A stretch of 15,276 nucleotides of DNA from a virus (Duplodnaviria; Heunggongvirae; Uroviricota; Caudoviricetes). Under the pieces are notes generated by a model. That model ran no database searches. It was given only the letters and a program-made list of their open reading frames with translations, and had not been told where the DNA came from. Positions within the stretch are counted from its first letter, which is position 1. The number at the start of each line of letters is the position of its first letter. Location of the stretch: IMG/VR virus record IMGVR_UViG_2687453449_000002. One strand, 5' to 3'. The position numbers and the translations under genes were made by a program. Positions 1 to 15,276 of this stretch are shown one piece after another.

Positions 1-822
1 TCAGCAGATATCCCGCCAGCACCAGCAACGCTTCGTAGAAGCCATTAAACACCAGTAGGCCAGTTCGTCATCCAGTGTTTTCCATGTCTGCTTGTATTCG
101 CGATGAATGGCAGCAATGACCGGGCTGATTTTTCCTGTTGAATTTTCAGTGTACTGTTGATTGGCTCTGGCGCGGGCGAGATCAACAACAGACGTGTATT
201 TTCCGGTTTCCTTGCGTTCACCTTCGCGACGTTTTTTCCAGATGCGCATCTCTGCCTGAATTTCGGGCCATTTAGCACCAGGAATACATTTATGCTTAAC
301 CCACCCAATGGCGTGCAACTTAAGCTCCGGATACATGGCGTTAACTTCTGGCATTTTCATCAACGCTTCAACGATATGTCCGTCGAATGTTGCCATGTCT
401 TCCTGCAACAATTCCTGTGCGCTAATAACCATATCAACGGTGATGTTTTCACATGTGTCGAACTTAACCATGACAGCGTTCTGTACTTCAGGGGCCAGCT
501 TGTCAAAAGTGACGTTCATCGGATCGGATTCAGTCTCAACCGGGACAAAAGAAGCAGACTCCTCATCCCAGCGGTTTTCCTGCATATATTCAGCATCCCA
601 TGAATCGAGGGCAGGGCGGGGTATGCCAGGTTTATCCTCGCAGACAATAAATTTATAAGCGCAGTCCTGAGCAGCCGGATAATGTTCCAGGAACTGCCAG
701 TGAAATTTTGCTCGAGCACGGCGTTCGTCGCCAGCTTCAATGGCTGTGGCTACAGCCACAGCGCCTTCTTCCCTTGTTGCCAGTTCGTCAGGAATAGCGG
801 CGCAAATAAAGACTTTACTCAT
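1..822 (-). CDS. Prophage protein of unknown function, last gene of the dicB operon in this window (ydfE position)
   Basis: Complete 273-aa ORF (stop at 1-3, ATG at 820-822) with GAGG about 10 nt upstream; follows ydfD on the same strand. Assigned by position only, not by sequence recognition. Confidence 0.65.
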   Translation of the reverse strand: MSKVFICAAIPDELATREEGAVAVATAIEAGDERRARAKFHWQFLEHYPAAQDCAYKFIVCEDKPGIPRPALDSWDAEYMQENRWDEESASFVPVETESDPMNVTFDKLAPEVQNAVMVKFDTCENITVDMVISAQELLQEDMATFDGHIVEALMKMPEVNAMYPELKLHAIGWVKHKCIPGAKWPEIQAEMRIWKKRREGERKETGKYTSVVDLARARANQQYTENSTGKISPVIAAIHREYKQTWKTLDDELAYWCLMASTKRCWCWRDIC

Positions 823-915
823 TTTGTTTTAACCTCATGACAGATTTAAGGATGAACAAATCCCTGCCATTGCTGGCATATAAGAATGAAACCGGATATT
901 TATTACGGAACTGTT

Positions 916-1107
916 TTAAAGACCTGCCGGGATTTCGATATTATCCTGGTGAATAACTTTATCGACCGGGTAACAGTTACCGGGAATTTTCTGTTCGGTT
1001 GCTGCAGTCATACACTCCTGCATTGTCCTGTGAACACTGTCTGCAATATCAACTGGCTCTCCGGAAACAAGAAAAACTGTCAGAACAAGCGCAAATGCTG
1101 AATTCAT
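916..1107 (-). CDS. ydfD: Small membrane/lysis protein YdfD-like (63 aa)
   Basis: Internal start MNSAFALVLTVFLVSGEP... within the 81-aa track ORF gives a 63-aa protein with a hydrophobic N-terminus; its ATG overlaps the dicB stop in an ATGA arrangement (1104-1107), indicating translational coupling. Confidence 0.6.
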   Translation of the reverse strand: MNSAFALVLTVFLVSGEPVDIADSVHRTMQECMTAATEQKIPGNCYPVDKVIHQDNIEIPAGL

Positions 1108-1292
1108 TGTGTACATCCTTTTGGCATCAGACGTAAACGAGCCAGCATTGAAACAATGCATATTTTATTTAATAGCTCCCGTTCTTGTTTTCTCTTGTTA
1201 ATGGCATCTTCAGTAAATACAGGGTTACTGATAGTGACACCAATTTCAAAACAACCTTCAGACGTATTAACGTTTGGTAATAACGTTTTCAT
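1104..1292 (-). CDS. dicB: Cell division inhibitor DicB (62 aa)
   Basis: Internal start of the 97-aa track ORF gives MKTLLPNVNTSEGCFEIGVTISNPVFTEDAINKRKQERELLNKICIVSMLARLRLMPKGCTQ, recognised as DicB; GAGGA Shine-Dalgarno 7 nt upstream; lies downstream of DicF as in Qin. Confidence 0.9.
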   Translation of the reverse strand: MKTLLPNVNTSEGCFEIGVTISNPVFTEDAINKRKQERELLNKICIVSMLARLRLMPKGCTQ

Positions 1293-1461
1293 TATCGCGT
1301 CCTCAACAATGAATTTTGTGATGCAGTGCCTGGTGCCTCCAGGTGACGTTAACCAGTTAACAATTAACGCCGGATACAGAGAATCCACCCATAACACTGT
1401 TTTTGGTTTTAACTGTTCCGCGTGCGCTTAGCCGCATTCACCGCATCACAAAATTCACTTT

Positions 1462-1519
1462 AAAAACGGCGGCAGAGCAGTCACGGAGTAAAACTGATAC
1501 CGCCAAACGTCACCAGAAA
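1462..1519 (-). ncRNA. dicF: DicF small regulatory RNA (ftsZ-targeting), with its intrinsic terminator
   Basis: Minus-strand sequence tttctggtgacgtttggcggtatcagttttactccgtgactgctctgccgccgttttt matches the remembered DicF sRNA, including a GC-rich 3' hairpin plus T-run; located between the upstream ORFs and dicB. Confidence 0.85.
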
Positions 1520-1794
1520 ATTGATAACAGAGGGCGTTGCAGCGGGGTTGTCACTTAAGCGTATGGTCAACCTGACAACTCGGTGTCCTCAACGGGGAAG
1601 GAATAACCCCGCCATACTTACCGCCGCGCCATTTCGCGGGTTGCCACAACCGGAAGCGCACGGTCGAATTAAATTTAACGACACCGTACAGTGAGACGAA
1701 CTTCGCCGTGCGCTTTCGTGTTGTGTGCCTGCTTTTAACCACGTCAGGCGAGGTGGTATCCTTCTTATCCCGAATAACCAAGAAGGAAATCTAT

Positions 1795-1995
1795 ATGACT
1801 AAAGAAGAATTTGTCTCTTATATTTTTGATAAAACGGTTGAAATGTATGCCGCTACTTACGGGTCCTGTAATCCTCTGAATAAACCAGAGGGGAAAGATG
1901 ATTTCGACAAAATTTACCGCTTCTTGGAGGACCGCTATATCAAAAGGTTAGAGGACGCAGGGATCAAATCCCCAGTGAAGTCACCATTGTCCTGA
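1795..1995 (+). CDS. Hypothetical 66-aa protein encoded antisense to the dicB operon (uncertain)
   Basis: ATG at 1795 preceded by AGAAGGAAAT Shine-Dalgarno (5-nt spacer); AT-rich codon usage; its 3' end overlaps the convergent 125-aa ORF by about 32 bp. Confidence 0.3.
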   Translation: MTKEEFVSYIFDKTVEMYAATYGSCNPLNKPEGKDDFDKIYRFLEDRYIKRLEDAGIKSPVKSPLS

Positions 1996-2341
1996 GAACT
2001 TGCAGGACGTCATGATCGTAACTTCCATCCAAACCGCGACGGCAAATTGCTTCTCGTATTACCGGAAGCAGTTCGCTGGAAATCTCGGTGCATATTTCAC
2101 CTGATAATACGCCTGGCTCAAGTGAGAATATTGGTGAACTTACGGTCTTGGTCTCGACAGTTTCAGAGTCAGTGCCAACATTATAAAGCTCAACGAAAGC
2201 GGTCTTGATTTTCCGGGCCAGATCTTTTGCTGGCTCGCTTGCAATATCTTTCCCGATTTCTCGCAGCACAGAATGCAATGTATGAGCTGCTGTTTTCTGT
2301 ACATCAGACGGTAAATCTTTAAATTCCATCGTCAGCCTCAT
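1964..2341 (-). CDS. Hypothetical 125-aa protein of the dicB operon (ydfB/ydfC position)
   Basis: ORF MRLTMEFKDLPSDVQ... whose ATG overlaps the ydfA stop (ATGA at 2339-2343); co-directional with dicA, ydfA and dicB. Confidence 0.6.
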   Translation of the reverse strand: MRLTMEFKDLPSDVQKTAAHTLHSVLREIGKDIASEPAKDLARKIKTAFVELYNVGTDSETVETKTVSSPIFSLEPGVLSGEICTEISSELLPVIREAICRRGLDGSYDHDVLQVLRTMVTSLGI

Positions 2342-2493
2342 CAGTCAGTGTTTCTGGCTAACCAGCAACGCGCGCCAGATTCGGTTTTAAACGTTTTGCT
2401 TTTGGTATATGTCATCGCGGTGAACGTACCGTCCTGGTTGGGGAACACGCCACATACCAGAGATTCGCTGTTGCCAAGATCGATAGTATCCAT
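2341..2493 (-). CDS. ydfA: Small protein YdfA-like (50 aa)
   Basis: Internal start MDTIDLGNSESLVCGVFPNQDGTFTAMTYTKSKTFKTESGARCWLARNTD with GAGG 6 nt upstream; first gene after dicA on the same strand, as in Qin. Confidence 0.7.
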   Translation of the reverse strand: MDTIDLGNSESLVCGVFPNQDGTFTAMTYTKSKTFKTESGARCWLARNTD

Positions 2494-2605
2494 GCTGACC
2501 TCATTTCCCCTTAACGCCGGGGTAGCGGAACTGTTTGCTGAGAACACCGTGCGGTGTCTTGATGGAAAGTAATTTAGAATAACCTAACATGAGAGGCAAG
2601 TGTTT

Positions 2606-2627
2606 TTTGTTAGATTGATCTAACAAA
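2606..2627. promoter_or_regulatory. Operator-like palindrome in the dicB-operon promoter region (putative DicA site)
   Basis: Perfect inverted repeat tttgttagat-tg-atctaacaaa sharing the core GTTAGA-N4-TCTAAC with two sites in the dicA/dicC intergenic region; lies between the dicA stop and the ydfA start. Confidence 0.6.
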
Positions 2628-2661
2628 AAGGGTGGGCGCAACTAATCACTTGAAAAGAATG

Positions 2662-3069
2662 TTATTTTATTGATTTATTTTTACGCGCTTTAAGCATTTC
2701 TTCGAAGAGTTTGTTGAAGTTTTCTACTCTTGCGCGCATTTCAGACAGCAAGGCTTCCTGCTCGGAAGATGGAAGAGCATCGAATAATTCGATCAATTCT
2801 TTGTGGTTGGGAGTTAGCTCTGTTTCCACATGAAGTTCTTGTGCAGGCACTGGTGCCTTGTCTTCGTCACCAAACATTAGCCATGTAGGTGAGCACTTCA
2901 GAGCATCCGCTAAAGCAAACAATCGTTTTCCGACTGGCTGGGTTTCGTCTCTTTCCCATTGTGAAATTGTGACGTGAGCAACTCCAGCGAGGCGCGCAGC
3001 TTCTCGTTGTGTTAAGCGTAATTCTTTTCGTCGCGCCAGAACTCGCTGGCCTAGGGTTCTTGTATCCAT
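2662..3069 (-). CDS. dicA: HTH-XRE repressor DicA (cI-like), 135 aa
   Basis: N-terminal HTH (LRLTQREAARLAGVAHVTISQWERDETQP), the C-terminal segment MRARVENFNKLFEEMLKAR remembered from DicA, correct length, and divergent from a cro-like dicC. Confidence 0.85.
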   Translation of the reverse strand: MDTRTLGQRVLARRKELRLTQREAARLAGVAHVTISQWERDETQPVGKRLFALADALKCSPTWLMFGDEDKAPVPAQELHVETELTPNHKELIELFDALPSSEQEALLSEMRARVENFNKLFEEMLKARKNKSIK

Positions 3070-3149
3070 AGTTAGGTAATTCTAATTTTTCTTGACTTAG
3101 GTATCCCGCGCACAATAATGTTAGAAAAGTCTAACAAGAGGGGGCTTTG
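3070..3149. promoter_or_regulatory. dicA/dicC divergent promoter-operator region
   Basis: Two palindromes GTTAGG-taat-TCTAAT (3071-3086) and GTTAGA-aaag-TCTAAC (3120-3135); rightward promoter candidate TTGACT (3092-3097), 16-17 bp spacer, AATAAT/ATAATG (3114-3120), the second palindrome overlapping the -10/+1; GAGGGGG Shine-Dalgarno before dicC. Confidence 0.65.
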
Positions 3150-3377
3150 ATGCTTAAAGTTGACGCAATTACTTTTTTTGGCAGCAAAACAAAGCTTGCC
3201 AATGCCGCAGGAGTGAGACTGGCAAGTGTTGCTGCTTGGGGGATACTGGTTCCTGAAGGTCGCGCGATGCGTCTACAGGAGGCATCTGGCGGGGAGCTTC
3301 AGTATGATCCCAAAGTTTATGACGAATATCGTAAGACGAAGCGGGCGGGGCGGTTGAACAATGAAAATCACTCCTGA
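3150..3377 (+). CDS. dicC: Cro-like regulator DicC (75 aa from the ATG; the track ORF begins 3 nt earlier at TTG)
   Basis: MLKVDAITFFGSKTKLANAAGVRLASVAAWG...RLQEASGGELQYDPKVYDEYRKTKRAGRLNNENHS, recognised as DicC-like; divergent from dicA; Shine-Dalgarno 6 nt upstream of the ATG at 3150. Confidence 0.8.
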   Translation: MLKVDAITFFGSKTKLANAAGVRLASVAAWGILVPEGRAMRLQEASGGELQYDPKVYDEYRKTKRAGRLNNENHS

Positions 3378-3882
3378 ACAGGCTCGTGAGGCTCTGGATG
3401 CCTGGATATGTCGACCAGGAATGACACAGGAGCAGGCGACGATATTAATCACTGAAGCATTCTGGGCTTTGAAAGAGCGCCCGAACATCGATGTTCAGCG
3501 TGTCACATATGAAGGTGGCGCGGTTGATCAGCGAGCGCTTAGCGTTAATCGAGTGAAGATATTCGAACGCTGGAAGGCTATCGACACCAGGGATAAGCGT
3601 GAAAAGTTCACAGCGCTAGTGCCTGCAATTATGGAGGCTATCCGGATTAGTGATTTCAGGTTGTATCGTGAGATCAGTGATGGAAAAAGTATTACGTACA
3701 TGATCGCCGGGTTAAATAAAGAATATGGCGATGTGGTGGAATCCGGACTGCTTTTTGCAGATCCTGCCGTTGTAGATCGTGAAACTGACGAACTTATAGA
3801 AAAAGCAATTGCTTTCAAGCTTGCGTATCGACAGCAATACCAACAAAAAGCTGGATGGAATTATGAGTCTTCTTTTTGCTGA
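3361..3882 (+). CDS. cII-position early protein, possibly YdaT-family (173 aa)
   Basis: ORF immediately after the cro-like gene, with its start overlapping the dicC 3' end; family assignment is by position and weak recollection only. Confidence 0.5.
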   Translation: MKITPEQAREALDAWICRPGMTQEQATILITEAFWALKERPNIDVQRVTYEGGAVDQRALSVNRVKIFERWKAIDTRDKREKFTALVPAIMEAIRISDFRLYREISDGKSITYMIAGLNKEYGDVVESGLLFADPAVVDRETDELIEKAIAFKLAYRQQYQQKAGWNYESSFC

Positions 3883-4828
3883 ACGCCCACTGGTTATAAA
3901 CACGCAGCTGGCAATGAAAATCGGCTTAAACGAAGCCATTGTTTTGCAACAACTGCACTACTGGTTGAGAGATACCAACTCCGGTATGGAATGTGATGGT
4001 GTTCGCTGGATTTATAACACAACGGAACAATGGCTGGAACAGTTCCCATTCTGGTCAGAGTCAACGTTAAAGCGCGCGTTTGCAAGTCTGAAAACGCTGG
4101 GGCTTTTGCGTTGTGAAAAGCTCAATAAATCAAAGCGCGATATGACCAATTTCTACACGATCAACTATGGGAGCGAGCTTTTAGATGGTGGCAAATTGAA
4201 CGAATCCATCGGTTCAAAATGCGCCGCTCCATCAGGTCAAAATGACACGATGGAAGAGGTCAAAATGAAACGCTCCATTGGTTCAAAACGATCCAATGTC
4301 ATCGGGTCAAAATGGCCTGATGATCTTACAGAGAATACAACAGAGATTACTACAGAGAATAAAAACACTTTTCGTCCGGAAGCTTCGCAACCGGACCCGC
4401 AGACGACTGAACAGGATTTTTTAACCCGGAACTCCGACGCGGTTGTGTTTAGTGCGAAAAAACGCCAGTGGGGTAGCAGGGAGGATTTGGCGTGTGCGCA
4501 GTGGATCTGGGGGCGGATCGTGGGTCTCTACGAACAGGCAGCCAGTGATGATGGCGAGATCATGCGACCAAAAGAGCCTAACTGGACTGCCTGGGCCAAT
4601 GACGTGCGCACAATGCGGATGCTGGATGGCAGAAGCCACAGACAAATTTGCGAAATGTTTGGTCGGGTTCAGCGAGATCCATTCTGGGTAAAAAACATCA
4701 TGAGCCCGTCAAAGCTCCGCGAAAAATGGGACGAACTGGTCATCCGCCTGGGACGTTCACCTGTACAGCGTTGTGTTAATCATATTTCTGAACCGGATAC
4801 AGAAATTCCGCCTGGTTTCAGAGGATAA
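3863..4828 (+). CDS. Phage replication initiation protein (lambda O / YdaU-like replisome organiser), 321 aa
   Basis: N-terminal domain resembling replisome-organiser HTH (LNEAIVLQQLHYWLRDT...STLKRAFASLKTLGLLR), a central linker encoded by iteron DNA, and a distinct C-terminal domain; start chosen at ATG 3863 (MSLLFAERP), overlapping the upstream stop by 20 nt. Confidence 0.7.
   Translation: MSLLFAERPLVINTQLAMKIGLNEAIVLQQLHYWLRDTNSGMECDGVRWIYNTTEQWLEQFPFWSESTLKRAFASLKTLGLLRCEKLNKSKRDMTNFYTINYGSELLDGGKLNESIGSKCAAPSGQNDTMEEVKMKRSIGSKRSNVIGSKWPDDLTENTTEITTENKNTFRPEASQPDPQTTEQDFLTRNSDAVVFSAKKRQWGSREDLACAQWIWGRIVGLYEQAASDDGEIMRPKEPNWTAWANDVRTMRMLDGRSHRQICEMFGRVQRDPFWVKNIMSPSKLREKWDELVIRLGRSPVQRCVNHISEPDTEIPPGFRG
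4204..4314 (+). repeat. Five direct iterons (putative prophage replication origin) inside the replication initiator gene
   Basis: Core GGT(T)CAAAA(T/C)G ending at 4221, 4244, 4267, 4290 and 4314 (23-24 bp periodicity), several with a TCCATC prefix; followed by an A-rich ACAGAGA-repeat stretch (4315-4365); encodes IGSK peptide repeats. Confidence 0.65.
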
Positions 4829-4868
4829 GTGTTGATTTCAGGTCATGAGGTAATTTTAAGGGGGAGTT

Positions 4869-5291
4869 GTGGCAAAAGTTTTTACACAAGAAGAGCGGGA
4901 AAAAATTAAAGGGCAGGTGGTGGAACTCGTGCGCCAGAGCGGTCGTGAGACGTTACGGCAACTGGAAGCTAAAACAGGTGCGACTAGATATCTGATGAGC
5001 GTTCTTGCCAGAGAGCTGGTAGCCAGTGGCGATGTATACAACTCCGGCTACGGGTTATTCCCGTCTGAACAGGCGCGTAAGGACTGGCAAAACGCCCGCA
5101 AAAAACTCTCGAGGGCAAAGGTGAAGAAACCTGCTGTGGTTGATCCGGACCTTATCTGGTCATTACCTGATGGAGAAATACGCCGCTACGACAGTCGTCT
5201 AAACATAATCTGTCGCGAGTGCCGGAAGAGCGAAGTTATGCAGCGTGTTCTGACGTTTTATCAGGGGAATTATCGGGAGGTGATGCTGTGA
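4869..5291 (+). CDS. Hypothetical 140-aa protein, possible winged-helix DNA-binding protein
   Basis: GTG start at 4869 preceded by AAGGGGGAG Shine-Dalgarno; coherent ORF MAKVFTQEEREKIKGQVVELVRQSGRETLRQLEAKTGATRYLMSVLARELV...; no family recognised. Confidence 0.55.
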   Translation: MAKVFTQEEREKIKGQVVELVRQSGRETLRQLEAKTGATRYLMSVLARELVASGDVYNSGYGLFPSEQARKDWQNARKKLSRAKVKKPAVVDPDLIWSLPDGEIRRYDSRLNIICRECRKSEVMQRVLTFYQGNYREVML

Positions 5292-5521
5292 GTACATCGG
5301 CTACCATTCTCGACATGTGCTGTGGCAGTCGCATGCTCTGGTTCGATAAGAATGACGAATGGTCGATATTTAGCGATATCAGGAAAGAGGAACATTCGCT
5401 ATGTGATGGACGTCACCCGATTATTAATCCCGACATTATAGCTGATTTTCGTGCGCTGCCGTGGTTGTCTGCTTTGCATCAAAAGCAGACATTACCAGAT
5501 TTAGACATCTGTTTCCGATAG
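5288..5521 (+). CDS. Short ORF (77 aa from GTG 5288) with a SAM-methyltransferase motif-I-like segment; possible gene fragment
   Basis: GTGA start/stop overlap with the 140-aa ORF; contains [15 protein letters not shown], resembling the glycine-rich SAM-binding motif; too short for a complete methyltransferase. Confidence 0.3.
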
Positions 5522-5553
5522 CCCGTTCTGATGCTACACTTTTTGCTATTTTC

Positions 5554-6240
5554 ATGAACCTCATAAACACATTTATGACTGTTGCTGATTTCAAACGCCC
5601 CAAATTGGAGCTCCCAAACGGGGCAAAAAAACTATTACTGCACTCTTGCTGTGCTCCATGTTCCGGTGAAGTGATGGAGGCGCTTCAGGCCTCGGGAATC
5701 GACTACACCATCTTTTTCTACAACCCGAACATTCATCCTCAGAAAGAGTATTTAATTCGTAAGGATGAGAATATTCGCTTTGCTAAACAACACGGCGTGC
5801 CATTTATTGATGCTGATTACGACACAGACAACTGGTTTGAGCGAGCCAAAGGAATGGAATGGGAGCCTGAACGAGGGATCCGTTGTACCATGTGTTTTGA
5901 CATGCGTTTTGAGCGGACTGCGCTGTATGCCGCTGAAAATGGTTTCAGTGTGATCAGTAGCTCACTGGGCATTTCACGCTGGAAAAATATGCAGCAGGTT
6001 AACGACTGTGGACGGCGAGCCGTCGCGTATTATCCGGGCATGGTGTACTGGGATTATAACTGGCGAAAGCAGGGCGGCTCTTCCCGCATGATTGAAATCA
6101 GCAAGCGCGAACAATTCTATCAGCAGGAATATTGTGGCTGCGTGTATTCACTGCGCGATACCAATCTACACCGCAAATCTCAGGGACGCCCTCTAATCAA
6201 AATTGGTCAACTCCACTACGGTAAAGAAGGCCAGGAATGA
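5554..6240 (+). CDS. queH: QueH-family (DUF208) epoxyqueuosine reductase-like protein; start uncertain (GTG 5461, ATG 5554 or ATG 5575)
   Basis: Hallmark [13 protein letters not shown] near the N-terminus and EYCGCVYS near the C-terminus, consistent with the cysteine motifs of DUF208/QueH as remembered; about 220-260 aa; no clear Shine-Dalgarno at any candidate start. Confidence 0.65.
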
Positions 6241-6320
6241 TTTTATATTATGCCAACGGAGCGTAGCAGTGTTTCTATATATAGTACGCCTACCTTAATT
6301 TTCAAATAATCATGATTAAT

Positions 6321-6353
6321 GAGCAGGTCATCAGTGCAAGCAATGACCTGCTC
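6321..6353 (+). terminator. Hairpin downstream of the queH-like gene (possible terminator or processing site)
   Basis: 11-bp perfect stem gagcaggtcat / atgacctgctc with an 11-nt loop, followed by a weak T-containing tail (atcttgttg). Confidence 0.4.
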
Positions 6354-6687
6354 ATCTTGTTGAAATTAGAGGAAATCTTGCAGCCATGATATGGCTTAAA
6401 ATAACGTTTGATTATTTTACCTGCTGTTTGTCCCTGGTTTAAAGTCGGTTGTCTGATTTGATTACGCGCAACTGACGCTTACGTATTGAAGTAACGAGCA
6501 CGAAGACACATATTTATCAGTGCCTGTATACGTCAAGAGCAGGAGATTTATGTGCTGGTTCTCAAATGCACGCTGGCTATTGTGGCTGTAATGGCAATTT
6601 ATTGTCTTGTTATTGTTCTTATGGATCACCTTTCTGATTGATTTCATATTGGAGAGGTAACGGTAGTTAAGTAGAATGGCTGCGGGT

Positions 6688-6852
6688 GCTTGAGGCTATC
6701 TGCCTCGGGCATGAACACCAACGGCAGATAGAGAAAAGCCCCAGTTAACATTACGCGTCCTGCAAGACGCTTAACATTAATCTGAGGCCAATTTCATGCT
6801 AGACACATGTAGGTTAGCCTCTTACGTGCCGAAAGGCAAGGAGAAGCAGGCT
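6688..6852 (+). promoter_or_regulatory. hok mRNA 5' leader with tac/ucb-like elements and an in-frame mok-like upstream start (6796)
   Basis: Sequence ggtgcttgaggctatctgcctc...ggcagatagagaaaagcccc...agcctcttac...gcaaggagaag resembles the conserved structured leader of hok-family mRNAs. Confidence 0.5.
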
Positions 6853-7008
6853 ATGAAGCAGCAAAAGGCGATGTTAATCGCCCTGATCGTCATCTGTTTA
6901 ACCGTCATAGTGACGGCACTGGTAACGAGGAAAGACCTCTGCGAGGTACGAATCCGAACCGGCCAGACGGAGGTCGCTGTCTTCACAGCTTACGAACCTG
7001 AGGAGTAA
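6853..7008 (+). CDS. hokD: Hok-family type I toxin (51 aa), HokD/RelF-like
   Basis: MKQQKAMLIALIVICLTVIVTALVTRKDLCEVRIRTGQTEVAVFTAYEPEE: single transmembrane helix and conserved Hok C-terminus; AAGGAGAAG Shine-Dalgarno upstream. Confidence 0.9.
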   Translation: MKQQKAMLIALIVICLTVIVTALVTRKDLCEVRIRTGQTEVAVFTAYEPEE

Positions 7009-7076
7009 GAGACCCGGCGAGGGAGAAATCCCTCGCCACCTCTGATGTGGCAGGCATCCTCAACGCACTCGCACTT

Positions 7077-7100
7077 AACCCGCTTCGGCGGGTTTTTGTT
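7077..7100 (+). terminator. Rho-independent terminator at the hok mRNA 3' end
   Basis: Stem aacccgc / gcgggtt with ttcg loop, followed by tttttgtttttatttt; preceded by a fold-back-like segment (catcctcaacgcac) partly complementary to the 5' leader. Confidence 0.8.
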
Positions 7101-7224
7101 TTTATTTTCAACGCGTTTGAAGTTCTGGACGGTGCCGGAATAGAATCAAAAATACTTAAGTAGCGCGCAGGGATAAGAGGGATGGTCCCTTAAAGGGGAG
7201 AGCTAATTATCCGGAAGGATTCTG

Positions 7225-7476
7225 ATGATGAACATCGAAGAACTGCGTAAAAATTTTTGTGAAGATGGCCTCTATGCTGTGTGCGTTGAAAATGGAAATC
7301 TTGTTAGTCATTACCGCATTATGTGTTTGCGAAAGAATGGGGCTGCGTTAATTAATTTTGTGGATGGTCGAGTGACAGACGGATTTATCTTGCGCGAAGG
7401 TGAGTTTGTCACTTCATTACAGGCACTGAAAGAGATCGGAATAAAAGCAGGCTTTTCAGCTTTTGCAGAAGAATAA
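7225..7476 (+). CDS. rem: Rem-like small prophage protein (83 aa)
   Basis: MMNIEELRKNFCEDGLYAVCVENGNLVSHYRIMCLRKNGAALINFVDG...; GGAAGGA Shine-Dalgarno; lies directly downstream of hok as rem does relative to hokD in Qin. Confidence 0.7.
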   Translation: MMNIEELRKNFCEDGLYAVCVENGNLVSHYRIMCLRKNGAALINFVDGRVTDGFILREGEFVTSLQALKEIGIKAGFSAFAEE

Positions 7477-7542
7477 ACTCATCTACAATCTTGCGCGGGG
7501 CTGAACTCCCGCTGAGTAACACCGTGCCACCGGAGAAAACCG

Positions 7543-7821
7543 ATGGCACGCAACGTAAAATATTACAATTCTGATAATTCGCCCGTTCTTGTCTGCACGC
7601 ACGAGCGGTATTCTCACGCATTCAAGTCTGAATGGTTCCAACACCCTCCATGCACTGAAGAGCAGGCTGAATGGATAATTCAGTGTTACCGCAGGCGCGG
7701 ATACGAGGTTAAGAAAGCCCTTAGTCTCGACTACCGTCACTGGATAATCTCAGTCAGATTGCCTTACTCCGAACGCCCACCGCGTCCGTCCCGTACATTC
7801 CAGCAACGCATCTGGAGGTAA
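7543..7821 (+). CDS. Hypothetical 92-aa protein; the C-terminal third may be out-of-context sequence at a deletion junction
   Basis: ATG preceded by GGAG; N-terminal 70 aa look protein-like (MARNVKYYNSDNSPVLVCTHERYSHAFKSEWFQHPPCTEEQAEWIIQCYRRRGYEV...), the tail is Pro/Arg-rich; same frame as the downstream lom fragment, separated from it by one stop. Confidence 0.4.
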   Translation: MARNVKYYNSDNSPVLVCTHERYSHAFKSEWFQHPPCTEEQAEWIIQCYRRRGYEVKKALSLDYRHWIISVRLPYSERPPRPSRTFQQRIWR

Positions 7822-8097
7822 CGTGCGGGTATTACTTCGACCTGTTCTGGTATGGCTTACAGCCGTGTGTCGACCTTCTCCGGGGATTATCTCCGCGTAA
7901 CTGACAACAAGGGGAAAACGCACGATGTGCTGACCGGAAGTGATGACGGTCGCCACAGCAACACGTCTCTGGCGTGGGGGGCTGGCGTGCAGTTTAACCC
8001 GACCGAATCCGTGGCCATTGACCTTGCTTATGAAGGTTCCGGCAGTGGTGACTGGCGCACTGACGGTTTCATCGTGGGTGTCGGTTATAAATTCTGA
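7822..8097 (+). pseudogene. lom: lom (Ail/Lom outer-membrane protein) 3' fragment lacking the N-terminal half
   Basis: Encodes ...SLAWGAGVQFNPTESVAIDLAYEGSGSGDWRTDGFIVGVGYKF, matching the C-terminal beta-strands of Lom/Ail/PagC; no signal peptide or N-terminal barrel portion upstream. Confidence 0.7.
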
Positions 8098-8123
8098 TTA
8101 GCCAGGTAACACAGTGTTATGAC

Positions 8124-8150
8124 AGCCCGCCGGTTCAGGCGGGCTTTTTT
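8124..8150 (+). terminator. Rho-independent terminator between the lom remnant and stf
   Basis: Stem agcccgcc / ggcgggct with a 6-nt loop, followed by tttttt. Confidence 0.8.
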
Positions 8151-8161
8151 GTGGAGTGGAT

Positions 8162-10540
8162 ATGGCAGCAGTAAAAATCTCAGGTGTGCTGAAAGATGGT
8201 GCGGGAAAACCAATACAGAACTGCACTATTCAACTGAAGGCAAAGCGTAACAGCACCACGGTACTGGTGAACACGGTAGCCTCTGAAAATCCGGATGAAG
8301 CCGGGCGTTACAGCATGGATGTCGAGTATGGCCAGTACAGCGTCACCCTGCTGGTTGAAGGTTTTCCGCCTTCACATGCCGGAACCATTACCGTCTATGA
8401 AGGTTCCAGACCTGGTACGCTGAATGATTTTCTCGGTGCCATGACGGAAGATGATGTCATGCCGGAGGCATTGCGTCGTTTTGAGGCAATGGTGGAAGAA
8501 GCAGCACGCAACGCTGAAGCCGCCTCTCAGAGCGCAGCGGCAGCAAAGAAATCAGAAACAGCAGCGGCATCATCGAAGAACGCGGCGAAAACCTCAGAAA
8601 CGCATGCAGCTAACAGCGCACAGGCGGCAGCGGCCTCGCAGACTGCATCGGCAAACTCCGCGACAGCAGCTAAAAAATCAGAAAACAACGCGAAAAATAG
8701 CGAGACAGCAGCAAAGACGAGCGAAACCAACGCAAAGTCCAGCCAGGCGGCAGCGAAAACAAGCGAAACGAATGCCAAAACCAGTGAAACTGCGGCGAAA
8801 AGCAGTCAGGCTGCAGCAGCCGAAAGCGAGAGTGCGGCAGCCGGTTCTGCGACTTCAGCAGCTGGATCAGCAACTGCTGCAGCTAACAGCCAGAAAGCAG
8901 CGAAGACGAGCGAAACTAACGCAAAGTCCAGCCAGACGGCAGCGAAGACCAGCGAAACGAATGCCAAAGCCAGCGAAACTGCGGCGAAAAACAGTCAGGA
9001 TGCAGCGGCCCAAAGCGAGAGTGCCGCAGCTGGTTCTGCAAGTGCGGCGGCTTCTTCTGCCACTGCATCAGCCAACAGTCAAAAAGCTGCAAAAACCAGT
9101 GAAACCAACGCAAAGGCGAGCGAGACTGCGGCGGCTAACTCGGCGAAAGCATCCGCTGCAAGCCAGACGGCTGCAAAAGCAAGTGAAGACGCAGCCAGAG
9201 AGTATGCAAGCCAGGCTGCGGAGCCGTATAAACAAGTTTTGCAGCCGCTTCCCGATGTGTGGATACCGTTTAACGATTCACTGGATATGCTTGCTGGCTT
9301 TTCGCCTGGTTATAAGCAAATAACTGTAGGTGATGATGTTATTAAAATGCCATCCGATAAGGTTGTTAGCTTCAAACGCGCATCAGGTGCAACATACATT
9401 AATAAATCAGGAGTATTAACCGTTGCTGAAGTTGACGAACCGCGATTTGAACGAGAAGGTTTGCTGATTGAAGGACAAAGAACCAACTATCATCTTAATT
9501 CACTTACGCCATCTAAGTGGGGAGCTACAACAAGTGTAACTATAACAGAAAGTGGTGTTGATGAGTTTGGCTTTACTTATGGGCGGTTTCAAATAAAGGA
9601 CGAAAAAATTGGGACAAATACGACAATGAATATCGCTGCGGTTTCAGGAGGAAGAGGTGTCGATGTTACTGGAACTGAAAAGTATGTTACAACATCATGT
9701 CGTGTAAAAAGCGATAGTGCTAATATACAATGTCGTATAAGATTTGAAAGATATGACGGGTCCGCATATTTTTATCTGGCAGATGCATATCTTAATATAA
9801 CAGATATGTCCATTAGGAAAACGGGAGGAGGGGCTGCAAGAATAACCGCCCGAGCGGAGAAAGAATCTAATGGATGGATTTATTTCGAGGTTACATATCA
9901 ATCTGAAGCTATTGATAATATGGTTGGCTCTCAGATCCAAATTGCTCCACCTGTTTCACCTGGAACTTATTTGGGCGGGGAATATTTGGATGTTACGACA
10001 CCACAATTTGAAGGCGGCTCATGCGCATCATCTTTTATCATTTCCGATACAGTTGCATCAACGCGAGCAAGCGATATTGTTACATTGCCTTGTAAAAATA
10101 ACATGGCCAGCAAACCTTTAACCTGCATGGTTGAAGTGAATAAAAATTGGTCTATAGCACCAAATTCCGCGCCTAGAATTTATGATATAACAGGATTTAA
10201 AACAAAAGACGACGCTTTTGTTTTTGCATTCAGAAATACAGCAGGTAGTGTAGGAACTCCATATGTTCAATTTGGTAATCCAATATCATTTCCACCTGGA
10301 AATTACCCAAGAAAGATTATCGCTGTATATAGAATAAAAAGCGATGGCAAGTTTCAGGCTGGCTGCAATGGGGTTTTATCAACACCAGCATCAACAACGT
10401 GGAAGAGTGTTAGTGGTGCTACAGGTATAAGGATTGGAGGCCAGACTACAGCCGGCTTACGTCATTTATTTGGTTATATCAGGAATTTTAGAATATGGCA
10501 TAAAGAATTAACCGATGCGCAAATGGGAGAGATAATATAA
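8162..10540 (+). CDS. Side tail fibre protein (Stf), mosaic: lambda-Stf-like N-terminal domain, Ala/Ser/Thr repeat shaft, divergent AT-rich C-terminal receptor-binding region (792 aa from ATG 8162)
   Basis: N-terminus MAAVKISGVLKDGAGKPIQNCTIQLKAKRNSTTVLVNTVASENPDEAGRYSMDVEYGQYSV... matches the remembered lambda Stf N-terminus; GGAG Shine-Dalgarno before ATG 8162 (the track ORF starts at GTG 8156); C-terminal end ...FGYIRNFRIWHKELTDAQMGEII resembles a LamG/ConA-like lectin domain. Confidence 0.9.
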   Translation: MAAVKISGVLKDGAGKPIQNCTIQLKAKRNSTTVLVNTVASENPDEAGRYSMDVEYGQYSVTLLVEGFPPSHAGTITVYEGSRPGTLNDFLGAMTEDDVMPEALRRFEAMVEEAARNAEAASQSAAAAKKSETAAASSKNAAKTSETHAANSAQAAAASQTASANSATAAKKSENNAKNSETAAKTSETNAKSSQAAAKTSETNAKTSETAAKSSQAAAAESESAAAGSATSAAGSATAAANSQKAAKTSETNAKSSQTAAKTSETNAKASETAAKNSQDAAAQSESAAAGSASAAASSATASANSQKAAKTSETNAKASETAAANSAKASAASQTAAKASEDAAREYASQAAEPYKQVLQPLPDVWIPFNDSLDMLAGFSPGYKQITVGDDVIKMPSDKVVSFKRASGATYINKSGVLTVAEVDEPRFEREGLLIEGQRTNYHLNSLTPSKWGATTSVTITESGVDEFGFTYGRFQIKDEKIGTNTTMNIAAVSGGRGVDVTGTEKYVTTSCRVKSDSANIQCRIRFERYDGSAYFYLADAYLNITDMSIRKTGGGAARITARAEKESNGWIYFEVTYQSEAIDNMVGSQIQIAPPVSPGTYLGGEYLDVTTPQFEGGSCASSFIISDTVASTRASDIVTLPCKNNMASKPLTCMVEVNKNWSIAPNSAPRIYDITGFKTKDDAFVFAFRNTAGSVGTPYVQFGNPISFPPGNYPRKIIAVYRIKSDGKFQAGCNGVLSTPASTTWKSVSGATGIRIGGQTTAGLRHLFGYIRNFRIWHKELTDAQMGEII
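8700..9200 (+). repeat. About 2.5 imperfect tandem copies of a ~189-bp (63-codon) unit within the stf shaft region
   Basis: Repeat starts near 8707, 8897 and 9083; encodes AAKTSETNAKSSQ...AAAGSA...ANSQK units; also creates spurious long ORFs in other frames. Confidence 0.8.
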
Positions 10541-10821
10541 TGCGAGATTTAATTATCAAATTCACAGACAAGGCCGACTTTTCGGCCTTTATGAAGAGTG
10601 CTGGCTATTATGATGACGAGTCGATGCAGGATGATATTCTTATTGACGTGATAGGTAACGTGTACAAAGAAACCGGAGAACTTACTGAAGATGGCGAGCC
10701 GGTATGTGTTAAGGAAGACGGATATTTTGTAAACGTGCGCATCATTAATGATGCAAAAAAATCGTCAATATTCGATAAATACGCGGTTGTTGTTGAGCAT
10801 CAACTTCGTGGCTGGATGTGA
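10540..10821 (+). CDS. Hypothetical acidic 93-aa protein downstream of stf (possible tail fibre accessory protein)
   Basis: ATG overlaps the stf stop (TAATG); AT-rich like the stf 3' region, suggesting co-acquisition; no family recognised. Confidence 0.5.
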   Translation: MRDLIIKFTDKADFSAFMKSAGYYDDESMQDDILIDVIGNVYKETGELTEDGEPVCVKEDGYFVNVRIINDAKKSSIFDKYAVVVEHQLRGWM

Positions 10822-10830
10822 GGCAGGAAA

Positions 10831-11535
10831 ATGGCTACATCGACAGTAATTCCAGGAGATATCACCAAGCTAAAGGGGGATGTCAGTAAAGCTAAGGAAG
10901 ATATTTCATCAATTAGCAGAAAAGTATCAACGCTTCAGACTGAGATGACCAGTGCAAAGCAGGATATCAGCTCCAGATACACAAAAACTGAAGTTGATAA
11001 TAAGCTGAAAAACAAAGTGGAAGTGAACGATCTGGAAAGTGGTCGTTATGGCGGAGATTTTTATCCACTGACAGGTCGTGAAGCGTTTTATTTATGGAAT
11101 TTGGCCACGACTACAGCGGCGGCAAACCTTTATCTTAATCCTGACCCTGCAATTTCGTCTGTGCTGCGGTCAACATCGTCTATCCGCTATAAACATTCAG
11201 TAGAGACAATAGATTCAGAGCACGCCGATCTCATTTTCAGGATGCGCCCTGTGTGGTACAGGTCGCAATGCGAAAATGACAGGCGTGACTGGGGATTCTA
11301 CGGATTGATTGCCGAGGAAGTAGGAGAAATTGCTCCTCAGTTTGTACACTGGCGACCAGCTAACGAAGATGATGCTCCTGAAGCTATTTCCAGCAATGGC
11401 CTTGTTGCCGAAGGTGTAATGTACGAACGTCTGGTTGTTCCACTGATTCACCATATCCAGAAACTGACTGAAAGAGTTGATGAACTTGAGTCAGAATTAA
11501 AGTTGTTATTAACTTCCCGAAGCGATATTAGATAA
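10831..11535 (+). CDS. 234-aa protein with a C-terminal peptidase-S74-like intramolecular chaperone domain and an N-terminal coiled-coil-like segment
   Basis: C-terminal half ...SSIRYKHSVETIDSEHADLIFRMRPVWY...GFYGLIAEEVGEIAPQFV...LVAEGVMYERLVVPLIHHIQKLTERVDELESELK fits the remembered S74 pattern (Ser ... Lys dyad, GxIAQEV-like motif, terminal helix); GAGG Shine-Dalgarno 7 nt upstream. Confidence 0.6.
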   Translation: MATSTVIPGDITKLKGDVSKAKEDISSISRKVSTLQTEMTSAKQDISSRYTKTEVDNKLKNKVEVNDLESGRYGGDFYPLTGREAFYLWNLATTTAAANLYLNPDPAISSVLRSTSSIRYKHSVETIDSEHADLIFRMRPVWYRSQCENDRRDWGFYGLIAEEVGEIAPQFVHWRPANEDDAPEAISSNGLVAEGVMYERLVVPLIHHIQKLTERVDELESELKLLLTSRSDIR

Positions 11536-11545
11536 AGGAGGAGTA

Positions 11546-11839
11546 ATGGATATAACACCTTTTCTTCATGCGCTTTGTGCTGTGGCTGCGCAGACACTGG
11601 TTGGTCTTTTTACCGGAAACTGGGCTTATGGGGCGATAGCTGGTTGTACGTTCTTCATTGCGCGTGAACACACCCAGGCAGAATATCGCTGGATTGAAAT
11701 GTTCGGGCATGGCAAGCGGATTAACATGCCGTGGTGGGGCGGTTTTGATCCGCGTGTTTGGGATGTGGCAAGCCTGATGGATTTTGCTGTGCCGGTGGTG
11801 GCGTGTCTGCTGATCTGGCTGTTGGTTAATCGTGGGTGA
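11546..11839 (+). CDS. Hypothetical 97-aa hydrophobic protein, probably membrane-associated
   Basis: Strong AAGGAGG Shine-Dalgarno immediately upstream; two hydrophobic stretches (ALCAVAAQTLVGLF and FAVPVVACLLIWLLV). Confidence 0.6.
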   Translation: MDITPFLHALCAVAAQTLVGLFTGNWAYGAIAGCTFFIAREHTQAEYRWIEMFGHGKRINMPWWGGFDPRVWDVASLMDFAVPVVACLLIWLLVNRG

Positions 11840-11849
11840 AAAAAGGTGA

Positions 11850-11969
11850 GCTGTATATGCAACGGAGGAAGAAACCCCGTTGCTGGAAGCCAGGAAAAAG
11901 TATCGGGTGTTGCTGAACCGTGTTGATACGTCAACTGCACAGGATATTGAATGGCCAGCACTGCCGTAG
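11850..11969 (+). pseudogene. tfa: 3' remnant (last ~39 codons) of a tail fibre assembly gene (tfa)
   Basis: Frame encodes [39 protein letters not shown]-stop, matching the conserved C-terminus of Tfa/Mu U-type assembly proteins; no start codon or N-terminal region; sits right before the pin 3' end. Confidence 0.7.
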
Positions 11970-12066
11970 GGTAAAACATATAAATTCTATAATTAGATGT
12001 ATCTTTCCATTTACGGCAAGGAAGGGGGCTTGGAAGACGTAAAGCATCTCACACCGAGATTATTTT

Positions 12067-12657
12067 TTATATGTCAGGTGTCTGAAGTTTTGCTTTGGCT
12101 CTTAAAATGGTTTGCCGCGAGGTTTTGAATTCCCGGGCAATGGCACTTATACTTACACCTGACTTAATCCGTTCGAATACCACCTGTTTCTGTTCTTCAT
12201 TTAACACAGGTGGTCGACCAAAACGTTTCCCTGCGCCCCGGGCTCTTACTATCCCGGAATGAGTGCGTTCAAGTAAAAGGTCTCGTTCAAATTCAGCGAC
12301 TGCTGAAATTACTTGCATCATCATTTTTCCTGTTGGACTGGTCAGGTCAATGCCCCCCAATGCTAAGCAATGCACTCTGATACCTGTTTCGGTCAGTTGT
12401 TCCACTGTTTTCCTGATATCCATTGCATTACAACCAAGGCGATCCAATTTTGTCACAATCAATTGATCACCACATTTCAGGCGAGCAAGCAACCGGTTAA
12501 AACCAGGACGCTCACTGGTTGCTGCTGAGCCGCTAATGTGTTCTTCGATTATTTGCTGAGGTTTGATTTTAAAACCTGCACTTTCGATTTCCCGGCGTTG
12601 ATTTTCGGTGGTCTGATCCAGCGTTGATATCCGACAGTAAGCAAAAATTCGAGACAT
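12067..12657 (-). CDS. pinQ: Serine recombinase, Pin-family DNA invertase (196 aa)
   Basis: [20 protein letters not shown]... with the catalytic Ser in YCRISTLDQ, a resolvase/invertase catalytic core and a C-terminal HTH ([17 protein letters not shown]); convergent with stf/tfa, as in Qin and Rac. Confidence 0.9.
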
Positions 12658-12704
12658 AGTGAGACTCTATACGAAATTGGTGTTCATATCATAATGCATC
12701 TCAG

Positions 12705-12724
12705 AAAATAATTTTGATTATTTT
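12705..12724. promoter_or_regulatory. AT-rich inverted repeat in the pin upstream region (function unknown)
   Basis: aaaataat-tttg-attatttt, perfect 8-bp arms, about 50 bp upstream of the pin start codon. Confidence 0.3.
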
Positions 12725-12973
12725 TGTGCATATTTGTATGTACACGTTCGAAAATAAACGAATGCGTATGCAACCCCGTAATTTTGGTGAGACCCAAAAT
12801 CGATTTTGTGAAAAATGGCTTTAACTCGGTTTGTTTTTCGAGTTCCAGGCGGACTCAAGGAAGAAGAATAGTGTTGCGTGTTATTTTAACCAGATTTCAA
12901 GTTGTTTGGTCGTGGAAAAGTGGAGCAAAATGTTGTTAAAGTGGAAAAATGATAAAAAAGTAAGTTAATTATA

Positions 12974-13207
12974 TTACATTTTACCATTTAAATTTTGGTT
13001 GTCTTTAAGAACTGATATCGCTGTTTGTAATAATTCTTTGTTATCCAGCCATGATTTTTTCTTTATGTTTCCTTCAATGTAATCAAGCAATGTTCTGGTA
13101 TTGATAGGTCTTCCCTGTTTTGCTACTTCCACTACAGCATCCCCTAGGATAATTCTTACTTCAGGAAGCTGCGCAGGGAACCACTTTAGGGTGTCTTTTG
13201 ATTTCAT
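12974..13207 (-). CDS. ydfK: YdfK/YnaE-type small prophage protein (77 aa)
   Basis: Internal start MKSKDTLKWFPAQLPEVRIILGDAVVEVAKQGRPINTRTLLDYIEGNIKKKSWLDNKELLQTAISVLKDNQNLNGKM with AAGGAA Shine-Dalgarno; adjacent to pin and ydfJ as in Qin. Confidence 0.8.
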   Translation of the reverse strand: MKSKDTLKWFPAQLPEVRIILGDAVVEVAKQGRPINTRTLLDYIEGNIKKKSWLDNKELLQTAISVLKDNQNLNGKM

Positions 13208-13992
13208 GAAGATATTCCTTAAAATATTATTGATTTTCATTGCGATATTGTATGTCTGATTCAGAATATGTTGACTTATACATCGGTTTTGTCTGGGTTA
13301 TTGGATATGCCAATCCCTAATTTTATTAGGGCATGACTAAAAATGCTGAATATGATAAGGAGAGAAGTGATTATCAGTATGCTGTTCATATAGCCTCGAA
13401 TTATTAATGTGTTATATATGATATAGTTGACGATTTTTATCTTGGGTGTTCTTAAAGTTCGTAGATAAACATTGTCGTTTCAGGTATACAGGAATGCTAA
13501 CAGGTGGCAGCAAAAATCAGGCGGTTTATGGCGCAAGCTGAAGCGGCAACTGCAAACTATCTTATGCAGAGACTCTACACGGATTGGGTTTAAAAGTATA
13601 CATAGATAACAGTTTTTATCTGAAGAAGAAAAATATCAAGGTGATATAGCCTATATGCCTTTGATGCGGAGGAATGAATGTGATGGGAGTGATGTATCTG
13701 AATAGTTGAAAAACCGCAGACACGCCTTATGCAAGAACGTGCTGCGGTTGGCTGGTAAATTTTTCGATAGTGTGTGTATTGAATGATTTCCAGCCGTTCT
13801 TGATTTTACGCATAAATCCATGAAAAAACCACTTATCTGTTGGGGAGTTTTTTTGGGGCATATATGGGACAGAAATAGGCCCCAGATAGACACTGAGATC
13901 GAACTCAGGATGCTTTTTAAAAAATGCAACTATCTGAAAAAACCTAGAAAACGCCAAGGGAACCACAGGATGGGAAAAAACACCTGTGAATT

Positions 13993-15276
13993 ATGGATTT
14001 CCAGTTATATTCGCTCGGCGCAGCGTTAGTGTTTCATGAAATATTTTTTCCTGAATCATCAACGGCAATGGCGTTAATTTTGGCAATGGGAACCTACGGT
14101 GCAGGTTATGTGGCGCGTATTGTCGGAGCATTTATTTTCGGCAAAATGGGCGACAGAATAGGGCGTAAAAAAGTGCTCTTTATTACCATCACCATGATGG
14201 GGATCTGTACCACCTTAATTGGTGTGTTACCGACCTATGCACAGATTGGTGTTTTTGCCCCCATCTTGCTGGTGACGCTGCGTATTATTCAGGGGTTGGG
14301 TGCAGGTGCGGAAATTTCCGGTGCCGGTACGATGCTGGCGGAATATGCACCAAAAGGTAAGCGCGGAATTATCTCCTCATTTGTAGCTATGGGAACTAAC
14401 TGCGGAACCTTGAGCGCAACGGCAATCTGGGCCTTTATGTTCTTCATTCTCAGTAAAGAGGAACTGCTGGCGTGGGGATGGCGTATACCGTTCCTGGCGA
14501 GCGTTGTCGTGATGGTCTTTGCTATCTGGTTACGTATGAATCTGAAAGAAAGCCCGGTCTTTGAGAAGGTTAATGACAGCAACCAACCCACAGCAAAACC
14601 TGCACCTGCTGGTAGCATGTTCCAGAGCAAATCCTTCTGGCTGGCAACAGGGCTGCGTTTTGGTCAGGCGGGTAACTCCGGGTTAATTCAGACTTTCCTT
14701 GCAGGCTATTTAGTGCAGACGTTATTGTTTAACAAAGCAATTCCAACAGATGCATTGATGATTAGTTCGATTCTCGGCTTTATGACCATTCCGTTCCTTG
14801 GTTGGTTATCCGATAAAATTGGTCGCCGGATCCCGTATATTATTATGAATACCTCCGCGATTGTGCTGGCATGGCCAATGCTTTCTATCATTGTAGATAA
14901 AAGCTATGCCCCGAGCACCATTATGGTTGCACTGATTGTGATTCATAACTGTGCGGTGCTGGGATTATTTGCTCTGGAAAACATTACCATGGCAGAAATG
15001 TTCGGCTGTAAAAACCGCTTTACCCGGATGGCTATTTCTAAAGAAATTGGTGGTCTTATCGCTTCCGGTTTTGGTCCTATCCTGGCGGGTATTTTCTGCA
15101 CCATGACGGAATCCTGGTATCCGATCGCCATTATGATCATGGCATATTCAGTGATTGGTTTAATCTCTGCGCTGAAAATGCCAGAGGTGAAAGACCGTGA
15201 TTTAAGTGCGCTGGAAGACGCTGCGGAAGATCAACCGCGTGTTGTAAGAGCTGCGCAACCTTCCAGAAGTCTGTAA
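13993..15276 (+). CDS. ydfJ: MFS-superfamily metabolite:H+ symporter-family transporter YdfJ, 5'-truncated by prophage integration (427-aa ORF)
   Basis: ORF begins MDFQLYSLGAALVFHEIFFPESS, which aligns with the conserved WFDF-GVYG-FFP region that lies about 25 residues into ProP-type transporters; GxxxDRxGRK motif present; an in-frame stop sits immediately upstream of the ATG. Confidence 0.85.
   Translation: MDFQLYSLGAALVFHEIFFPESSTAMALILAMGTYGAGYVARIVGAFIFGKMGDRIGRKKVLFITITMMGICTTLIGVLPTYAQIGVFAPILLVTLRIIQGLGAGAEISGAGTMLAEYAPKGKRGIISSFVAMGTNCGTLSATAIWAFMFFILSKEELLAWGWRIPFLASVVVMVFAIWLRMNLKESPVFEKVNDSNQPTAKPAPAGSMFQSKSFWLATGLRFGQAGNSGLIQTFLAGYLVQTLLFNKAIPTDALMISSILGFMTIPFLGWLSDKIGRRIPYIIMNTSAIVLAWPMLSIIVDKSYAPSTIMVALIVIHNCAVLGLFALENITMAEMFGCKNRFTRMAISKEIGGLIASGFGPILAGIFCTMTESWYPIAIMIMAYSVIGLISALKMPEVKDRDLSALEDAAEDQPRVVRAAQPSRSL

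Follow-up and report, generated by a model that had tools for sequence, protein, structure and literature searches.

The question raised by this locus is which DNA sites its DicA-type repressor reads, how many of them there are, and which promoters they would control. The window referred to throughout is the whole stretch of DNA that was analysed (15,276 bp). An earlier reading of its sequence, here called the original prediction, listed three palindromes sharing GTTAG(A/G)-N4-TCTAA(C/T), two of them between the divergent genes dicA and dicC and one ahead of the dicB operon, and proposed that DicA represses both dicC and the dicB operon.

Gene content and the DicA repressor

The gene identities given in the original prediction for dicA, dicC and the dicB operon hold, with NCBIfam and Rfam matches above the cut-offs and matches in Pfam. 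The genes are listed in Table 1 together with the regulatory sites described below. The NCBIfam cut-offs are 101 for NF007257, the match to which spans residues 1-134 of the 135-aa DicA, and 130 for NF007282. On the minus strand to the left of dicA are a ydfA-type gene, a 125-aa ORF, the DicF RNA gene, dicB and a DUF1482 gene. To the right of dicC are YdaT-like, replication-type and DUF977 genes, QueH, hok/sok and a Rem homologue. These genes mark the locus as a prophage immunity region of the Qin (DicA/DicC) type. The 1.1-kb core has a 100 % identical match in an E. coli chromosome, where the element, with an integrase, lies beside rspAB, the position of Qin. At least 80 % of the 1.1-kb core was found in 564 of 5,426 complete E. 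coli genomes (approximately 10 %), and many E. coli genomes contain several prophages of the DicA type, at up to 8 places per genome.

Table 1. Predicted operators, promoters and genes of the dicA/dicC locus. Offsets are counted from the dicA start or stop codon, with the K-12 region set in the same orientation as the window.
Feature	Position	Strand	Sequence or match	Offset, window	Offset, K-12
Ob1 (predicted promoter-proximal dicB-operon operator)	2573-2588	.	GTTAGGTTATTCTAAA on minus strand; K-12 counterpart GTTAGTCATGGCTAAT	+74	+72
Ob2 (predicted distal dicB-operon operator)	2604-2629	.	perfect 12-bp arms; core GTTAGATTGATCTAAC at 2609-2624	+38	+37
Oa (predicted operator)	3071-3086	.	GTTAGGTAATTCTAAT; adjoins dicA start codon; counterpart of K-12 Oa	-17	-17
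Oc (predicted main operator)	3118-3137	.	aTGTTAGAAAAGTCTAACAAg; core 3120-3135; counterpart of K-12 Oc	-66	-67
dicC promoter	3092-3119	+	-35 TTGACT (3092-3097), 16-nt spacer, -10 AATAAT (3114-3119)		
Predicted dicB-operon promoter (dicBp equivalent)	2571-2599	-	TTGCCT (2599-2594), 17 nt, TAAATT (2576-2571)		
dicA (135-aa repressor)	2662-3069	-	NCBIfam NF007257 'transcriptional repressor DicA', 224.7 bits		
dicC (75-aa Cro-like regulator, divergent from dicA)	3150-3377	+	NCBIfam NF007282, 165.8 bits; Pfam P22_Cro		
ydfA-like, first gene of leftward operon	2341-2493	-	DUF1391, Pfam PF07151, 94 bits		
DicF small RNA gene	1467-1518	-	Rfam RF00039, 72.5 bits (gathering score 48)		
dicB (cell-division inhibitor)	1104-1292	-	Pfam PF05358, 133.8 bits, residues 36-97 of ORF 1104-1397		
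rem homologue, probable antirepressor	7225-7476	+	78/83 residues identical to RefSeq-annotated Rem		

DicA matches Pfam HTH_3 and has an N-terminal helix-turn-helix (HTH) of the 434/P22 type. Its N-terminal domain aligns without gaps with that of P22 c2 (PDB 1adr, 2r1j) over residues 1-68 (E = 1e-18, 45 % identity), with conservation of Gln21, Val33, Ser36, Gln37 and Trp38. The DNA-binding domain of P22 c2 has solved operator complexes. The homology ends at or before residue 71. For DicA, Pfam yields HTH families only, with no Peptidase_S24 or LexA-type cleavage domain, and the C-terminal S24 autocleavage domain with its Ala-Gly site is absent from the 135-aa protein.

Palindromes and promoters in the gaps flanking dicA

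All three palindromes of the original prediction are present where it placed them. The cores at 2609-2624 (GTTAGATTGATCTAAC) and 3120-3135 (GTTAGAAAAGTCTAAC) and the palindrome at 3071-3086 (GTTAGGTAATTCTAAT) were read directly from the window, and a scan of both strands with the exact pattern found these three sites and no others in the 15,276 bp. They account for 5 strand-matches, compared with 0.01 expected, and none of the 200 dinucleotide-preserving shuffles that formed the null model equalled 5. However, three is not the total. Once mismatches were allowed, a fourth site that had been overlooked was found at 2573-2588, 36 bp from the 2609 site and 89 % identical to the 3071 site over 18 nt. 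Using GTTAGR-N4-YCTAAC with at most 1 mismatch, the window contains exactly 4 sites (0.07 expected), all within the two regulatory gaps that flank dicA, and no further site of the DicA type near rem, dicF or elsewhere. The repressor gene thus has a pair of sites on either side.

The gaps are AT-rich, and short palindromes are common in such DNA. Several matches with 2 mismatches elsewhere in the window (including those at 5604 and 11992, with no promoter nearby) are at chance level. If the four sites were likewise chance matches in AT-rich intergenic DNA, devoid of function, the excess of 3 exact and 4 one-mismatch sites over expectation, their location exclusively at promoters flanking the repressor gene, and their retention in 76 of 77 related loci together with their co-variation with repressor type (see below) would all be coincidence. 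The shuffles and the conservation effectively refute a chance origin, to which we assign a negligible probability.

The sites are two-fold symmetric. The original prediction was right about the place of the palindrome preceding the dicB operon and underestimated its extent, as the arms are perfect over 12 bp (2604-2615 and 2618-2629, with a 2 bp spacer) and not 10 bp. Oa and Ob1 each deviate at the outer base (ATTAG and TTTAG, respectively). Of the consensus first proposed, the arms stand and the fixed T at position 11 does not; positions 6 and 11 are better written R and Y, because close relatives carry C at position 11. On the sites compared here, the best description of the operator is the 20-bp sequence TTGTTAGR-N4-YCTAACAA.

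Two full sites only are found in the dicA-dicC gap, where a search for a middle operator (Om) found none. The CTTAGG at 3096-3101, which overlaps the dicC -35, is an orphan half-site lacking a partner. Hence, the three operators (Oc, Om and Oa) predicted for K-12 are not all present in the window. The three-operator layout need not be applied strictly, because in K-12 it was predicted from the sequence, and Om bound no DicA there either.

The dicC promoter was called by the promoter scan with 10/12 sigma-70 matches. The Oc core directly adjoins its -10, and the 20-mer shares the last 2 bp of that hexamer and includes the expected +1 (near 3126), which agrees with the position at the dicC -10/+1 originally proposed for this site. 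On the other side of dicA, the hexamers assigned to dicBp are weak (8/12 matches), fall under the promoter-scan threshold and were not called by the scan. The placement of this leftward promoter is a prediction, backed by the same position and spacing as the K-12 TTGACC-17-TAATCT. If it is correct, transcription would start near 2564, Ob1 occupies the spacer between the two hexamers and extends into the -10, and Ob2 is located 9 bp upstream of the -35. For dicA itself, a -10-like TAGAAT is located within Oa on the dicA strand, 9 nt ahead of the ATG, and the sequence between them contains no Shine-Dalgarno. This suggests that dicA, like lambda cI, has a weak promoter and a message that is leaderless or nearly so, with a predicted start at about 3069-3072.

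The location of Ob2, 33 nt past the dicA stop codon, raises the alternative that 2604-2629 acts in RNA, as a terminator or stabilizing hairpin at the end of the dicA transcript, and is not a DNA operator. It folds as an 11-bp hairpin, and the 111-nt region folds better than shuffled sequences (z = -3.4). However, the stem is A/U-rich (3 G-C pairs of 12) and is followed on the dicA strand by AAAAAACAC, which is not a U-tract, and the terminator scan made no call at this position. The equivalent in K-12-type loci, GTTAGCTATAGCATAC, is an imperfect palindrome for which a hairpin is impossible, and yet it retains one half-site and a 35-bp register with Ob1. The motif also recurs at three other places, none of which are transcript ends. 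We consider an RNA hairpin very improbable as the explanation of this palindrome. An intrinsic terminator at 2604-2629 was rejected on the composition of the stem, the missing U-tract and the loss of the hairpin in K-12-type loci. A DNA operator remains the preferred reading for Ob2.

Comparison with K-12 and related loci

DicC of the window is 86 % identical to K-12 DicC. DicA is 57 % identical to K-12 DicA, from which all of the experimental support is carried over. The offsets of the four sites in the two regions are given in Table 1, and the -35 and -10 hexamers are in equal positions in both. The K-12 Oc, TTGTTAGTCATAACTAACAA, is a 20-bp inverted repeat, TTGTTAG-N6-CTAACAA, that DicA binds in vivo, and an A-to-C change within CTAAC abolishes binding (PMC3441716). 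The dicC +1 was mapped by 5'RACE in K-12, where Oc overlaps the -10 and Oc-bound DicA stimulates transcription of dicA (PMC3441716). K-12 DicA represses dicC and dicBp (PMC3441716, PMC10448788), and Rem, the function of which has been demonstrated for K-12 only, derepresses dicBp 165-fold (PMC10448788). PMC3441716 and PMC10448788 credit the first description of the K-12 Oc, Om, Oa and dicBp operators to Bejar, Bouche and Bouche 1988, and the exact K-12 Om and Ob coordinates (Bejar et al. 1986, 1988) are known here through the papers that cite them. Given the same positions and the K-12 data, the window sites are therefore considered homologues of known or predicted K-12 operators.

Related loci were collected from one genome per species and from IMG/VR using window-type and K-12-type DicA proteins as queries (approximately 170 loci overall), and the four sites were located by position in each locus. 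Loci L018-L020 from the contig scan, which have no intact dicA ORF at the expected position, were excluded. The window type, defined as TQR at the start of helix 2 and VAHVTISQWE in helix 3, comprised 77 loci with 15 distinct DicA proteins, found in E. coli, E. albertii, E. ruysiae and IMG/VR contigs. Conservation of the palindromes in related dicA/dicC loci, which the original prediction called for, was found, with all four sites kept in 76 of the 77. Oc has no core mismatch in 77/77 of these loci and Oa is at -17 from the dicA ATG in 77/77, while the 8-base TTAG/CTAA core is free of mismatches in 76/77 for Ob1 and 73/77 for Ob2, though arm conservation alone is weaker evidence than these counts suggest because much of the intergenic DNA is conserved among close relatives. 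A phylogenetic footprint of the whole gap is of limited value for the same reason, most of the loci being close relatives. The informative part is the contrast between invariant arms and variable centres. There are 12 different central sequences for Oc and 19 for Ob2. Over the 44 distinct sequences of the sites, the information content is 1.4-1.8 bits at half-site positions 1-5 (GTTAG) and 0.45-0.6 bits at positions 6-8, as would be expected if the arms are contacted and the centre is not.

The Oc-Oa spacing in the window is 49 bp, as it is in 77/77 window-type loci. The Ob2-Ob1 spacing, 36 bp in the window, is 36 bp in 63 loci, 35 bp in 12 and 37 bp in 2. Both the 49-bp and the 35-37-bp spacings differ from those of classic adjacent cooperative operators, and they vary by 1-2 bp. 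Strict helical phasing, or a fixed spacing within each pair, was rejected on the Ob2-Ob1 range of 35-37 bp and on Oc-Oa spacings of 49, 50 or 51 bp between types.

The sequence of the sites changes with the type of DicA. The window type (77 loci; TQR, HVTISQWE) has R at position 6 in 77/88 half-sites. The K-12 type (81 loci; TQR, HVSVSQWE) has Y at position 6 in 66/66 and A at position 8 in 63/66, and its operator reads GTTAG-Y-Y-A / T-R-R-CTAAC. In a third type (8 loci), SQA at the start of helix 2 is combined with the window-type helix 3; position 6 is R in 16/16 half-sites, the arms are CTTAG and G is found at position 1 in 0/16. More distant DicA types have TTGAG-N6-CTCAA, GTTGAG-type or TAAC-TTTT-GTTA sequences in the same two places. 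That the layout is kept while the sequence follows the protein type provides good comparative evidence for the sites being operators of the repressor.

Position 1 is G where helix 2 starts with TQR, and C or another base where it starts with SQA, SQN or SQS. This co-variation, as opposed to a structure, suggests that Arg22 contacts the guanine at position 1. A more tentative proposal, to which we give less than even odds, is that the DicA family is divided into immunity-specificity classes that are 1-2 operator positions apart, each tracking a small change in the HTH. If so, the window and K-12 DicA proteins would be partly or fully heteroimmune despite their common TTGTTAG arms, and the DicA-type prophages of E. 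coli would be linked in a predictable network of cross-repression that acts on the expression of DicB and DicF.

The comparison also bears on whether the sites are mainly or only DicC sites, with DicA reading the perfect Oc and Ob2, and Oa and Ob1 either serving DicC or being relics. In the loci surveyed, Oa (77/77) and Ob1 (76/77) are conserved no less than the perfect sites and change in step with them in other DicA types, which argues against such a division. The deviating outer bases of Oa and Ob1 speak for it, as do two K-12 results. Cloned alone, K-12 Om and Oa showed no DicA binding in vivo, reported there as 'data not shown' (PMC3441716), and ChIP-seq of K-12 DicC gave peaks to either side of dicA and a less strict palindromic motif, TT(A/C/T)G...C(G/A/T)AA, i.e. 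TTNG/CNAA (PMC11430063). However, Ob1 alone overlaps the leftward -10, and K-12 DicA strongly represses that promoter. Furthermore, weak sites that are occupied only cooperatively are normal in lambdoid switches, lambda OR2 and OR3 being sites of this kind. Overall, we regard the restriction of DicA to the two perfect sites as unlikely, and prefer the reading in which all four are DicA operators, most probably shared by DicC. The role of Oa is the least secure, because the K-12 Oa alone bound no DicA in vivo.

The proposed switch and its relatives

We estimate a probability of roughly 85 % that the four palindromes serve as operators in a DicA/DicC switch of the Qin type resembling those of lambda and P22, with DicA binding expected from homology. 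For the window variant, we infer DicA binding, the starts of transcription and what the individual sites do from the K-12 system and the arrangement of the locus. A DicA dimer would read the 20-bp site via its P22 c2-like HTH, and the Cro-like DicC would very probably read the same 20-bp sites. DicA at Oc would block PdicC, keeping dicC and the replication genes behind it off, and would aid its own promoter, as in K-12. Oa lies over the presumed dicA promoter, and DicC, or excess DicA, bound there would lower dicA; Oa can be viewed as the analogue of OR3/PRM because its occupancy would turn dicA down. With DicA at both Ob1 and Ob2, ydfA, DicF and dicB would stay silent. Repression would be lifted via the Rem antirepressor or a flip to the DicC state, and not via RecA cleavage because DicA has no cleavage domain.

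Repression of dicC and the dicB operon by DicA, as originally proposed, is thus consistent with K-12 homology, and the proposal was incomplete in three respects. It omitted Ob1, which is embedded in the predicted promoter and is the site best placed to repress the dicB operon. It also left out DicC, which most probably uses the same sites, and the lack of DicA binding by the K-12 Oa when alone.

The finding is sound but ordinary, in that the sites are counterparts of ones already described in K-12. K-12 had already provided the system, the logic by which it works and the TTGTTAG/CTAACAA arms, and the accepted picture of the DicA/DicC switch is unchanged. New in this analysis are a complete map of the four operators of a common DicA allele, the comparative support for two sites at dicBp, and the type-specific inner and outer positions. 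In the literature searched, the exact operator sequences of the window allele had no match, and only the K-12 Oc sequence was found. To our knowledge, the K-12 dicBp sites have never been footprinted. Reg-Seq recovered a DicA site at dicC and lists the one at dicB, even for K-12, as low-evidence with no known binding location (PMC7567609); the comparison presented here places DicA/DicC sites at dicBp. DicB and DicF govern cell division, phage resistance and filamentation, and with the operator bases known, clean derepression experiments can be designed. From the type-specific operator differences comes a small recognition code, open to testing, for a HTH resembling that of P22 c2.

Compared with K-12 Qin, the gene order is the same (dicC, divergent dicA, then ydfA, dicF and dicB), as are the outer half-site TTGTTAG / CTAACAA, the positions of the sites relative to dicA (within 1-2 bp), the short non-cleavable repressor accompanied by a Rem homologue and, in the 100 % identical E. 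coli record, the chromosomal neighbourhood with rspAB beside the integrase. The inner part of the operator differs systematically, GTTAG-R-N-W in the window versus GTTAG-Y-Y-A in the K-12 type. The Oc-Oa spacing is 49 bp in the window and 50 bp in K-12, K-12 has the predicted middle site Om where the window has an orphan CTTAGG half-site only, and the distal dicBp site is a perfect palindrome in the window and degenerate in K-12. Unlike K-12 Qin, the window prophage retains replication genes to the right of dicC.

The Gifsy-type GfoR/GfhR systems also have a short non-cleavable repressor that is inactivated by a small antirepressor. This likeness is one of the mode of induction only. Rem was discovered via its similarity to Gifsy and Fels antirepressors (PMC10448788).

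With P22, the locus shares the P22_Cro match of DicC and the arrangement of divergent repressor and cro promoters, the leftward early promoter having a second set of operators. However, P22 c2 is a protein of 216 aa with a RecA-cleavable C-terminal domain, and DicA, at 135 aa, has no such domain. The operators of P22 are 18 bp with ATTTAAG-type arms and occur as tandem triplets, whereas the sites in the window are 20 bp and paired, 49 and 36 bp apart.

The lambda CI/Cro switch is alike in outline. A single repressor silences both the rightward cro-type promoter and the leftward early promoter and stimulates its own weak promoter, and the Cro-like protein turns off the repressor gene via the same sites. 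The operators have no sequence relationship, there are two sites per promoter rather than three, and induction is by the antirepressor Rem in the DicA system and by RecA-stimulated self-cleavage in lambda. Bistability has been reported for the DicA/DicC pair of K-12 (PMC10448788).

The dicB operon and its 5' UTR

The leftward dicB operon of the window (ydfA, DicF and dicB on the minus strand) contains one intact dicB (1104-1397), and no Rha gene is present in the window. The otherwise identical locus in the E. coli AMSCJX02 record (L002) differs: at 5931-7098 of L002, dicB is present as an N-terminal fragment and as a full copy, separated by the gene for a Rha-family regulator. The 5' UTR of this operon includes the inverted repeat ACACCG-NN-CGGTGT, and further 3' in the transcript is CCCCGGCGTTAAGGGG, which adjoins the ydfA ribosome-binding site. 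Almost every DicA type compared retains both elements 3' of the leftward promoter, including types whose operators differ. The repeat and CCCCGGCGTTAAGGGG could be a nut-like or an RNA-processing element.

Extent of the prophage and other genes

Beyond about 7200, the window and the AMSCJX02 record diverge. The region 8156-12657 includes a tail-fibre gene (phage_tail_N), a gene for a protein with a Peptidase_S74 chaperone domain and a Pin-like serine invertase gene. The prophage is thus reduced to a short remnant, with no head and tail genes in the window. Other genes include a hok/sok pair and a homologue of the Rem antirepressor, which was not matched by any Pfam or NCBIfam profile.

Features located in the window
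Feature	Position	Strand	Remarks
ACACCG-NN-CGGTGT inverted repeat	2544-2557 (within 2539-2560)	minus (transcript)	ydfA operon 5' UTR
Orphan operator half-site CTTAGG	3096-3101		overlaps the dicC promoter -35
hok/sok type I toxin-antitoxin pair	6684-6858 and 6796-7008	both plus	Rfam sok, 115 bits; Pfam HOK_GEF, 81.6 bits
Rem antirepressor homologue	7225-7476	plus	78/83 residues identical to a RefSeq Rem
Pin-like serine invertase	12067-12657	minus	
MFS transporter	from 13993 on		beyond the Pin-like invertase

DicA types and the dicA-dicC region

Many E. coli genomes include several DicA-like places, with up to 8 per genome. IMG/VR genome 2671180710 is the source of two of the loci compared, L049 and L095, one with a DicA of the window type (GTTAG operator arms) and one of the CTTAG type, as heteroimmunity between the two types would lead one to expect. 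Three loci on genome contigs (L009, L012 and L013) are clearly enterobacterial but carry the MAG labels Collinsella, Bacillota and Veillonella parvula, which are probably due to binning contamination.

In CTTAG-type loci, a third site, CGTAGAGAAACCTAAG, is found at -41 from the dicA start codon, the same place as the orphan CTTAGG of the window, and the partner half is absent in the window type. Relative to the Qin locus of E. coli K-12, the dicA-dicC locus of the window is a mosaic, as DicA is only 57 % identical to its K-12 counterpart whereas the neighbouring DicC is 86 % identical, with a recombination breakpoint that is probably in or near the operator region.

Follow-up and report, generated by a model that had tools for sequence, protein, structure and literature searches.

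The segment from 4184 to 4364 of the window (the whole 15,276-nucleotide stretch of viral DNA analysed here) probably serves, to judge from its sequence, a lambda-like (Qin/CP-933O-type) prophage as its replication origin. It is set where the prophage's own initiator gene codes for the linker, and would operate by the mechanism proposed below. An array of 23-bp repeats lies there between the regions encoding a winged-helix domain and a lambda-O-like C-terminal domain, and both its place and its period are kept in phages of very distant hosts; these comparisons strongly support the original prediction of a lambda-like origin whose iterons encode the linker of the initiator. The origin would be of a known kind; the route by which it recruits the helicase is possibly new. 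Our literature search found no paper describing this O-like initiator family, and none linking the iteron core to 'replication' or containing PPGFRG; the subscription literature may differ on both counts. Searches for a described 'initiator-solo' module or for mEp460 replication likewise found nothing useful.

The initiator gene (3863-4828, plus strand) encodes a protein of 321 residues that is labelled hypothetical by RefSeq in the REL606 annotation (WP_000054497.1). It matches PHROG 391, 'replication initiation O-like' (E = 1.4e-91; residues 17-321 against profile positions 11-298 of 298), and no Pfam family at E <= 0.01. We found 4,279 homologues, the named ones being mostly 'hypothetical'. 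A 2.1-kb query was matched in 4,604 of 5,426 complete E. coli genomes, and the gene is also present in Citrobacter and Salmonella. Its identification as an initiator with an embedded origin would thus correct the annotation of a gene present in most sequenced E. coli.

An AlphaFold2 model predicts a winged-helix domain at residues 1-107 (3863-4183, plus strand), presumed to bind the iterons, with a mean pLDDT of 84.7 and an order of helices and strands typical of this fold. Its best fold matches in the PDB, the iteron-binding N-domains of staphylococcal plasmid RepA proteins (4pql, 5kbj and 4pt7), are modest (TM 0.55-0.57) and hold at the level of the fold only (15-17% identity, E about 2e-3); the initiator had no Pfam RepA_N match. 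The C-terminal domain (residues about 190-296; 4430-4750, plus strand) is modelled as a helical bundle with a pLDDT of 83-89 over most of its length. BLASTP aligns it with lambda O residues 130-270 (34% identity over 153 residues, E = 1e-26), and it also matches phrog_277 and phrog_2357. Profile searches with both domains against PDB sequences found nothing. The iterons encode residues 108-167, between the N-domain and the C-domain (from about residue 190), so that the array encodes the linker between two domains, as in lambdoid origins. The idea that the gene mirrors lambda O therefore holds for the layout and for the C-domain but not for the N-domain, which had neither a Pfam Phage_rep_O match nor a BLASTP alignment with the lambda O N-terminus; the alignment of the two proteins runs only from residue 142 onward.

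Lambdoid origins carry at least four dyad-symmetric direct repeats of about 18-23 bp inside the initiator ORF (lambda itself has four annotated iterons inside O), and here the stretch 4184-4322 contains five good units plus a degenerate one. Repeat finding and a core scan placed the 23-nucleotide units at 4207-4229 (iteron 1, CATCGGTTCAAAATGCGCCGCTC), 4230-4252 (iteron 2, CATCAGGTCAAAATGACACGATG, a near-perfect palindrome), 4253-4275 (iteron 3, GAAGAGGTCAAAATGAAACGCTC), 4276-4298 (iteron 4, CATTGGTTCAAAACGATCCAATG) and 4300-4322 (iteron 5, CATCGGGTCAAAATGGCCTGATG), all on the plus strand, with start-to-start spacings of 23, 23, 23 and 24. The cores, G(G/T)TCAAAA(T/C)G, end at 4221, 4244, 4267, 4290 and 4314, precisely as had been predicted. 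Tandem Repeats Finder, a form of analysis proposed as a check at that stage, recovered a period-23 array at 4205-4278 as well as a period-12 array at 4328-4361. The better iterons are imperfect palindromes with the consensus CATCnGGTCAAAATGACCnGATG. In register one period (23 bp) ahead of iteron 1 lies the degenerate iteron 0 (4184-4206, plus strand; GATGGTGGCAAATTGAACGAATC), with four mismatches to the core consensus; its slot holds a good unit in two relatives (L003 and L004). The sequence GGTCAAAAYG occurs three times in the whole window, always within the array, compared with a mean of 0.09 in 200 shuffles, none of which reached three.

In other strains, natural in-frame deletions of 93 bp fuse iteron 1 to iteron 5, the type of event expected of recombination between repeats. 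Within E. coli, the density of variable sites is 3-5% over the block of N-domain, iterons and 12-bp repeats and 17-20% in the linker and C-domain, and the iteron cores are not more conserved than the N-domain coding sequence. This pattern reflects mosaicism, and the population data are neutral on iteron function.

The A-rich, ACAGAGA-repeat tract predicted to follow the iterons proved to consist of three 12-bp repeats, (T/A)ACAGAGA(A/T)TA(C/A), at 4327-4364 on the plus strand (TACAGAGAATACAA, AACAGAGATTACTA and TACAGAGAATAAAA), which we regard as a candidate DNA unwinding and helicase-entry region. The tract is A-rich and purine-rich on the top strand, and G+C falls to its lowest value in the gene (0.30) over the 50 nucleotides at 4320-4369, where the AT skew is +0.43. 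The locus thus has the strand-skewed, A/T-rich tract that lies directly right of the iterons in lambdoid origins. Iterons and 12-bp repeats are all contained in the ORF at 3863-4828. In 13 of 14 related loci, CAGA(G/T)A repeats of about 12 bp come after the last iteron; the 12-bp motif also occurs in the O gene of an Stx2 phage with an unrelated N-domain and unrelated iterons. We detected no palindrome to the right of the A-rich tract in the window, as there is in lambda; a candidate lambda-like right-hand palindrome, GTCCGG..GCAACCGGAC, was dropped as it is confined to close enterobacterial relatives. Matches to the DnaA box (TTWTNCACA) in the window were limited to 4880-4888 and 12807-12815, which is not above chance and lends no support to an involvement of DnaA at the origin.

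To assess conservation, we drew the diversity comparison from a phage collection; a scan of viral contigs with the N-domain alignment returned only near-identical E. coli prophages and was used for allele counts. Homologues of the N-domain with 46-79% identity were found in phages of both Gram-negative and Gram-positive hosts. A failure of the repeats to be conserved in related replication genes had been named as grounds for rejecting the origin; instead, nine homologous loci keep the array at the same place and with a 23-bp period. The last iteron core starts 24 nucleotides before the first CAGAGA in six of the nine and 21-47 nucleotides before it in the other three. E. coli, Klebsiella, Staphylococcus and Bacillus phages have the consensus GGTCAAAATGACC in common, even though identity between their N-domains is only 47-79%. 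Changes in the iteron half-sites go with changes in the N-domain: in PEp14, AF, SopranoGao and 8P, both half-sites are altered in a symmetric way, to GGGCA....TGCCC, and WS(V/E)DT(V/I)KR replaces WSESTLKR in the predicted recognition helix. More distant N-domains, in phages of Vibrio, Bacteroides, Lactobacillus and Burkholderia, have their own 22-24-bp repeats at the same place, palindromic in the Lactobacillus and Burkholderia phages. Phages infecting E. coli, Klebsiella, Erwinia, Pseudomonas, Staphylococcus, Bacillus, Lactobacillus, Bacteroides and Burkholderia all show the layout of N-domain, 22-24-bp palindromic units and CAGA(G/T)A repeats of about 12 bp. The combination of a winged-helix domain with 23-bp palindromic iterons and 12-bp CAGA(G/T)A repeats recurs from Enterobacteria to Firmicutes and Bacteroides, and the co-variation of half-sites and N-domain offers a ready means of exploring how initiators recognise their iterons specifically and of predicting where phage origins lie.

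Upstream of the initiator, a consensus scan identified a sigma-70-like promoter, TTGACT-16-AATAAT, at 3092-3119 (plus strand; 10 of 12 matches). It is likely to be the equivalent of pR, reading rightward via cro (3147-3377, downstream of the promoter), a ydaT/cII-like gene and the initiator gene across the origin. The gene for a cI-like repressor is located at 2662-3069.

Two other readings of the repeats have to be weighed against an origin. We give almost no credence to the view that they merely reflect a repetitive peptide linker and do nothing as DNA. The 12-bp tract would fit this view in being read always in one frame as a TExT-like peptide (TENTTEITTEN here, with similar peptides in relatives), and some constraint at the protein level is conceivable there, but synonymous codon positions within the tract are fixed, and (T/P)(E/D) dipeptides use xCAGAx in 23 of 27 cases in the tract versus 9 of 40 elsewhere, a codon statistic inflated by shared ancestry. 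For the iterons the view is already contradicted: their period is not a multiple of three, successive cores fall in reading frames 2, 1, 0, 2, 1 and 1, and one DNA core is translated in three ways, as GQND, (G)SK and EVKM. Since the 23-bp period runs through all three frames, the repeat is a feature of the DNA and not of the peptide, and identical core DNA is shared by E. coli and Staphylococcus phages whose linker peptides differ. It is also very improbable that the repeats are initiator-binding control sites only, serving autoregulation of the operon, a transcription roadblock or copy-number handcuffing while replication starts elsewhere. Plasmid iterons serve initiation and control alike, and the array does lie inside a transcribed operon, downstream of the promoter at 3092-3119. 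However, it is always joined to the A-rich repeats, where the G+C of the gene is lowest, much as lambda iterons adjoin an A/T-rich stretch; the arrangement matches the annotated ori iterons inside lambda O; and elsewhere in the window we found no further cluster of iterons with this core.

The last 21 residues of the initiator (VQRCVNHISEPDTEIPPGFRG; 4763-4825, plus strand) are a copy of the C-terminal tail of the host primosomal protein DnaT, which is built of an N-domain, an acidic linker, a C-domain of three helices and this tail. They match DnaT residues 159-179 in PDB chains 2ru8, 6aep and 9zbt_D and positions 160-179 of the NCBIfam DnaT model (NF002770), to which only residues 302-321 align; in BLASTP, where again only the last 20 residues align, they are 70% identical to residues 160-179 of Salmonella DnaT. 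The shared pattern is ..VN.(I/V)SEPD..IPPGFRG. AlphaFold2 predicts the tail to be disordered (pLDDT below 50). The initiator as a whole scores 16.4 bits against the NCBIfam DnaT cut-off of 201 and so falls outside the family, and neither its N-domain nor its C-domain matches DnaT. Because the tail is the only part that aligns, nothing else underlies the name 'Primosomal protein I' given in some phage records.

In lambdoid origins, a P-type helicase loader gene lies directly downstream of the initiator. The claim that no P- or DnaC-like gene follows here is correct for the window, where the next gene is DUF977/LygF (4869-5291, plus strand; Pfam DUF977, E = 5e-29; PHROG 'Ren-like exclusion protein'). 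Tail and P turned out to exclude each other on otherwise equivalent initiators. A sister allele that lacks the tail (P0036) has a Phage_lambda_P gene (PF06992) after it in an otherwise identical context; the natural P-bearing sister allele is that of locus L100. Counting distinct C-terminal ends among lambda-O-type C-domains, P was adjacent to 0 of 9 GFRG-type (tail) ends versus 28 of 34 other ends (Fisher p = 9e-6). The P-less order of initiator and then DUF977 recurs in the annotated phage genomes mEp460_ev081, PhiR42_1 and Tritos, and no loader follows the tail-bearing initiator of SPN1S. Every phage in which we found the tail has Escherichia, Shigella, Salmonella or Klebsiella as its host. 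The tail occurs on five different initiator architectures, three of them with a DnaC homologue directly after; given this company of a phage DnaC homologue, it is not simply a loader replacement. Genes downstream of tail-bearing initiators are heterogeneous, so these initiators have no conserved phage partner. DUF977 was rejected as a substitute loader because L100, Rac and phage 75/02 have it together with a P or DnaC-like loader. The copied DnaT tail may be the reason that the initiator has no helicase-loader gene.

These comparisons bear on the suggestion, made in the original prediction, that the replication module is incomplete. In its strongest form, a P- or DnaC-like loader was lost by deletion, leaving the initiator and origin as a dead relic unable to load helicase. 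The missing loader gene would agree with such a loss, as would a methyltransferase gene fragment just downstream, the P gene carried by the sister allele and the state of the prophage, a remnant in which hokD/rem leads straight to a lom fragment and tail fibre genes. We nonetheless consider it improbable, as annotated phages share the loader-less layout, tail alleles are never adjacent to P whereas the tail-less sister is, and the 321-residue ORF is intact in most of 80 viral-contig loci. With P absent from all nine distinct tail-type ends and their downstream genes mutually unrelated, the arrangement has the appearance of a stable design and not of repeated loss. A related reading, which we judge unlikely but worth keeping in view, is that the origin is of the right kind but inert in this genome, permanently repressed in a defective prophage and drifting to decay. 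The prophage is truncated, the cI-like repressor gene is present, and other strains have frameshifted alleles in addition to the in-frame iteron deletions. Against decay, the initiator gene and array share 99.5% identity with their counterparts in phage PhiR42_1 and occur unchanged in many E. coli genomes, and the promoter, cro, the cII-like gene and the initiator are all intact.

At an origin lying within the initiator gene, as we favour, replication would start in three steps. Dimers of the N-domain would bind the five or six 23-bp palindromic iterons, as suggested by their position, their dyad symmetry and the co-variation described above. By analogy with lambda, this protein-DNA assembly, together with rightward transcription from 3092-3119, would then open the A-rich tract at 4327-4364. 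Finally, the lambda-O-type C-domain and the disordered tail would bring in the host helicase, the tail taking the role of P by directly recruiting either DnaB-DnaC of the host or a different partner of DnaT. We hypothesize this tail-based recruitment from the mutual exclusivity of tail and P across genomes. Since the window has only a remnant of the prophage, its origin probably stays silent for as long as the cI-like repressor is produced, and as the late genes that normally separate the rem region from the lom fragment and tail fibre genes are missing, its activity in this genome is uncertain. The origin would also mark a site that could drive local over-replication were the prophage derepressed.

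More tentatively, the stretch of about 20 residues, ..VNxISEPDxxIPPGFRG, could be a portable motif that docks onto the helicase-loading machinery of the host, with DnaC-DnaB as the most plausible target, used by DnaT in replication restart and copied by many enterobacterial phage initiators. Preprimosome structures use DnaT 84-153, with the tail not modelled; their authors propose that the DnaT N-domain may recruit DnaB/DnaC and state that the route of this recruitment by the DnaT preprimosome is unknown (PMC13377028). If the docking reading is true, an O-type initiator with the tail needs no P protein, a lambda-like origin can fire with a single phage protein, and the long-sought DnaT contact that hands the fork to DnaB/DnaC has been pointed out. 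The alternation of DnaT-like tail and lambda P on otherwise equivalent initiators nominates a 20-residue peptide that is directly testable.

Several known systems resemble the locus in part. Like lambda, it has several dyad-symmetric iterons spaced about 20-24 bp apart in the initiator gene between two domains, an A/T-rich, purine-skewed tract after them, a homologous initiator C-domain and an operon that runs from cI-like through cro, cII-like and initiator genes to a gene in the position of ren; a sister allele of its initiator is even paired with a true lambda P homologue. Unlike lambda, it has an N-terminal DNA-binding domain unrelated in sequence, a different iteron (TCCCTCAAAACGAGGGA in lambda versus GGTCAAAATGACC in the family of the window), an A-rich tract ordered into 12-bp repeats and no P gene, and the DnaT-like tail takes the place of the ...TNTDWIYGVDL end of lambda O. 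Iterons inside the rep coding sequence are also a feature of plasmids with initiators of the pSK41/pTZ2162 RepA type. Such RepA_N-type initiators (4pql, 4pt7 and 5kbj, solved as 'initiator' and 'Rep-DNA complex') have winged-helix domains that are the best solved fold matches to the N-domain of the protein studied here, but belong to plasmids and not phages, and their C-domain is different.

Among phages, the replisome organiser G38P of Bacillus phage SPP1 binds repeats in its own gene beside an AT-rich region. An SPP1 oriL system is cited in PMC5737612. E. coli DnaT has its last 20-21 residues in common with the window protein (70% identity), and a DnaC homologue often comes after phage initiators with the tail, just as dnaC comes after dnaT. 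The window protein has the tail only, whereas phage SPN1S has the whole DnaT C-domain together with the tail.

The initiator gene, an ORF at 3863-4828, encodes a 321-residue protein with no Pfam family match but an end-to-end match to the phrog_391 'replication initiation O-like' family (E = 1.4e-91). Within the gene, a repeat search identified five 23-nt iterons at 4207-4229, 4230-4252, 4253-4275, 4276-4298 and 4300-4322 (iterons 1 to 5, spaced by 23, 23, 23 and 24 nt) and a tract of 12-mers, (T/A)ACAGAGA(A/T)TA(C/A), at 4327-4364; a degenerate sixth unit, iteron 0, lies one period upstream of iteron 1 (4184-4206). The original prediction of five iterons followed by an A-rich ACAGAGA tract was borne out exactly: cores of the form G(G/T)TCAAAA(T/C)G end at 4221, 4244, 4267, 4290 and 4314, and Tandem Repeats Finder, the type of analysis proposed as a check, recovered the period-23 array together with one of period 12 (4328-4361). 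The 12-mers coincide with the G+C minimum of the gene (0.30 in a 50-nt window at 4320-4369), where A strongly exceeds T, and the first CAGAGA begins 24 nt after the start of the last iteron core. The better iteron units are imperfect palindromes, CATCnGGTCAAAATGACCnGATG. All three copies of the strict core GGTCAAAAYG in the 15.3-kb window lie within the iteron array, compared with a mean chance expectation of 0.09 (0 of 200 dinucleotide-preserving shuffles reached three copies). A 23-nt period cannot hold the reading frame, and successive cores indeed lie in frames 2, 1, 0, 2, 1 and 1, such that one DNA core is translated three ways, (G)SK, GQND and EVKM, in the linker ESIGSKCAAPSGQNDTMEEVKMKRSIGSKRSNVIGSKW. 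The iteron repeat is therefore a feature of the DNA and not of the peptide.

The C-terminal half of the initiator aligns with residues 130-270 of lambda O (34% identity, E = 1e-26), whereas its N-terminal half gave no alignment to lambda O, marking the protein as an O-type initiator whose origin-recognition module is different. In lambdoid phages, the N-domain and ori are exchanged as a module against the C-domain, a pattern that the initiator fits. The first 107 residues form a domain present in phages of many hosts, and AlphaFold2 confidently models it as a winged helix (pLDDT 84.7); among solved structures, the N-domains of RepA initiators from staphylococcal plasmids, their DNA complexes included, match it best, though modestly (TM ~0.55). 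In Klebsiella phages, only the block of N-domain, iterons and 12-mers resembles the window (78% DNA identity), and the sequences then diverge.

We read nine loci at the DNA level: the window, E. coli mEp460_4F5, Klebsiella Kp4882-3 and SopranoGao, Erwinia PEp14, Pseudomonas AF and 8P, Staphylococcus fPfSau02 and Bacillus BMBtp2. All nine had a unit array at the same position after the N-domain, followed by CAGAGA-type repeats, and the period was 23 bp wherever more than one unit was detected (Pseudomonas phage AF had one detected unit and a weaker second). The consensus CATCAGGTCAAAATGACCCGATG is common to E. coli, Klebsiella, Staphylococcus and Bacillus phages with N-domains only 47-79% identical. 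The iterons of PEp14, AF, SopranoGao and 8P instead read GAAGAGGGCAAAATGCCCCGATC, in which the left half-site has G in place of T and the right half-site, symmetrically, C in place of A; in these four, the predicted recognition helix is WS(V/E)DT(V/I)KR as opposed to WSESTLKR. More distant N-domains have their own repeats at the same place, as in Vibrio phage C2 (ACCGACAAAATGGCGGA), a Bacteroides phage (TTGCAAAATTGCAA, 22 bp), Lactobacillus phiLdb (TTCACnAAnATGTGAA, 24 bp) and Burkholderia BcepMigl (TCGCCGAATTCGGCGA). Constant position and period, with site sequences that co-vary with the adjacent predicted DNA-binding domain, are as expected of initiator-iteron pairs, suggesting that the N-domain binds the iterons. 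Judged by these comparisons and by the C-domain homology, the main reading of the original prediction was right: the element appears as a lambda-type origin, an already known kind of element, lying within the gene for an O-type initiator whose recognition module is distinct and widespread.

The 12-mers follow a pattern of their own. In 13 of 14 loci, (A/T)AC(A/C)CAGA(G/T)A recurs every 10-15 bp, mostly 12, beginning a few bases past the last iteron. Such 12-mers also follow the iterons in an Stx2 phage O gene, although its N-domain, iterons and C-domain are all different, and 40 bp are shared with the window at 97.5% identity. The O gene of Stx2a phage Stx2_14040 (positions 2340-2500 of its locus) combines a different N-domain and GGGAAA-containing repeat units with the same TACAGAGAATAC tract; the genes downstream of it carry the annotations DNA helicase and replication protein. 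The tract thus behaves as a module common to unrelated initiators. It is always translated in the same frame, which alone would permit a constraint on the peptide, but the peptides vary (TENTTEITTEN, IPETTQRIPETT, IPDSIYTDSYT, IPDINQIKNSDN) while the DNA motif stays. Moreover, (T/P)(E/D) dipeptides are encoded as xCAGAx in 23 of 27 cases inside the tract versus 9 of 40 in the rest of these genes, which included genes of 58-60% G+C, a difference inflated by shared ancestry. Given its position and low stability, and by comparison with the A/T-rich tract on the right-hand side of the lambda iterons, the tract is the best candidate for the region of unwinding and helicase entry. We know of no description of this repeat. 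A GATC (Dam) site at 4322-4325 forms the junction of the last iteron with the first 12-mer (TGATGATCTTACAGAGA), and GATCTT is kept there in E. coli and Klebsiella phages, Pseudomonas phage 8P and the Stx2 phage O gene; iteron 4 contains a second GATC (4291-4294).

As originally noted, no P- or DnaC-like loader gene follows the initiator in the window, but the suggestion that the module may be incomplete was not supported. The last 21 residues of the initiator (4763-4825), VQRCVNHISEPDTEIPPGFRG, correspond to the very end of the host primosomal protein DnaT at its C-terminus (70% identity to Salmonella DnaT 160-179), hence the name 'Primosomal protein I' given to the gene in some records; AlphaFold2 predicts this tail to be disordered. 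A sister allele (P0036) shares the N-domain, the iterons, the 12-mers and the gene context but ends in ...DWNSADGWEDVL instead, and has a Phage_lambda_P gene next to it, with DUF977 after that, whereas tail-bearing alleles of E. coli and Citrobacter lack P. Across 80 genomic loci with lambda-O-type C-domains, with each distinct C-terminal end counted once, P adjoined 0 of 9 GFRG-type ends versus 28 of 34 other ends (Fisher p = 9e-6). Tail-bearing initiators are followed by mutually unrelated genes (DUF977, PerC-like, ParB-HTH, Dam, MT-A70, DUF1627 and DUF1064), and DUF977 itself occurs alongside P or DnaC homologues at other loci. Annotated phage genomes, namely mEp460_ev081, PhiR42_1, Tritos and SPN1S, also have no loader adjoining the initiator.

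The tail occurs on five different initiator architectures: the window type, that of Stx phage 75/02 and of Tritos, Gifsy-2 O, Rac YdaU and SPN1S, the last carrying the whole DnaT C-domain. The consensus ..VNxISxPDxxIPxGFRG ends at least five unrelated architectures (window 4763-4825; loci L094, L095, L096, L097 and L098), and the final 19 residues in 75/02 and 20 in Tritos are identical to the window tail on otherwise unrelated proteins, suggesting that it is exchanged as a cassette. The phages found to carry the tail all infect Escherichia, Shigella, Salmonella or Klebsiella; the Staphylococcus, Bacillus, Pseudomonas and Erwinia members of the N-domain family lack it. A DnaC homologue is the next gene in 75/02, Gifsy-2 and Rac, the same order as host dnaT then dnaC. 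We hypothesize that the tail lets the initiator recruit helicase through a host partner of DnaT, most plausibly DnaC-DnaB, instead of through P. In the 2026 preprimosome structures, the DnaT C-domain is modelled as residues 84-153 only, and the authors, who describe the mode of DnaB/DnaC recruitment as still unknown, favour the DnaT N-domain (PMC13377028). Our search of the literature found no description of the P-less, DnaT-tailed form or of the conserved 12-mer module, and both appear undescribed there.

Natural variants also affect the array. Several E. coli protein clusters are 290 residues long (P0016-P0021), with ESIGSK joined directly to WPDD by an in-frame deletion of 93 bp, or four units, that brings iterons 1 and 5 together (window equivalent 4222-4314) and leaves at most two units. 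Iterons would be expected to recombine with one another. Other alleles, frameshifted inside the array, encode proteins of 144 and 169 residues, and among viral-contig alleles a few have truncations or frameshifts there. Such alleles are candidates for naturally occurring origin-defective variants.

The genes around the initiator make up a lambdoid immunity and replication region of Qin/CP-933O type. DicF antisense RNA (1467-1518, minus strand; Rfam RF00039, 72.5 bits), with ydfD and dicB just to its left (about 916-1292, minus strand), confirms a Qin-type prophage, and genes for a cI-like repressor (2662-3069, minus strand), a P22-Cro-like protein (3147-3377) and a YdaT/cII-like protein (3361-3882) precede the initiator. 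A 2.1-kb query from the window is 100% identical to E. coli B REL606, in which RefSeq annotates the initiator as 'hypothetical protein'; thousands of homologues exist in Escherichia, Citrobacter and Salmonella, and the named ones are mostly 'hypothetical'. After the initiator come DUF977/LygF (4869-5291), a truncated methyltransferase gene (5219-5521) and a gene for the epoxyqueuosine reductase QueH (5461-6240, RefSeq start equivalent ~5575; Pfam E = 4e-65), a queuosine-pathway enzyme that is unusual cargo beside a phage replication module.

Further right, the prophage runs into a hokD/sok type I toxin-antitoxin locus (6684-7008; a Hok/Gef family ORF at 6796-7008 overlapped by sok RNA, Rfam RF01794, 115 bits), a Lom-type outer membrane protein fragment directly after the rem region (7852-8097, C-terminal 81 residues only), tail fibre genes, a Pin/Gin-type serine invertase gene (12067-12657, minus strand) and, beyond these, a host MFS transporter gene, and is thus a remnant. 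The Q, lysis, head and tail genes have been lost, and are partly retained in the otherwise identical REL606 prophage. With tail-fibre and tail-fibre-chaperone ORFs beside the invertase (10831-11535, plus strand; 11626-11979, minus strand), 10540-12657 resembles the invertible host-range segments of e14 and Mu. The tail fibre gene with a phage_tail_N domain (8156-10540) contains, at 8699-9133, 2.3 copies of a 189-bp tandem repeat, along with nested repeats of 42 bp and 21 bp that are rich in codons for Ala, Ser, Lys and Thr.

Follow-up and report, generated by a model that had tools for sequence, protein, structure and literature searches.

Prophage-borne queH in Escherichia: a conserved cargo gene with a probable role in cobalamin-independent queuosine maturation

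Introduction

Morons of lambdoid phages are cargo genes with autonomous expression that are set between the genes of the phage backbone. QueH, an iron-sulfur enzyme with no need of cobalamin, carries out the reduction of epoxyqueuosine (oQ) to queuosine (Q) at position 34 of tRNA-Asp, tRNA-Asn, tRNA-His and tRNA-Tyr, and QueG is cobalamin-dependent. E. coli has no de novo synthesis of cobalamin, and the conversion of oQ to Q in this organism is reportedly cobamide-dependent, going by the title of a 1988 paper by Frey et al. that PMC4646009 cites.

The full Q pathway is present in E. coli (PMC5372724). The coexistence of QueG and QueH in one genome has a precedent in S. aureus, where it was read as a response to differing cofactor availability (PMC13443448). 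In phages, 7-deazaguanine modifications of DNA occur, and among the viruses analysed in a survey of these systems none was reported to have QueA, QueG or QueH (PMC6884629).

The gene considered here lies in a stretch of 15,276 nucleotides (the window, meaning the whole stretch that was analysed), which is a Qin-type prophage of E. coli B where RefSeq names the gene "epoxyqueuosine reductase QueH". Its product resembles the known QueH proteins (PF02677, formerly DUF208; COG1636; T. maritima structures 7lc5, 7lc7 and 9deu) in having the full-length domain, the CCAPx, CxxC and CGC motifs, the predicted fold and a similar length. It differs from the T. maritima enzyme in carrying Cys at position 29 in place of Asp13, and from known QueH in its location on lambdoid phages and prophages, the host already possessing QueG. 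With QueG it shares the predicted reaction and substrate, and both genes are found in E. coli B; however, the two proteins are not homologous, QueG uses a cobalamin cofactor, and queG is a core chromosomal gene and not phage cargo.

Among phage-borne systems, the lambdoid morons are the closest in genetic arrangement: like them, queH is a discrete insertion absent from a collinear relative, with varied flanks, a known cargo slot, a conserved promoter-like element and a downstream hairpin. Unlike theirs, its cargo is a housekeeping-type tRNA modification enzyme and not a virulence, exclusion or defence function, and its promoter and terminator are candidates only. The 7-deazaguanine/preQ0 genes of phages (FolE, QueD, QueE, QueC and DpdA) belong to the same biosynthetic pathway family, but their role is in the early steps and in the modification of phage DNA, whereas QueH works on tRNA-bound oQ in the last step. 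The 16S rRNA methyltransferase M.EcoPA8orf6770P of an Stx prophage is likewise a lambdoid-prophage enzyme that modifies RNA of the host translation machinery, although its chemistry and its RNA target are different, its effect on prophage induction has been shown experimentally, and homology to QueH is not claimed (PMC10810198).

Results

The queH coding sequence of the window (table 1) is a complete, well-conserved member of the QueH family. The translation of the ORF ending at 6240 matches the Pfam profile PF02677 with 219.5 bits (E 4.3e-65; gathering score 23.5) over profile positions 1-174 of 175, QueH is the sole Pfam domain in the protein, and the T. maritima structure 7lc5 was matched by sequence with E 7.9e-22. 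The first-pass annotation had recognised the family by EYCGCVYS and a first cysteine motif; both are present in this ORF, and the profile search bears out the assignment to QueH/DUF208. In the alignment with T. maritima QueH, cysteines C25, C26, C104, C107, C187 and C189 all fall on cysteines, and the motifs CCxP[C/D], CxxC and CGC are those which we take to hold the Fe-S cluster and an adjacent metal. These six cysteines and C29 are invariant in 28 homologues, and every residue that is invariant across the 28 is kept in the protein of the window. C29 aligns with T. maritima D13, and the mutant structures of the solved QueH are C9S and D13N (9dco being D13N). Because position 29 is Cys and the only solved QueH has Asp there, the metal site of the window protein may differ in detail.

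The AF2 model has a mean pLDDT of 71.5, which is moderate confidence, with the region of the CGC motif below 50. All five top Foldseek matches of this model are QueH (7lc7, 7lc5, 9d86, 9deu and 9dco; E 2e-9 to 9e-8), with a target-normalised TM of 0.76-0.78 to the QueH structures, and the matches that follow are other adenine-nucleotide alpha-hydrolase-like folds with E above 1e-5. The comparison of the predicted structure with characterised QueH thus agrees with the family assignment.

The coding start is the ATG at 5575, in agreement with RefSeq WP_021568046.1, and the N-terminus of the 221-residue protein aligns from residue 1 with the E. albertii protein (prophage context) and with those of the chromosomal queH genes of Scandinavium, Kluyvera and Enterobacter. 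The start at 5461 that had been given earlier is corrected by this evidence; the GTG at that position gives the mechanically longest ORF, which overlaps the methyltransferase remnant and the promoter-like element. Protein identity is 80-92% to QueH of Erwinia, Gibbsiella, Photorhabdus, Providencia, Proteus, Serratia, Scandinavium, Kluyvera and Enterobacter, and a chromosomal, non-phage setting was verified for two of these, Scandinavium and Enterobacter quasihormaechei. An NCBIfam search returned no match for QueH, the DUF977 protein or the methyltransferase fragment.

Table 1. Features of the queH region, in coordinates of the window.
Feature	Coordinates	Strand	Size	Basis and remarks
DUF977/lygF gene ('Ren-like exclusion protein')	4869..5291	+	140 aa	Phage backbone; Pfam PF06163, E 4.7e-29; phrog_142, E 7e-47
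Phage DNA-methyltransferase remnant	5288..5521	+	77 aa	phrog_954, positions 50-108 of 229, E 1.4e-24; RefSeq pseudogene
Core queH module, as aligned	5455..6246	+		~115 bp 5' flank, CDS and 6 bp past the stop; common to the usual E. coli prophage allele (blastn)
Extended -10 promoter-like element TGCTACACT	5532..5540	+		43 nt upstream of the start codon; cross-lineage alignment
queH CDS, predicted tRNA epoxyqueuosine(34) reductase, cobalamin-independent Fe-S type	5575..6240	+	221 aa	Pfam, PDB, AF2 model, RefSeq WP_021568046.1
AT-rich 3' flank	6247..6652	+		In the window lineage and a Rac-like prophage (SCU-109), absent from the common allele; GC 0.38-0.41
Perfect stem-loop, terminator-like	6319..6355	+	13-bp stem	79 nt after the queH stop; fold -23.1 kcal/mol, z -3.3 vs shuffles
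sok/hokD toxin-antitoxin module	6684..7008	+		Right-hand backbone neighbour; Rfam sok RF01794, 115 bits; hokD annotated in REL606

The DUF977/lygF gene is the usual left neighbour of the queH module: of 85 phage or prophage loci, 80 have a DUF977 homologue upstream of queH, at a distance of 192-1392 bp. The earlier reading of its product as a possible winged-helix protein is compatible with the model, in which the N-terminal ~80 residues form a helix-strand-helix-helix-hairpin arrangement and the only fold matches are weak ones to winged-helix regulators (E about 1e-2); a sequence search of the same protein against the PDB matched nothing. The adjoining 77-residue ORF had been taken for a fragment of a methyltransferase gene, and this is supported both by its PHROG family, annotated as 'DNA methyltransferase', and by its RefSeq label, 'methyltransferase, incomplete, missing C-terminus'. 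Its likeness to the longer methyltransferase gene stops at 5454, from where the ORF runs on into the inserted module and reaches its stop codon at 5519-5521. In K-12 Qin the region between dicC and hokD contains ydfX-ydfW-flxA-ydfV-relB-relE, and the first-pass annotation was right to place flxA, relB and relE there. The prophage of the window is defective, with Q, lysis and head genes missing, and its identity to REL606 and to phage HannyBb ends at 7852. The chromosomal queG is intact in REL606.

The boundaries of the module are drawn most clearly by phage PhiR42_1, which is collinear with the window up to 5454 and again from 6664, with no queH between. In blastn comparisons with the loci of O157:H7 Z1504, ST95-32 and E. 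albertii, window positions 5460-6246 align at ~93% and the flanks differ, and the left edge of the module in other lineages is found at 5452, 5505 or 5527. On the right, window 5527-6652 is homologous to one locus (L005), and in three others (L003, L004 and L007) position 6246 is joined directly to 6619. The 3' flank also holds a 61-aa minus-strand ORF (6462-6647), which has no match in Pfam or PHROGs. Morons are discrete insertions that collinear relatives lack, and such an insertion is what we find, with edges that are reproducible across lineages. As judged from these alignments, queH is a compact inserted module (about 5455-6246, extending in the window to about 6652) downstream of DUF977/lygF, and in the window lineage it has replaced the 3' part of the phage DNA-methyltransferase gene. 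The proposal that queH is acquired cargo in the early region of the prophage therefore stands, given PhiR42_1 and the fact that every E. coli copy examined is located in lambdoid prophage DNA. A search for donor flanks covered 80 bacterial genomes; outside Escherichia the alignment is confined to the CDS, with an upstream extension of at most ~43 bp in Kluyvera. A single capture of queH is suggested by the 5' flank that the copies share and by their similarity.

The promoter-like element TGCTACACT is invariant in 15 of 15 distinct prophage upstream sequences. In the form TGCTACA[C/A]T, at -43/-44, it is present in the prophage copies and also before the chromosomal queH of Scandinavium, Kluyvera, Enterobacter quasihormaechei and Symbiopectobacterium, in a sequence context that cannot be aligned with that of the prophage copies. 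A generic scan for sigma-70 promoters and terminators called nothing directly flanking queH; it missed TGCTACACT because the -35 is poor, and no clear Shine-Dalgarno sequence precedes the gene. Conservation of a native promoter-like element suggests that queH may be expressed independently of the lytic programme. The hairpin downstream has a weak U tract and lies outside the module of the commonest allele, and for these reasons it is only a candidate for a terminator belonging to queH itself.

At least 995 of 5426 complete E. coli genomes (about 18%) carry queH, with coverage of at least 80% in 983 of these 995. The module is found in at least three prophage backgrounds, a relative of the window protein is encoded by 189 IMG/VR viral contig stretches, and the gene is also carried by the cultured 45-kb phage HannyBb. 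The first-pass annotation had considered such a gene in a lambdoid early region to be unusual; since about one in five complete E. coli genomes has it and RefSeq already names it QueH, prophage queH is not rare. All 85 phage or prophage copies examined are intact, and their 23 nucleotide alleles encode only 7 proteins. In comparisons with the allele of the window, dN/dS lies at 0-0.08, or at 0.05-0.08 in the 20 alleles whose protein differs at all, with dS values of up to 0.29. The gene is under strong purifying selection.

No account of a prophage-borne queH in E. coli came up in our literature search, and a text match to 'QueH' in a BL21 paper proved to be the author name Quehenberger. The PHROGs entry for the family reads 'unknown function'; because of this label, and because the survey mentioned above reported no QueA, QueG or QueH, the gene is missed by phage annotation pipelines.

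Discussion

What does a tRNA maturation enzyme do in a lambdoid prophage? The reading that we consider probable is that queH is a functional moron, which would give lysogens a cobalamin-independent maturation of oQ to Q; the activity and the benefit are predicted from the family of the protein and its genomic setting. The gene and its own extended -10 promoter would have been acquired together, by an ancestor of these lambdoid phages, from the chromosome of an enterobacterium, and queH would now occupy, as a moron, the cargo slot that has the DUF977/lygF gene on one side and the hok/sok-nin region on the other. In the lineage of the window the insertion would have removed the 3' part of the phage DNA-methyltransferase gene. 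Recombination could then have spread queH among Qin-, Rac- and other lambdoid prophages of Escherichia, where strong purifying selection keeps it. In a lysogen QueH would act beside the B12-dependent QueG of the host, its gene being presumably transcribed from the conserved -10 element while the prophage is repressed, and the final step towards Q would then no longer depend on the corrinoid supply. A fitness benefit when B12 is scarce would be expected, as an argument from knowledge of the pathway.

It is also conceivable, but rather unlikely in our estimate, that queH is kept mainly for the phage. The gene, lying in the early-right operon, would then be transcribed from the early promoter on induction and its product would convert oQ-tRNA to Q-tRNA during lytic growth, with possible effects on NAU/NAC decoding in phage genes, or on the recognition of host tRNA by anticodon-directed nucleases or other defences. 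This would suit the position of queH, which directly follows the cro-like, cII/YdaT-like, O-like and DUF977 genes in the same orientation, with no terminator-like site between, as well as its retention in the viable cultured phage HannyBb and its location in a slot common to exclusion and defence cargo (the Ren-like protein; a restriction-modification pair in O157:H7 Z1504). A prophage RNA-modifying enzyme that affects phage biology also has a precedent (PMC10810198). However, prophages that are past lytic growth keep queH intact, among them that of the window and remnants of the order integrase-IS-queH-hok-NinB, and host-level selection is a better fit to intact genes in such heavily degraded prophages. 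The conserved native promoter likewise suggests expression outside the lytic programme, and the literature search gave no functional difference between oQ and Q in decoding or nuclease sensitivity; nothing in the present data separates benefit to the phage from benefit to the host.

That queH is a neutral passenger, hitch-hiking or decaying in a cryptic prophage with no current function, is highly improbable. The prophage of the window is defective, with identity to its relatives lost beyond 7852, its methyltransferase gene is a remnant and the host already has queG, all of which would be expected of a passenger; the copies, however, are intact without exception, with low dN/dS at appreciable dS, the residues invariant across the homologues are all kept, and nearly all positive genomes have the gene at high coverage. 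We give the least credence to a nucleic-acid modification system, in which queH would be paired with the methyltransferase or act on 7-deazaguanine bases in phage DNA. The methyltransferase fragment is immediately upstream and such DNA modifications are known in phages (PMC6884629), and the first-pass annotation had accordingly offered a degraded nucleic-acid-modification module as one reading. That reading has to be given up: the methyltransferase belongs to the phage backbone, is longer in the phage without queH, is absent beside the common queH allele and was, from the alignments, cut by the queH insertion. No DpdA/TGT, QueA, QueC, QueD, QueE or FolE is annotated in the complete HannyBb genome or among the ORFs of the window, so the transglycosylase and preQ0 genes that accompany Dpd-type systems in the same phage are missing by annotation from both. 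The protein is, moreover, 86-92% identical to chromosomal QueH of other Enterobacterales, two of them verified as non-phage, and the phage survey was without QueH (PMC6884629). Both the paired module and the DNA-modification idea were rejected on gene content, which largely refutes them.

Prophage queH is a clear instance of a tRNA-modification enzyme of the housekeeping kind that has become mobile phage cargo. If it matures Q without B12 as proposed, such a route would exist in about 18% of complete E. coli genomes, among them the laboratory and production strains E. coli B, REL606, E. coli C and ATCC 8739, and K-12 would be without it. This is relevant to users of B-lineage strains who produce oQ-tRNA, study QueG, or make comparisons of tRNA modification, be it between strains or in media free of B12.

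A broader claim, that lambdoid Escherichia phages have long carried this host-derived tRNA-maturation enzyme (dS up to 0.29) for a specific benefit to phage or lysogen, is possible but doubtful. Were it true, the benefit would be that the Q status of about one fifth of E. coli strains is freed from gut corrinoid, or that the decoding or defence sensitivity of the four Q-tRNAs is shifted during infection. QueH would then be the first late-step enzyme of tRNA queuosine to be recognised as the product of a phage auxiliary gene, and E. coli B and BL21 would differ from K-12 in their oQ/Q chemistry. Through queH, prophage content can also be linked, in a simple and testable way, to corrinoid availability and to the Q/queuine economy of the gut.

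Identity of the queH gene

Downstream of the O-like replication gene three ORFs follow on the same strand (140 aa, 77 aa and one with its end at 6240), and the last of these contains EYCGCVYS. The first-pass annotation, made from the sequence alone, had recognized the cysteine signatures of QueH in this ORF, and profile, alignment and fold agree with it. The ORF matches the Pfam QueH profile (PF02677) from end to end (219.5 bits, E 4.3e-65), and its product matches the solved T. maritima QueH (7lc5) in sequence over 177 residues (E 7.9e-22). Cys25, Cys26, Cys104, Cys107, Cys187 and Cys189 align with cysteines of that enzyme and Cys29 stands opposite its Asp13; none of the seven varies among 28 aligned homologues. 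C9S and D13N mutants of T. maritima QueH are among the PDB entries, so both positions have been studied functionally; going by the entry titles, the QueH residues presumably have a role in the metal site. The AlphaFold2 model of the product is of moderate confidence (mean pLDDT 71.5, below 50 around the CGC motif), and its five best PDB matches are QueH structures (target-normalised TM 0.76-0.78), other alpha-hydrolase-like folds being far weaker matches. GTG 5461, a mechanical ORF start, was rejected as the start of the gene, since both RefSeq and all the homologues place it at ATG 5575.

Identity to queH of many Enterobacterales (Scandinavium, Kluyvera, Enterobacter, Erwinia, Gibbsiella, Photorhabdus, Providencia, Proteus, Serratia) is 80-92%, and in Scandinavium and Enterobacter quasihormaechei the chromosomal gene has ordinary metabolic genes and no phage genes as neighbours. 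Each feature of QueH membership that can be checked by computation was found, and judged by sequence and model the product is a genuine QueH, with predicted catalysis.

Since the enzyme family is known and RefSeq names the gene correctly ('epoxyqueuosine reductase QueH', WP_021568046.1, preceded by 'DUF977 family protein' and 'methyltransferase (incomplete, missing C-terminus)'), its identity is not new. Phage resources do not recognize it: in PHROGs the family is phrog_3217, 'unknown function', and in HannyBb, a cultured 45-kb Escherichia siphovirus whose early region is about 99% identical to that of the window, the ORF (8755-9441 of locus L002) is a 'hypothetical protein' called from an upstream ATG at window position 5554. 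The phrog_3217 profile begins at residue 34 and lacks the CCAPC motif, a sign that starts were probably mis-called. A survey of queuosine-pathway genes in phages reported no QueA, QueG or QueH homologues in the viruses analysed (PMC6884629), and the searchable literature yielded no description of E. coli lambdoid prophages with queH as cargo. Therefore, the kind of enzyme is known, and what is new is its hitherto undescribed setting as lambdoid prophage cargo.

Features in and around the queH region (window coordinates)
Feature	Position	Strand	Size	Details
DicF sRNA	1467-1518	-		Rfam, 72.5 bits
O-like replication gene	3809-4828			phrog_391
DUF977 gene	4869-5291	+	140 aa	Pfam E 4.7e-29; named LygF or 'Ren-like exclusion protein' in phage records
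Methyltransferase fragment	5288-5521	+	77 aa	phrog_954 phage DNA-methyltransferase profile, positions 50-108 of 229, E 1.4e-24
Extended -10 motif	5532-5540			43-44 nt ahead of ATG; upstream alignment
queH CDS	5575-6240	+	221 aa	Protein MTVADFKR...
Perfect 13-bp hairpin	6319-6355			In 3' flank; -23.1 kcal/mol, z -3.3
ORF	6462-6647	-	61 aa	Unassigned; within AT-rich 3' flank
sok antitoxin RNA of hokD module	6684-6858	+		Rfam, 115 bits
Lom-like fragment	7852-8097			

Anatomy of the insertion

Between positions 55 and 7852 the window matches the Qin-type prophage of E. coli B REL606 base for base (100% identity), and the 1.7 kb around queH match further strains, E. coli C and ATCC 8739 among them, just as fully (100%). 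Positions 1-54 have no match to REL606. The match to REL606 and HannyBb breaks off abruptly at 7852, beyond which lie the Lom-like fragment, then tail-fibre, tail-fibre-assembly and pin invertase genes, and ydfJ; from this break, with tail genes next to it, it follows that the prophage is internally deleted and lacks the Q, lysis and head genes. The DicF and sok RNAs are typical Qin features.

The first-pass annotation had regarded the gene as acquired cargo, located where K-12 Qin carries relBE and flxA, and both points stand. Between dicC and hokD, K-12 Qin has ydfX-ydfW-flxA-ydfV-relB-relE in place of the queH region, and in the related phage PhiR42_1 collinearity with the window extends to 5454, within the methyltransferase gene, and resumes at 6664, with queH absent between the two stretches. 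The commonest E. coli allele shares window 5460-6246 only, in another queH lineage the shared stretch begins at 5505, and the Rac-like prophage of strain SCU-109 shares 5527-6652; these differing boundaries indicate a mobile unit of approximately 50-120 bp of 5' flank plus the CDS. In the window lineage the module is followed by an extra AT-rich 3' flank of about 400 bp. This flank (6247-6652, GC about 0.38-0.41) is found in the SCU-109 prophage and is absent from the commonest allele.

The 77-aa ORF proves to be a methyltransferase gene fragment, as supposed, but not part of a degraded modification module: by sequence comparison it is phage backbone cut short by the queH insertion and no partner of queH, and the common queH allele has no methyltransferase alongside. 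The suggestion of a possible winged helix in the 140-aa protein is consistent with its single-sequence AlphaFold2 model, in which a helix-strand-helix-helix-hairpin at the N-terminus (residues ~7-64) is confident (pLDDT 80-94), the C-terminal half is disordered, and the sole fold matches are weak ones to the winged-helix regulators MntR, MarR and GntR. In the E. coli O157:H7 Z1504 prophage (L003 9899-11909), a DNA cytosine methyltransferase and an NgoMIV-family restriction endonuclease lie directly 3' of queH; given this restriction-modification pair, the interval from DUF977 to hok/nin evidently serves as a slot for cargo in general.

When the 150 bp before the start codon were aligned for 15 distinct prophage variants and three chromosomal relatives, an extended -10 motif, TGCTACACT or TGCTACAAT, stood out as a constant block amid diverging surroundings. 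The same motif is present at the same distance before chromosomal queH of Scandinavium, Kluyvera, E. quasihormaechei and Symbiopectobacterium, and related TAnAnT hexamers are visible upstream of queH in several other Enterobacterales. A generic promoter scan did not call the element, owing to its poor -35. We infer that it is a predicted native promoter of queH, brought along at capture, which would permit expression from the repressed prophage and thus make the gene a moron, the term for genes expressible in that state.

Distribution and selection

A QueH homologue in a lambdoid early operon had been expected to be unusual, which does not hold: in a megablast search with the 779-base queH segment alone, at least 995 of 5426 complete E. 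coli genomes match (a lower bound for diverged alleles), 983 of them at 80% coverage or more. Identity is at least 99% in 72 genomes, 90-95% in 880 and 80-90% in 41, and every genome match among the matches listed carries a QueH annotation. In the three genomes inspected (O157:H7 Z1504, ST95-32 and SCU-109) queH comes after a DUF977 gene within a lambdoid prophage, and the backbones and integration sites differ; the ST95-32 prophage adjoins tRNA-Ser/mtfA, and that of SCU-109 has recE and kilR. An IS1A lies inside the stretch matching window 4800-6500 in strain LH10-b-1 (NZ_CP100530.1, 2411330-2413807) and splits the match into two pieces at or beside queH, which may be a naturally disrupted copy.

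In IMG/VR, 189 viral contig stretches encode a relative of the queH product, the best 80 of the 189 being 96-100% identical. Each of the 85 phage or prophage copies examined is intact (221 aa in 84, 222 aa in one), and the 23 nucleotide alleles among them encode just 7 different proteins. In comparison with the window allele dS reaches 0.29, and dN/dS is 0.05-0.08 for the 20 alleles whose protein differs and 0 for one synonymous-only allele. In 80 of the 85, queH has a DUF977 homologue upstream. The one copy inspected out of the remaining five (locus L109, 1-7255, UViG_2627854008_000011) belongs to a degraded prophage with integrase, IS transposases, queH, mok/hok, NinB and IS; L112, L114 and L123 are listed as similar. 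That queH is still intact in so heavily degraded a remnant fits selection at host level.

Phage-borne alleles are 96-100% identical to one another, their identity to chromosomal copies does not exceed 92%, and they have a common 5' flank, a pattern that would fit a single capture followed by recombinational spread. Flank comparison pinpointed no donor species. Among 50,697 phage records HannyBb is the only cultured phage with a close copy. Homologues also occur in CAKLQH020000001.1 and CAKLQF020000001.1 ('Acinetobacter phage MD-2021a', 328-378 kb) and in OR844989.1 ('Staphylococcus phage SA 1306 Kay', 282 kb); their sizes suggest bacterial chromosome fragments and not phages, and phage-database matches to QueH call for care.

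Functional role

QueH performs the last queuosine step, oQ34 to Q34 on tRNA, by iron-sulfur chemistry and with no cobalamin (PMC5372724; PMC13443448), and this reaction is ascribed to the window gene from its family assignment and these two papers. In the E. coli B host the cobalamin-dependent queG is still intact. E. coli is not known to make cobalamin de novo. The oQ-to-Q step in this species was first described as cobamide-dependent (Frey et al. 1988, as cited in PMC4646009). Most economically, the prophage queH product would provide the lysogen with a second, corrinoid-independent route to Q beside queG, with activity, expression and fitness effect all presumed.

queH belongs to the early-right operon and no terminator-like site precedes it, an arrangement that would also suit a benefit to the phage itself during lytic growth; this is less favoured because non-inducible prophage remnants retain intact queH and because the gene has a conserved promoter-like element of its own upstream. 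That queH is a neutral passenger is contradicted by the intact copies and the low dN/dS, and a role in DNA modification is contradicted by the gene content of HannyBb, in which no DpdA/TGT or preQ0 genes are annotated.

A second route to Q in the lysogen has a likeness in S. aureus, where, as in E. coli B with prophage queH, there are two enzymes for the oQ-to-Q step; the presence of both QueG and QueH in that species has been interpreted as an adaptation to differing cofactor supply (PMC13443448).

Follow-up and report, generated by a model that had tools for sequence, protein, structure and literature searches.

The reference system for hok/sok modules is the plasmid-borne hok/sok (parB) locus of R1, whose elements follow one another in the order tac, 5' hairpin, ucb, dcb with the mok Shine-Dalgarno sequence, mok, Sok target, hok Shine-Dalgarno sequence, hok, fbi and terminator. 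In R1 the mok start codon lies 58 nt upstream of that of hok and opens the +1 frame, and on the antisense strand a promoter (TTGCGC, 17 nt, TATCCT) is followed after 6 nt by the 5' end of Sok, GGACUAGACAU; this RNA is ~66 nt long. In Escherichia coli K-12, the hokC/mokC/sokC (gef) locus has an mRNA 5' end reading GGGUGCUUGAGG and a mok frame that continues into hok in phase and terminates at its stop codon; sokC is annotated as starting 9 nt inside mokC, the position equivalent to the start of Sok in R1. This K-12 locus has lost its fbi, because IS186 interrupts it just after hok. Another K-12 member of the family, hokD (relF), belongs to prophage Qin, where it comes third in the relBEF operon, and its product has been reported to be toxic when overexpressed (bioRxiv 10.1101/2025.08.07.668861). 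The closest described system is hokW-sokW of Sakai prophage 5 (Sp5), an Stx2 phage of E. coli O157:H7. Takada et al. 2021 (PMC8621323) have shown that HokW, which is 44% identical to R1 Hok, is toxic and is neutralised by sokW expressed from its own promoter, that mutation of the sokW -10 element releases this toxicity, that the hokW and sokW RNAs are both detectable, that sokW is complementary to the hokW leader over 71 nt, and that the system depends on RNase III and Hfq.

The window analysed here, that is the whole stretch of 15,276 nucleotides, very probably contains at 6650-7099 a structurally complete hok/mok/sok type I toxin-antitoxin module, carried by a Qin-like lambdoid prophage in a genome of the E. 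coli B lineage; as one and the same reading, the locus would be the unrearranged form of the K-12 hokD (relF) gene and a close allele of hokW-sokW. Every element of such a module is present in the sequence, with conservation in related loci (Table 1), and no IS element, frameshift or truncation was found inside 6650-7099. A preliminary description of this DNA had proposed an apparently complete hok-type locus, and all the features it listed are found at or near the positions it gave. The start of its transcript region, given as 6688, has to be adjusted: it is most likely at 6684, preceded by a promoter-like site at 6650-6677. The inferred end is at 7099. The locus is of an ordinary, already known kind and in effect is a known locus, the hokD allele with its ancestral leader. 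Nothing in the module is new, as its completeness is the commoner state in E. coli and the module has previously been annotated and studied as hokW/mokW/sokW.

Table 1. Features of the hok/mok/sok module, with positions in the window.
Feature	Position	Strand	Basis
hok promoter-like site: TGGAGA (6650-6655), 16-nt spacer, TAGAAT (6672-6677)	6650-6677	+	consensus scan
Full-length hok mRNA, ~416 nt (inferred)	6684-7099	+	start inferred; 3' end from terminator scan
tac (5' GGGUGCUUGAGG); pairs with fbi in full-length RNA, with ucb in active form	6684-6695	+	
Local 5' hairpin (GUGCUUGAGGC / GCCUCGGGCAU)	6686-6712	+	folds of leader alone and of 3'-truncated RNA
ucb (AAAAGCCCCA); pairs with dcb/mok Shine-Dalgarno when closed, with tac when active	6734-6743	+	
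Extended leader hairpin; opposite strand is the Sok stem	6744-6781	+	alignments, folds
dcb and mok Shine-Dalgarno, CUGAGGC (GAGG 6784-6787)	6782-6788	+	paired with 6738-6743 in closed fold
mok-like reading frame, 70 codons, N-terminally extended Hok	6796-7008	+	open reading frame list; in frame with hok, common stop
Loop CUAGACA of predicted Sok-target hairpin (stem 6784-6798/6806-6821)	6799-6805	+	Rfam consensus structure, constrained fold
hok Shine-Dalgarno AAGGAG	6838-6843	+	read from sequence; nearly invariant in 26 loci; K-12 homology begins here
hok (hokD allele), 51-aa membrane toxin, Hok/Gef family	6853-7008	+	Pfam, K-12 identity, RefSeq
TACG at Tyr47	6991-6994	+	site homologous to reported TadA A-to-I (Tyr to Cys) site of hokC/D/E
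Conserved 3'-UTR hairpin GGCGAGGGA-GAAA-UCCCUCGCC	7016-7037	+	folds; covariation at columns 340-347/359-366
fbi (CCUCAACGCACUC), fold-back partner of tac	7058-7070	+	folds, duplexes, covariation
Intrinsic terminator AACCCGC-UUCG-GCGGGUU, then U run	7077-7099 (hairpin 7077-7094)	+	terminator scan
Sok promoter: -35 TTGCCT (6839-6834), 17-nt spacer, -10 TAACCT (6816-6811)	6811-6839	-	homology
Sok-like antisense RNA, ~71-77 nt, predicted	6728-6804 (5' end 6804; 3' end ~6728, approximate)	-	homology

From the hok -10 element to fbi, the locus is ~97% identical to hokW-sokW of Sp5; the comparison was made with Stx2 phage I (L059), onto which all primers of PMC8621323 map exactly. The two loci have the same Sok promoter region and show no difference over the first 111 nt of the leader; they also have in common an in-frame mok, a 51-aa Hok, the extended leader hairpin and a place in the nin region of a lambdoid prophage. 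They differ by six substitutions in the area of the mok start and of the 5' tail of Sok, in the C-terminus of Hok (VFTAYEPEE in the window and VFVDYESEK in HokW), in the -35 element of the hok promoter, in the terminator after fbi, and in that the prophage of the window is defective. The extent of the homology with Sp5, from ~6663 to just past fbi, delimits the mobile unit. With K-12 hokC the locus shares the 5' end and the in-frame mok, and the tail, the hairpin and the CUUUUCUCUAU 3' end of its Sok are as in K-12 SokC, whereas hokC lacks an 18-nt extension of the leader hairpin and has a Sok promoter with TTGACC and a different -10. This 18-nt insertion, absent from both hokC and R1, is common to the hokD/hokW/Kluyvera subgroup. 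The set of elements and their order are those of R1, as are the geometry of the Sok promoter and the position of the Sok start relative to mok, although the R1 leader aligns in short conserved blocks only, its mok is in another frame and its Sok is shorter.

The module is flanked by queH (5575-6240) and rem (7225-7476), in a nin-type region, and the Qin-like lambdoid prophage also carries dicF, dicB, ydfD, dicC and ydaT. When the whole window was searched against Rfam, two matches exceeded their gathering scores; one is described below, and the second, on the minus strand at 1467-1518, is DicF. The host prophage is defective: it contains several pseudogenes and deletions, one of them of 5 kb, and its tail and integrase genes are truncated. 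In the viable phages HannyBb and mEp460, copies with 99% identity are found at the equivalent place, and Stx phages carry copies with 94% identity. The segment 5166-6526, absent from BL21(DE3), was considered as a possible IS element upstream of hok and rejected, as it is ordinary prophage DNA: it consists of a methyltransferase remnant together with queH, and E. coli B has it whereas in BL21 it is deleted.

The relationship with K-12 hokD is one of identity downstream and replacement upstream. The hok coding DNA is identical to that of K-12 hokD, the 3' UTR, fbi and terminator are nearly so (two substitutions), and rem lies downstream in both. The homology begins only at ~6839, 14 nt before the hok ATG, and what stands upstream of that point in K-12 is relE; K-12 hokD is therefore without the promoter, tac, ucb, mok, Sok target and sok gene, all of which the window has, uninterrupted. 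The preliminary description had suggested that this locus may be more intact than the hokD/relF copy, and the comparison bears this out. The opposite reading, in which the window holds a truncated remnant of the hokD/relF type and the resemblance of its leader to other loci is due to chance, has on its side a RefSeq annotation that consists of the hokD CDS only, and we found nothing else in its favour. It has a negligible probability in our estimation, given that the leader match to Rfam has an E value of 3.8e-26, that relE is absent, and that the homology to full-length loci spans the promoter -10 to fbi. The window has a full leader and no relBE, unlike the K-12 arrangement in which relE directly precedes a hokD that has no leader, mok or sok.

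This uninterrupted form is also widespread. The leader-hok junction of the window (6770-6910) is found at a coverage of at least 80% in 4034 of 5426 complete E. coli genomes, a count that includes some lower-identity paralogous hok loci, and the relE-hokD junction of K-12 in 1167 of the 5426. The complete form is thus the common one, and the K-12 textbook copy is a truncated exception. The segment 6600-7200 is 100% identical to the genomes of E. coli B, BL21, REL606 and C, where only a 'hokD' CDS is annotated.

The toxin itself belongs to the Hok/Gef family. The 51-aa frame noticed in the preliminary description corresponds to the open reading frame 6853-7008, and its product matches Pfam PF01848 (HOK_GEF) at 82.9 bits, the cutoff being 22. 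The NCBIfam Hok models gave scores below their cutoffs for this 51-aa protein, and the Pfam match is the decisive one. The toxin is identical to K-12 HokD, and RefSeq labels it HokD in the B and BL21 genomes. The TACG motif at Tyr47 is invariant in the 26 loci compared.

Both ends of the sense transcript can be predicted. The covariance-model search proposed in the preliminary description returned Rfam RF01794 'sok' at 6684-6858 on the plus strand, with 115.3 bits (gathering score 59), an E value of 3.8e-26 and the full model (1-157) covered. Despite its name, RF01794 is a model of the hok leader on the sense strand, with the hok AUG at the end of its consensus. We place the transcription start at 6684 on the basis of the start of the Rfam model and of the GGGTGCTTGAGG 5' end found in 25 of the 28 related loci listed. 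The hok -10 element followed by a 6-nt gap and a G start reproduces the geometry of K-12 hokC (TATAAT) and R1 (TATGAT). The -35 element is weak; Sp5 hokW, whose homology starts at ~6663, keeps the -10 and not the -35. The conserved 5' motifs pointed out earlier are all there, namely gcttgaggc (6688-6696), gcctc (6702-6706), ggcagatagag (6723-6733), agcccc (6737-6742) and agcctcttac (6816-6825). At the other end, a single terminator-like site was found in the scanned region 6400-7300, the hairpin 7077-7094 followed by a T run, which is the strong terminator of the preliminary description. A match to Rfam isrK at 7017-7098 reaches 25 bits against a gathering score of 50 and was rejected as homology, since it reflects a generic hairpin followed by a terminator.

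The preliminary description had seen a fold-back-like segment in the 3' region and had suggested structure prediction as a check. The minimum-energy fold of 6684-7098 has -169.3 kcal/mol (z = -6.8; none of 100 shuffled sequences as stable), and in it 6684-6695 pairs with 7058-7070, joining the 5' and 3' ends as tac and fbi do in hok mRNAs. In this closed fold, 6738-6743 is paired with 6783-6788, so that the mok Shine-Dalgarno sequence would be sequestered by ucb-dcb. Conservation was then assessed in 53 loci encoding relatives of the toxin, fetched with one genome per species. In most of them the unit is whole, starting with the 5' end and reaching ~50 nt beyond the stop codon. All intact relatives give tac duplexes, and in nearly all intact copies the best 3'-UTR partner of the first 13-14 nt lies 47-52 nt after the stop codon.

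Applied to 26 non-identical loci, RNAalifold found tac-fbi and ucb-dcb again, along with several internal helices, and 17 pairs were changed on both sides. Taken together, the 17 pairs of the tac-fbi and ucb-dcb helices are formed in 97.5% of cells across the 26 loci, compared with 35-48% after a shift of the 3' partners by 1-3 columns; the tac-fbi helix alone reaches 98.6%, with a GC to AU compensatory change. Compensatory cells in the two helices number 23, against 6.8 ± 3.1 in shuffles, and three pairs show compensatory changes. For ucb-dcb these are alignment columns 61/101 and 63/99, each with compensatory changes in nine sequences. In the pairing of the 5' end with the 3' UTR, the Kluyvera group shows the two-sided change GAGG/CCUC to GAGA/UCUC. 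The counts of pairing, of the slid control and of compensatory changes across the 26 loci show that the fold-back is real and under selection. The fold-back segment noticed earlier is thus part of the minimum-energy fold, conserved and covarying. One pair is weakened in the window: T7069 in fbi, a C-to-T change, gives a G.U pair that is unique to this locus, the other 25 having G-C.

Folded without constraint, the 3'-truncated RNA 6684-7057 prefers the local 5' hairpin over tac-ucb; when tac-ucb is enforced, the structure lies 0.7 kcal/mol above the minimum and the target hairpin 6784-6821 forms. The refolding step as proposed here rests on homology and on this near-isoenergetic alternative. 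The local 5' hairpin is the counterpart of the metastable hairpin of the nascent R1 hok mRNA, and its role is deduced from what is established for R1. The CUAG of the target loop would fit the YUNR U-turn motif of the R1 literature, and the loop CUAGACA as a whole is complementary to the 5'-terminal bases of the Sok-like RNA.

The mok frame starts with an ATG at 6796, 57 nt upstream of the hok ATG and in the same frame, has its own Shine-Dalgarno sequence (GAGG 6784-6787) and runs over the hok start to the common stop codon, as the preliminary description had noted. That GAGG is invariant in the 26 loci, and the mok ATG is kept in 25 of them, the remaining one, a relative with a +1 offset (58 nt), having ATA in place of the start codon. 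The offset between the two ATGs is 57 nt (frame 0) in 13 of the 26 relatives; it is 58 nt (frame +1) in eight loci and in the one with the ATA start, giving 55-69 codons of unrelated sequence, and 56 nt (frame +2) in five, where 19 codons end at the hok start. As the offset varies over frames 0, +1 and +2, the peptide encoded upstream of hok is not conserved; the conserved property is that a translated frame leads into the region of hok initiation, in agreement with the accepted role of mok in translational coupling. The contrast with R1 drawn in the preliminary description holds, since an R1-type mok ATG 58 nt upstream of hok gives the +1 frame. An in-frame mok is still nothing unusual, with mokC and hokC sharing a stop codon in K-12 and all three frames occurring among close relatives.

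The same observations bear on whether the true gene could be the single 70-aa frame 6796-7008, its internal hok start being unused and mok having no function of its own. This frame is indeed open throughout and in frame with hok, phage HannyBb carries it as an annotated 213-nt CDS for a 70-aa 'MokW-like' protein, and the Pfam match covers residues 25-66 of the 70-aa translation. The hok ATG and its AAGGAG are, however, invariant or nearly so, the upstream frame of close relatives is +1 (68-69 codons of unrelated sequence) or +2 (19 codons, ending at the hok start), so that the extension is not a conserved protein, and K-12 hokD shares only 14 nt upstream of the ATG. A single 70-aa gene is very improbable on this evidence. 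A single-base indel in AAGG(T)CAAGG toggles the relatives between a fusion (frame 0), a long overlap (+1) and a stop-restart arrangement (+2), and the same indel shifts the -35 and spacer of the Sok promoter from TTGACC/18 to TTGCCT/17. Because one indel alters both the mok frame and the Sok promoter, it could be an evolutionary switch by which the form of the toxin and the strength of the antitoxin promoter are adjusted at the same time; that this is so and that the 70-aa Mok-Hok fusion is a second, functionally distinct toxin isoform, differing for instance in membrane insertion or potency, is as a joint proposal speculative and improbable.

On the antisense strand, an own Sok promoter had been expected but not confidently located in the preliminary description, which had suggested searching the minus strand for it. 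A generic sigma-70 consensus scan of the minus strand reported no Sok promoter, because the -10 TAACCT matches the consensus at only 3 of 6 positions. Homology and the published primers do identify one, TTGCCT-17-TAACCT: TAACCT is followed after 6 nt by the Sok 5' end GUCUAGCAUG at 6804, the spacing found in R1, and the location of this 5' end follows from homology with both R1 Sok and the annotated K-12 sokC. The promoter is identical to the sokW promoter of Sp5, which was defined by mutation in PMC8621323; there, the 'pro-less' primer YO-421 changes exactly TAACCT into GAGCCG, and the hokW probe YO-597 matches 6812-6841 of the window exactly. The position of the promoter is kept in the 26 loci, and five hokD-type as well as thirteen Kluyvera-/Erwinia-type loci keep this position together with bases T1, A2 and T6 of the -10. 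The RNA is predicted to have a single-stranded 5' tail of 15 nt, followed by a long hairpin with imperfect pairing and by a CUUUUCUCUAU U-rich tail, the architecture of R1 Sok and K-12 SokC. At the sequence level, an antisense Sok gene with its own promoter thus appears to overlap the mok start. The minus strand had been correctly anticipated for it; the range of 6780-6860 proposed earlier takes in only the promoter (6811-6839) and the first 25 nt of the RNA. A literature search on 'sokD' returned nothing relevant.

The best-supported account of how the module would work is the mechanism of R1 hok/sok and Sp5 hokW-sokW, transferred by homology. The weak promoter would produce a stable ~416-nt mRNA from 6684, closed at full length by pairing of tac (6684-6695) with fbi (7058-7070), with ucb-dcb sequestering the mok Shine-Dalgarno sequence; in this state the RNA would be neither translated nor bound by Sok. 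Slow 3' trimming would remove fbi, after which the 5' end would pair with ucb and the target hairpin would form around the mok start. Ribosomes starting from mok (6796) would then pass through the hok Shine-Dalgarno sequence and start codon and allow Hok synthesis and, because mok is in frame here, they would also produce the 70-aa extended Hok. The short, unstable antisense RNA, made constitutively from TTGCCT-17-TAACCT and extending from 6804 to ~6728, would contact the target loop through its 5' tail, blocking mok translation and leading to RNase III cleavage. If the supply of Sok stops, on loss of the element, block of transcription or prophage induction, Sok would decay first, Hok would be made and the inner membrane damaged. 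We infer transcription, processing, coupling and killing in the B-lineage strain by analogy with these systems.

The locus could be structurally complete and yet physiologically silent, a single copy in a defective prophage never freeing enough Hok. Besides the weak hok -35 and the state of the prophage, other chromosomal hok loci have been reported to be likewise inactive: the intact chromosomal loci hokA, hokB and hokC are reported to give neither post-segregational killing nor activation by rifampicin (Pedersen and Gerdes 1999, as summarised elsewhere), so structural completeness does not guarantee activity. Tyr47 may moreover need low-level A-to-I editing to provide a periplasmic cysteine, and ~6% editing has been reported for K-12 hokD (PMC12214031). 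The fold preference of the truncated RNA, the unique T7069 and the inactivity of other chromosomal hok loci in killing assays all weigh against activity. Yet in a lysogen of Sp5 one copy of the near-identical hokW-sokW shows activity (PMC8621323), a single chromosomal copy of R1 hok is lethal without Sok (PMC9841398), and the compensatory changes in the pairing elements, together with persistence in viable phages, argue for selection. A silent locus is therefore possible but unlikely.

The main role of the module might also be a phage function, either faster lysis and release on induction, which has been shown for hokW-sokW, or the abortion of infection by other phages, rather than addiction. 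In Sp5, sokW RNA is lost after mitomycin C and HokW is produced in a RecA-dependent manner, and half as many phages are released without the locus (PMC8621323). A release function cannot operate in the present strain, because its prophage is defective (truncated tail and integrase genes, 5-kb deletion). We regard such a role as a fair-sized possibility, though on the unlikely side; it concerns what the module is for and is compatible with the same molecular mechanism.

The significance of these results lies little beyond annotation, and no open question becomes newly testable, since hokW-sokW, which is near-identical, has been analysed in detail before. In RefSeq the hokD CDS is the only feature marked; the Sok-like RNA, the frame of mok and the elements of the mRNA are without annotation. 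For RNA-seq or engineering in E. coli B and BL21, a potentially active hok/sok module is to be expected in the Qin-like prophage. For most E. coli, the laboratory workhorses B, BL21 and C among them, the K-12-centred view of hokD as a gene without regulatory elements does not hold.

The window carries a full-model match to DicF on its minus strand, and dicB and ydfD are annotated close to the position of this sRNA in B genomes; together these genes mark the element as a Qin-type prophage. Comparison with BL21(DE3) and E. coli B revealed two deletions. The segment 5166-6526, which comprises a methyltransferase remnant and queH, is absent from BL21(DE3), while the window itself lacks the 5,014 bp that follow position 7852 in E. 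coli B and that hold a DUF968 pseudogene, the Q antiterminator, a lipocalin gene, IS3 and a tail-tip remnant, the junction 7852/7853 showing a 4-bp overlap. The source is therefore a B-lineage relative carrying its own deletion. Between queH and the hok promoter, about 400 bp (6241-6650) are free of annotation, and contain two short overlapping reading frames. In BL21, a deletion has fused a DUF977 gene with a portion of these 400 bp.

Features of the prophage and of its hok locus
Feature	Position	Strand	Remarks
DicF antisense sRNA	1467-1518	-	Rfam RF00039, 72.5 bits, full model
AGGAG	6541-6545		followed by ATG at 6550; 13 codons, Trp-rich
Hydrophobic frame, GTG start, 29 codons	6552-6641		overlaps the 13-codon frame from ATG 6550
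18-nt insertion lengthening the leader hairpin and the Sok stem	6750-6775		relative to hokC and R1
TACG motif, Tyr47 codon TAC (A at 6992)	6991-6994		invariant in 26 loci

The leader hairpin of the hok mRNA is longer in the window than in K-12 hokC and plasmid R1, which lack the 18-nt extension. Both the hokD/hokW group and the Kluyvera group share this insertion, whose stem stays paired despite sequence changes (e.g. GCGUC/GACGC and ACGUC/GACGU). The Sok-like antisense RNA thus reaches about 77 nt with the insertion, versus 59 nt without it.

At the other end of the transcript, fbi, the 3' fold-back partner of the 5' element tac, carries a T at position 7069 (GCACTC), where a C is found in all 25 other aligned loci, in K-12 and in Sp5 (Sakai prophage 5). 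As a result, the tac-fbi duplex has a G.U in place of one G-C pair, and its energy is -18.5 versus -21.5 kcal/mol. Some other copies are decayed: in that of E. coli ECMA0423 (L008) the 5' end is mutated (GACTGCATGTGGC) and an fbi partner is missing, that of Shigella flexneri (L050) has a frameshifted hok, and that of E. coli ECDA1023 (L018) has lost fbi 3' of hokC, which resembles the IS186 arrangement of K-12. The hok 3'-UTR hairpin and terminator are also spanned by a sub-threshold Rfam match to isrK, an sRNA of the Salmonella Gifsy-1 prophage (7017-7098, plus strand). It scores 25.2 bits for a gathering score of 50, and what aligns is a pair of generic hairpins; homology is therefore improbable.

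TadA A-to-I editing has been reported to recode Tyr to Cys in hokC/D/E mRNAs, K-12 hokD being edited at about 6% (PMC12214031). The TACG motif at Tyr47 corresponds to this reported site. HokD as encoded in the genome is without this periplasmic cysteine.

Finally, a one-base indel, AAGG(T)CAAGG (window 6834-6839, columns 155-160 of alignment A3), splits the aligned relatives into those with mok in frame 0 and those with mok in frame +1. In the Sok promoter, this indel also converts TTGACC followed by a spacer of 18 nt into TTGCCT followed by one of 17 nt. A single base thus affects both the antitoxin promoter and the frame of toxin coupling.

Follow-up and report, generated by a model that had tools for sequence, protein, structure and literature searches.

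The window analysed here is a stretch of 15,276 nucleotides, the IMG/VR virus record IMGVR_UViG_2687453449_000002. It is the cryptic prophage Qin of a B-type E. coli strain, from which the tail genes have been lost. In a lambdoid tail module the side tail fibre gene stf is expected to follow J and lom, and the 3′ half of lom is found immediately 5′ of stf (window positions 7849–8097, matching lom of E. coli C and REL606). J itself is deleted, and no J, tape measure or tube genes are left near stf. The following features are referred to below:

8124–8145, plus strand: terminator-like GC hairpin with a T run at the end of the lom remnant, just 5′ of stf (from the sequence; the sole terminator-like site in 7800–12700)
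8162–10540, plus strand: stf, intact side tail fibre ORF, 792 aa and stop (ORF list; PHROG 1419)
8168–8557, plus strand: lambda-type N-terminal anchor domain, residues 3–132 (Pfam PF08400, phage_tail_N)
8558–9241, plus strand: GC-rich Ala/Ser/Thr shaft with 21-nt (7-aa, KTSETNA-like) repeats (repeat search; GC 0.561)
9242–9496, plus strand: start of the C-terminal module, with the recombination joint LQPLPDVWIPFNDSLDM and a highly conserved stretch of about 85 aa (residues 361–445)
9497–10069, plus strand: first beta-sandwich domain, of the lectin or gene-transfer-agent head-spike-fibre type, about residues 446–636
10070–10537, plus strand: second C-terminal beta-rich domain, LamG or 'galectin-like', about residues 637–792 (sub-threshold Laminin_G_3)
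10540–10821, plus strand: orf93, small alpha/beta protein, 93 aa (TAATG overlap; PHROG 1361, function unknown)
10831–11535, plus strand: orf234, short fibre protein, 234 aa (PF13884; PDB 8hqz_d; PHROG 3299 at the C-terminus)
11546–11839, plus strand: orf97, small hydrophobic protein, last gene of the block (PHROG 1443, function unknown)
11859–11969, plus strand: 3′ remnant of tfa (111 nt), right-hand joint of the replaced block (PGAP annotation; lambda tfa)
12067–12657, minus strand: pinQ serine invertase, given for context only (Pfam Resolvase and HTH_7; annotated pinQ)

The stf reading frame may start at GTG 8156 or at ATG 8162, from which the 792 aa are counted, and stops at 10540. PHROG 1419 ('tail protein') covers the product over its full length (residues 2–792 versus profile positions 1–793, 1325 bits), and RefSeq names the product in E. 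coli C 'prophage tail fiber N-terminal domain-containing protein'. Pfam PF08400 matches residues 3–132 (E = 1e-66, 223.5 bits versus a cut-off of 26.6), and this anchor domain is 58–61% identical to lambda orf-401 and K-12 StfR. The shaft behind it includes a 189-nt tandem duplication (8696–8884 and 8885–9073). An earlier first-pass annotation had described the protein as lambda-Stf-like, GC-rich and built of Ala/Ser/Thr repeats up to about codon 360, and as unrelated to lambda Stf from there on. Both statements agree with the alignments: lambda orf-401 aligns with residues 3–344 and StfR with residues 3–352, each at 58% identity, and beyond residue 352 no alignment to lambda orf-401, lambda orf-314, StfR or StfQ was found. 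Composition-adjusted BLASTP hid the N-terminal match to StfR, which unadjusted BLASTP restored, and its negatives in the Ala-rich part are not trustworthy; residues 360–792 gave no match to lambda Stf, StfR or StfQ with or without the adjustment. A 290-aa ORF at 8451–9323, rich in Arg and Gln, arises from reading through the stf repeats in a different frame.

The base composition changes within the gene. GC content in 300-nt windows is 0.52–0.57 at 7950–9300 and 0.36–0.42 at 9300–11100, and the best two-segment change point by maximum likelihood lies at nt 9226 (log-likelihood gain 28.6), close to position 9300 where the turn to AT-rich DNA had been placed. Positions 8162–9241 have a GC content of 0.546 and a third-position GC content (GC3) of 0.483; for 9242–10537 the values are 0.400 and 0.266. 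The Ala-rich repeats do not make this step, since the non-repetitive N-terminal domain (8162–8557, GC 0.520) alone has a GC3 of 0.485.

At the head of the AT-rich module stands the conserved joint QPLPDVWIPFNDSLDM. Similarity to the lateral tail fibre protein of the T5-like phage IrisVonRoten begins at nt 9242 (about residue 357), and the segment 9242–9496 shows the lowest column entropy of the whole module, with P6–M20 of the aligned fragment invariant. The identical joint occurs after P2-type, T1-type and T5-type N-terminal regions. As a single sequence the module found nothing among PDB chains; a profile of its homologues finds Rcc01080, the head spike fibre of the Rhodobacter gene transfer agent (PDB 6tb9_F3, E = 1.2e-9). 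Residues 435–636 match NCBIfam NF048003 over profile positions 1–181 of 182, at 51.7 bits versus a cut-off of 36. In the second domain the middle is variable and the last 36 residues are conserved. The module had been described as ending in a LamG/ConA-like motif, which stands as far as the predicted module fold is concerned, since this matches ConA-like lectin, LamG and pentraxin folds; the sequence match to Pfam Laminin_G_3 (PF13385, residues 717–787, E = 5.8e-5) stays at 23.7–25.0 bits, below the gathering score of 27.6. Laminin_G_3 matches at E ≤ 0.01 occur in 16 of 35 homologues (best E = 9.7e-6; counted by E value). The AlphaFold2 monomer model of the module has a mean pLDDT of 61.7 (45–74 in the second domain) and shows a jelly-roll beta-sandwich like that in solved structures of LamG, pentraxins and carbohydrate-binding modules. 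Judged from sequence, the firmer domain call is the head-spike-fibre family at residues 435–636, compared with the sub-threshold LamG in the last 80 residues or so.

stf is a real case of tail-fibre module swapping, and the mosaic structure noticed at first reading is confirmed. T5-like phages provide the nearest non-lambdoid relatives of the module, in their lateral tail fibre genes, with nucleotide identities of 87–90%, which supports horizontal exchange of the distal fibre cassette. For IrisVonRoten the identity is 86.9% over nt 9242–10187 (946 nt); its gp22 is about 96% identical to Stf over residues 357–636, whereas the last 150 aa share about 50%. Besides the module, the 10.8-kb IrisVonRoten locus has only two short and weak matches to the window (146 and 90 nt, about 74%). 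Module GC is 0.40–0.44 in all six phage backgrounds examined and in 75 IMG/VR loci, close to that of the IrisVonRoten locus (0.39) and distant from that of the lambdoid shaft (0.55). Given this constancy and the T5-like identity, a T5-like or similarly AT-rich donor is plausible; composition alone gives neither the direction of transfer nor the donor lineage.

The exchanged interval is longer than had been proposed: the swap itself stands, and the block continues beyond orf93 through orf234 and orf97 and ends at about nt 11857, at the tfa remnant. PGAP annotates the matching positions of REL606, BL21 and C as 'tail fiber assembly protein, missing N-terminus', and at 91% identity the remnant corresponds to lambda tfa at its 3′ end. 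Beginning at nt 11858, the window is 98.9% identical to K-12 Qin, which has a different stfQ-tfaQ at the corresponding position, with the joint lying inside tfa. A C-terminal part of the lambda Stf type would be served by Tfa; only the 111-nt tfa remnant is found here. The block is itself mosaic when compared with PhiR49_1, a phage deposited as a complete lambdoid genome in which J-lom is followed by stf-orf93-orf234-orf97: positions 9582–10432, encoding the lectin domains, are variable and 10433–11956 are conserved, with 92.5% conservation across the last 36 stf codons, orf93, orf234 and orf97. An invertible fibre segment near pinQ, which lies 230 nt from the cassette, was considered and rejected, as the inverted repeats are short and at chance level only. 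No gix-like crossover site was found near the cassette and pinQ, and the interval between orf97 and pinQ is too small for an alternative fibre end.

The start of orf93 overlaps the stf stop by one base (TAATG). Its GC content of 0.409 agrees with the AT-richness previously ascribed to it, the third positions being less extreme (GC3 0.430). The protein is 40% identical to IrisVonRoten gp23 and is predicted by AlphaFold2 at a pLDDT of 82; comparison of the fold gave no informative match, and comparison of the sequence with PDB chains gave noise only. The family is small, with 81 clusters among 1.84 billion representative proteins, and nearly all members stand alone. Fusions to other domains were rejected: the few long matches are PKD/TPR repeat proteins with several weak stretches and were judged spurious.

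orf234 begins with an N-terminal tag MATSTVIPGDITKLK (MATxTVIPxDI), continues with a coiled coil and a small tip, and ends in an S74 intramolecular chaperone. Pfam PF13884 (Peptidase S74) matches residues 116–172 (27.5 bits versus a cut-off of 22), and the C-terminus matches that of LtfA of phage DT57C (PDB 8hqz_d, E = 2.7e-6). A Ser/Lys pair five residues apart (S116/K121) stands at the start of the S74 domain, which we take to be the cleavage site and catalytic pair, as in endosialidase and T5 pb1. The tag, S116 and K121 are invariant in a five-sequence alignment of lambdoid, T1-like, Queuovirinae and T5-like homologues, and the domain is expected to self-cleave at Ser116. An origin of orf234 by local deletion within a longer fibre gene was rejected, since the complete genome of PhiR49_1 carries the identical four genes; the 234-aa class is also present in many loci. 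The last gene of the block, orf97, has a normal GC content (0.526), is about 95% identical in many lambdoid phages, and lies directly after Stf where orf93 and the tagged fibre are absent.

This gene order is widespread. In 71 of 77 IMG/VR loci with an intact homologous fibre ORF, the next ORF has 92–93 aa and overlaps the stop codon; 69 of these 71 loci have a further ORF 10–11 nt later, and 68 of the 69 encode the tag. The same three genes (module fibre, 92–93-aa protein, tagged fibre), in the order expected of a two-part fibre, are found in lambdoid, T5-, T1-, Queuovirinae- and P2-type loci, with the module attached to at least four unrelated kinds of fibre N-terminus. Longer alleles of the tagged protein (346, 351 and 574 aa) include full receptor-binding regions, and the tagged protein of the P2-type locus bears a tip of the P2/Mu type, with its own Caudo_TAP chaperone encoded downstream. 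Five IMG/VR loci, probably of one lineage, have the module without orf93 or the tagged fibre.

Based on this dataset, we consider it likely that stf encodes a lambda-type fibre with a portable lectin-module cassette that binds glycans and docks orf234. The product would be a modular, presumably trimeric side tail fibre, the distal third of which was replaced through recombination at nt 9242, at the conserved joint LQPLPDVWIPF. The AT-rich block brought in would open with a module of about 435 aa comprising two beta-sandwich lectin-type domains, which most likely bind surface polysaccharide, e.g. O-antigen or capsule. The module would probably also act as socket for the second, small fibre protein encoded two genes downstream (orf234), which would fold via its own C-terminal S74 chaperone domain and then cut itself at Ser116. 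For the 93-aa protein we infer a role as connector or assembly factor at the junction of module and orf234. The stf 3′ part, orf93 and orf234 (with orf97 in lambdoid phages) form a portable cassette. A socket is not visible in the AlphaFold2 model, because prediction is poor for the first 85 residues and for much of the last domain. As the conserved gene downstream specifies another, small fibre protein that brings its own chaperone domain, the module is probably not the sole receptor-binding part and perhaps not the most distal part of the fibre. Conservation of the tag in phages whose tails are unrelated means that it must have a partner common to them, i.e. the module or orf93. Docking would not be obligatory, as the module is able to stand alone in five IMG/VR loci. 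We tentatively extend this idea to a universal plug-and-socket system of the QPLPDVWIPF-to-LamG module, the 92–93-aa protein and the MATxTVIPxDI tag, although we think it somewhat more probable that no single system of this kind exists.

Alternatively, the module alone could be the complete receptor-binding tip, with orf234 acting in trans as a chaperone of Stf in the role of Tfa and orf93 as a second chaperone. The homologues of orf234 are annotated in several phages as 'putative lateral tail fiber chaperone' (so in the BASEL genomes) or 'chaperone of endosialidase', the S74 domain makes up half of orf234, the cassette sits where tfa lies in K-12 Qin and lambda, and the five loci just mentioned have the module without the two genes. 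S74 domains, however, chaperone in cis the polypeptide that precedes them and are then released by cleavage, and orf234 has a coiled coil and tip of its own before the conserved Ser/Lys pair to which this could apply. The longer alleles with their full receptor-binding regions also speak against a mere chaperone, as does the P2-type tagged protein, which must be a client and no chaperone since its own Caudo_TAP chaperone is encoded downstream. Furthermore, the tag-bearing IrisVonRoten gp24 has been modelled as a T-shaped distal fibre (PMC11990801). We therefore regard a chaperone acting in trans as improbable, and return to the docked second fibre.

In the window itself, the stf cassette would be a relic and a possible recombination donor and no working fibre; stf is a relic there in that the tail genes were lost from the prophage, and any function is hypothetical. 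The cassette could also be kept because it is of use to the host, e.g. in a tailocin-like or adhesin function or as a reservoir from which infecting phages are rescued, in which case it would not simply be decaying. For this speak the intact stf ORF, retained here as well as in E. coli C although the tail genes are gone, and the presence of the segment at ≥99% identity in 80 E. coli records; in general, infecting phages are also known to recombine with defective prophages at tail fibre genes. In REL606, however, stf has a 1-bp frameshift and in BL21(DE3) it is truncated by IS3, which suggests little constraint on stf in the B lineage, and J, tape measure and tube genes are missing nearby. Retention for such uses appears still less probable than the chaperone reading. 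That the step reflects amino-acid content and selection only, with Ala-rich repeats imposing GC-rich codons and beta-sandwich domains preferring AT-rich ones, stf being an old, vertically inherited lambdoid gene with nothing foreign in it, is very improbable: the extreme Ala/Ser/Thr content of the shaft does lift first- and second-position GC and the module is present in very many lambdoid prophages, but the fall of GC3 from 0.48 to 0.27, with 0.485 in the non-repetitive N-terminal domain, and the 87–90% DNA identity to T5-like phages in an otherwise nearly matchless IrisVonRoten locus already contradict it, and the joining of the module to at least four unrelated N-terminal regions and the different stfQ-tfaQ of K-12 Qin, with its joint inside tfa, speak against it as well.

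That cryptic prophages contain mosaic tail fibre genes is textbook knowledge. The module swap in stf is an ordinary, previously described case and the finding on the window itself is of little weight, the architecture being already known from PHROGs, RefSeq, the 2025 BASEL paper and sequenced genomes of lambdoid phages. What is of practical value is the map of exchange points: the exact and highly conserved left joint LQPLPDVWIPF, the conserved right joint at the tfa 3′ end, and an internal variable lectin block. Host-range engineering of lambda-type particles depends on boundaries like these. The module, the overlapping 92–93-aa gene and the tagged fibre gene, found together in five phage groups, provide a cheap and testable hypothesis for the assembly of branched fibres. 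Should the plug-and-socket system hold, almost any coliphage could hang an interchangeable second fibre on its own fibre, it would serve lambda-, T5-, T1-, Queuovirinae- and P2-type phages alike, and the 92–93-aa protein would represent a class of fibre connectors or assembly factors not characterised before.

Among known systems, lambda Stf/Tfa, K-12 StfR/TfaR and StfQ/TfaQ share with stf the PF08400 anchor and the Ala/Ser/Thr repeat shaft, as well as the position after lom and a tfa 3′ end beside a pin invertase. In contrast to them, Stf has no similarity past residue 352, an intact tfa is missing, and the distal part is replaced by the lectin-type module, orf93 and an S74-bearing fibre protein. 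Rcc01080 (GhsB, NF048003), which has been shown experimentally to bind capsule (PMC10218006, PMC7296036), is homologous in sequence to the first beta-sandwich region of Stf and, like the Stf module, has two beta-rich, lectin-like domains. It is a 325-aa monomer anchored to the capsid vertex by a short N-terminal peptide, whereas in Stf the domain belongs to an enterobacterial phage and is joined to a tail fibre shaft at its end.

In the branched LtfA/LtfB fibres of the T5-like phages DT57C and DT571/2, a proximal fibre fixed to the tail holds a second fibre through the latter's N-terminal segment (PMC4728585, PMC10713586), the principle proposed here for Stf and orf234. The chaperone domain of orf234 resembles the C-terminus of DT57C LtfA, as noted above. 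The adaptors differ, being phiEco32 gp14/gp15-like regions in the LtfA/LtfB system, and the QPLPDVWIPF module and MATxTVIP tag in the window; no 92-aa gene was seen in the passages considered of PMC4728585 and PMC10713586. The same full-length architecture as in the window is found in PHROG 1419 and in the lambdoid phages PhiR49_1, IdasGreatGrand, 2G7b, Tritos and HannyBb. The variable lectin region of PhiR49_1 is another allele, diverged over 9582–10432. These five are deposited as complete phages, whereas the copy in the window lies in a tail-less prophage.

The closest counterpart outside the lambdoid phages is gp22-gp23-gp24 of IrisVonRoten (Tequintavirus, Bas32), where gp22 has the same C-terminal module (PMC8594841, PMC11990801). 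Like orf93, gp23 is encoded by a 92–93-aa gene overlapping the fibre stop codon; like orf234, gp24 has the N-terminal tag and a C-terminal intramolecular chaperone. The anchor of gp22 is of the T5 type and that of Stf of the lambda type, and both the small protein and the last lectin-like domain have diverged as alleles. gp24 has 574 aa, is T-shaped and has two receptor-binding domains, whereas orf234 would retain only about 115 mature residues. In the published model gp22 is a proximal fibre to which gp24 is attached as distal fibre, and the BASEL authors call its C-terminal domain galectin-like, this attachment being an AlphaFold-Multimer prediction (PMC11990801), and IrisVonRoten overcomes the O16 O-antigen barrier (PMC11990801, PMC8594841).

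The side tail fibre gene stf (8162-10540) encodes a product of 792 aa, and a 93-aa open reading frame (orf93) begins at the final base of its stop codon (TAATG). The composition of stf and of the genes that follow it is listed below, with GC3 denoting GC at third codon positions.

Base composition of stf and downstream genes
8162-9241, stf up to the composition step: GC 0.546, GC3 0.483
8162-8557, non-repetitive N-terminal domain of stf alone: GC 0.520, GC3 0.485
9242-10537, distal part of stf: GC 0.400, GC3 0.266
10540-10821 (+), orf93: GC 0.409, GC3 0.430
10831-11535 (+), orf234: GC 0.439
11546-11839 (+), orf97: GC 0.526

A first-pass annotation had described stf as lambda-like up to about codon 360 and as AT-rich and foreign beyond it. 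The position is accurate: the optimal two-segment change point lies at nt 9226, and lambda orf-401 and K-12 StfR align with residues 3-344 and 3-352, respectively (58% identity each). The change is sharp, GC falling from 0.546 to 0.400 and GC3 from 0.483 to 0.266. The Ala-rich repeats are not its cause, since GC3 shows the larger step and the N-terminal domain, which is free of repeats, is GC-normal too. The C-terminal part is unrelated to lambda Stf, giving no alignment with lambda orf-401, K-12 StfR, lambda orf-314 or StfQ, and orf93 shares the AT-rich composition, as had been supposed. Since GC is not uniform across the gene and homology to lambda Stf, StfQ or StfR does not extend over its full length, the observation stands; the finding is real and its first interpretation essentially right.

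The shaft (8539-9187) is built of 21-nt periodic repeats and contains an 189-nt tandem duplication (8696-8884 and 8885-9073, 85% identical). Its AT skew reaches +0.65, with A far exceeding T on the coding strand, and an Arg/Gln-rich ORF of 290 aa at 8451-9323, in a different frame, arises incidentally from the repeats. Composition-adjusted BLASTP of Stf (8162-10537) against K-12 StfR fails altogether to report the N-terminal alignment of 350 residues at 58% identity, owing to the bias towards Ala and Ser; unadjusted BLASTP recovers it. Caution is thus needed in automated comparisons of fibre shafts, where composition adjustment can mask a true match.

The distal part is a module with close relatives in T5-like phages. 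Nucleotides 9242-10187 are 86.9% identical to gp22 of IrisVonRoten (Bas32), annotated as "lateral tail fiber protein", and 9250-10090 are 88-90% identical to IrisVonRoten and several other T5-like phages; at the protein level, identity to gp22 is about 96% over residues 357-636 and about 50% over the last 150 residues. The module is present in more than 2,400 proteins in the databases, behind lambda-type anchors (PF08400), P2 gpH-type regions (PF12571 and PF03406), T1-like fibres without a Pfam domain, or Queuovirinae fibres. In every case it starts with the invariant motif QPLPDVWIPFNDSLDM, which in the window lies exactly at the composition step. Judged from sequence, the horizontal swap of the distal fibre cassette that the first-pass annotation had suggested is well supported: the module is nearly identical in T5-like phages, recurs behind unrelated N-termini, and keeps a low GC (0.40-0.44) in all backgrounds examined, against 0.55 for the lambdoid shaft. 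The IrisVonRoten locus has a GC of 0.39, and a T5-like or similarly AT-rich source of the module is plausible, the direction of transfer not being proven. Two short database entries, OR849447.1 ("Listeria phage LM 4-14-1", 1,628 bp) and OR850771.1 ("Salmonella phage S.Inf 5-2", 4,002 bp), match the E. coli/T5-like module at about 90% identity; the former especially, in view of its Listeria label, looks like a contaminant or mislabelled fragment.

NCBIfam NF048003, the head spike fibre domain of gene transfer agents, matches residues 435-636 above its cut-off, and a profile of 35 module homologues run against PDB sequences matched Rcc01080, the head spike fibre of RcGTA, at E = 1.2e-9. Rcc01080, lectin-like and rich in beta structure, has two domains, and in fluorescently tagged form it bound capsulated cells far better than capsule-less ones (PMC10218006; PMC7296036). 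The LamG/ConA-like end noted in the first pass is a reasonable reading that sequence does not establish: in the window protein, Laminin_G_3 over the last ~80 residues does not reach the Pfam gathering score, and among the 35 homologues 16 have a match with E <= 0.01. For the homologous end of gp22, the BASEL authors describe a protruding "galectin-like" domain, perhaps an extra receptor-binding domain (PMC11990801). Conservation alternates along the module.

Conservation within the distal module (Stf residues)
357-446: conserved
447-616: variable
617-676: conserved
677-756: variable
757-792: conserved

The lambdoid phage PhiR49_1 displays the same alternation in its DNA, being 90% identical to the window over 7849-9581, diverged over 9582-10432 and 92.5% identical over 10433-11956. 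Variable lectin-type domains between conserved joints are the pattern expected of a host-range determinant. By its sequence, the fibre is shown to consist of an anchor followed by a shaft of repeats and a distal module that can be exchanged.

The exchanged segment has its left joint at nt 9242 and its right joint within the 3' end of tfa. A tfa remnant of 111 nt (11859-11969, 91% identity to lambda tfa) adjoins the invertase gene pinQ (12067-12657, minus strand), and from nt 11858 onward the DNA is 98.9% identical to K-12 Qin, where stfQ-tfaQ stands in place of the cassette. A search for a segment invertible by pinQ found no inverted repeats and no alternative fibre ends that could form one; as in K-12 Qin, the invertase gene seems to be an orphan. 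The small, hydrophobic orf97 product (PHROG 1443) is encoded at normal GC, shows about 95% conservation among many lambdoid phages, phage 21 being one of them, and is possibly a moron or exclusion protein.

Everything from nt 7849 to the right-hand end of the window (a lom remnant, stf, pinQ, ydfK, ynfT and ydfJ) corresponds at 99.8-100% identity to the Qin cryptic prophage, together with the DNA flanking it on the right, of E. coli B strains (REL606, BL21) and of E. coli C. The part of the window left of this point corresponds to the early region of that prophage and includes rem and hokD. Between these parts, 5,014 bp present in E. coli C (3586-8599 of that locus) and the B strains are absent, from the 92-aa ORF after rem to the middle of lom; the junction, with a 4-bp overlap, lies at 7849-7852. 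Gone with them are a DUF968 pseudogene, antiterminator Q, a lipocalin gene, IS3, what was left of J, and lom in its 5' half. Among the best complete-genome matches listed, none shares this deletion. An intact stf is found in the window and in E. coli C. REL606 carries a 1-bp indel and frameshift, for which PGAP divides the gene into three fragments, and BL21(DE3) an IS3-associated N-terminal truncation; on these sequences, stf is inactivated independently in the two laboratory B strains. Tail tube, tape-measure and J genes are all absent near stf in the window, and stf in this genome is a relic, the prophage having lost its tail genes.

The module is accompanied by two further genes. In the IrisVonRoten locus, gp22 precedes a 92-aa gene, gp23 (40% identity to orf93), and gp24 comes 10 nt after that; the three-gene set also occurs in one T1-like phage, one Queuovirinae phage and one P2-like prophage. 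Gene order was surveyed at 80 IMG/VR loci, 77 of them with an intact module-bearing fibre ORF. A 92-93-aa ORF overlaps the fibre stop codon at 71 of these 77, a further ORF follows it after 10-11 nt at 69 of the 71, and 68 of those 69 ORFs begin with the tag M[AV]TxT[VI]IPxDI. The loci that drop out at the steps from 77 to 71 and from 71 to 69 are three that stop at a contig end and five that lack both downstream genes. At these five lambdoid loci (L082, L084-L087), probably one lineage, Stf has 687-688 aa, orf93 and the tagged fibre are lost, orf97 directly follows Stf and cdtB is nearby; a cdtB-like gene (MKKLLFLLMILPGISFADLSDFKVATWNLQGSN...) lies 1.5-2 kb downstream in at least L084 and L087. 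This lineage is a naturally occurring variant with the module alone.

A local deletion as the origin of the short orf234 was rejected: it is an ordinary allele, because 234 aa is, with 346 aa, among the commonest sizes of the tagged protein, and the genome of the lambdoid phage PhiR49_1, which was deposited as complete and has J and lom ahead of these genes, shows the same order stf-orf93-orf234-orf97. In the orf234 product, an S74 domain scores above the Pfam threshold, and there is similarity to the C-terminal end of DT57C LtfA. An alignment of five homologues shows no variation at Ser116 and Lys121, whose spacing we take to be that of the self-cleavage pair of endosialidase and T5 pb1; mature orf234 would therefore retain about 115 residues, namely tag, coiled coil and small tip. 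In the P2-like prophage, the tagged protein has 303 aa (MATVTTIPADITNLK..., 2557-3468 of that locus) and ends in a P2/Mu-type fibre tip, followed by a Caudo_TAP chaperone gene (3472-3999 of that locus). One N-terminal tag thus occurs together with two different folding systems, an S74 intramolecular chaperone or a separate Tfa. For orf93, a confident alpha/beta model was obtained; its family is small, and no informative structural or sequence relative was found.

Based on this dataset, we hypothesize that both lectin-type domains bind surface polysaccharide, in view of the homology with Rcc01080 and of the analogous case of T5-like phages, whose lateral fibres recognise O-antigen (PMC8594841). 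The tagged protein may dock on the module: the tag is kept across phages with unrelated tails, so its partner should be a shared component. The orf93 product might help to form or stabilise this junction. Some genome annotations instead present orf234 as a trans-acting chaperone, a reading that we rate lower, as the long variants bearing this tag are clearly fibres, and for one of these the chaperone is encoded by a gene of its own.

Exchange of tail fibre modules has long been known in lambdoid, P2, Mu, T-even and T5-like phages. PHROG 1419 covers the stf architecture end to end, which also has a name in RefSeq and occurs in sequenced genomes of lambdoid phages, and a 2025 paper modelled and discussed the homologous locus of a T5-like phage (PMC11990801); the mosaic stf is accordingly already known. 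The sole point beyond routine is the strict linkage of module, 92-93-aa gene and tag across five phage groups, which is suggestive of a plug-and-socket shared by two-part fibres and provides a testable role for the 92-93-aa protein. The counterpart of orf234 in IrisVonRoten, gp24, has 574 aa and is modelled as a T-shaped distal fibre, and the two are alike in their first 15 residues (MVTKTVIPTDITKLK in gp24, MATSTVIPGDITKLK in orf234) and in their C-terminal intramolecular chaperone.

Follow-up and report, generated by a model that had tools for sequence, protein, structure and literature searches.

A short S74-terminated protein encoded in a cryptic lambdoid prophage is probably the minimal distal subunit of a modular side tail fibre

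The stretch of DNA analysed here (the window; 15,276 nucleotides of the IMG/VR virus record IMGVR_UViG_2687453449_000002) carries, downstream of its side tail fibre gene stf, an open reading frame of 234 codons at positions 10831-11535 of the plus strand. We consider that the product is probably, at odds of roughly two in three, the minimal distal or third-slot subunit of a modular side or lateral tail fibre. We favour this reading because the position of the gene and the N-terminal motif of its product match those of the distal fibre Gp24 of phage IrisVonRoten, and because residues 44-233 are found, in cis, at the end of long lambda-type Stf proteins. Sequence comparison places the 234-aa ORF third in a conserved cassette, after the genes for a Stf protein with a GTA-spike/LamG-type C-terminus and for a 93-aa protein; its own product is S74-terminated. 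That this product represents a novel type of free-standing chaperone is improbable. Among the options raised in the first-pass annotation of this DNA, that of a short fibre fits the cassette position, the shared motif and the fusion of the same module to long Stf proteins.

The ORF runs from ATG to TAA on the plus strand, has its own AGGAAA ribosome binding site upstream, and belongs to a fibre operon with close gene spacing and no internal terminator. Its RefSeq match is WP_000235975.1, a 'tail fiber domain-containing protein' of E. coli B and C genomes. Among the IMG/VR loci compared, 39 contain the 234-aa ORF with identical boundaries at this position. The boundaries recur in homologues with 92-95% identity from three cultured lambdoid phages (IdasGreatGrand, PhiR49_1 and PhiR55_1) and in those of about 45 Drexlerviridae genomes, which are 56-60% identical. 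The ORF is under purifying selection, its N-terminal 115 residues included: in a set of 41 sequences that contained the window and comprised 22 distinct nucleotide alleles, dN/dS was 0.18 for the whole ORF, with 0.21 in residues 1-115 and 0.14 in the S74 domain. All these observations, together with the presence immediately upstream of an unrelated conserved protein that contains no fibre sequence, speak against the idea that the ORF is an artefact or pseudogene left by a longer fibre gene broken by frameshift, sequencing error or prophage decay. That idea has in its favour that the host prophage is heavily decayed, with deletions, fragments of tfa and lom and an IS3 in sister strains, and that long fibres ending in the same terminal module exist; we nevertheless regard it as very improbable. 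Since the ORF is conserved and its dN/dS low, a split gene or a sequencing error is rejected for the family. The separate short gene downstream of stf described in the first-pass annotation is thus real, and the error-split longer fibre gene that it had kept in mind is excluded by the recurring boundaries and the low dN/dS.

The S74 assignment is genuine: residues 116-234 (11176-11532, plus strand) make up a Peptidase_S74 intramolecular chaperone (IMC) domain that includes a long C-terminal helix. The Pfam model Peptidase_S74 (PF13884) matched residues 116-172 over model positions 1-57 of 58, with a score of 27.5 bits (E 3.9e-6) against a gathering cutoff of 22 bits; Ser116 aligns to position 1 of the model, and the match takes in GLIAEEVGEIAPQFV (residues 158-172). 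The predicted dyad, Ser116 and Lys121, lies in the SSIRYK motif (residues 116-121; 11176-11193, plus strand), and both residues were invariant in three alignments of 22, 32 and 29 homologues, with identities down to about 22%. Ser-x4-Lys is the dyad of the endosialidase and T5 pb1 chaperone domains. When the PDB was searched by sequence, the top match was 8hqz_d, the C-terminus of an L-shaped tail fibre. An AlphaFold2 monomer model built from 29 sequences had pLDDT values of 75-95 across residues 121-230 and placed a helix at residues 198-233. Foldseek comparison of the model with the PDB gave the ICA domain of MyRF as best match (7dc3, E 1.3e-5, target-normalised TM 0.56-0.59), followed by the IMC crystal structures 3gud and 3gw6. 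The profile match above threshold, the IMC-like fold of the model, the intact dyad and the terminal helix bear out the S74-like domain that the first-pass annotation had proposed. The domain shares its Pfam family, its Ser-Lys dyad, its predicted fold, its C-terminal position and its long terminal helix with those of endoNF (3gw6), the GA-1 neck appendage (3gud), T5 pb1 and DT57C LtfA (8hqz) and MyRF (7dc3). In these proteins, however, it ends a large fibre, a spike or a transcription factor, whereas the cargo of the 234-aa ORF amounts to only 115 residues. As predicted from the sequence, autocleavage would occur N-terminal of Ser116 and yield products of 12.6 kDa and 13.9 kDa.

The 115 residues ahead of the IMC had been described as coiled-coil-like, a description that holds for about 50 of them; in the AlphaFold2 model the other 55 or so are non-helical. 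Three segments can be distinguished. A conserved N-terminal motif, MATSTVIPGDITKLK (residues 1-15; 10831-10875, plus strand), is common to all third-slot proteins sampled and is a putative docking anchor. It is followed by a coiled-coil stalk (residues 11-60; 10861-11010, plus strand), for which the model gives helices at residues 11-47 and 52-60. Hydrophobic a/d positions at 11, 14, 18, 21, 25, 28, 32, 35, 39, 42 and 46 follow a perfect 3-4 spacing, that is, five perfect heptads from I11 to I46. The last segment is a pre-cleavage tip of about 55 residues (61-115; 11011-11175, plus strand) that is non-helical and of low confidence in the monomer model (residues 62-114). Located between the anchor and the IMC, the tip has no Pfam domain match; its homologue in long fibres is the final segment before the IMC, and the frame TTTxxANxYxxPxxxxxxVxRSTS that it carries stands directly ahead of the IMC there too. 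A mature part of 115 residues with such a tip is small for a receptor-binding domain.

The cassette begins after a terminator-like hairpin (8124-8145, plus strand) that lies between the lom fragment and stf, where the fibre operon starts; in phage 21 a terminator is annotated at the corresponding place ahead of stf. The stf gene (8156-10540, plus strand) encodes a proximal side tail fibre of 794 aa when read from the GTG at 8156, the RefSeq start being the ATG at 8162. Pfam and NCBIfam searches showed a lambda-type N-terminal attachment domain (phage_tail_N, 223 bits), Ala/Ser-rich repeats and a C-terminal GTA_spike_fiber (51.7 bits) plus LamG/galectin-like region (Laminin_G_3). The nearest relative of the C-terminal 414 aa is IrisVonRoten Gp22, with 75.5% identity; the protein is also homologous to phage 21 Stf over the C-terminal region, the identity across the whole proteins being 42%. 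A PDB sequence search with the Stf C-terminus returned nothing meaningful. The second gene, orf93 (10540-10821, plus strand; phrog_1361), encodes 93 aa and always comes directly after this type of Stf, its ATG overlapping the stf stop codon (TAATG). By tblastn it was detected in 186 phage records, compared with 218 for the Stf C-terminus, and it is present even at loci where no S74 gene comes next. Its product is possibly an adaptor or an assembly factor for Stf. Relatives found by protein search were all more than 80% identical among the matches listed; the profile gave nothing meaningful against the PDB, and a structure model based on 18 close homologues reached a pLDDT of 47, too poor for a fold search.

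The 234-aa ORF sits directly after this orf93 homologue, and the same synteny was seen in loci of lambdoid phages, Drexlerviridae (T1-like), Demerecviridae (T5-like) and Queuovirinae. Every third-slot protein sampled opens with a motif of about 15 residues, M[AV]TxTxIPxDIxxLK, and has an S74 signature at its end; their lengths lie between 221 and 586 aa. The alleles compared with the window ORF (234 aa, lambdoid prophage, S74 by Pfam) were those of KarlJaspers (221 aa, Drexlerviridae), an alternative E. coli prophage (346 aa), the Queuovirinae JenP1 (351 aa) and KurtStettler (510 aa), and the T5-like IrisVonRoten (Gp24, 574 aa) and SIA3lw (ORF44, 580 aa). All six carry the Ser-x4-Lys signature; S74 was assigned by Pfam as well in the 346- and 574-aa alleles, and by this signature in the other four. 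The N-terminus of the window ORF fits the motif of these six alleles. Between phage families the codons of the motif differ synonymously, and therefore its conservation acts at the protein level. When the window was aligned with the locus of the 346-aa allele, DNA homology ended at nt 10874, in codon 15, and resumed exactly at orf97 (nt 11545), the hallmark of a cassette that can be exchanged downstream of a constant attachment motif. The gene is thus not the stand-alone ORF that it had been taken for, since its N-terminal motif is common to the third-slot fibre proteins of a three-gene cassette that crosses phage families.

Two large third-slot proteins have been described in T5-like phages. 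Gp24 of IrisVonRoten (Bas32; 574 aa) was modelled with AlphaFold-Multimer as a T-shaped distal fibre that has a C-terminal IMC and is attached to the proximal fibre Gp22 (Humolli et al. 2025, PMC11990801), and ORF44 of SIA3lw (580 aa) was detected by mass spectrometry in purified virions (PMC12752171). The N-terminal 74 residues of ORF44 are identical to those of Gp24. In both phages the cassette order is that of the window, with the Gp22 identity to Stf noted above and 39% identity for the 93-aa protein; the start of Gp24, MVTKTVIPTDITKLK, is near-identical in motif to that of the window ORF, and both kinds of protein end in an S74 domain with a Ser-x4-Lys dyad. The differences lie in the phages themselves, T5-like in one case and a lambdoid prophage in the other, in the S74 domains, which are only about 27% identical, and in the mature part: that of Gp24 and ORF44 comprises 463-470 residues and includes two receptor-binding domains, one Gp12-like and one T5-like, compared with the 115 residues of the window ORF. 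Closer counterparts are the Drexlerviridae proteins of KarlJaspers (bas06_0035), PeterMerian and SECphi27 (221-231 aa). These are true orthologues whose identity extends over 93-97% of the length, and they share the architecture of the 234-aa protein; their genes likewise come behind those for the lateral tail fibre and the orf93 product. They belong, however, to virulent T1-like phages and are followed by other genes, without orf97 or a tfa remnant.

A second line of evidence came from the relatives of the protein at large. When 1.84 billion representative sequences were searched exhaustively with HMMER, 3505 relatives came up (E <= 0.001), in which the match is always at the C-terminal end while protein lengths vary widely; among the 141 matches listed, the median length was 495 aa and 20 were under 300 aa. 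Residues 44-233 were 57-60% identical to the C-termini of long fibres, the closest among the matches listed. Two such fibres, P0185 (735 aa) and P0187 (958 aa), start with phage_tail_N and are therefore lambda-type Stf proteins with the tip and IMC module fused in cis; in other lambdoid prophages, Stf itself thus ends in this module. Like the 234-aa protein they have a YTKTEV motif, the pre-cleavage frame and the IMC; the module is fused to Stf in these fibres, whereas in the window it is encoded by a separate gene and carries a docking motif and a coiled coil in place of a fibre shaft.

The first-pass annotation had also suggested that the ORF replaces the canonical Tfa and that its product may be a chaperone acting in trans. 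According to this alternative, the protein would dock on nascent Stf, its S74 domain would trimerise Stf in place of the lost Tfa, and the N-terminal 115 residues would serve as a tether. The gene does lie downstream of stf, in the usual place of tfa, the mature part of its product is very short, and a Pfam search of Stf itself revealed neither an S74 domain nor any other chaperone that could be recognised. Moreover, homologues in Drexlerviridae and Seuratvirus are labelled 'putative lateral tail fiber chaperone' in the BASEL annotation. For Drexlerviridae this label is a guess, and our analysis favours a structural distal subunit; a search of the literature on trans-acting S74 chaperones, on Drexlerviridae fibre structures and proteomics and on lambdoid Stf with IMC found no experiment on the short protein. 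Against a trans-acting chaperone speaks that this Stf type occurs without an S74 partner, which makes such a role for Stf unlikely. The complete genome of phage 21 has the order Stf, orf93 homologue and orf97, with no S74 gene found by tblastn and no tfa, and this layout is common to about 48 IMG/VR loci. In addition, the S74 domain of every other third-slot allele ends a sizeable fibre body that it would fold in cis, long Stf proteins carry the tip and IMC module as part of the same chain, and residues 1-115, which would be only a tether, are under purifying selection. IMCs are known to fold cargo of the triple beta-helix or fibre type, as in endoNF and T5 pb1, and the globular LamG/galectin-type C-terminus of Stf is unlike such cargo.

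The replacement of Tfa fares no better. What is left of the lambda-type tail fibre assembly gene is its 3' end, 36 codons and the stop (11859-11969, plus strand), a RefSeq pseudogene labelled N-terminally truncated tail fiber assembly protein; as had been recognised from the sequence, it is a true tfa fragment, with positions 11859-11966 matching Caudo_TAP positions 95-130 of 131 at 52.4 bits. The junction between orf97 and this remnant is common to the window, phage 21 and IdasGreatGrand, and therefore the loss of tfa is old in the module; it is no event of this prophage and nothing for which the 234-aa ORF compensates. Phage 21 and the loci of its type lack both Tfa and the S74 gene. Proteins of the Tfa or gpU type (Caudo_TAP) resemble the 234-aa protein in their gene position directly downstream of a fibre gene, with no relationship to it in sequence or fold. 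A replacement by homology is ruled out: the ORF had no Caudo_TAP (PF02413) match at E <= 1, and the remnant is the only Caudo_TAP sequence in the window.

Another alternative is that the protein sits on the tip of Stf through its anchor as a structural cap or placeholder that binds no receptor, the galectin-like domain of Stf being the sole adhesin or being transiently masked. The tip is tiny and fairly conserved between the lambdoid and the Drexlerviridae proteins (62% identity), unlike hypervariable receptor-binding domains, and where prophage alleles of the locus differ, the variable stretch falls within the part that encodes the C-terminal region of Stf (window 9802-10433). The capping of receptor-binding proteins by chaperones is moreover already a concept in the literature cited in PMC11990801. 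Compared with long fibres, however, the 45 residues before the cleavage site (71-115) are more variable than the IMC, with 30-38% and 63-70% identity respectively; and phage 21-type loci leave the docking site empty, so a cap is not required. We regard a cap as unlikely, although it heads the alternatives; the trans-acting chaperone follows it, and the gene fragment comes last by far. A combination of the first two, which we hold to be more doubtful than either, would have the protein act as a docking, self-removing intermolecular chaperone or cap: the anchor would bind the C-terminal end of the LamG-tipped Stf, the IMC would nucleate or mask the Stf trimer in trans, and self-cleavage would leave a coiled-coil stub. 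If true, this would be the first demonstrated case of an S74 domain working on a fibre that comes from a separate gene.

If the protein is, as we favour, a minimal distal subunit, its assembly could proceed as follows. Three copies would associate via their C-terminal S74 domains (residues 116-234), and the IMC trimer would register and fold, in cis, the small tip (residues ~61-115) and the five-heptad coiled coil (residues 11-47/60). Ser116, activated by Lys121, would then cut the chain just N-terminal of itself, freeing the 13.9-kDa chaperone while the 12.6-kDa mature chain would stay as a trimer. By analogy with the modelled attachment of Gp24 to Gp22, the N-terminal ~15 residues would dock this putative trimer on the proximal fibre formed by Stf, at its distal end; the orf93 product may take part. 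The assembled fibre would bear the galectin/LamG-like domain of Stf plus a small extra tip, which may bind a receptor.

The DNA of the window is that of a cryptic, Qin-like lambdoid prophage from the E. coli B/C lineage. Between positions 10400 and 12000 it shows 100% identity with BL21(DE3), REL606 and E. coli C, and 80% or more of this region is present in about 719 of the 5426 complete genomes of E. coli. RefSeq annotates, in order, stf, a hypothetical protein, WP_000235975.1, a further hypothetical protein, the truncated tail fiber assembly protein, pinQ, ydfK and ydfJ. The second of these hypothetical proteins is encoded by orf97 (11546-11839, plus strand; phrog_1443), a small membrane protein gene that is the last of the cassette in its lambdoid versions; its DNA is 92-96% identical to L018 and phage 21, and the phage 21 homologue CPT_21_24 is annotated with two TMDs. 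Beyond the tfa remnant lies pinQ (12067-12657, minus strand), a serine invertase with Pfam Resolvase and HTH_7 matches that now stands without an invertible stf/tfa segment. A search for Pin-type inverted repeats flanking the module gave no convincing pair; a single weak 21-nt pair was all that was found, and there is therefore no sign of an invertible segment. Compared with E. coli C, the window has a further deletion of about 5 kb, which joins position 7852 to the middle of lom. Head, tail-shaft and other virion genes besides the fibre cassette are absent from the prophage, so that a function of the 234-aa ORF in this genome is not to be assumed. Most likely, the gene is stranded, unexpressed cargo in this window, which infecting lambdoid phages could gain by recombination.

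The family to which the 234-aa ORF belongs is already in the databases and represents no new biological principle. Its short members are, however, often mislabelled as 'chaperone of endosialidase', 'putative lateral tail fiber chaperone' or 'hypothetical protein', and the annotation corrected here affects about 720 complete E. coli genomes and dozens of T1-like phages. The analysis also defines a portable three-gene side-fibre cassette that is used by four phage groups, and the short allele may serve as a minimal substrate for studies of S74 autoprocessing. The exchange point is precise, at codon ~15 of the third gene, and therefore distal pieces would be swappable with the 15-residue anchor kept, for the engineering of lambda, T1 or T5-type fibres. 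The main practical value of these results is the corrected annotation together with this defined swap point for fibre engineering.

Within stf, the shaft of the encoded fibre is formed by Ala/Ser-rich direct repeats (8696-9133, plus strand) with a period of 189 bp, and alignment of 8885-9133 with 8696-8944 showed 83% identity. Repeat number varies among Stf alleles, the protein being 686 aa long in phage 21 and 794 aa in the window. When the window was compared with the E. coli prophage locus that carries the 346-aa allele of the third cassette gene, the most divergent stretch of all mapped to 9802-10433 on the plus strand, inside stf. There, only 9977-10187 could be aligned (67.8% identity) and no alignment between the two loci was detectable over the rest of the stretch, whereas its flanks were 88-91% identical. 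This peak of divergence is consistent with the galectin/LamG-like region of Stf determining receptor binding independently.

The next gene, orf93 (10540-10821, plus strand; phrog_1361), is translationally coupled to stf through a TAATG overlap. In four phage groups orf93 tracked the GTA-spike/LamG-type Stf C-terminus, irrespective of whether the third gene was present. Searches with orf93 against Pfam, NCBIfam and PDB gave no match, and its AF2 model failed (pLDDT 47). Possibly it is orf93 that acts as the true assembly factor or adaptor for Stf proteins of the GTA-spike/LamG type.

The intact pinQ invertase gene (12067-12657, minus strand) appears to be orphaned, its would-be target, an invertible stf/tfa segment, having been replaced by the fibre cassette. 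Only one weak 21-nt pair of inverted repeats was found (9445-9465 / 12272-12292). Upstream of stf, a deletion joint (7849-7852 and 7852-8097) connects the 3′ part of lom to the sequence following the rem-adjacent hypothetical gene. The ∼5 kb missing from the window are kept in E. coli C, where they comprise DUF968, the Q antiterminator, a lipocalin gene, IS3, a J remnant and the 5′ end of lom. Neither a late-gene activator nor virion genes remain in the window prophage.

A 97-aa membrane protein with two predicted TM segments is encoded by orf97 (11546-11839, plus strand; phrog_1443). This gene always closes the fibre cassette of lambdoid loci, that of phage 21 among them (as CPT_21_24), but is missing from the cassettes of Drexlerviridae, T5-like and Queuovirinae phages. 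The orf97 gene could be a moron, for example a superinfection-exclusion factor.

S74 chaperone domains usually form the extreme C-terminus of a protein. Because the 510-aa third-slot protein of phage KurtStettler (bas22_0024, L143:5030-6562) carries ∼200 additional residues C-terminal to this domain, made up of a stretch rich in Gly and Trp (GGAIGGLIGSWIGNGWGGNGGWGGRG), a region rich in Gln and a Cys-rich C-terminus, its putative released 'chaperone' fragment may have a second function.

Follow-up and report, generated by a model that had tools for sequence, protein, structure and literature searches.

A tail-fibre cassette junction and a probable Tn3-family resolvase remnant lie side by side at the tfa/pin locus of a Qin-type prophage

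Results

Gene content of the tfa/pin locus

The DNA analyzed here, referred to as the window, is a stretch of 15,276 nts (IMG/VR virus record IMGVR_UViG_2687453449_000002). As a whole, it represents the Qin-type prophage of the E. coli B lineage. The prophage sequences of strains from this lineage (B, BL21, REL606, C41/C43 and others) are 100% identical to the window over 9200-13300, a region at the right end of the prophage that adjoins the truncated ydfJ gene. The gene order given by RefSeq is stf, a hypothetical gene (93 aa), a gene for a 'tail fiber domain-containing protein' (234 aa), a second hypothetical gene (97 aa) and a 'tail fiber assembly protein, incomplete, missing N-terminus', with pinQ, ydfK and ynfT on the opposite strand. 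The 93-, 234- and 97-aa ORFs are present upstream of the tfa remnant as described in an earlier note on this DNA, which had also read pin as convergent with the remnant; this is indeed the case, and pin is intact. All genes of the fibre module lie on the + strand. The genes considered below are:

8156..10540, + strand: stf, encoding a phage-21-type side tail fibre of 794 aa (Pfam, NCBIfam and homology to phage 21)
10540..10821, + strand: orf93, small and conserved, part of the fibre cassette (position kept in related phages)
10831..11535, + strand: orf234, encoding a protein with a coiled coil and a Peptidase_S74 domain ('chaperone of endosialidase'; Pfam PF13884)
11546..11839, + strand: orf97, encoding a small membrane protein, the last gene of the cassette (homologues in phage records)
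11859..11969, + strand: tfa 3' remnant of 111 nts, 36 codons and a stop (Caudo_TAP, homology to tfaQ/tfaR, PGAP)
12067..12657, - strand: pinQ, encoding a tnpR-type small serine recombinase of 196 aa with Ser11 present and Cys at position 76 (Pfam Resolvase and HTH_7)

A phage-21-type cassette occupies the place of distal stf and most of tfa

The Stf protein is built of an N-terminal phage_tail_N anchor (residues 5-134 match Pfam PF08400, E 1e-66), an Ala-rich shaft and, at the C-terminus, a tip of the 'head spike fibre'/ConA-like type. It matches NCBIfam NF048003 and is homologous over its full length to the side tail fibre of phage 21 (42% identity, E 0); only positions 7849-8555 of the window resemble the 5' end of a Rac-type stf. 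The next gene, orf93, has no Pfam or NCBIfam match; Tritos, HannyBb, phage 21 and PhiR49_1 each have a counterpart in the same place. The product of orf234 scores above the family cut-off for PF13884 (E 3.9e-6), is 92-95% identical to ORFs of PhiR49_1, PhiR55_1 and IdasGreatGrand, and is ~59% identical to siphovirus genes annotated 'lateral tail fiber chaperone / chaperone of endosialidase'. Because it carries the S74 chaperone domain, orf234 likely encodes a fibre chaperone that would make Tfa dispensable for the phage-21-type cassette. Homologues of orf97 at 92-95% identity are found in 50 phage records, phage 21 included, and the phage 21 counterpart is annotated as a 2-TMD membrane protein.

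The foreign cassette, consisting of stf beyond its N-terminal anchor, orf93, orf234 and orf97, occupies the place held in Rac/Qin-type relatives by the distal part of stf and most of tfa, in agreement with the replacement proposed earlier. The order stf, ~93-aa ORF, orf97 and then the same junction to the truncated tfa (tfa') is shared with phage 21 (OL657228), Tritos, HannyBb and PhiR49_1. Phage 21 differs in that it has no S74 chaperone ORF and that its tfa' has been cut further, to only ~58 nts ahead of sitD; in Tritos and HannyBb, the position of orf234 is taken by a fibre-like ORF of 343-346 aa. The receptor-binding part of Stf in the window (9501-10433) has diverged from the module of these four phages.

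The tfa remnant is a pseudogene fragment at an old module boundary

The earlier note had counted ~39 surviving codons of tfa. The remnant is real, and its homologous codons number 36, compared to 191 in the full-length gene. Alignment to K-12 tfaQ/tfaR confirmed the homology: it begins exactly at 11858, covers the last 112 nts of these genes and continues through pin and ydfK, with an identity to the K-12 regions of 98.7-98.9%. K-12 Rac and Qin differ from the window in carrying a full 191-aa tfaR or tfaQ upstream of pin, whereas the window keeps only the last 36 codons behind a phage-21-type cassette. At the protein level, the match to Pfam Caudo_TAP (the lambda Tfa type) is restricted to profile positions 95-130/131 (E 6e-14) instead of extending over the ~190 aa of a full-length protein, and both the N-terminal domain and the start codon are absent. 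An in-frame TGA at 11847-11849 closes the frame of the remnant, in which there is no ATG or GTG. The remnant is a pseudogene fragment, and as it lacks a start codon it is not expected to make a protein; RefSeq/PGAP also calls the same 111 nts a pseudogene in BL21(DE3) and E. coli B. An Rfam hit ('IS009') was below threshold and corresponds to the tfa 3' sequence itself. No terminator-like sites were found between tfa' and pin.

When the DNA downstream of orf97 was aligned, the junction of orf97 with TGCAACGG was found to be identical in the window, Tritos, phage 21 and PhiR49_1, the letters GTGAGCTGTATA being directly followed by TGCAACGGAGGAAG in all four; HannyBb also carries the orf97-tfa' junction. 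The DNA that lies 3' of the tfa fragment varies: it is pin-ydfK in the window and in Tritos, a DLP12-like ybcY-tfaX-ompT arm in PhiR49_1 and, after only ~58 nts of tfa, sitDCBA in phage 21, so that three different downstream partners stand behind one junction. Since sequenced phages (phage 21, Tritos, HannyBb and PhiR49_1) carry the identical junction, it is an old module boundary and not the product of a local or degenerative event.

The mismatches within the remnant are unevenly distributed. Compared to K-12 tfaQ there are 5, all in 11875-11909, and none in 11910-12066; compared to phage 21 there are none in 11858-11915. The remnant is thus chimeric, with a cassette-linked part (11858-11909) and a Qin/Rac-type part from 11910 onward. 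Together with the shared junction and its varied partners, this pattern shows that the conserved tfa 3' end has served repeatedly as a linker for recombination and is not debris of local decay.

No inversion system is found around pin

The location of pin raises the question of whether it encodes a fibre invertase of the Hin/Gin/Cin/PinE type, the stf/tfa segment of which would have been destroyed by the cassette replacement. Like gin, cin and pinE, pin adjoins tail-fibre genes, several phage records label it 'DNA invertase', and a destroyed segment would be in keeping with crossover sites that are all gone. In the e14 P segment with PinE, as in Mu (Gin), P1 (Cin) and Salmonella (Hin), a small serine recombinase gene adjoins tail-fibre/tfa genes; these recombinases form a tight clade of enhancer-dependent invertases, the Fis-bound recombinational enhancer being located in the 5' part of the recombinase gene, and their genes are directed away from a segment that has inverted 26-bp sites at its ends and holds opposed alternative fibre ends. 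Fis sites are too degenerate to be recognized from sequence. The window has neither such a segment nor a recombinase of this clade. A search for the hix consensus gave no match in the window at <=3 mismatches, and neither the AAACCNNGGTTT core (AAACC-NN-GGTTT) nor the e14 pix arm gave a match above chance. Searches for inverted and direct repeats in 7000-13400 and in 11800-13400 returned only short, chance-like pairs, while the same tool recovered the e14 pix pair as a positive control. The earlier statement that the window holds no gix/hix-like crossover sites and no inverted fibre cassette is therefore upheld by both kinds of search, and in the absence of a local pair of crossover sites its suggestion that Pin has no local substrate is supported.

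The cassette swap, however, is not what left Pin in this situation. Phage records with an identical PinQ fall into two layouts. In the first (mEp460_ev081, 2H10, Kati, Turner), J-lom-stf-tfa, with a full-length tfa, is followed by a convergent pin; in the second (Tritos and HannyBb, as in the window), the order is stf, 93-aa ORF, fibre-like ORF, 97-aa ORF and pin. An inverted alternative cassette is absent in the relatives that keep a full-length tfa (K-12 Rac, K-12 Qin, mEp460_ev081, 2H10, Kati and Turner), and in six related phages as well as in Rac and Qin the orientation of the fibre module is uniform, with no opposed fibre C-termini or tfa. Because relatives with an intact stf-tfa are equally devoid of an inverted cassette, the swap did not orphan Pin, contrary to the earlier proposal. 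The orientation of the gene also argues against a lost fibre switch: pin converges on tfa in the window, in K-12 Rac/Qin and in the full-tfa phages, whereas pinE reads away from the invertible segment.

Pin groups with the resolvases of Tn3-family transposons

The Pin protein of the window is 100% identical to K-12 PinR, 99% identical to PinQ and only 39% identical to PinE. In comparisons with solved structures, the scores of PinQ were 105 bits with Gin and 83 bits with gamma-delta resolvase, compared to 312 bits between PinE and Gin. Members of the Hin/Gin/Cin/PinE clade match one another at ~300 bits, a level that Pin does not reach; the distance between PinQ and Gin is about equal to that between PinE and gamma-delta resolvase. 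The Hin DNA-binding domain is matched by PinE and not by PinQ.

Homologues of PinQ at 60-85% identity are found in more than 1,600 plasmid records. Among its relatives are two TnpR proteins, P0014 and P0010, to which Pin is 83-85% identical. Their genes lie 160 bp from a Tn3-family transposase gene and are divergent to it. An intact 994-aa transposase is the neighbour in five of the six contexts listed for P0014, and a fragmented tnpA in three of the four listed for P0010. The transposase of the intact P0014 copy scores 1193 bits on NF033527 (cut-off 500) and carries the DUF4158 and DDE_Tnp_Tn3 domains. Pin is accordingly an orthologue of a TnpR encoded beside a Tn3-family transposase. A homologue from Erwinia phage LS-2018a (61% identity) was dropped as a guide, as it lies in unannotated DNA with no informative repeats.

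The identity of 39% to PinE against 83-85% to Tn3-family TnpR, together with the transposon-derived DNA in which pin sits (see below), contradicts the earlier classification of Pin as a fibre invertase, and we regard an invertase bereft of its segment as very improbable. It follows that gix-like sites were the wrong target to search for.

pin lies in a candidate Tn3-family element without transposase

The flanks of pin, compared to those of intact transposons, contain the following features:

12019..12023: AGGAA, left copy of a 5-bp target-site duplication (same pentamer outside both repeats)
12024..12058, + strand: degenerate Tn3-family terminal inverted repeat on the tnpR side (outer GGGG toward tfa; TCC, 3 nts, missing)
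12668..12770, - strand: res homologue with three dyads in the places of site III (12668-12686), site II (12699-12730) and site I (12745-12770) (alignment)
12793..12810: palindrome CCCAAAATCGATTTTGTG, within the linker that separates res from the res-side repeat
12820..12857, - strand: degenerate Tn3-family terminal inverted repeat on the res side (outer end toward ydfK)
12858..12862: AGGAA, right copy of the 5-bp target-site duplication (same pentamer outside both repeats)

These features suggest that pin lies in a ~834-bp Tn3-family element devoid of tnpA, at 12024-12857. The reference for this comparison is a 3,815-bp Tn3-family transposon of E. coli plasmids (loci L019-L024), which contains tnpA, res, tnpR and perfect 38-bp repeats of the sequence GGGGTCCGCTTGGAAAACGGAAAATATCCCACGCTAAG. 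Positions 12028-12737 of the window align to it with 82% identity over 712 nts, spanning the tnpR-side repeat, the tnpR gene (83-85% at the protein level) and the proximal part of res (sites III-II). The tnpR-side repeat matches GGGGTCCGCTTGGAAAACGGAAAATATCCCACGCTAAG at 27/38 positions. The res-side repeat, in the opposite orientation, matches it at 25/38 positions in an ungapped alignment, for which the binomial expectation by chance is ~0.004 per window, and matches the upstream repeat of an 852-bp mini-element on plasmid pS84-1 at 27/38. Repeats of the 38-bp, GGGG...TAAG type are thus found at both ends, both degenerate, and flanked by a 5-bp duplication; the AGGAA duplication can be extended to 7 bp (CAAGGAA). 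A 5-bp duplication is also the rule for the 3,815-bp transposon and its variants, which are flanked by TAATA, TTATA and AATAT in three independent insertions. The degeneracy of both repeats (27/38 and 25/38) nevertheless counts against the overall interpretation given in the Discussion.

The res homologue overlaps the promoter region of pin. In intact elements, the 160-bp tnpA-tnpR intergenic spacer holds dyads of the form TGTCCGAAA...TTTCGGACA. The half-sites in the window have drifted from TGTCCGAAA, the left half of site I matching at 3/9 positions, and a dyad scan recovered site II only at a chance-level stringency. Apart from site II, hits to dyads of the TGTCCGAAA type over the whole window were at or below the shuffled expectation, and no second res-like site was found in the window. 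The substrate of a Tn3-type resolvase is a cointegrate with two res sites in direct repeat. As the window holds a single copy of res, partly decayed, nothing in it is expected to invert or to be deleted.

A tblastn search of the window with the 994-aa TnpA found nothing better than E 2.8, and with tnpA absent the element is non-autonomous. The window element differs from the 3,815-bp transposon in this loss of tnpA, in its degenerate repeats and res site I and in a Cys in place of a catalytic Arg of the resolvase; because of these differences it is probably immobile as well. Transposase-less elements of this kind have parallels. The 852-bp element of pS84-1 also lacks tnpA, its parts following one another as repeat, linker, res, tnpR and repeat. 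Tn3-type repeats around transposase-less DNA and a short duplication are likewise found in TIMEs and mobile insertion cassettes (PMC4133298, PMC4337579); TIMEs are gene-free, whereas the window element and the 852-bp pS84-1 element carry tnpR and res. The K-12 genes pinR and pinQ (Rac and Qin) are the same gene as pin, in the same tfa-pin-ydfK/ynaE arrangement, and they share with it the remnants of the terminal repeats and the AGGAA flanks.

An empty site, in which the tfa spacer would be joined directly to the ydfK flank, was found in none of 5,426 complete E. coli genomes, in no phage record and in no viral contig. The case for a transposition event rests on the repeats and the 5-bp duplication for this reason. 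A single hit among GTDB genomes, in an Omnitrophota MAG, was attributed to chance, as about one 20-mer match is expected in 596 Gb.

The 18-bp palindrome at 12793-12810 is unique in the window and was obtained in 0/200 shuffles; it is unexplained, which also speaks against the overall interpretation. It could be imagined to serve a cryptic local rearrangement through unfamiliar sites, if a partner lay beyond the window or had diverged past recognition. Its uniqueness and non-random character, its location in the conserved linker of the mini-element and the unusual conservation between lineages of the region upstream of pin would fit such a role. Such a rearrangement nevertheless seems most unlikely: allowing <=3 mismatches, the 15 kb contain no further copy, the best 20 E. 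coli matches to 9200-13300 are each one collinear piece with a coverage of 100%, and no inversions of Qin or Rac were found by BLAST across E. coli genomes (Kirigo et al., PMC12529663). In plasmid pS84-1, a different dyad occupies the position of the palindrome.

A catalytic arginine is replaced by cysteine in the PinQ/PinR lineage

Residues of Pin were compared to the catalytic set Y6, R8, S10, D36, R68 and R71 (Tn3 resolvase numbering). Y7, R9, S11, E39 and R73 are present at the corresponding positions. Position 76, which aligns with R71 of gamma-delta resolvase, is Cys; R71 is catalytic in both Tn3 and gamma-delta resolvase, and the catalytic set is thus incomplete in Pin. When twelve relatives were aligned, all proteins of the TnpR clade, the Erwinia phage homologue and PinE had Arg at position 76, in the DRLG-R motif, and PDB alignments show Arg at the R71 position in Gin and gamma-delta resolvase. 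Cys76 is found in all sequences of the PinQ/PinR lineage that were read, i.e. the window, K-12 PinQ, K-12 PinR, the large clusters P0001-P0003 and P0009, the last of which is 85% identical to PinQ and encoded by a gene adjoining a full-length tfa. In Tn3 resolvase, the substitutions R71A and R71K abolish recombination and slow cleavage ~1,000-fold (PMC2794168).

The dN/dS ratio is 0.35 between the two Cys76 lineages, compared to 0.13-0.19 between these and the TnpR clade, which shows that selection on the Cys76 lineages is relaxed and not absent. As pin is 99-100% identical in several phage genomes and dN/dS is 0.35 and not 1, the protein does something that is selected, a point against the overall interpretation given in the Discussion. 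We infer that PinQ is catalytically weakened by the Cys at the Arg71 position and that Pin mainly binds its own upstream dyads, in autoregulation.

Does Pin act in trans?

The agreement with published work is good as far as local activity is concerned. Kirigo et al. 2025 (PMC12529663) reported that in K-12 PinQ does not invert the DNA adjoining its own gene and found inversions by BLAST in e14 only, in keeping with the lack of a local substrate in the window. The same study also reported that overproduction of PinQ raises inversion of the e14 P segment from ~30% to 88%, an effect that is lost without e14, stfP or stfE (PMC12529663). Pin could then be an active recombinase working in trans on invertase-type sites elsewhere and kept by the host for that role. 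In accordance with this, 7/9 positions are shared by the pix half-site TCTCCCAAA and the half-site TGTCCGAAA of the TnpR clade, and purifying selection acts on pin. The overproduction effect argues for real catalysis on invertase-type sites despite Cys76 and the descent from TnpR, and as such counts against the interpretation that we favour.

Other observations make a role of this kind unlikely, if less so than the alternatives weighed above. K-12 has e14, the reported target in trans, but the B lineage does not have it at its normal site: in BL21(DE3), icd is directly followed by iraM, which shows that e14 and its P segment are absent from there. Free phages carry the same pin, and their hosts need not have e14. 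In PinQ the catalytic Arg is replaced by Cys. Lastly, deletion of pinE locks the P segment although pinQ and pinR remain (PMC12529663), for which reason PinQ may act indirectly; this result, Cys76 and the resolvase ancestry together leave room for such an indirect role.

One possible outcome, about which we are doubtful, is that pinQ/pinR is a domesticated Tn3-family resolvase gene in which Arg71 was changed to Cys before the split between PinQ and P0009 and which lambdoid phages have kept, under purifying selection, for a DNA-binding protein or a weak recombinase. If this were true, the 'PinQ invertase' activity of K-12 would be indirect, e.g. through binding of PinQ to pix or a partnership with PinE.

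Discussion

Combined, the results make it probable that the tfa scar is an old cassette junction, that pin is the resolvase gene of a Tn3-family remnant and that neither is part of an inversion switch. Two unrelated mosaic histories would then lie side by side at tfa/pin. In the first, a phage-21-type fibre cassette would have been joined onto a lambda-type tfa, leaving its conserved 111-nt 3' end; this old junction would since have moved with the cassette, the retained end of tfa acting as a homology patch for recombination onto different right arms. In the second, a ~834-bp element (repeat, tnpR, res, repeat) would have inserted ~50 bp downstream of tfa in an ancestor of Rac/Qin-type phages.

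Parts of this picture are already known: PGAP marks the tfa pseudogene, and a 2025 paper had shown for K-12 that PinQ lacks a local substrate. Neither the Tn3 origin of pin nor the Arg-to-Cys change seems to have been described before. We did not find a Tn3 origin of pinQ/pinR stated in the literature, and a text search for the transposon repeat gave unrelated primer matches.

The reclassification of pin as a Tn3-family resolvase remnant without its catalytic arginine is of modest but real interest. The Arg-to-Cys change provides a simple and testable reason to re-examine whether PinQ itself flips the e14 P segment. With regard to the tail fibres, a tfa 3' end serving as linker means that complete fibre cassettes, one of them with its own chaperone, are shuffled between phage right arms, which is useful for predicting or engineering host range. 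If pin is a resolvase gene in a dead mini-transposon, phase-variable tail fibres are not to be expected in Rac/Qin-type phages. The gene is labelled 'DNA invertase' in thousands of E. coli genomes and several phage genomes, whereas its ancestry, flanks and relatives point to a Tn3-family resolvase; annotation pipelines also give the name 'pinR' to Tn3-family resolvases on Klebsiella plasmids.

Probable exchange between plasmid tnpR and prophage pin

The proteins P0004-P0008 are hybrid recombinases, in which an N-terminal half of the TnpR type, carrying Arg76, is joined to a C-terminal half of the PinQ type. At one locus encoding such a hybrid (L025, 5830-6010), the region upstream is hybrid as well. 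Combined, the hybrid proteins and the hybrid upstream region indicate that copies of the transposon on plasmids have undergone homologous exchange with the pin gene of prophages. In the 165 nt upstream of pin, the window (12650-12830) and a locus of the P0009 lineage (L030, 1-175) show a divergence of only ~2%, despite a dS of 0.23 between the coding regions of the two. This low upstream divergence could reflect constraint on the res/promoter region or else recent exchange.

Linker and flanks of the element

One palindrome was found in the linker that separates the res homologue from the terminal repeat on the res side:

12793-12810, unique palindrome CCCAAAATCGATTTTGTG

In plasmid pS84-1, which carries a comparable tnpA-less element of 852 bp, the equivalent position holds a different dyad. 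The outer flank of the tnpR-side repeat of pS84-1 (L016, 4638-4646; AAGGAAGAC) is similar to the flank of the res-side repeat of the window (12857-12866; AAGGAAGAAG), although these flanks adjoin opposite ends of the two elements.

Context in the B lineage

Segment 1-8150 of the window was compared with the B and BL21 assemblies; collinearity is lost upstream of ~8.1 kb, where these assemblies contain ~5 kb more than the window. The stf gene is truncated beside IS3 in BL21(DE3), whereas it is intact (794 aa) in the window. The icd-iraM interval of BL21(DE3) (L014, 28491-30167) has the icd attachment site without e14, and therefore the sole reported trans target of PinQ, the e14 P segment (Kirigo et al. 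2025), is missing there.

tfa fragments at module borders

Fragments of tfa are recurring scars at several module borders. A second truncated tfa is present in phages Kati and Turner (4873-5178 in both; 101 aa in Turner) and in PhiR49_1 (7092-7226); in these phages it adjoins a ybcY-like methyltransferase gene and ompT, which together correspond to a DLP12-type right arm.

At the junction of orf97 with tfa', the 3' remnant in the window, a match to the Rfam model RF02111 'IS009' (11837-11935, + strand) reached 63 bits, below the model's gathering score of 117. This candidate was rejected, as the matched 3' 70 nt of the model correspond to the conserved 3' end of tfa, without any structural element being involved. 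A 19-codon, out-of-frame ORF (11857-11916, + strand), with an ATG start and AAGGTGA 8 nt upstream, coincides exactly with the conserved orf97|tfa' junction common to phage 21, Tritos and PhiR49_1.

Follow-up and report, generated by a model that had tools for sequence, protein, structure and literature searches.

The closest described counterpart of the locus analyzed here is the right end of the Qin prophage of Escherichia coli K-12, whose attR lies in ydfJ (cited as b4600 in one phage record). Integration of Qin at the 5′ end of this gene caused loss of the promoter and a truncation by 28 codons (PMC6379469). The PPydfJ prophages of EHEC (O157, O26) and Stx2a phages are also found at ydfJ, and the attP of ydfJ prophages has been determined by PCR (PMC8112680). 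Two other systems are the Rac prophage, whose right end has the order pinR-ynaE-ynaM-attR in ttcA, and phage lambda, in which the gene of a heterobivalent tyrosine integrase adjoins the P′ arm and overlaps the P′ sites with its 3′ end, an arrangement that is the same here.

The window, i.e., the whole stretch of 15,276 nucleotides that was analyzed, shares with K-12 Qin the insertion point, the core, the pinQ-ydfK-ynfT order, and the 28-codon truncation, and its segment 12601–15276 is 98.8–98.9% identical to Qin. Positions 13000–15276 show 100% identity to E. coli BLR(DE3) (NZ_CP020368.1), which belongs to the B lineage, and 98.9% identity to K-12-type genomes and Qin. In BLR(DE3), the gene order is rspB, a 5′ fragment of ydfJ, int (frameshifted), xisR, an exonuclease VIII fragment, ydfD, dicB, and hokD; these are followed by rem, a Q-family antiterminator gene, IS3, tail-fibre fragments, and pinQ, and then by ydfK, ynfT, ydfJ′, and ydfI. 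The prophage is located in ydfJ between rspB and ydfI, as Qin is, and the Qin gene set dicF, dicB, hokD/sok, rem, pinQ, ydfK, and ynfT is present; Rfam matches elsewhere in the window correspond to DicF (1467–1518, − strand) and sok (6684–6858, + strand). Judged from location and gene content, it can be classed as a Qin-type defective lambdoid prophage.

Some differences from K-12 Qin are nevertheless present. The B-lineage copy is heavily deleted to ~16.4 kb, with an IS3 in its middle, and it has a Rac-like xis and a frameshifted int; in the P arm, the differences amount to a few SNPs and indels, among them G instead of A at 13906 and a T run that is shorter by 1 nt. The xisR and int genes of BLR(DE3) adjoin rspB on the attL side. 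Given the frameshift annotated in int and the reduction of the prophage to 16.4 kb, excision is unlikely. A search for tRNA and tmRNA genes found none in the window; therefore, the att site is not of the tRNA type.

Common core of attR and truncation of ydfJ

Four att configurations were compared, namely attP (phages HannyBb, PP925841, and mEp460_ev081, LR597641), attB (the intact ydfJ of strain 89-3156), attL (BLR(DE3)), and attR (the window). The 11-bp common core TTATGGATTTC is identical in both attP sequences, attB, attL, and attR. Its left flank is phage DNA in attP and attR and host DNA in attB and attL, and its right flank is phage DNA in attP and attL and host DNA in attB and attR; the last base of phage-specific sequence in the window is 13990. 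In HannyBb and mEp460, window positions 13390–14001 (612 bp) are found in the middle of the genome with 97.7–98.5% identity, in the order tail fibre, invertase, ydfK, ynfT, the 612-bp segment (core, P′ arm), int, xis, and exo. The HannyBb integrase contains the domains PF12167 (Arm-DNA-bind_2) and PF00589 (Phage_integrase, catalytic). Strain 89-3156 has a prophage-free locus, rspA-rspB-ydfJ(455 aa)-ydfI, and its ydfJ aligns with the window from 13987 onward only. In BLR(DE3), the missing 5′ part of ydfJ adjoins rspB, with phage DNA and int coming next. The core, the recombinant flanks, and the truncation are thereby observed directly, and none of the results contradicts the assignment as attR. 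Positions 13991–14001 are almost certainly the crossover core of the attR of a Qin-type defective lambdoid prophage inserted into ydfJ by a tyrosine integrase.

Across the core, the host frame reads GAA TTT ATG GAT TTC CAG, which makes ATG 13993 codon 29 of YdfJ and puts it within the core. The phage-derived TGA is situated two codons upstream of this ATG (Table 1). The initial annotation had placed the start of the ydfJ ORF at about residue 25 of related transporters, a fair approximation to the actual residue 29 of the intact 455-aa YdfJ, and the in-frame stop that it noted immediately upstream is indeed present as this TGA. Its predicted junction at 13985–13995 agrees with the core and with phage-specific sequence extending to 13990, and its proposal that integration had removed the 5′ end of ydfJ is borne out by the 28 missing codons at the other prophage end, beside rspB. 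The alignment to an uninterrupted ydfJ (that of 89-3156) and the attL search that it recommended were performed, and both the core and the attL fragment were found. As for the possibility that 13993 is a natural start or that sequencing errors hide an upstream extension, the full-length ydfJ starts 84 nt upstream, not at 13993, and the truncation requires no sequencing error.

The ORF at 13993–15276 (+ strand) encodes 427 aa, compared with 455 aa for the intact YdfJ of 89-3156. Besides the 28 codons, the gene lost its ribosome-binding site and its link to rspAB, and the missing codons cover roughly the first half of transmembrane helix 1 (TM1). The truncated YdfJ matches TIGR00883, the profile of metabolite/H+ symporters, with 453.5 bits (cut-off 443.45) from profile position 7, compared with position 1 for the intact protein; its match starts at position 37 in the ShiA model and at position 40 in the ProP model. 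A complete N-terminus including all of TM1 is found in the intact protein, with its 28 additional residues, and is lacking in the YdfJ of the window. Because the 28 codons, the ribosome-binding site, and the connection to rspAB are lost and a phage TGA stands in frame, ydfJ is a pseudogene in this strain, and its function has probably been lost.

To assess how often the site is occupied, a 211-bp probe across the intact attB was searched against 5426 complete E. coli genomes. The attB is uninterrupted in 2009 of the 5426. In the sampled rows from the remaining genomes, the probe matched from position 96 only, 5 bp before the core, which we take to mean that ~3360 genomes (~62%) are probably split in ydfJ at this point. 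A right end of the ydfK/ynfT type is found in 1987 genomes.

Other readings of the ydfJ junction fare poorly against these data. It is virtually inconceivable that ydfJ is complete, with 13993 as its natural start and ordinary intergenic AT-rich DNA upstream. The ORF does open with ATG, and its product still scores above the TIGR00883 cut-off (453.5 vs. 443.45 bits), but the profile match does not begin at position 1, 13993 is not preceded by a Shine–Dalgarno sequence, and RefSeq labels the gene a pseudogene. Moreover, the uninterrupted gene with 28 extra codons occurs in the 2009 genomes mentioned above, and the missing codons are found at the opposite prophage end in the same lineage; the intact allele and the attL fragment refute this reading. 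The probability that the break arose non-specifically, e.g., through illegitimate recombination or an IS-mediated deletion, is comparably negligible, and the four-way att comparison refutes this reading. An IS3 is located inside this heavily deleted prophage of ~16.4 kb, but it is at least ~5.4 kb away from the junction; one 11-bp core is common to attP, attB, attL, and attR, with cleanly swapped flanks, and an identical break point appears in ~3360 genomes with different prophages. Expression of the truncated gene from a phage-borne or internal promoter, yielding a transporter from Met29, would be compatible with the attR assignment. The frame is open for 427 codons and well conserved, and most of the MFS fold is kept. 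However, no Shine–Dalgarno sequence is present, a scan of the P arm found no promoter-like site upstream on the + strand, and about half of TM1 is gone, and with it LGTALEF, a conserved part of the MHS N-terminal motif; we regard such expression as improbable.

Table 1. Features around the right end of the prophage, in window coordinates.
Feature	Position	Strand	Basis or remark
ydfK, cold-shock-induced 77-aa protein	12974–13207	−	RefSeq WP_000836768.1; AAGGA Shine–Dalgarno before ATG 13207
ynfT, 37-aa hydrophobic small protein, YnaM/YnfT family	13276–13389	−	RefSeq annotation; upstream of ydfK, same strand
5′ untranslated leader of the ynfT-ydfK transcript	13390–13565	−	Start 13565 by homology to K-12; 176 nt before ynfT
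Putative ynfT-ydfK promoter region	13566–13615	−	Position relative to start; best −10-like hexamer TAGAGT at 13572–13577 (predicted)
Intrinsic-terminator-like hairpin and T tract	13707–13749 (stem 13712–13749)	−	Fold and conservation
P arm of the phage att site, phage half of attR	13750–13990	.	Joined directly to core, P′ arm, and int in the free phages HannyBb and mEp460
Candidate integrase arm-type sites TTTGGGGCA (13852–13860) and TATGGGACA (13863–13871)	13852–13871	+	11 bp apart; conservation
Second, upstream transcription start, inside the P arm	13894	−	K-12 data
In-frame TGA	13987–13989	+	Phage origin; also in attP of HannyBb and mEp460; closes the ydfJ frame upstream
att common core TTATGGATTTC	13991–14001	.	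Four-way att alignment; strand exchange must fall inside
Truncated ydfJ, codons 29–455, MHS-family MFS transporter, pseudogene	13993–15276	+	RefSeq ‘incomplete; missing N-terminus’

P arm and terminator-like hairpin

The part of the P arm at 13841–13990 shares 78–90% identity with other ydfJ prophages, including those that carry Stx2a and effector genes. Similarity begins at 13714 in an EC_J_9-type prophage and at 13841 in O157 and Stx2a prophages. Within this segment, the block TGGGGCATATATGGGACA (13854–13871) is invariant in eight aligned P arms, some of which are only ~78% identical. Two copies of this motif, TATGGGGCA and GTTGGGGCA, are also present in the P′ arm, within the 3′ end of int, so that each arm, P and P′, contains a TGGGGCA-type motif twice with a spacing of 11 bp. 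These blocks are candidates for integrase arm-type sites, a role suggested by sequence conservation, spacing, and the arm DNA-binding domain of the related integrase. The left end of Stx2a_JNE122398 was considered as an attL in ydfJ and rejected; it fits the published ompW-ydfJ prophage recombination (PMC8112680) and was unusable for the P′ comparison. The PPydfJ prophages of EHEC (O157, O26) and the Stx2a phages at ydfJ have the same attB and core as the window and keep TGGGGCATATATGGGACA. Their cargo is different, comprising dinI-like, nleG, and nleC genes, and the ydfK/ynfT module is absent. The att sequences published for these phages are 18–19 bp long, compared with the 11 bp of exact identity found here.

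The P arm resembles that of lambda in its layout. Outside the core, the lambda record lists three Int-binding features; the P arm has two, spanning −141 to −122 and −109 to −90, and the remaining one is on the other side of the core, where it falls within the 3′ end of int. As in lambda, the P-arm sites of the window are located ~120–140 bp from the core, and a U-tract hairpin on the int strand lies beyond them. In contrast to lambda, the core is 11 bp (TTATGGATTTC) instead of 15 bp, the arm motif is TGGGGCA-like, and the target is inside a coding gene, whereas that of lambda is intergenic. The IHF consensus WATCAANNNNTTR was not matched with up to one mismatch in 13750–14001, which may be a further difference from lambda; IHF sites are degenerate. 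The distance between the hairpin and the core is also larger, 242–279 bp here vs. about 140–190 bp in lambda.

The hairpin has a folding energy of −20.7 kcal/mol (z = −3.77), and none of 200 shuffled sequences was equally stable. Copies that fit the exact pattern are found in Rac, HannyBb, and mEp460. Across six relatives, 91.6% of the hairpin cells are paired; one compensatory change, from C-G to A-U, is seen in EC_J_9, and K-12 Qin has two changes to G-U pairs at positions where the window has standard pairs. With six sequences, however, covariation is weak, since 77–90 of 500 shuffles score as high. In HannyBb (L008), the hairpin is located at 3320–3358 (− strand), downstream of int at 3650–4945 (− strand), and it is the only strong U-tract hairpin found downstream of int on the int strand across the attP of the free phage. 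It probably functions as a terminator. On read-through, lambda forms a sib-type extended stem (ACAGAG/UUUUGU) that is recovered by the same folding method, whereas the hairpin of the window does not; by analogy, it would be tI-like and not sib-like.

A simple terminator scan missed the hairpin because its loop exceeds the limit of the scan, and the same scan returned nothing across the tI region of lambda either. At the gathering threshold, Rfam gave no match in 12900–14100. At an E-value threshold, two matches were obtained and rejected. CssrB (RF02799) reached 28.7 bits against a gathering threshold of 76 and was confined to the hairpin, with only its 3′ hairpin aligning well, on the + strand; a literature search for CssrB matched only unrelated chemistry papers. 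The other match, to mir-263, is attributed to chance.

The right end of Rac is 98.7% identical to window positions 12601–13751, a stretch that comprises pin, ydfK/ynaE, ynfT/ynaM, their promoter and leader, and the hairpin. The similarity stops within ~15 nt of the 5′ edge of the hairpin (13751–13763), and beyond it Rac continues with a P arm of its own and a different att site, located in ttcA.

The ynfT-ydfK module and its predicted transcription

The last sizeable prophage gene is ydfK. The computed monoisotopic mass of the 77-aa form of YdfK is 8772.80 Da, and a mass of 8772.78 Da has been observed in BL21 by top-down mass spectrometry (PMC5594050). Because the mass of the 77-aa form fits that found in BL21 and AAGGA precedes the ATG, the start of YdfK is placed at 13207. 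Upstream of it, YnfT matches Pfam PF23676 (YnaM) over residues 1–37 of 37 with 96.2 bits (cut-off 27) and NCBIfam NF041477 with 63.9 bits (cut-off 35), and its ATG is preceded by GAGG at a distance of 6 nt. Identical K-12 proteins, encoded by ynaM in Rac and by a copy between ydfJ and ydfK, have been validated by chromosomal SPA tagging (PMC6001520).

The initial annotation had described 13241–13995 as an AT-rich stretch of ~750 bp without a convincing ORF. The AT-richness is evident, with a GC content of 37.9%, whereas the window as a whole has 45.6% and ydfJ 46.8%. The absence of genes holds for 13390–13990, and does not hold for 13276–13389, where ynfT is encoded. The left boundary at 13241 followed from an 88-aa ORF starting at 13240 and has to be moved, given that the mass match sets the real YdfK start at 13207. 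The stretch was also expected to contain the promoter and leader of ydfK, to which the K-12 starts mapping to 13565 and 13894 (− strand) correspond, as well as the prophage end, in keeping with the same 612 bp beside int in free phages.

For K-12, Kim et al. (2012) assigned to ydfK one transcription start with a UTR of 325 nt, which they also reported for ynaE, and one with a UTR of 654 nt. The 51-nt upstream string of the former matches window positions 13565–13615 exactly, and a UTR of 325 nt equals 13565 minus 13240. The second upstream string matches 13894–13918 with one mismatch, and the 654-nt UTR fits a start at 13894. On the basis of these matches, both starts would apply to the strain of the window; the start at 13565 implies an ynfT-ydfK transcript. 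Activity of the start at 13894 in this strain is uncertain, because its best −10-like hexamer carries G at 13906 in place of the A of K-12. Two other promoter assignments were set aside. The hexamers TTCCCA-16-GATAAT reported for ydfK from genomic SELEX map inside ydfJ (14368–14395) and were discarded. A scan-predicted promoter, TTCAGA-18-TATACT (13595–13624), precedes the mapped start by 30 nt and is probably not the one in use. According to published work, the 5′ leader RNAs of ydfK and ynaE show premature ends and Hfq binding. The folding of the leader (13380–13590, − strand) was not significant (z = 0.31; z = −0.66 for the sub-segment 13500–13590), and the folding results do not point to a riboswitch or thermosensor structure in the leader.

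Between ynfT and the core, 13390–13990 contains ORFs of 21–92 aa only and is non-coding, with no credible ORF. That it encodes a further unrecognized protein, e.g., from one of its three longest ORFs at 13651–13929 (− strand), 13727–13966 (− strand), and 13820–14029 (+ strand), is very improbable. These ORFs do exist, and the automated annotation of HannyBb calls small ORFs in this segment, but none of the three (69–92 aa) matched Pfam, and all of them are crossed in close relatives by 1-nt length differences in T and A runs. Furthermore, the ORF at 13820–14029 spans the core and therefore differs between attP and attR, and O157 prophages carry an inserted dinI-like gene at 13833/13841. A transcript from 13894 would reach the hairpin after ~185 nt. 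This geometry raises the doubtful, though not negligible, idea that the P arm is at the same time a small-RNA gene, starting at 13894 on the − strand, running across the arm sites, and ending at the hairpin (13712–13749). The resulting RNA of ~185 nt would carry a terminator hairpin followed by a U tail and may then be the reported Hfq-bound 5′ UTR-ydfK, and the hairpin would serve as the tI-like terminator of the int operon in the free phage. This idea draws solely on K-12 transcription-start data and geometry.

Proposed organization and significance of the ydfJ site

The attR reading implies the following organization. The phage almost certainly inserted by tyrosine-integrase site-specific recombination at ydfJ codons 28–31. 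To the left of the core, the phage DNA comprises, in order, the cold-shock module ydfK/ynfT, to which a promoter of its own and a leader of 176 nt are assigned, a probable terminator hairpin closing this module on the int side, and a P arm of ~240 bp with paired candidate integrase arm-type sites ~120–140 bp from the core; to the right, ydfJ continues from Met29 on. The insertion separated ydfJ-ydfI from rspAB and from the ribosome-binding site of ydfJ, cost the protein approximately the first half of TM1, and put a phage TGA in frame.

The junction, the 28-codon truncation, and the att site in ydfJ are already published and are known features of a well-studied locus, so beyond correct annotation the present result is of little significance. 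The exact core, the limits of the P arm, and the candidate arm sites are useful for delimiting prophages and for designing occupancy PCR. For the biology of the host, the junction explains the ydfJ pseudogene and the split rspAB-ydfJI sugar-acid cluster in B and K-12 strains, and ydfJ ranks among the sites that lambdoid phages use most heavily for integration in E. coli, including prophages that carry Stx2a and effector genes.

Composition and decay of the prophage

The window was compared with the DNA of BLR(DE3) (NZ_CP020368.1, handled as L004), revealing one mismatch in 12601–12999 and 100% identity over 13000–15276. The source of the window is thus not that very record but a closely related strain or a different assembly of the B lineage. 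The total length of the prophage is only about 16.4 kb, its int is frameshifted, and it is devoid of lysis and morphogenesis genes. An IS3 element and two intact RNA features are also present.

Inserted element and RNA features of the prophage
Feature	Window position	Strand	Remarks
IS3 element	about 7417–8579		L004 8280–9442; flanked on one side by the late-regulatory region and on the other by a tail or head-fibre gene that is truncated N-terminally
DicF sRNA	1467–1518	-	Rfam, 72.5 bits; intact
sok antitoxin RNA of hokD	6684–6858	+	Rfam, 115.3 bits; intact

The P arm and its flanking hairpin

The P arm, i.e., the phage-derived half of attR, contains a mosaic joint at window 13833–13841. A dinI-like gene is inserted exactly at this joint in phages 2H10 and PhiR63_1 and in O157 prophages, and the joint divides a conserved 150-bp "core P arm" (13841–13990) from variable cargo. 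Upstream of the K-12-mapped transcription start at 13894 (minus strand), the best -10-like hexamer is TGAGTT in the window, whereas it is TAAGTT in K-12; the difference lies in the second position of the hexamer, at 13906 (minus strand), where G in the window corresponds to A in K-12. The P-arm promoter of the B lineage may be weaker.

On the plus strand, 13609–13746 matches the Shigella sRNA CssrB in Rfam with a sub-threshold score of 28.7 bits (gathering score, 76). The alignment is good only over the 3′ hairpin of CssrB, which coincides with the terminator-like hairpin at 13712–13749 on the opposite strand.

Expression of the severed ydfJ-ydfI region

At attL, the left junction of BLR(DE3) creates a hybrid ORF (L004 19140–19330, outside the window) that encodes MTIEKHERSTKDLVKAAVSGWLGTALEFMDF+KSH*, in which residues 1–31 of YdfJ are fused to codons from the phage P′ arm. 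The K-12 counterpart of this ORF is YnfP (36 aa), a small protein validated by tagging (PMC6001520), so translation of the detached 5′ part of ydfJ continues in K-12.

Among the starts that the K-12 transcription-start table attributes to ydfI is one, very weak with 2 reads, that maps within ydfJ, at window 14688–14738 (plus strand). A start inside ydfJ could provide ydfI with some expression that is independent of the severed operon.
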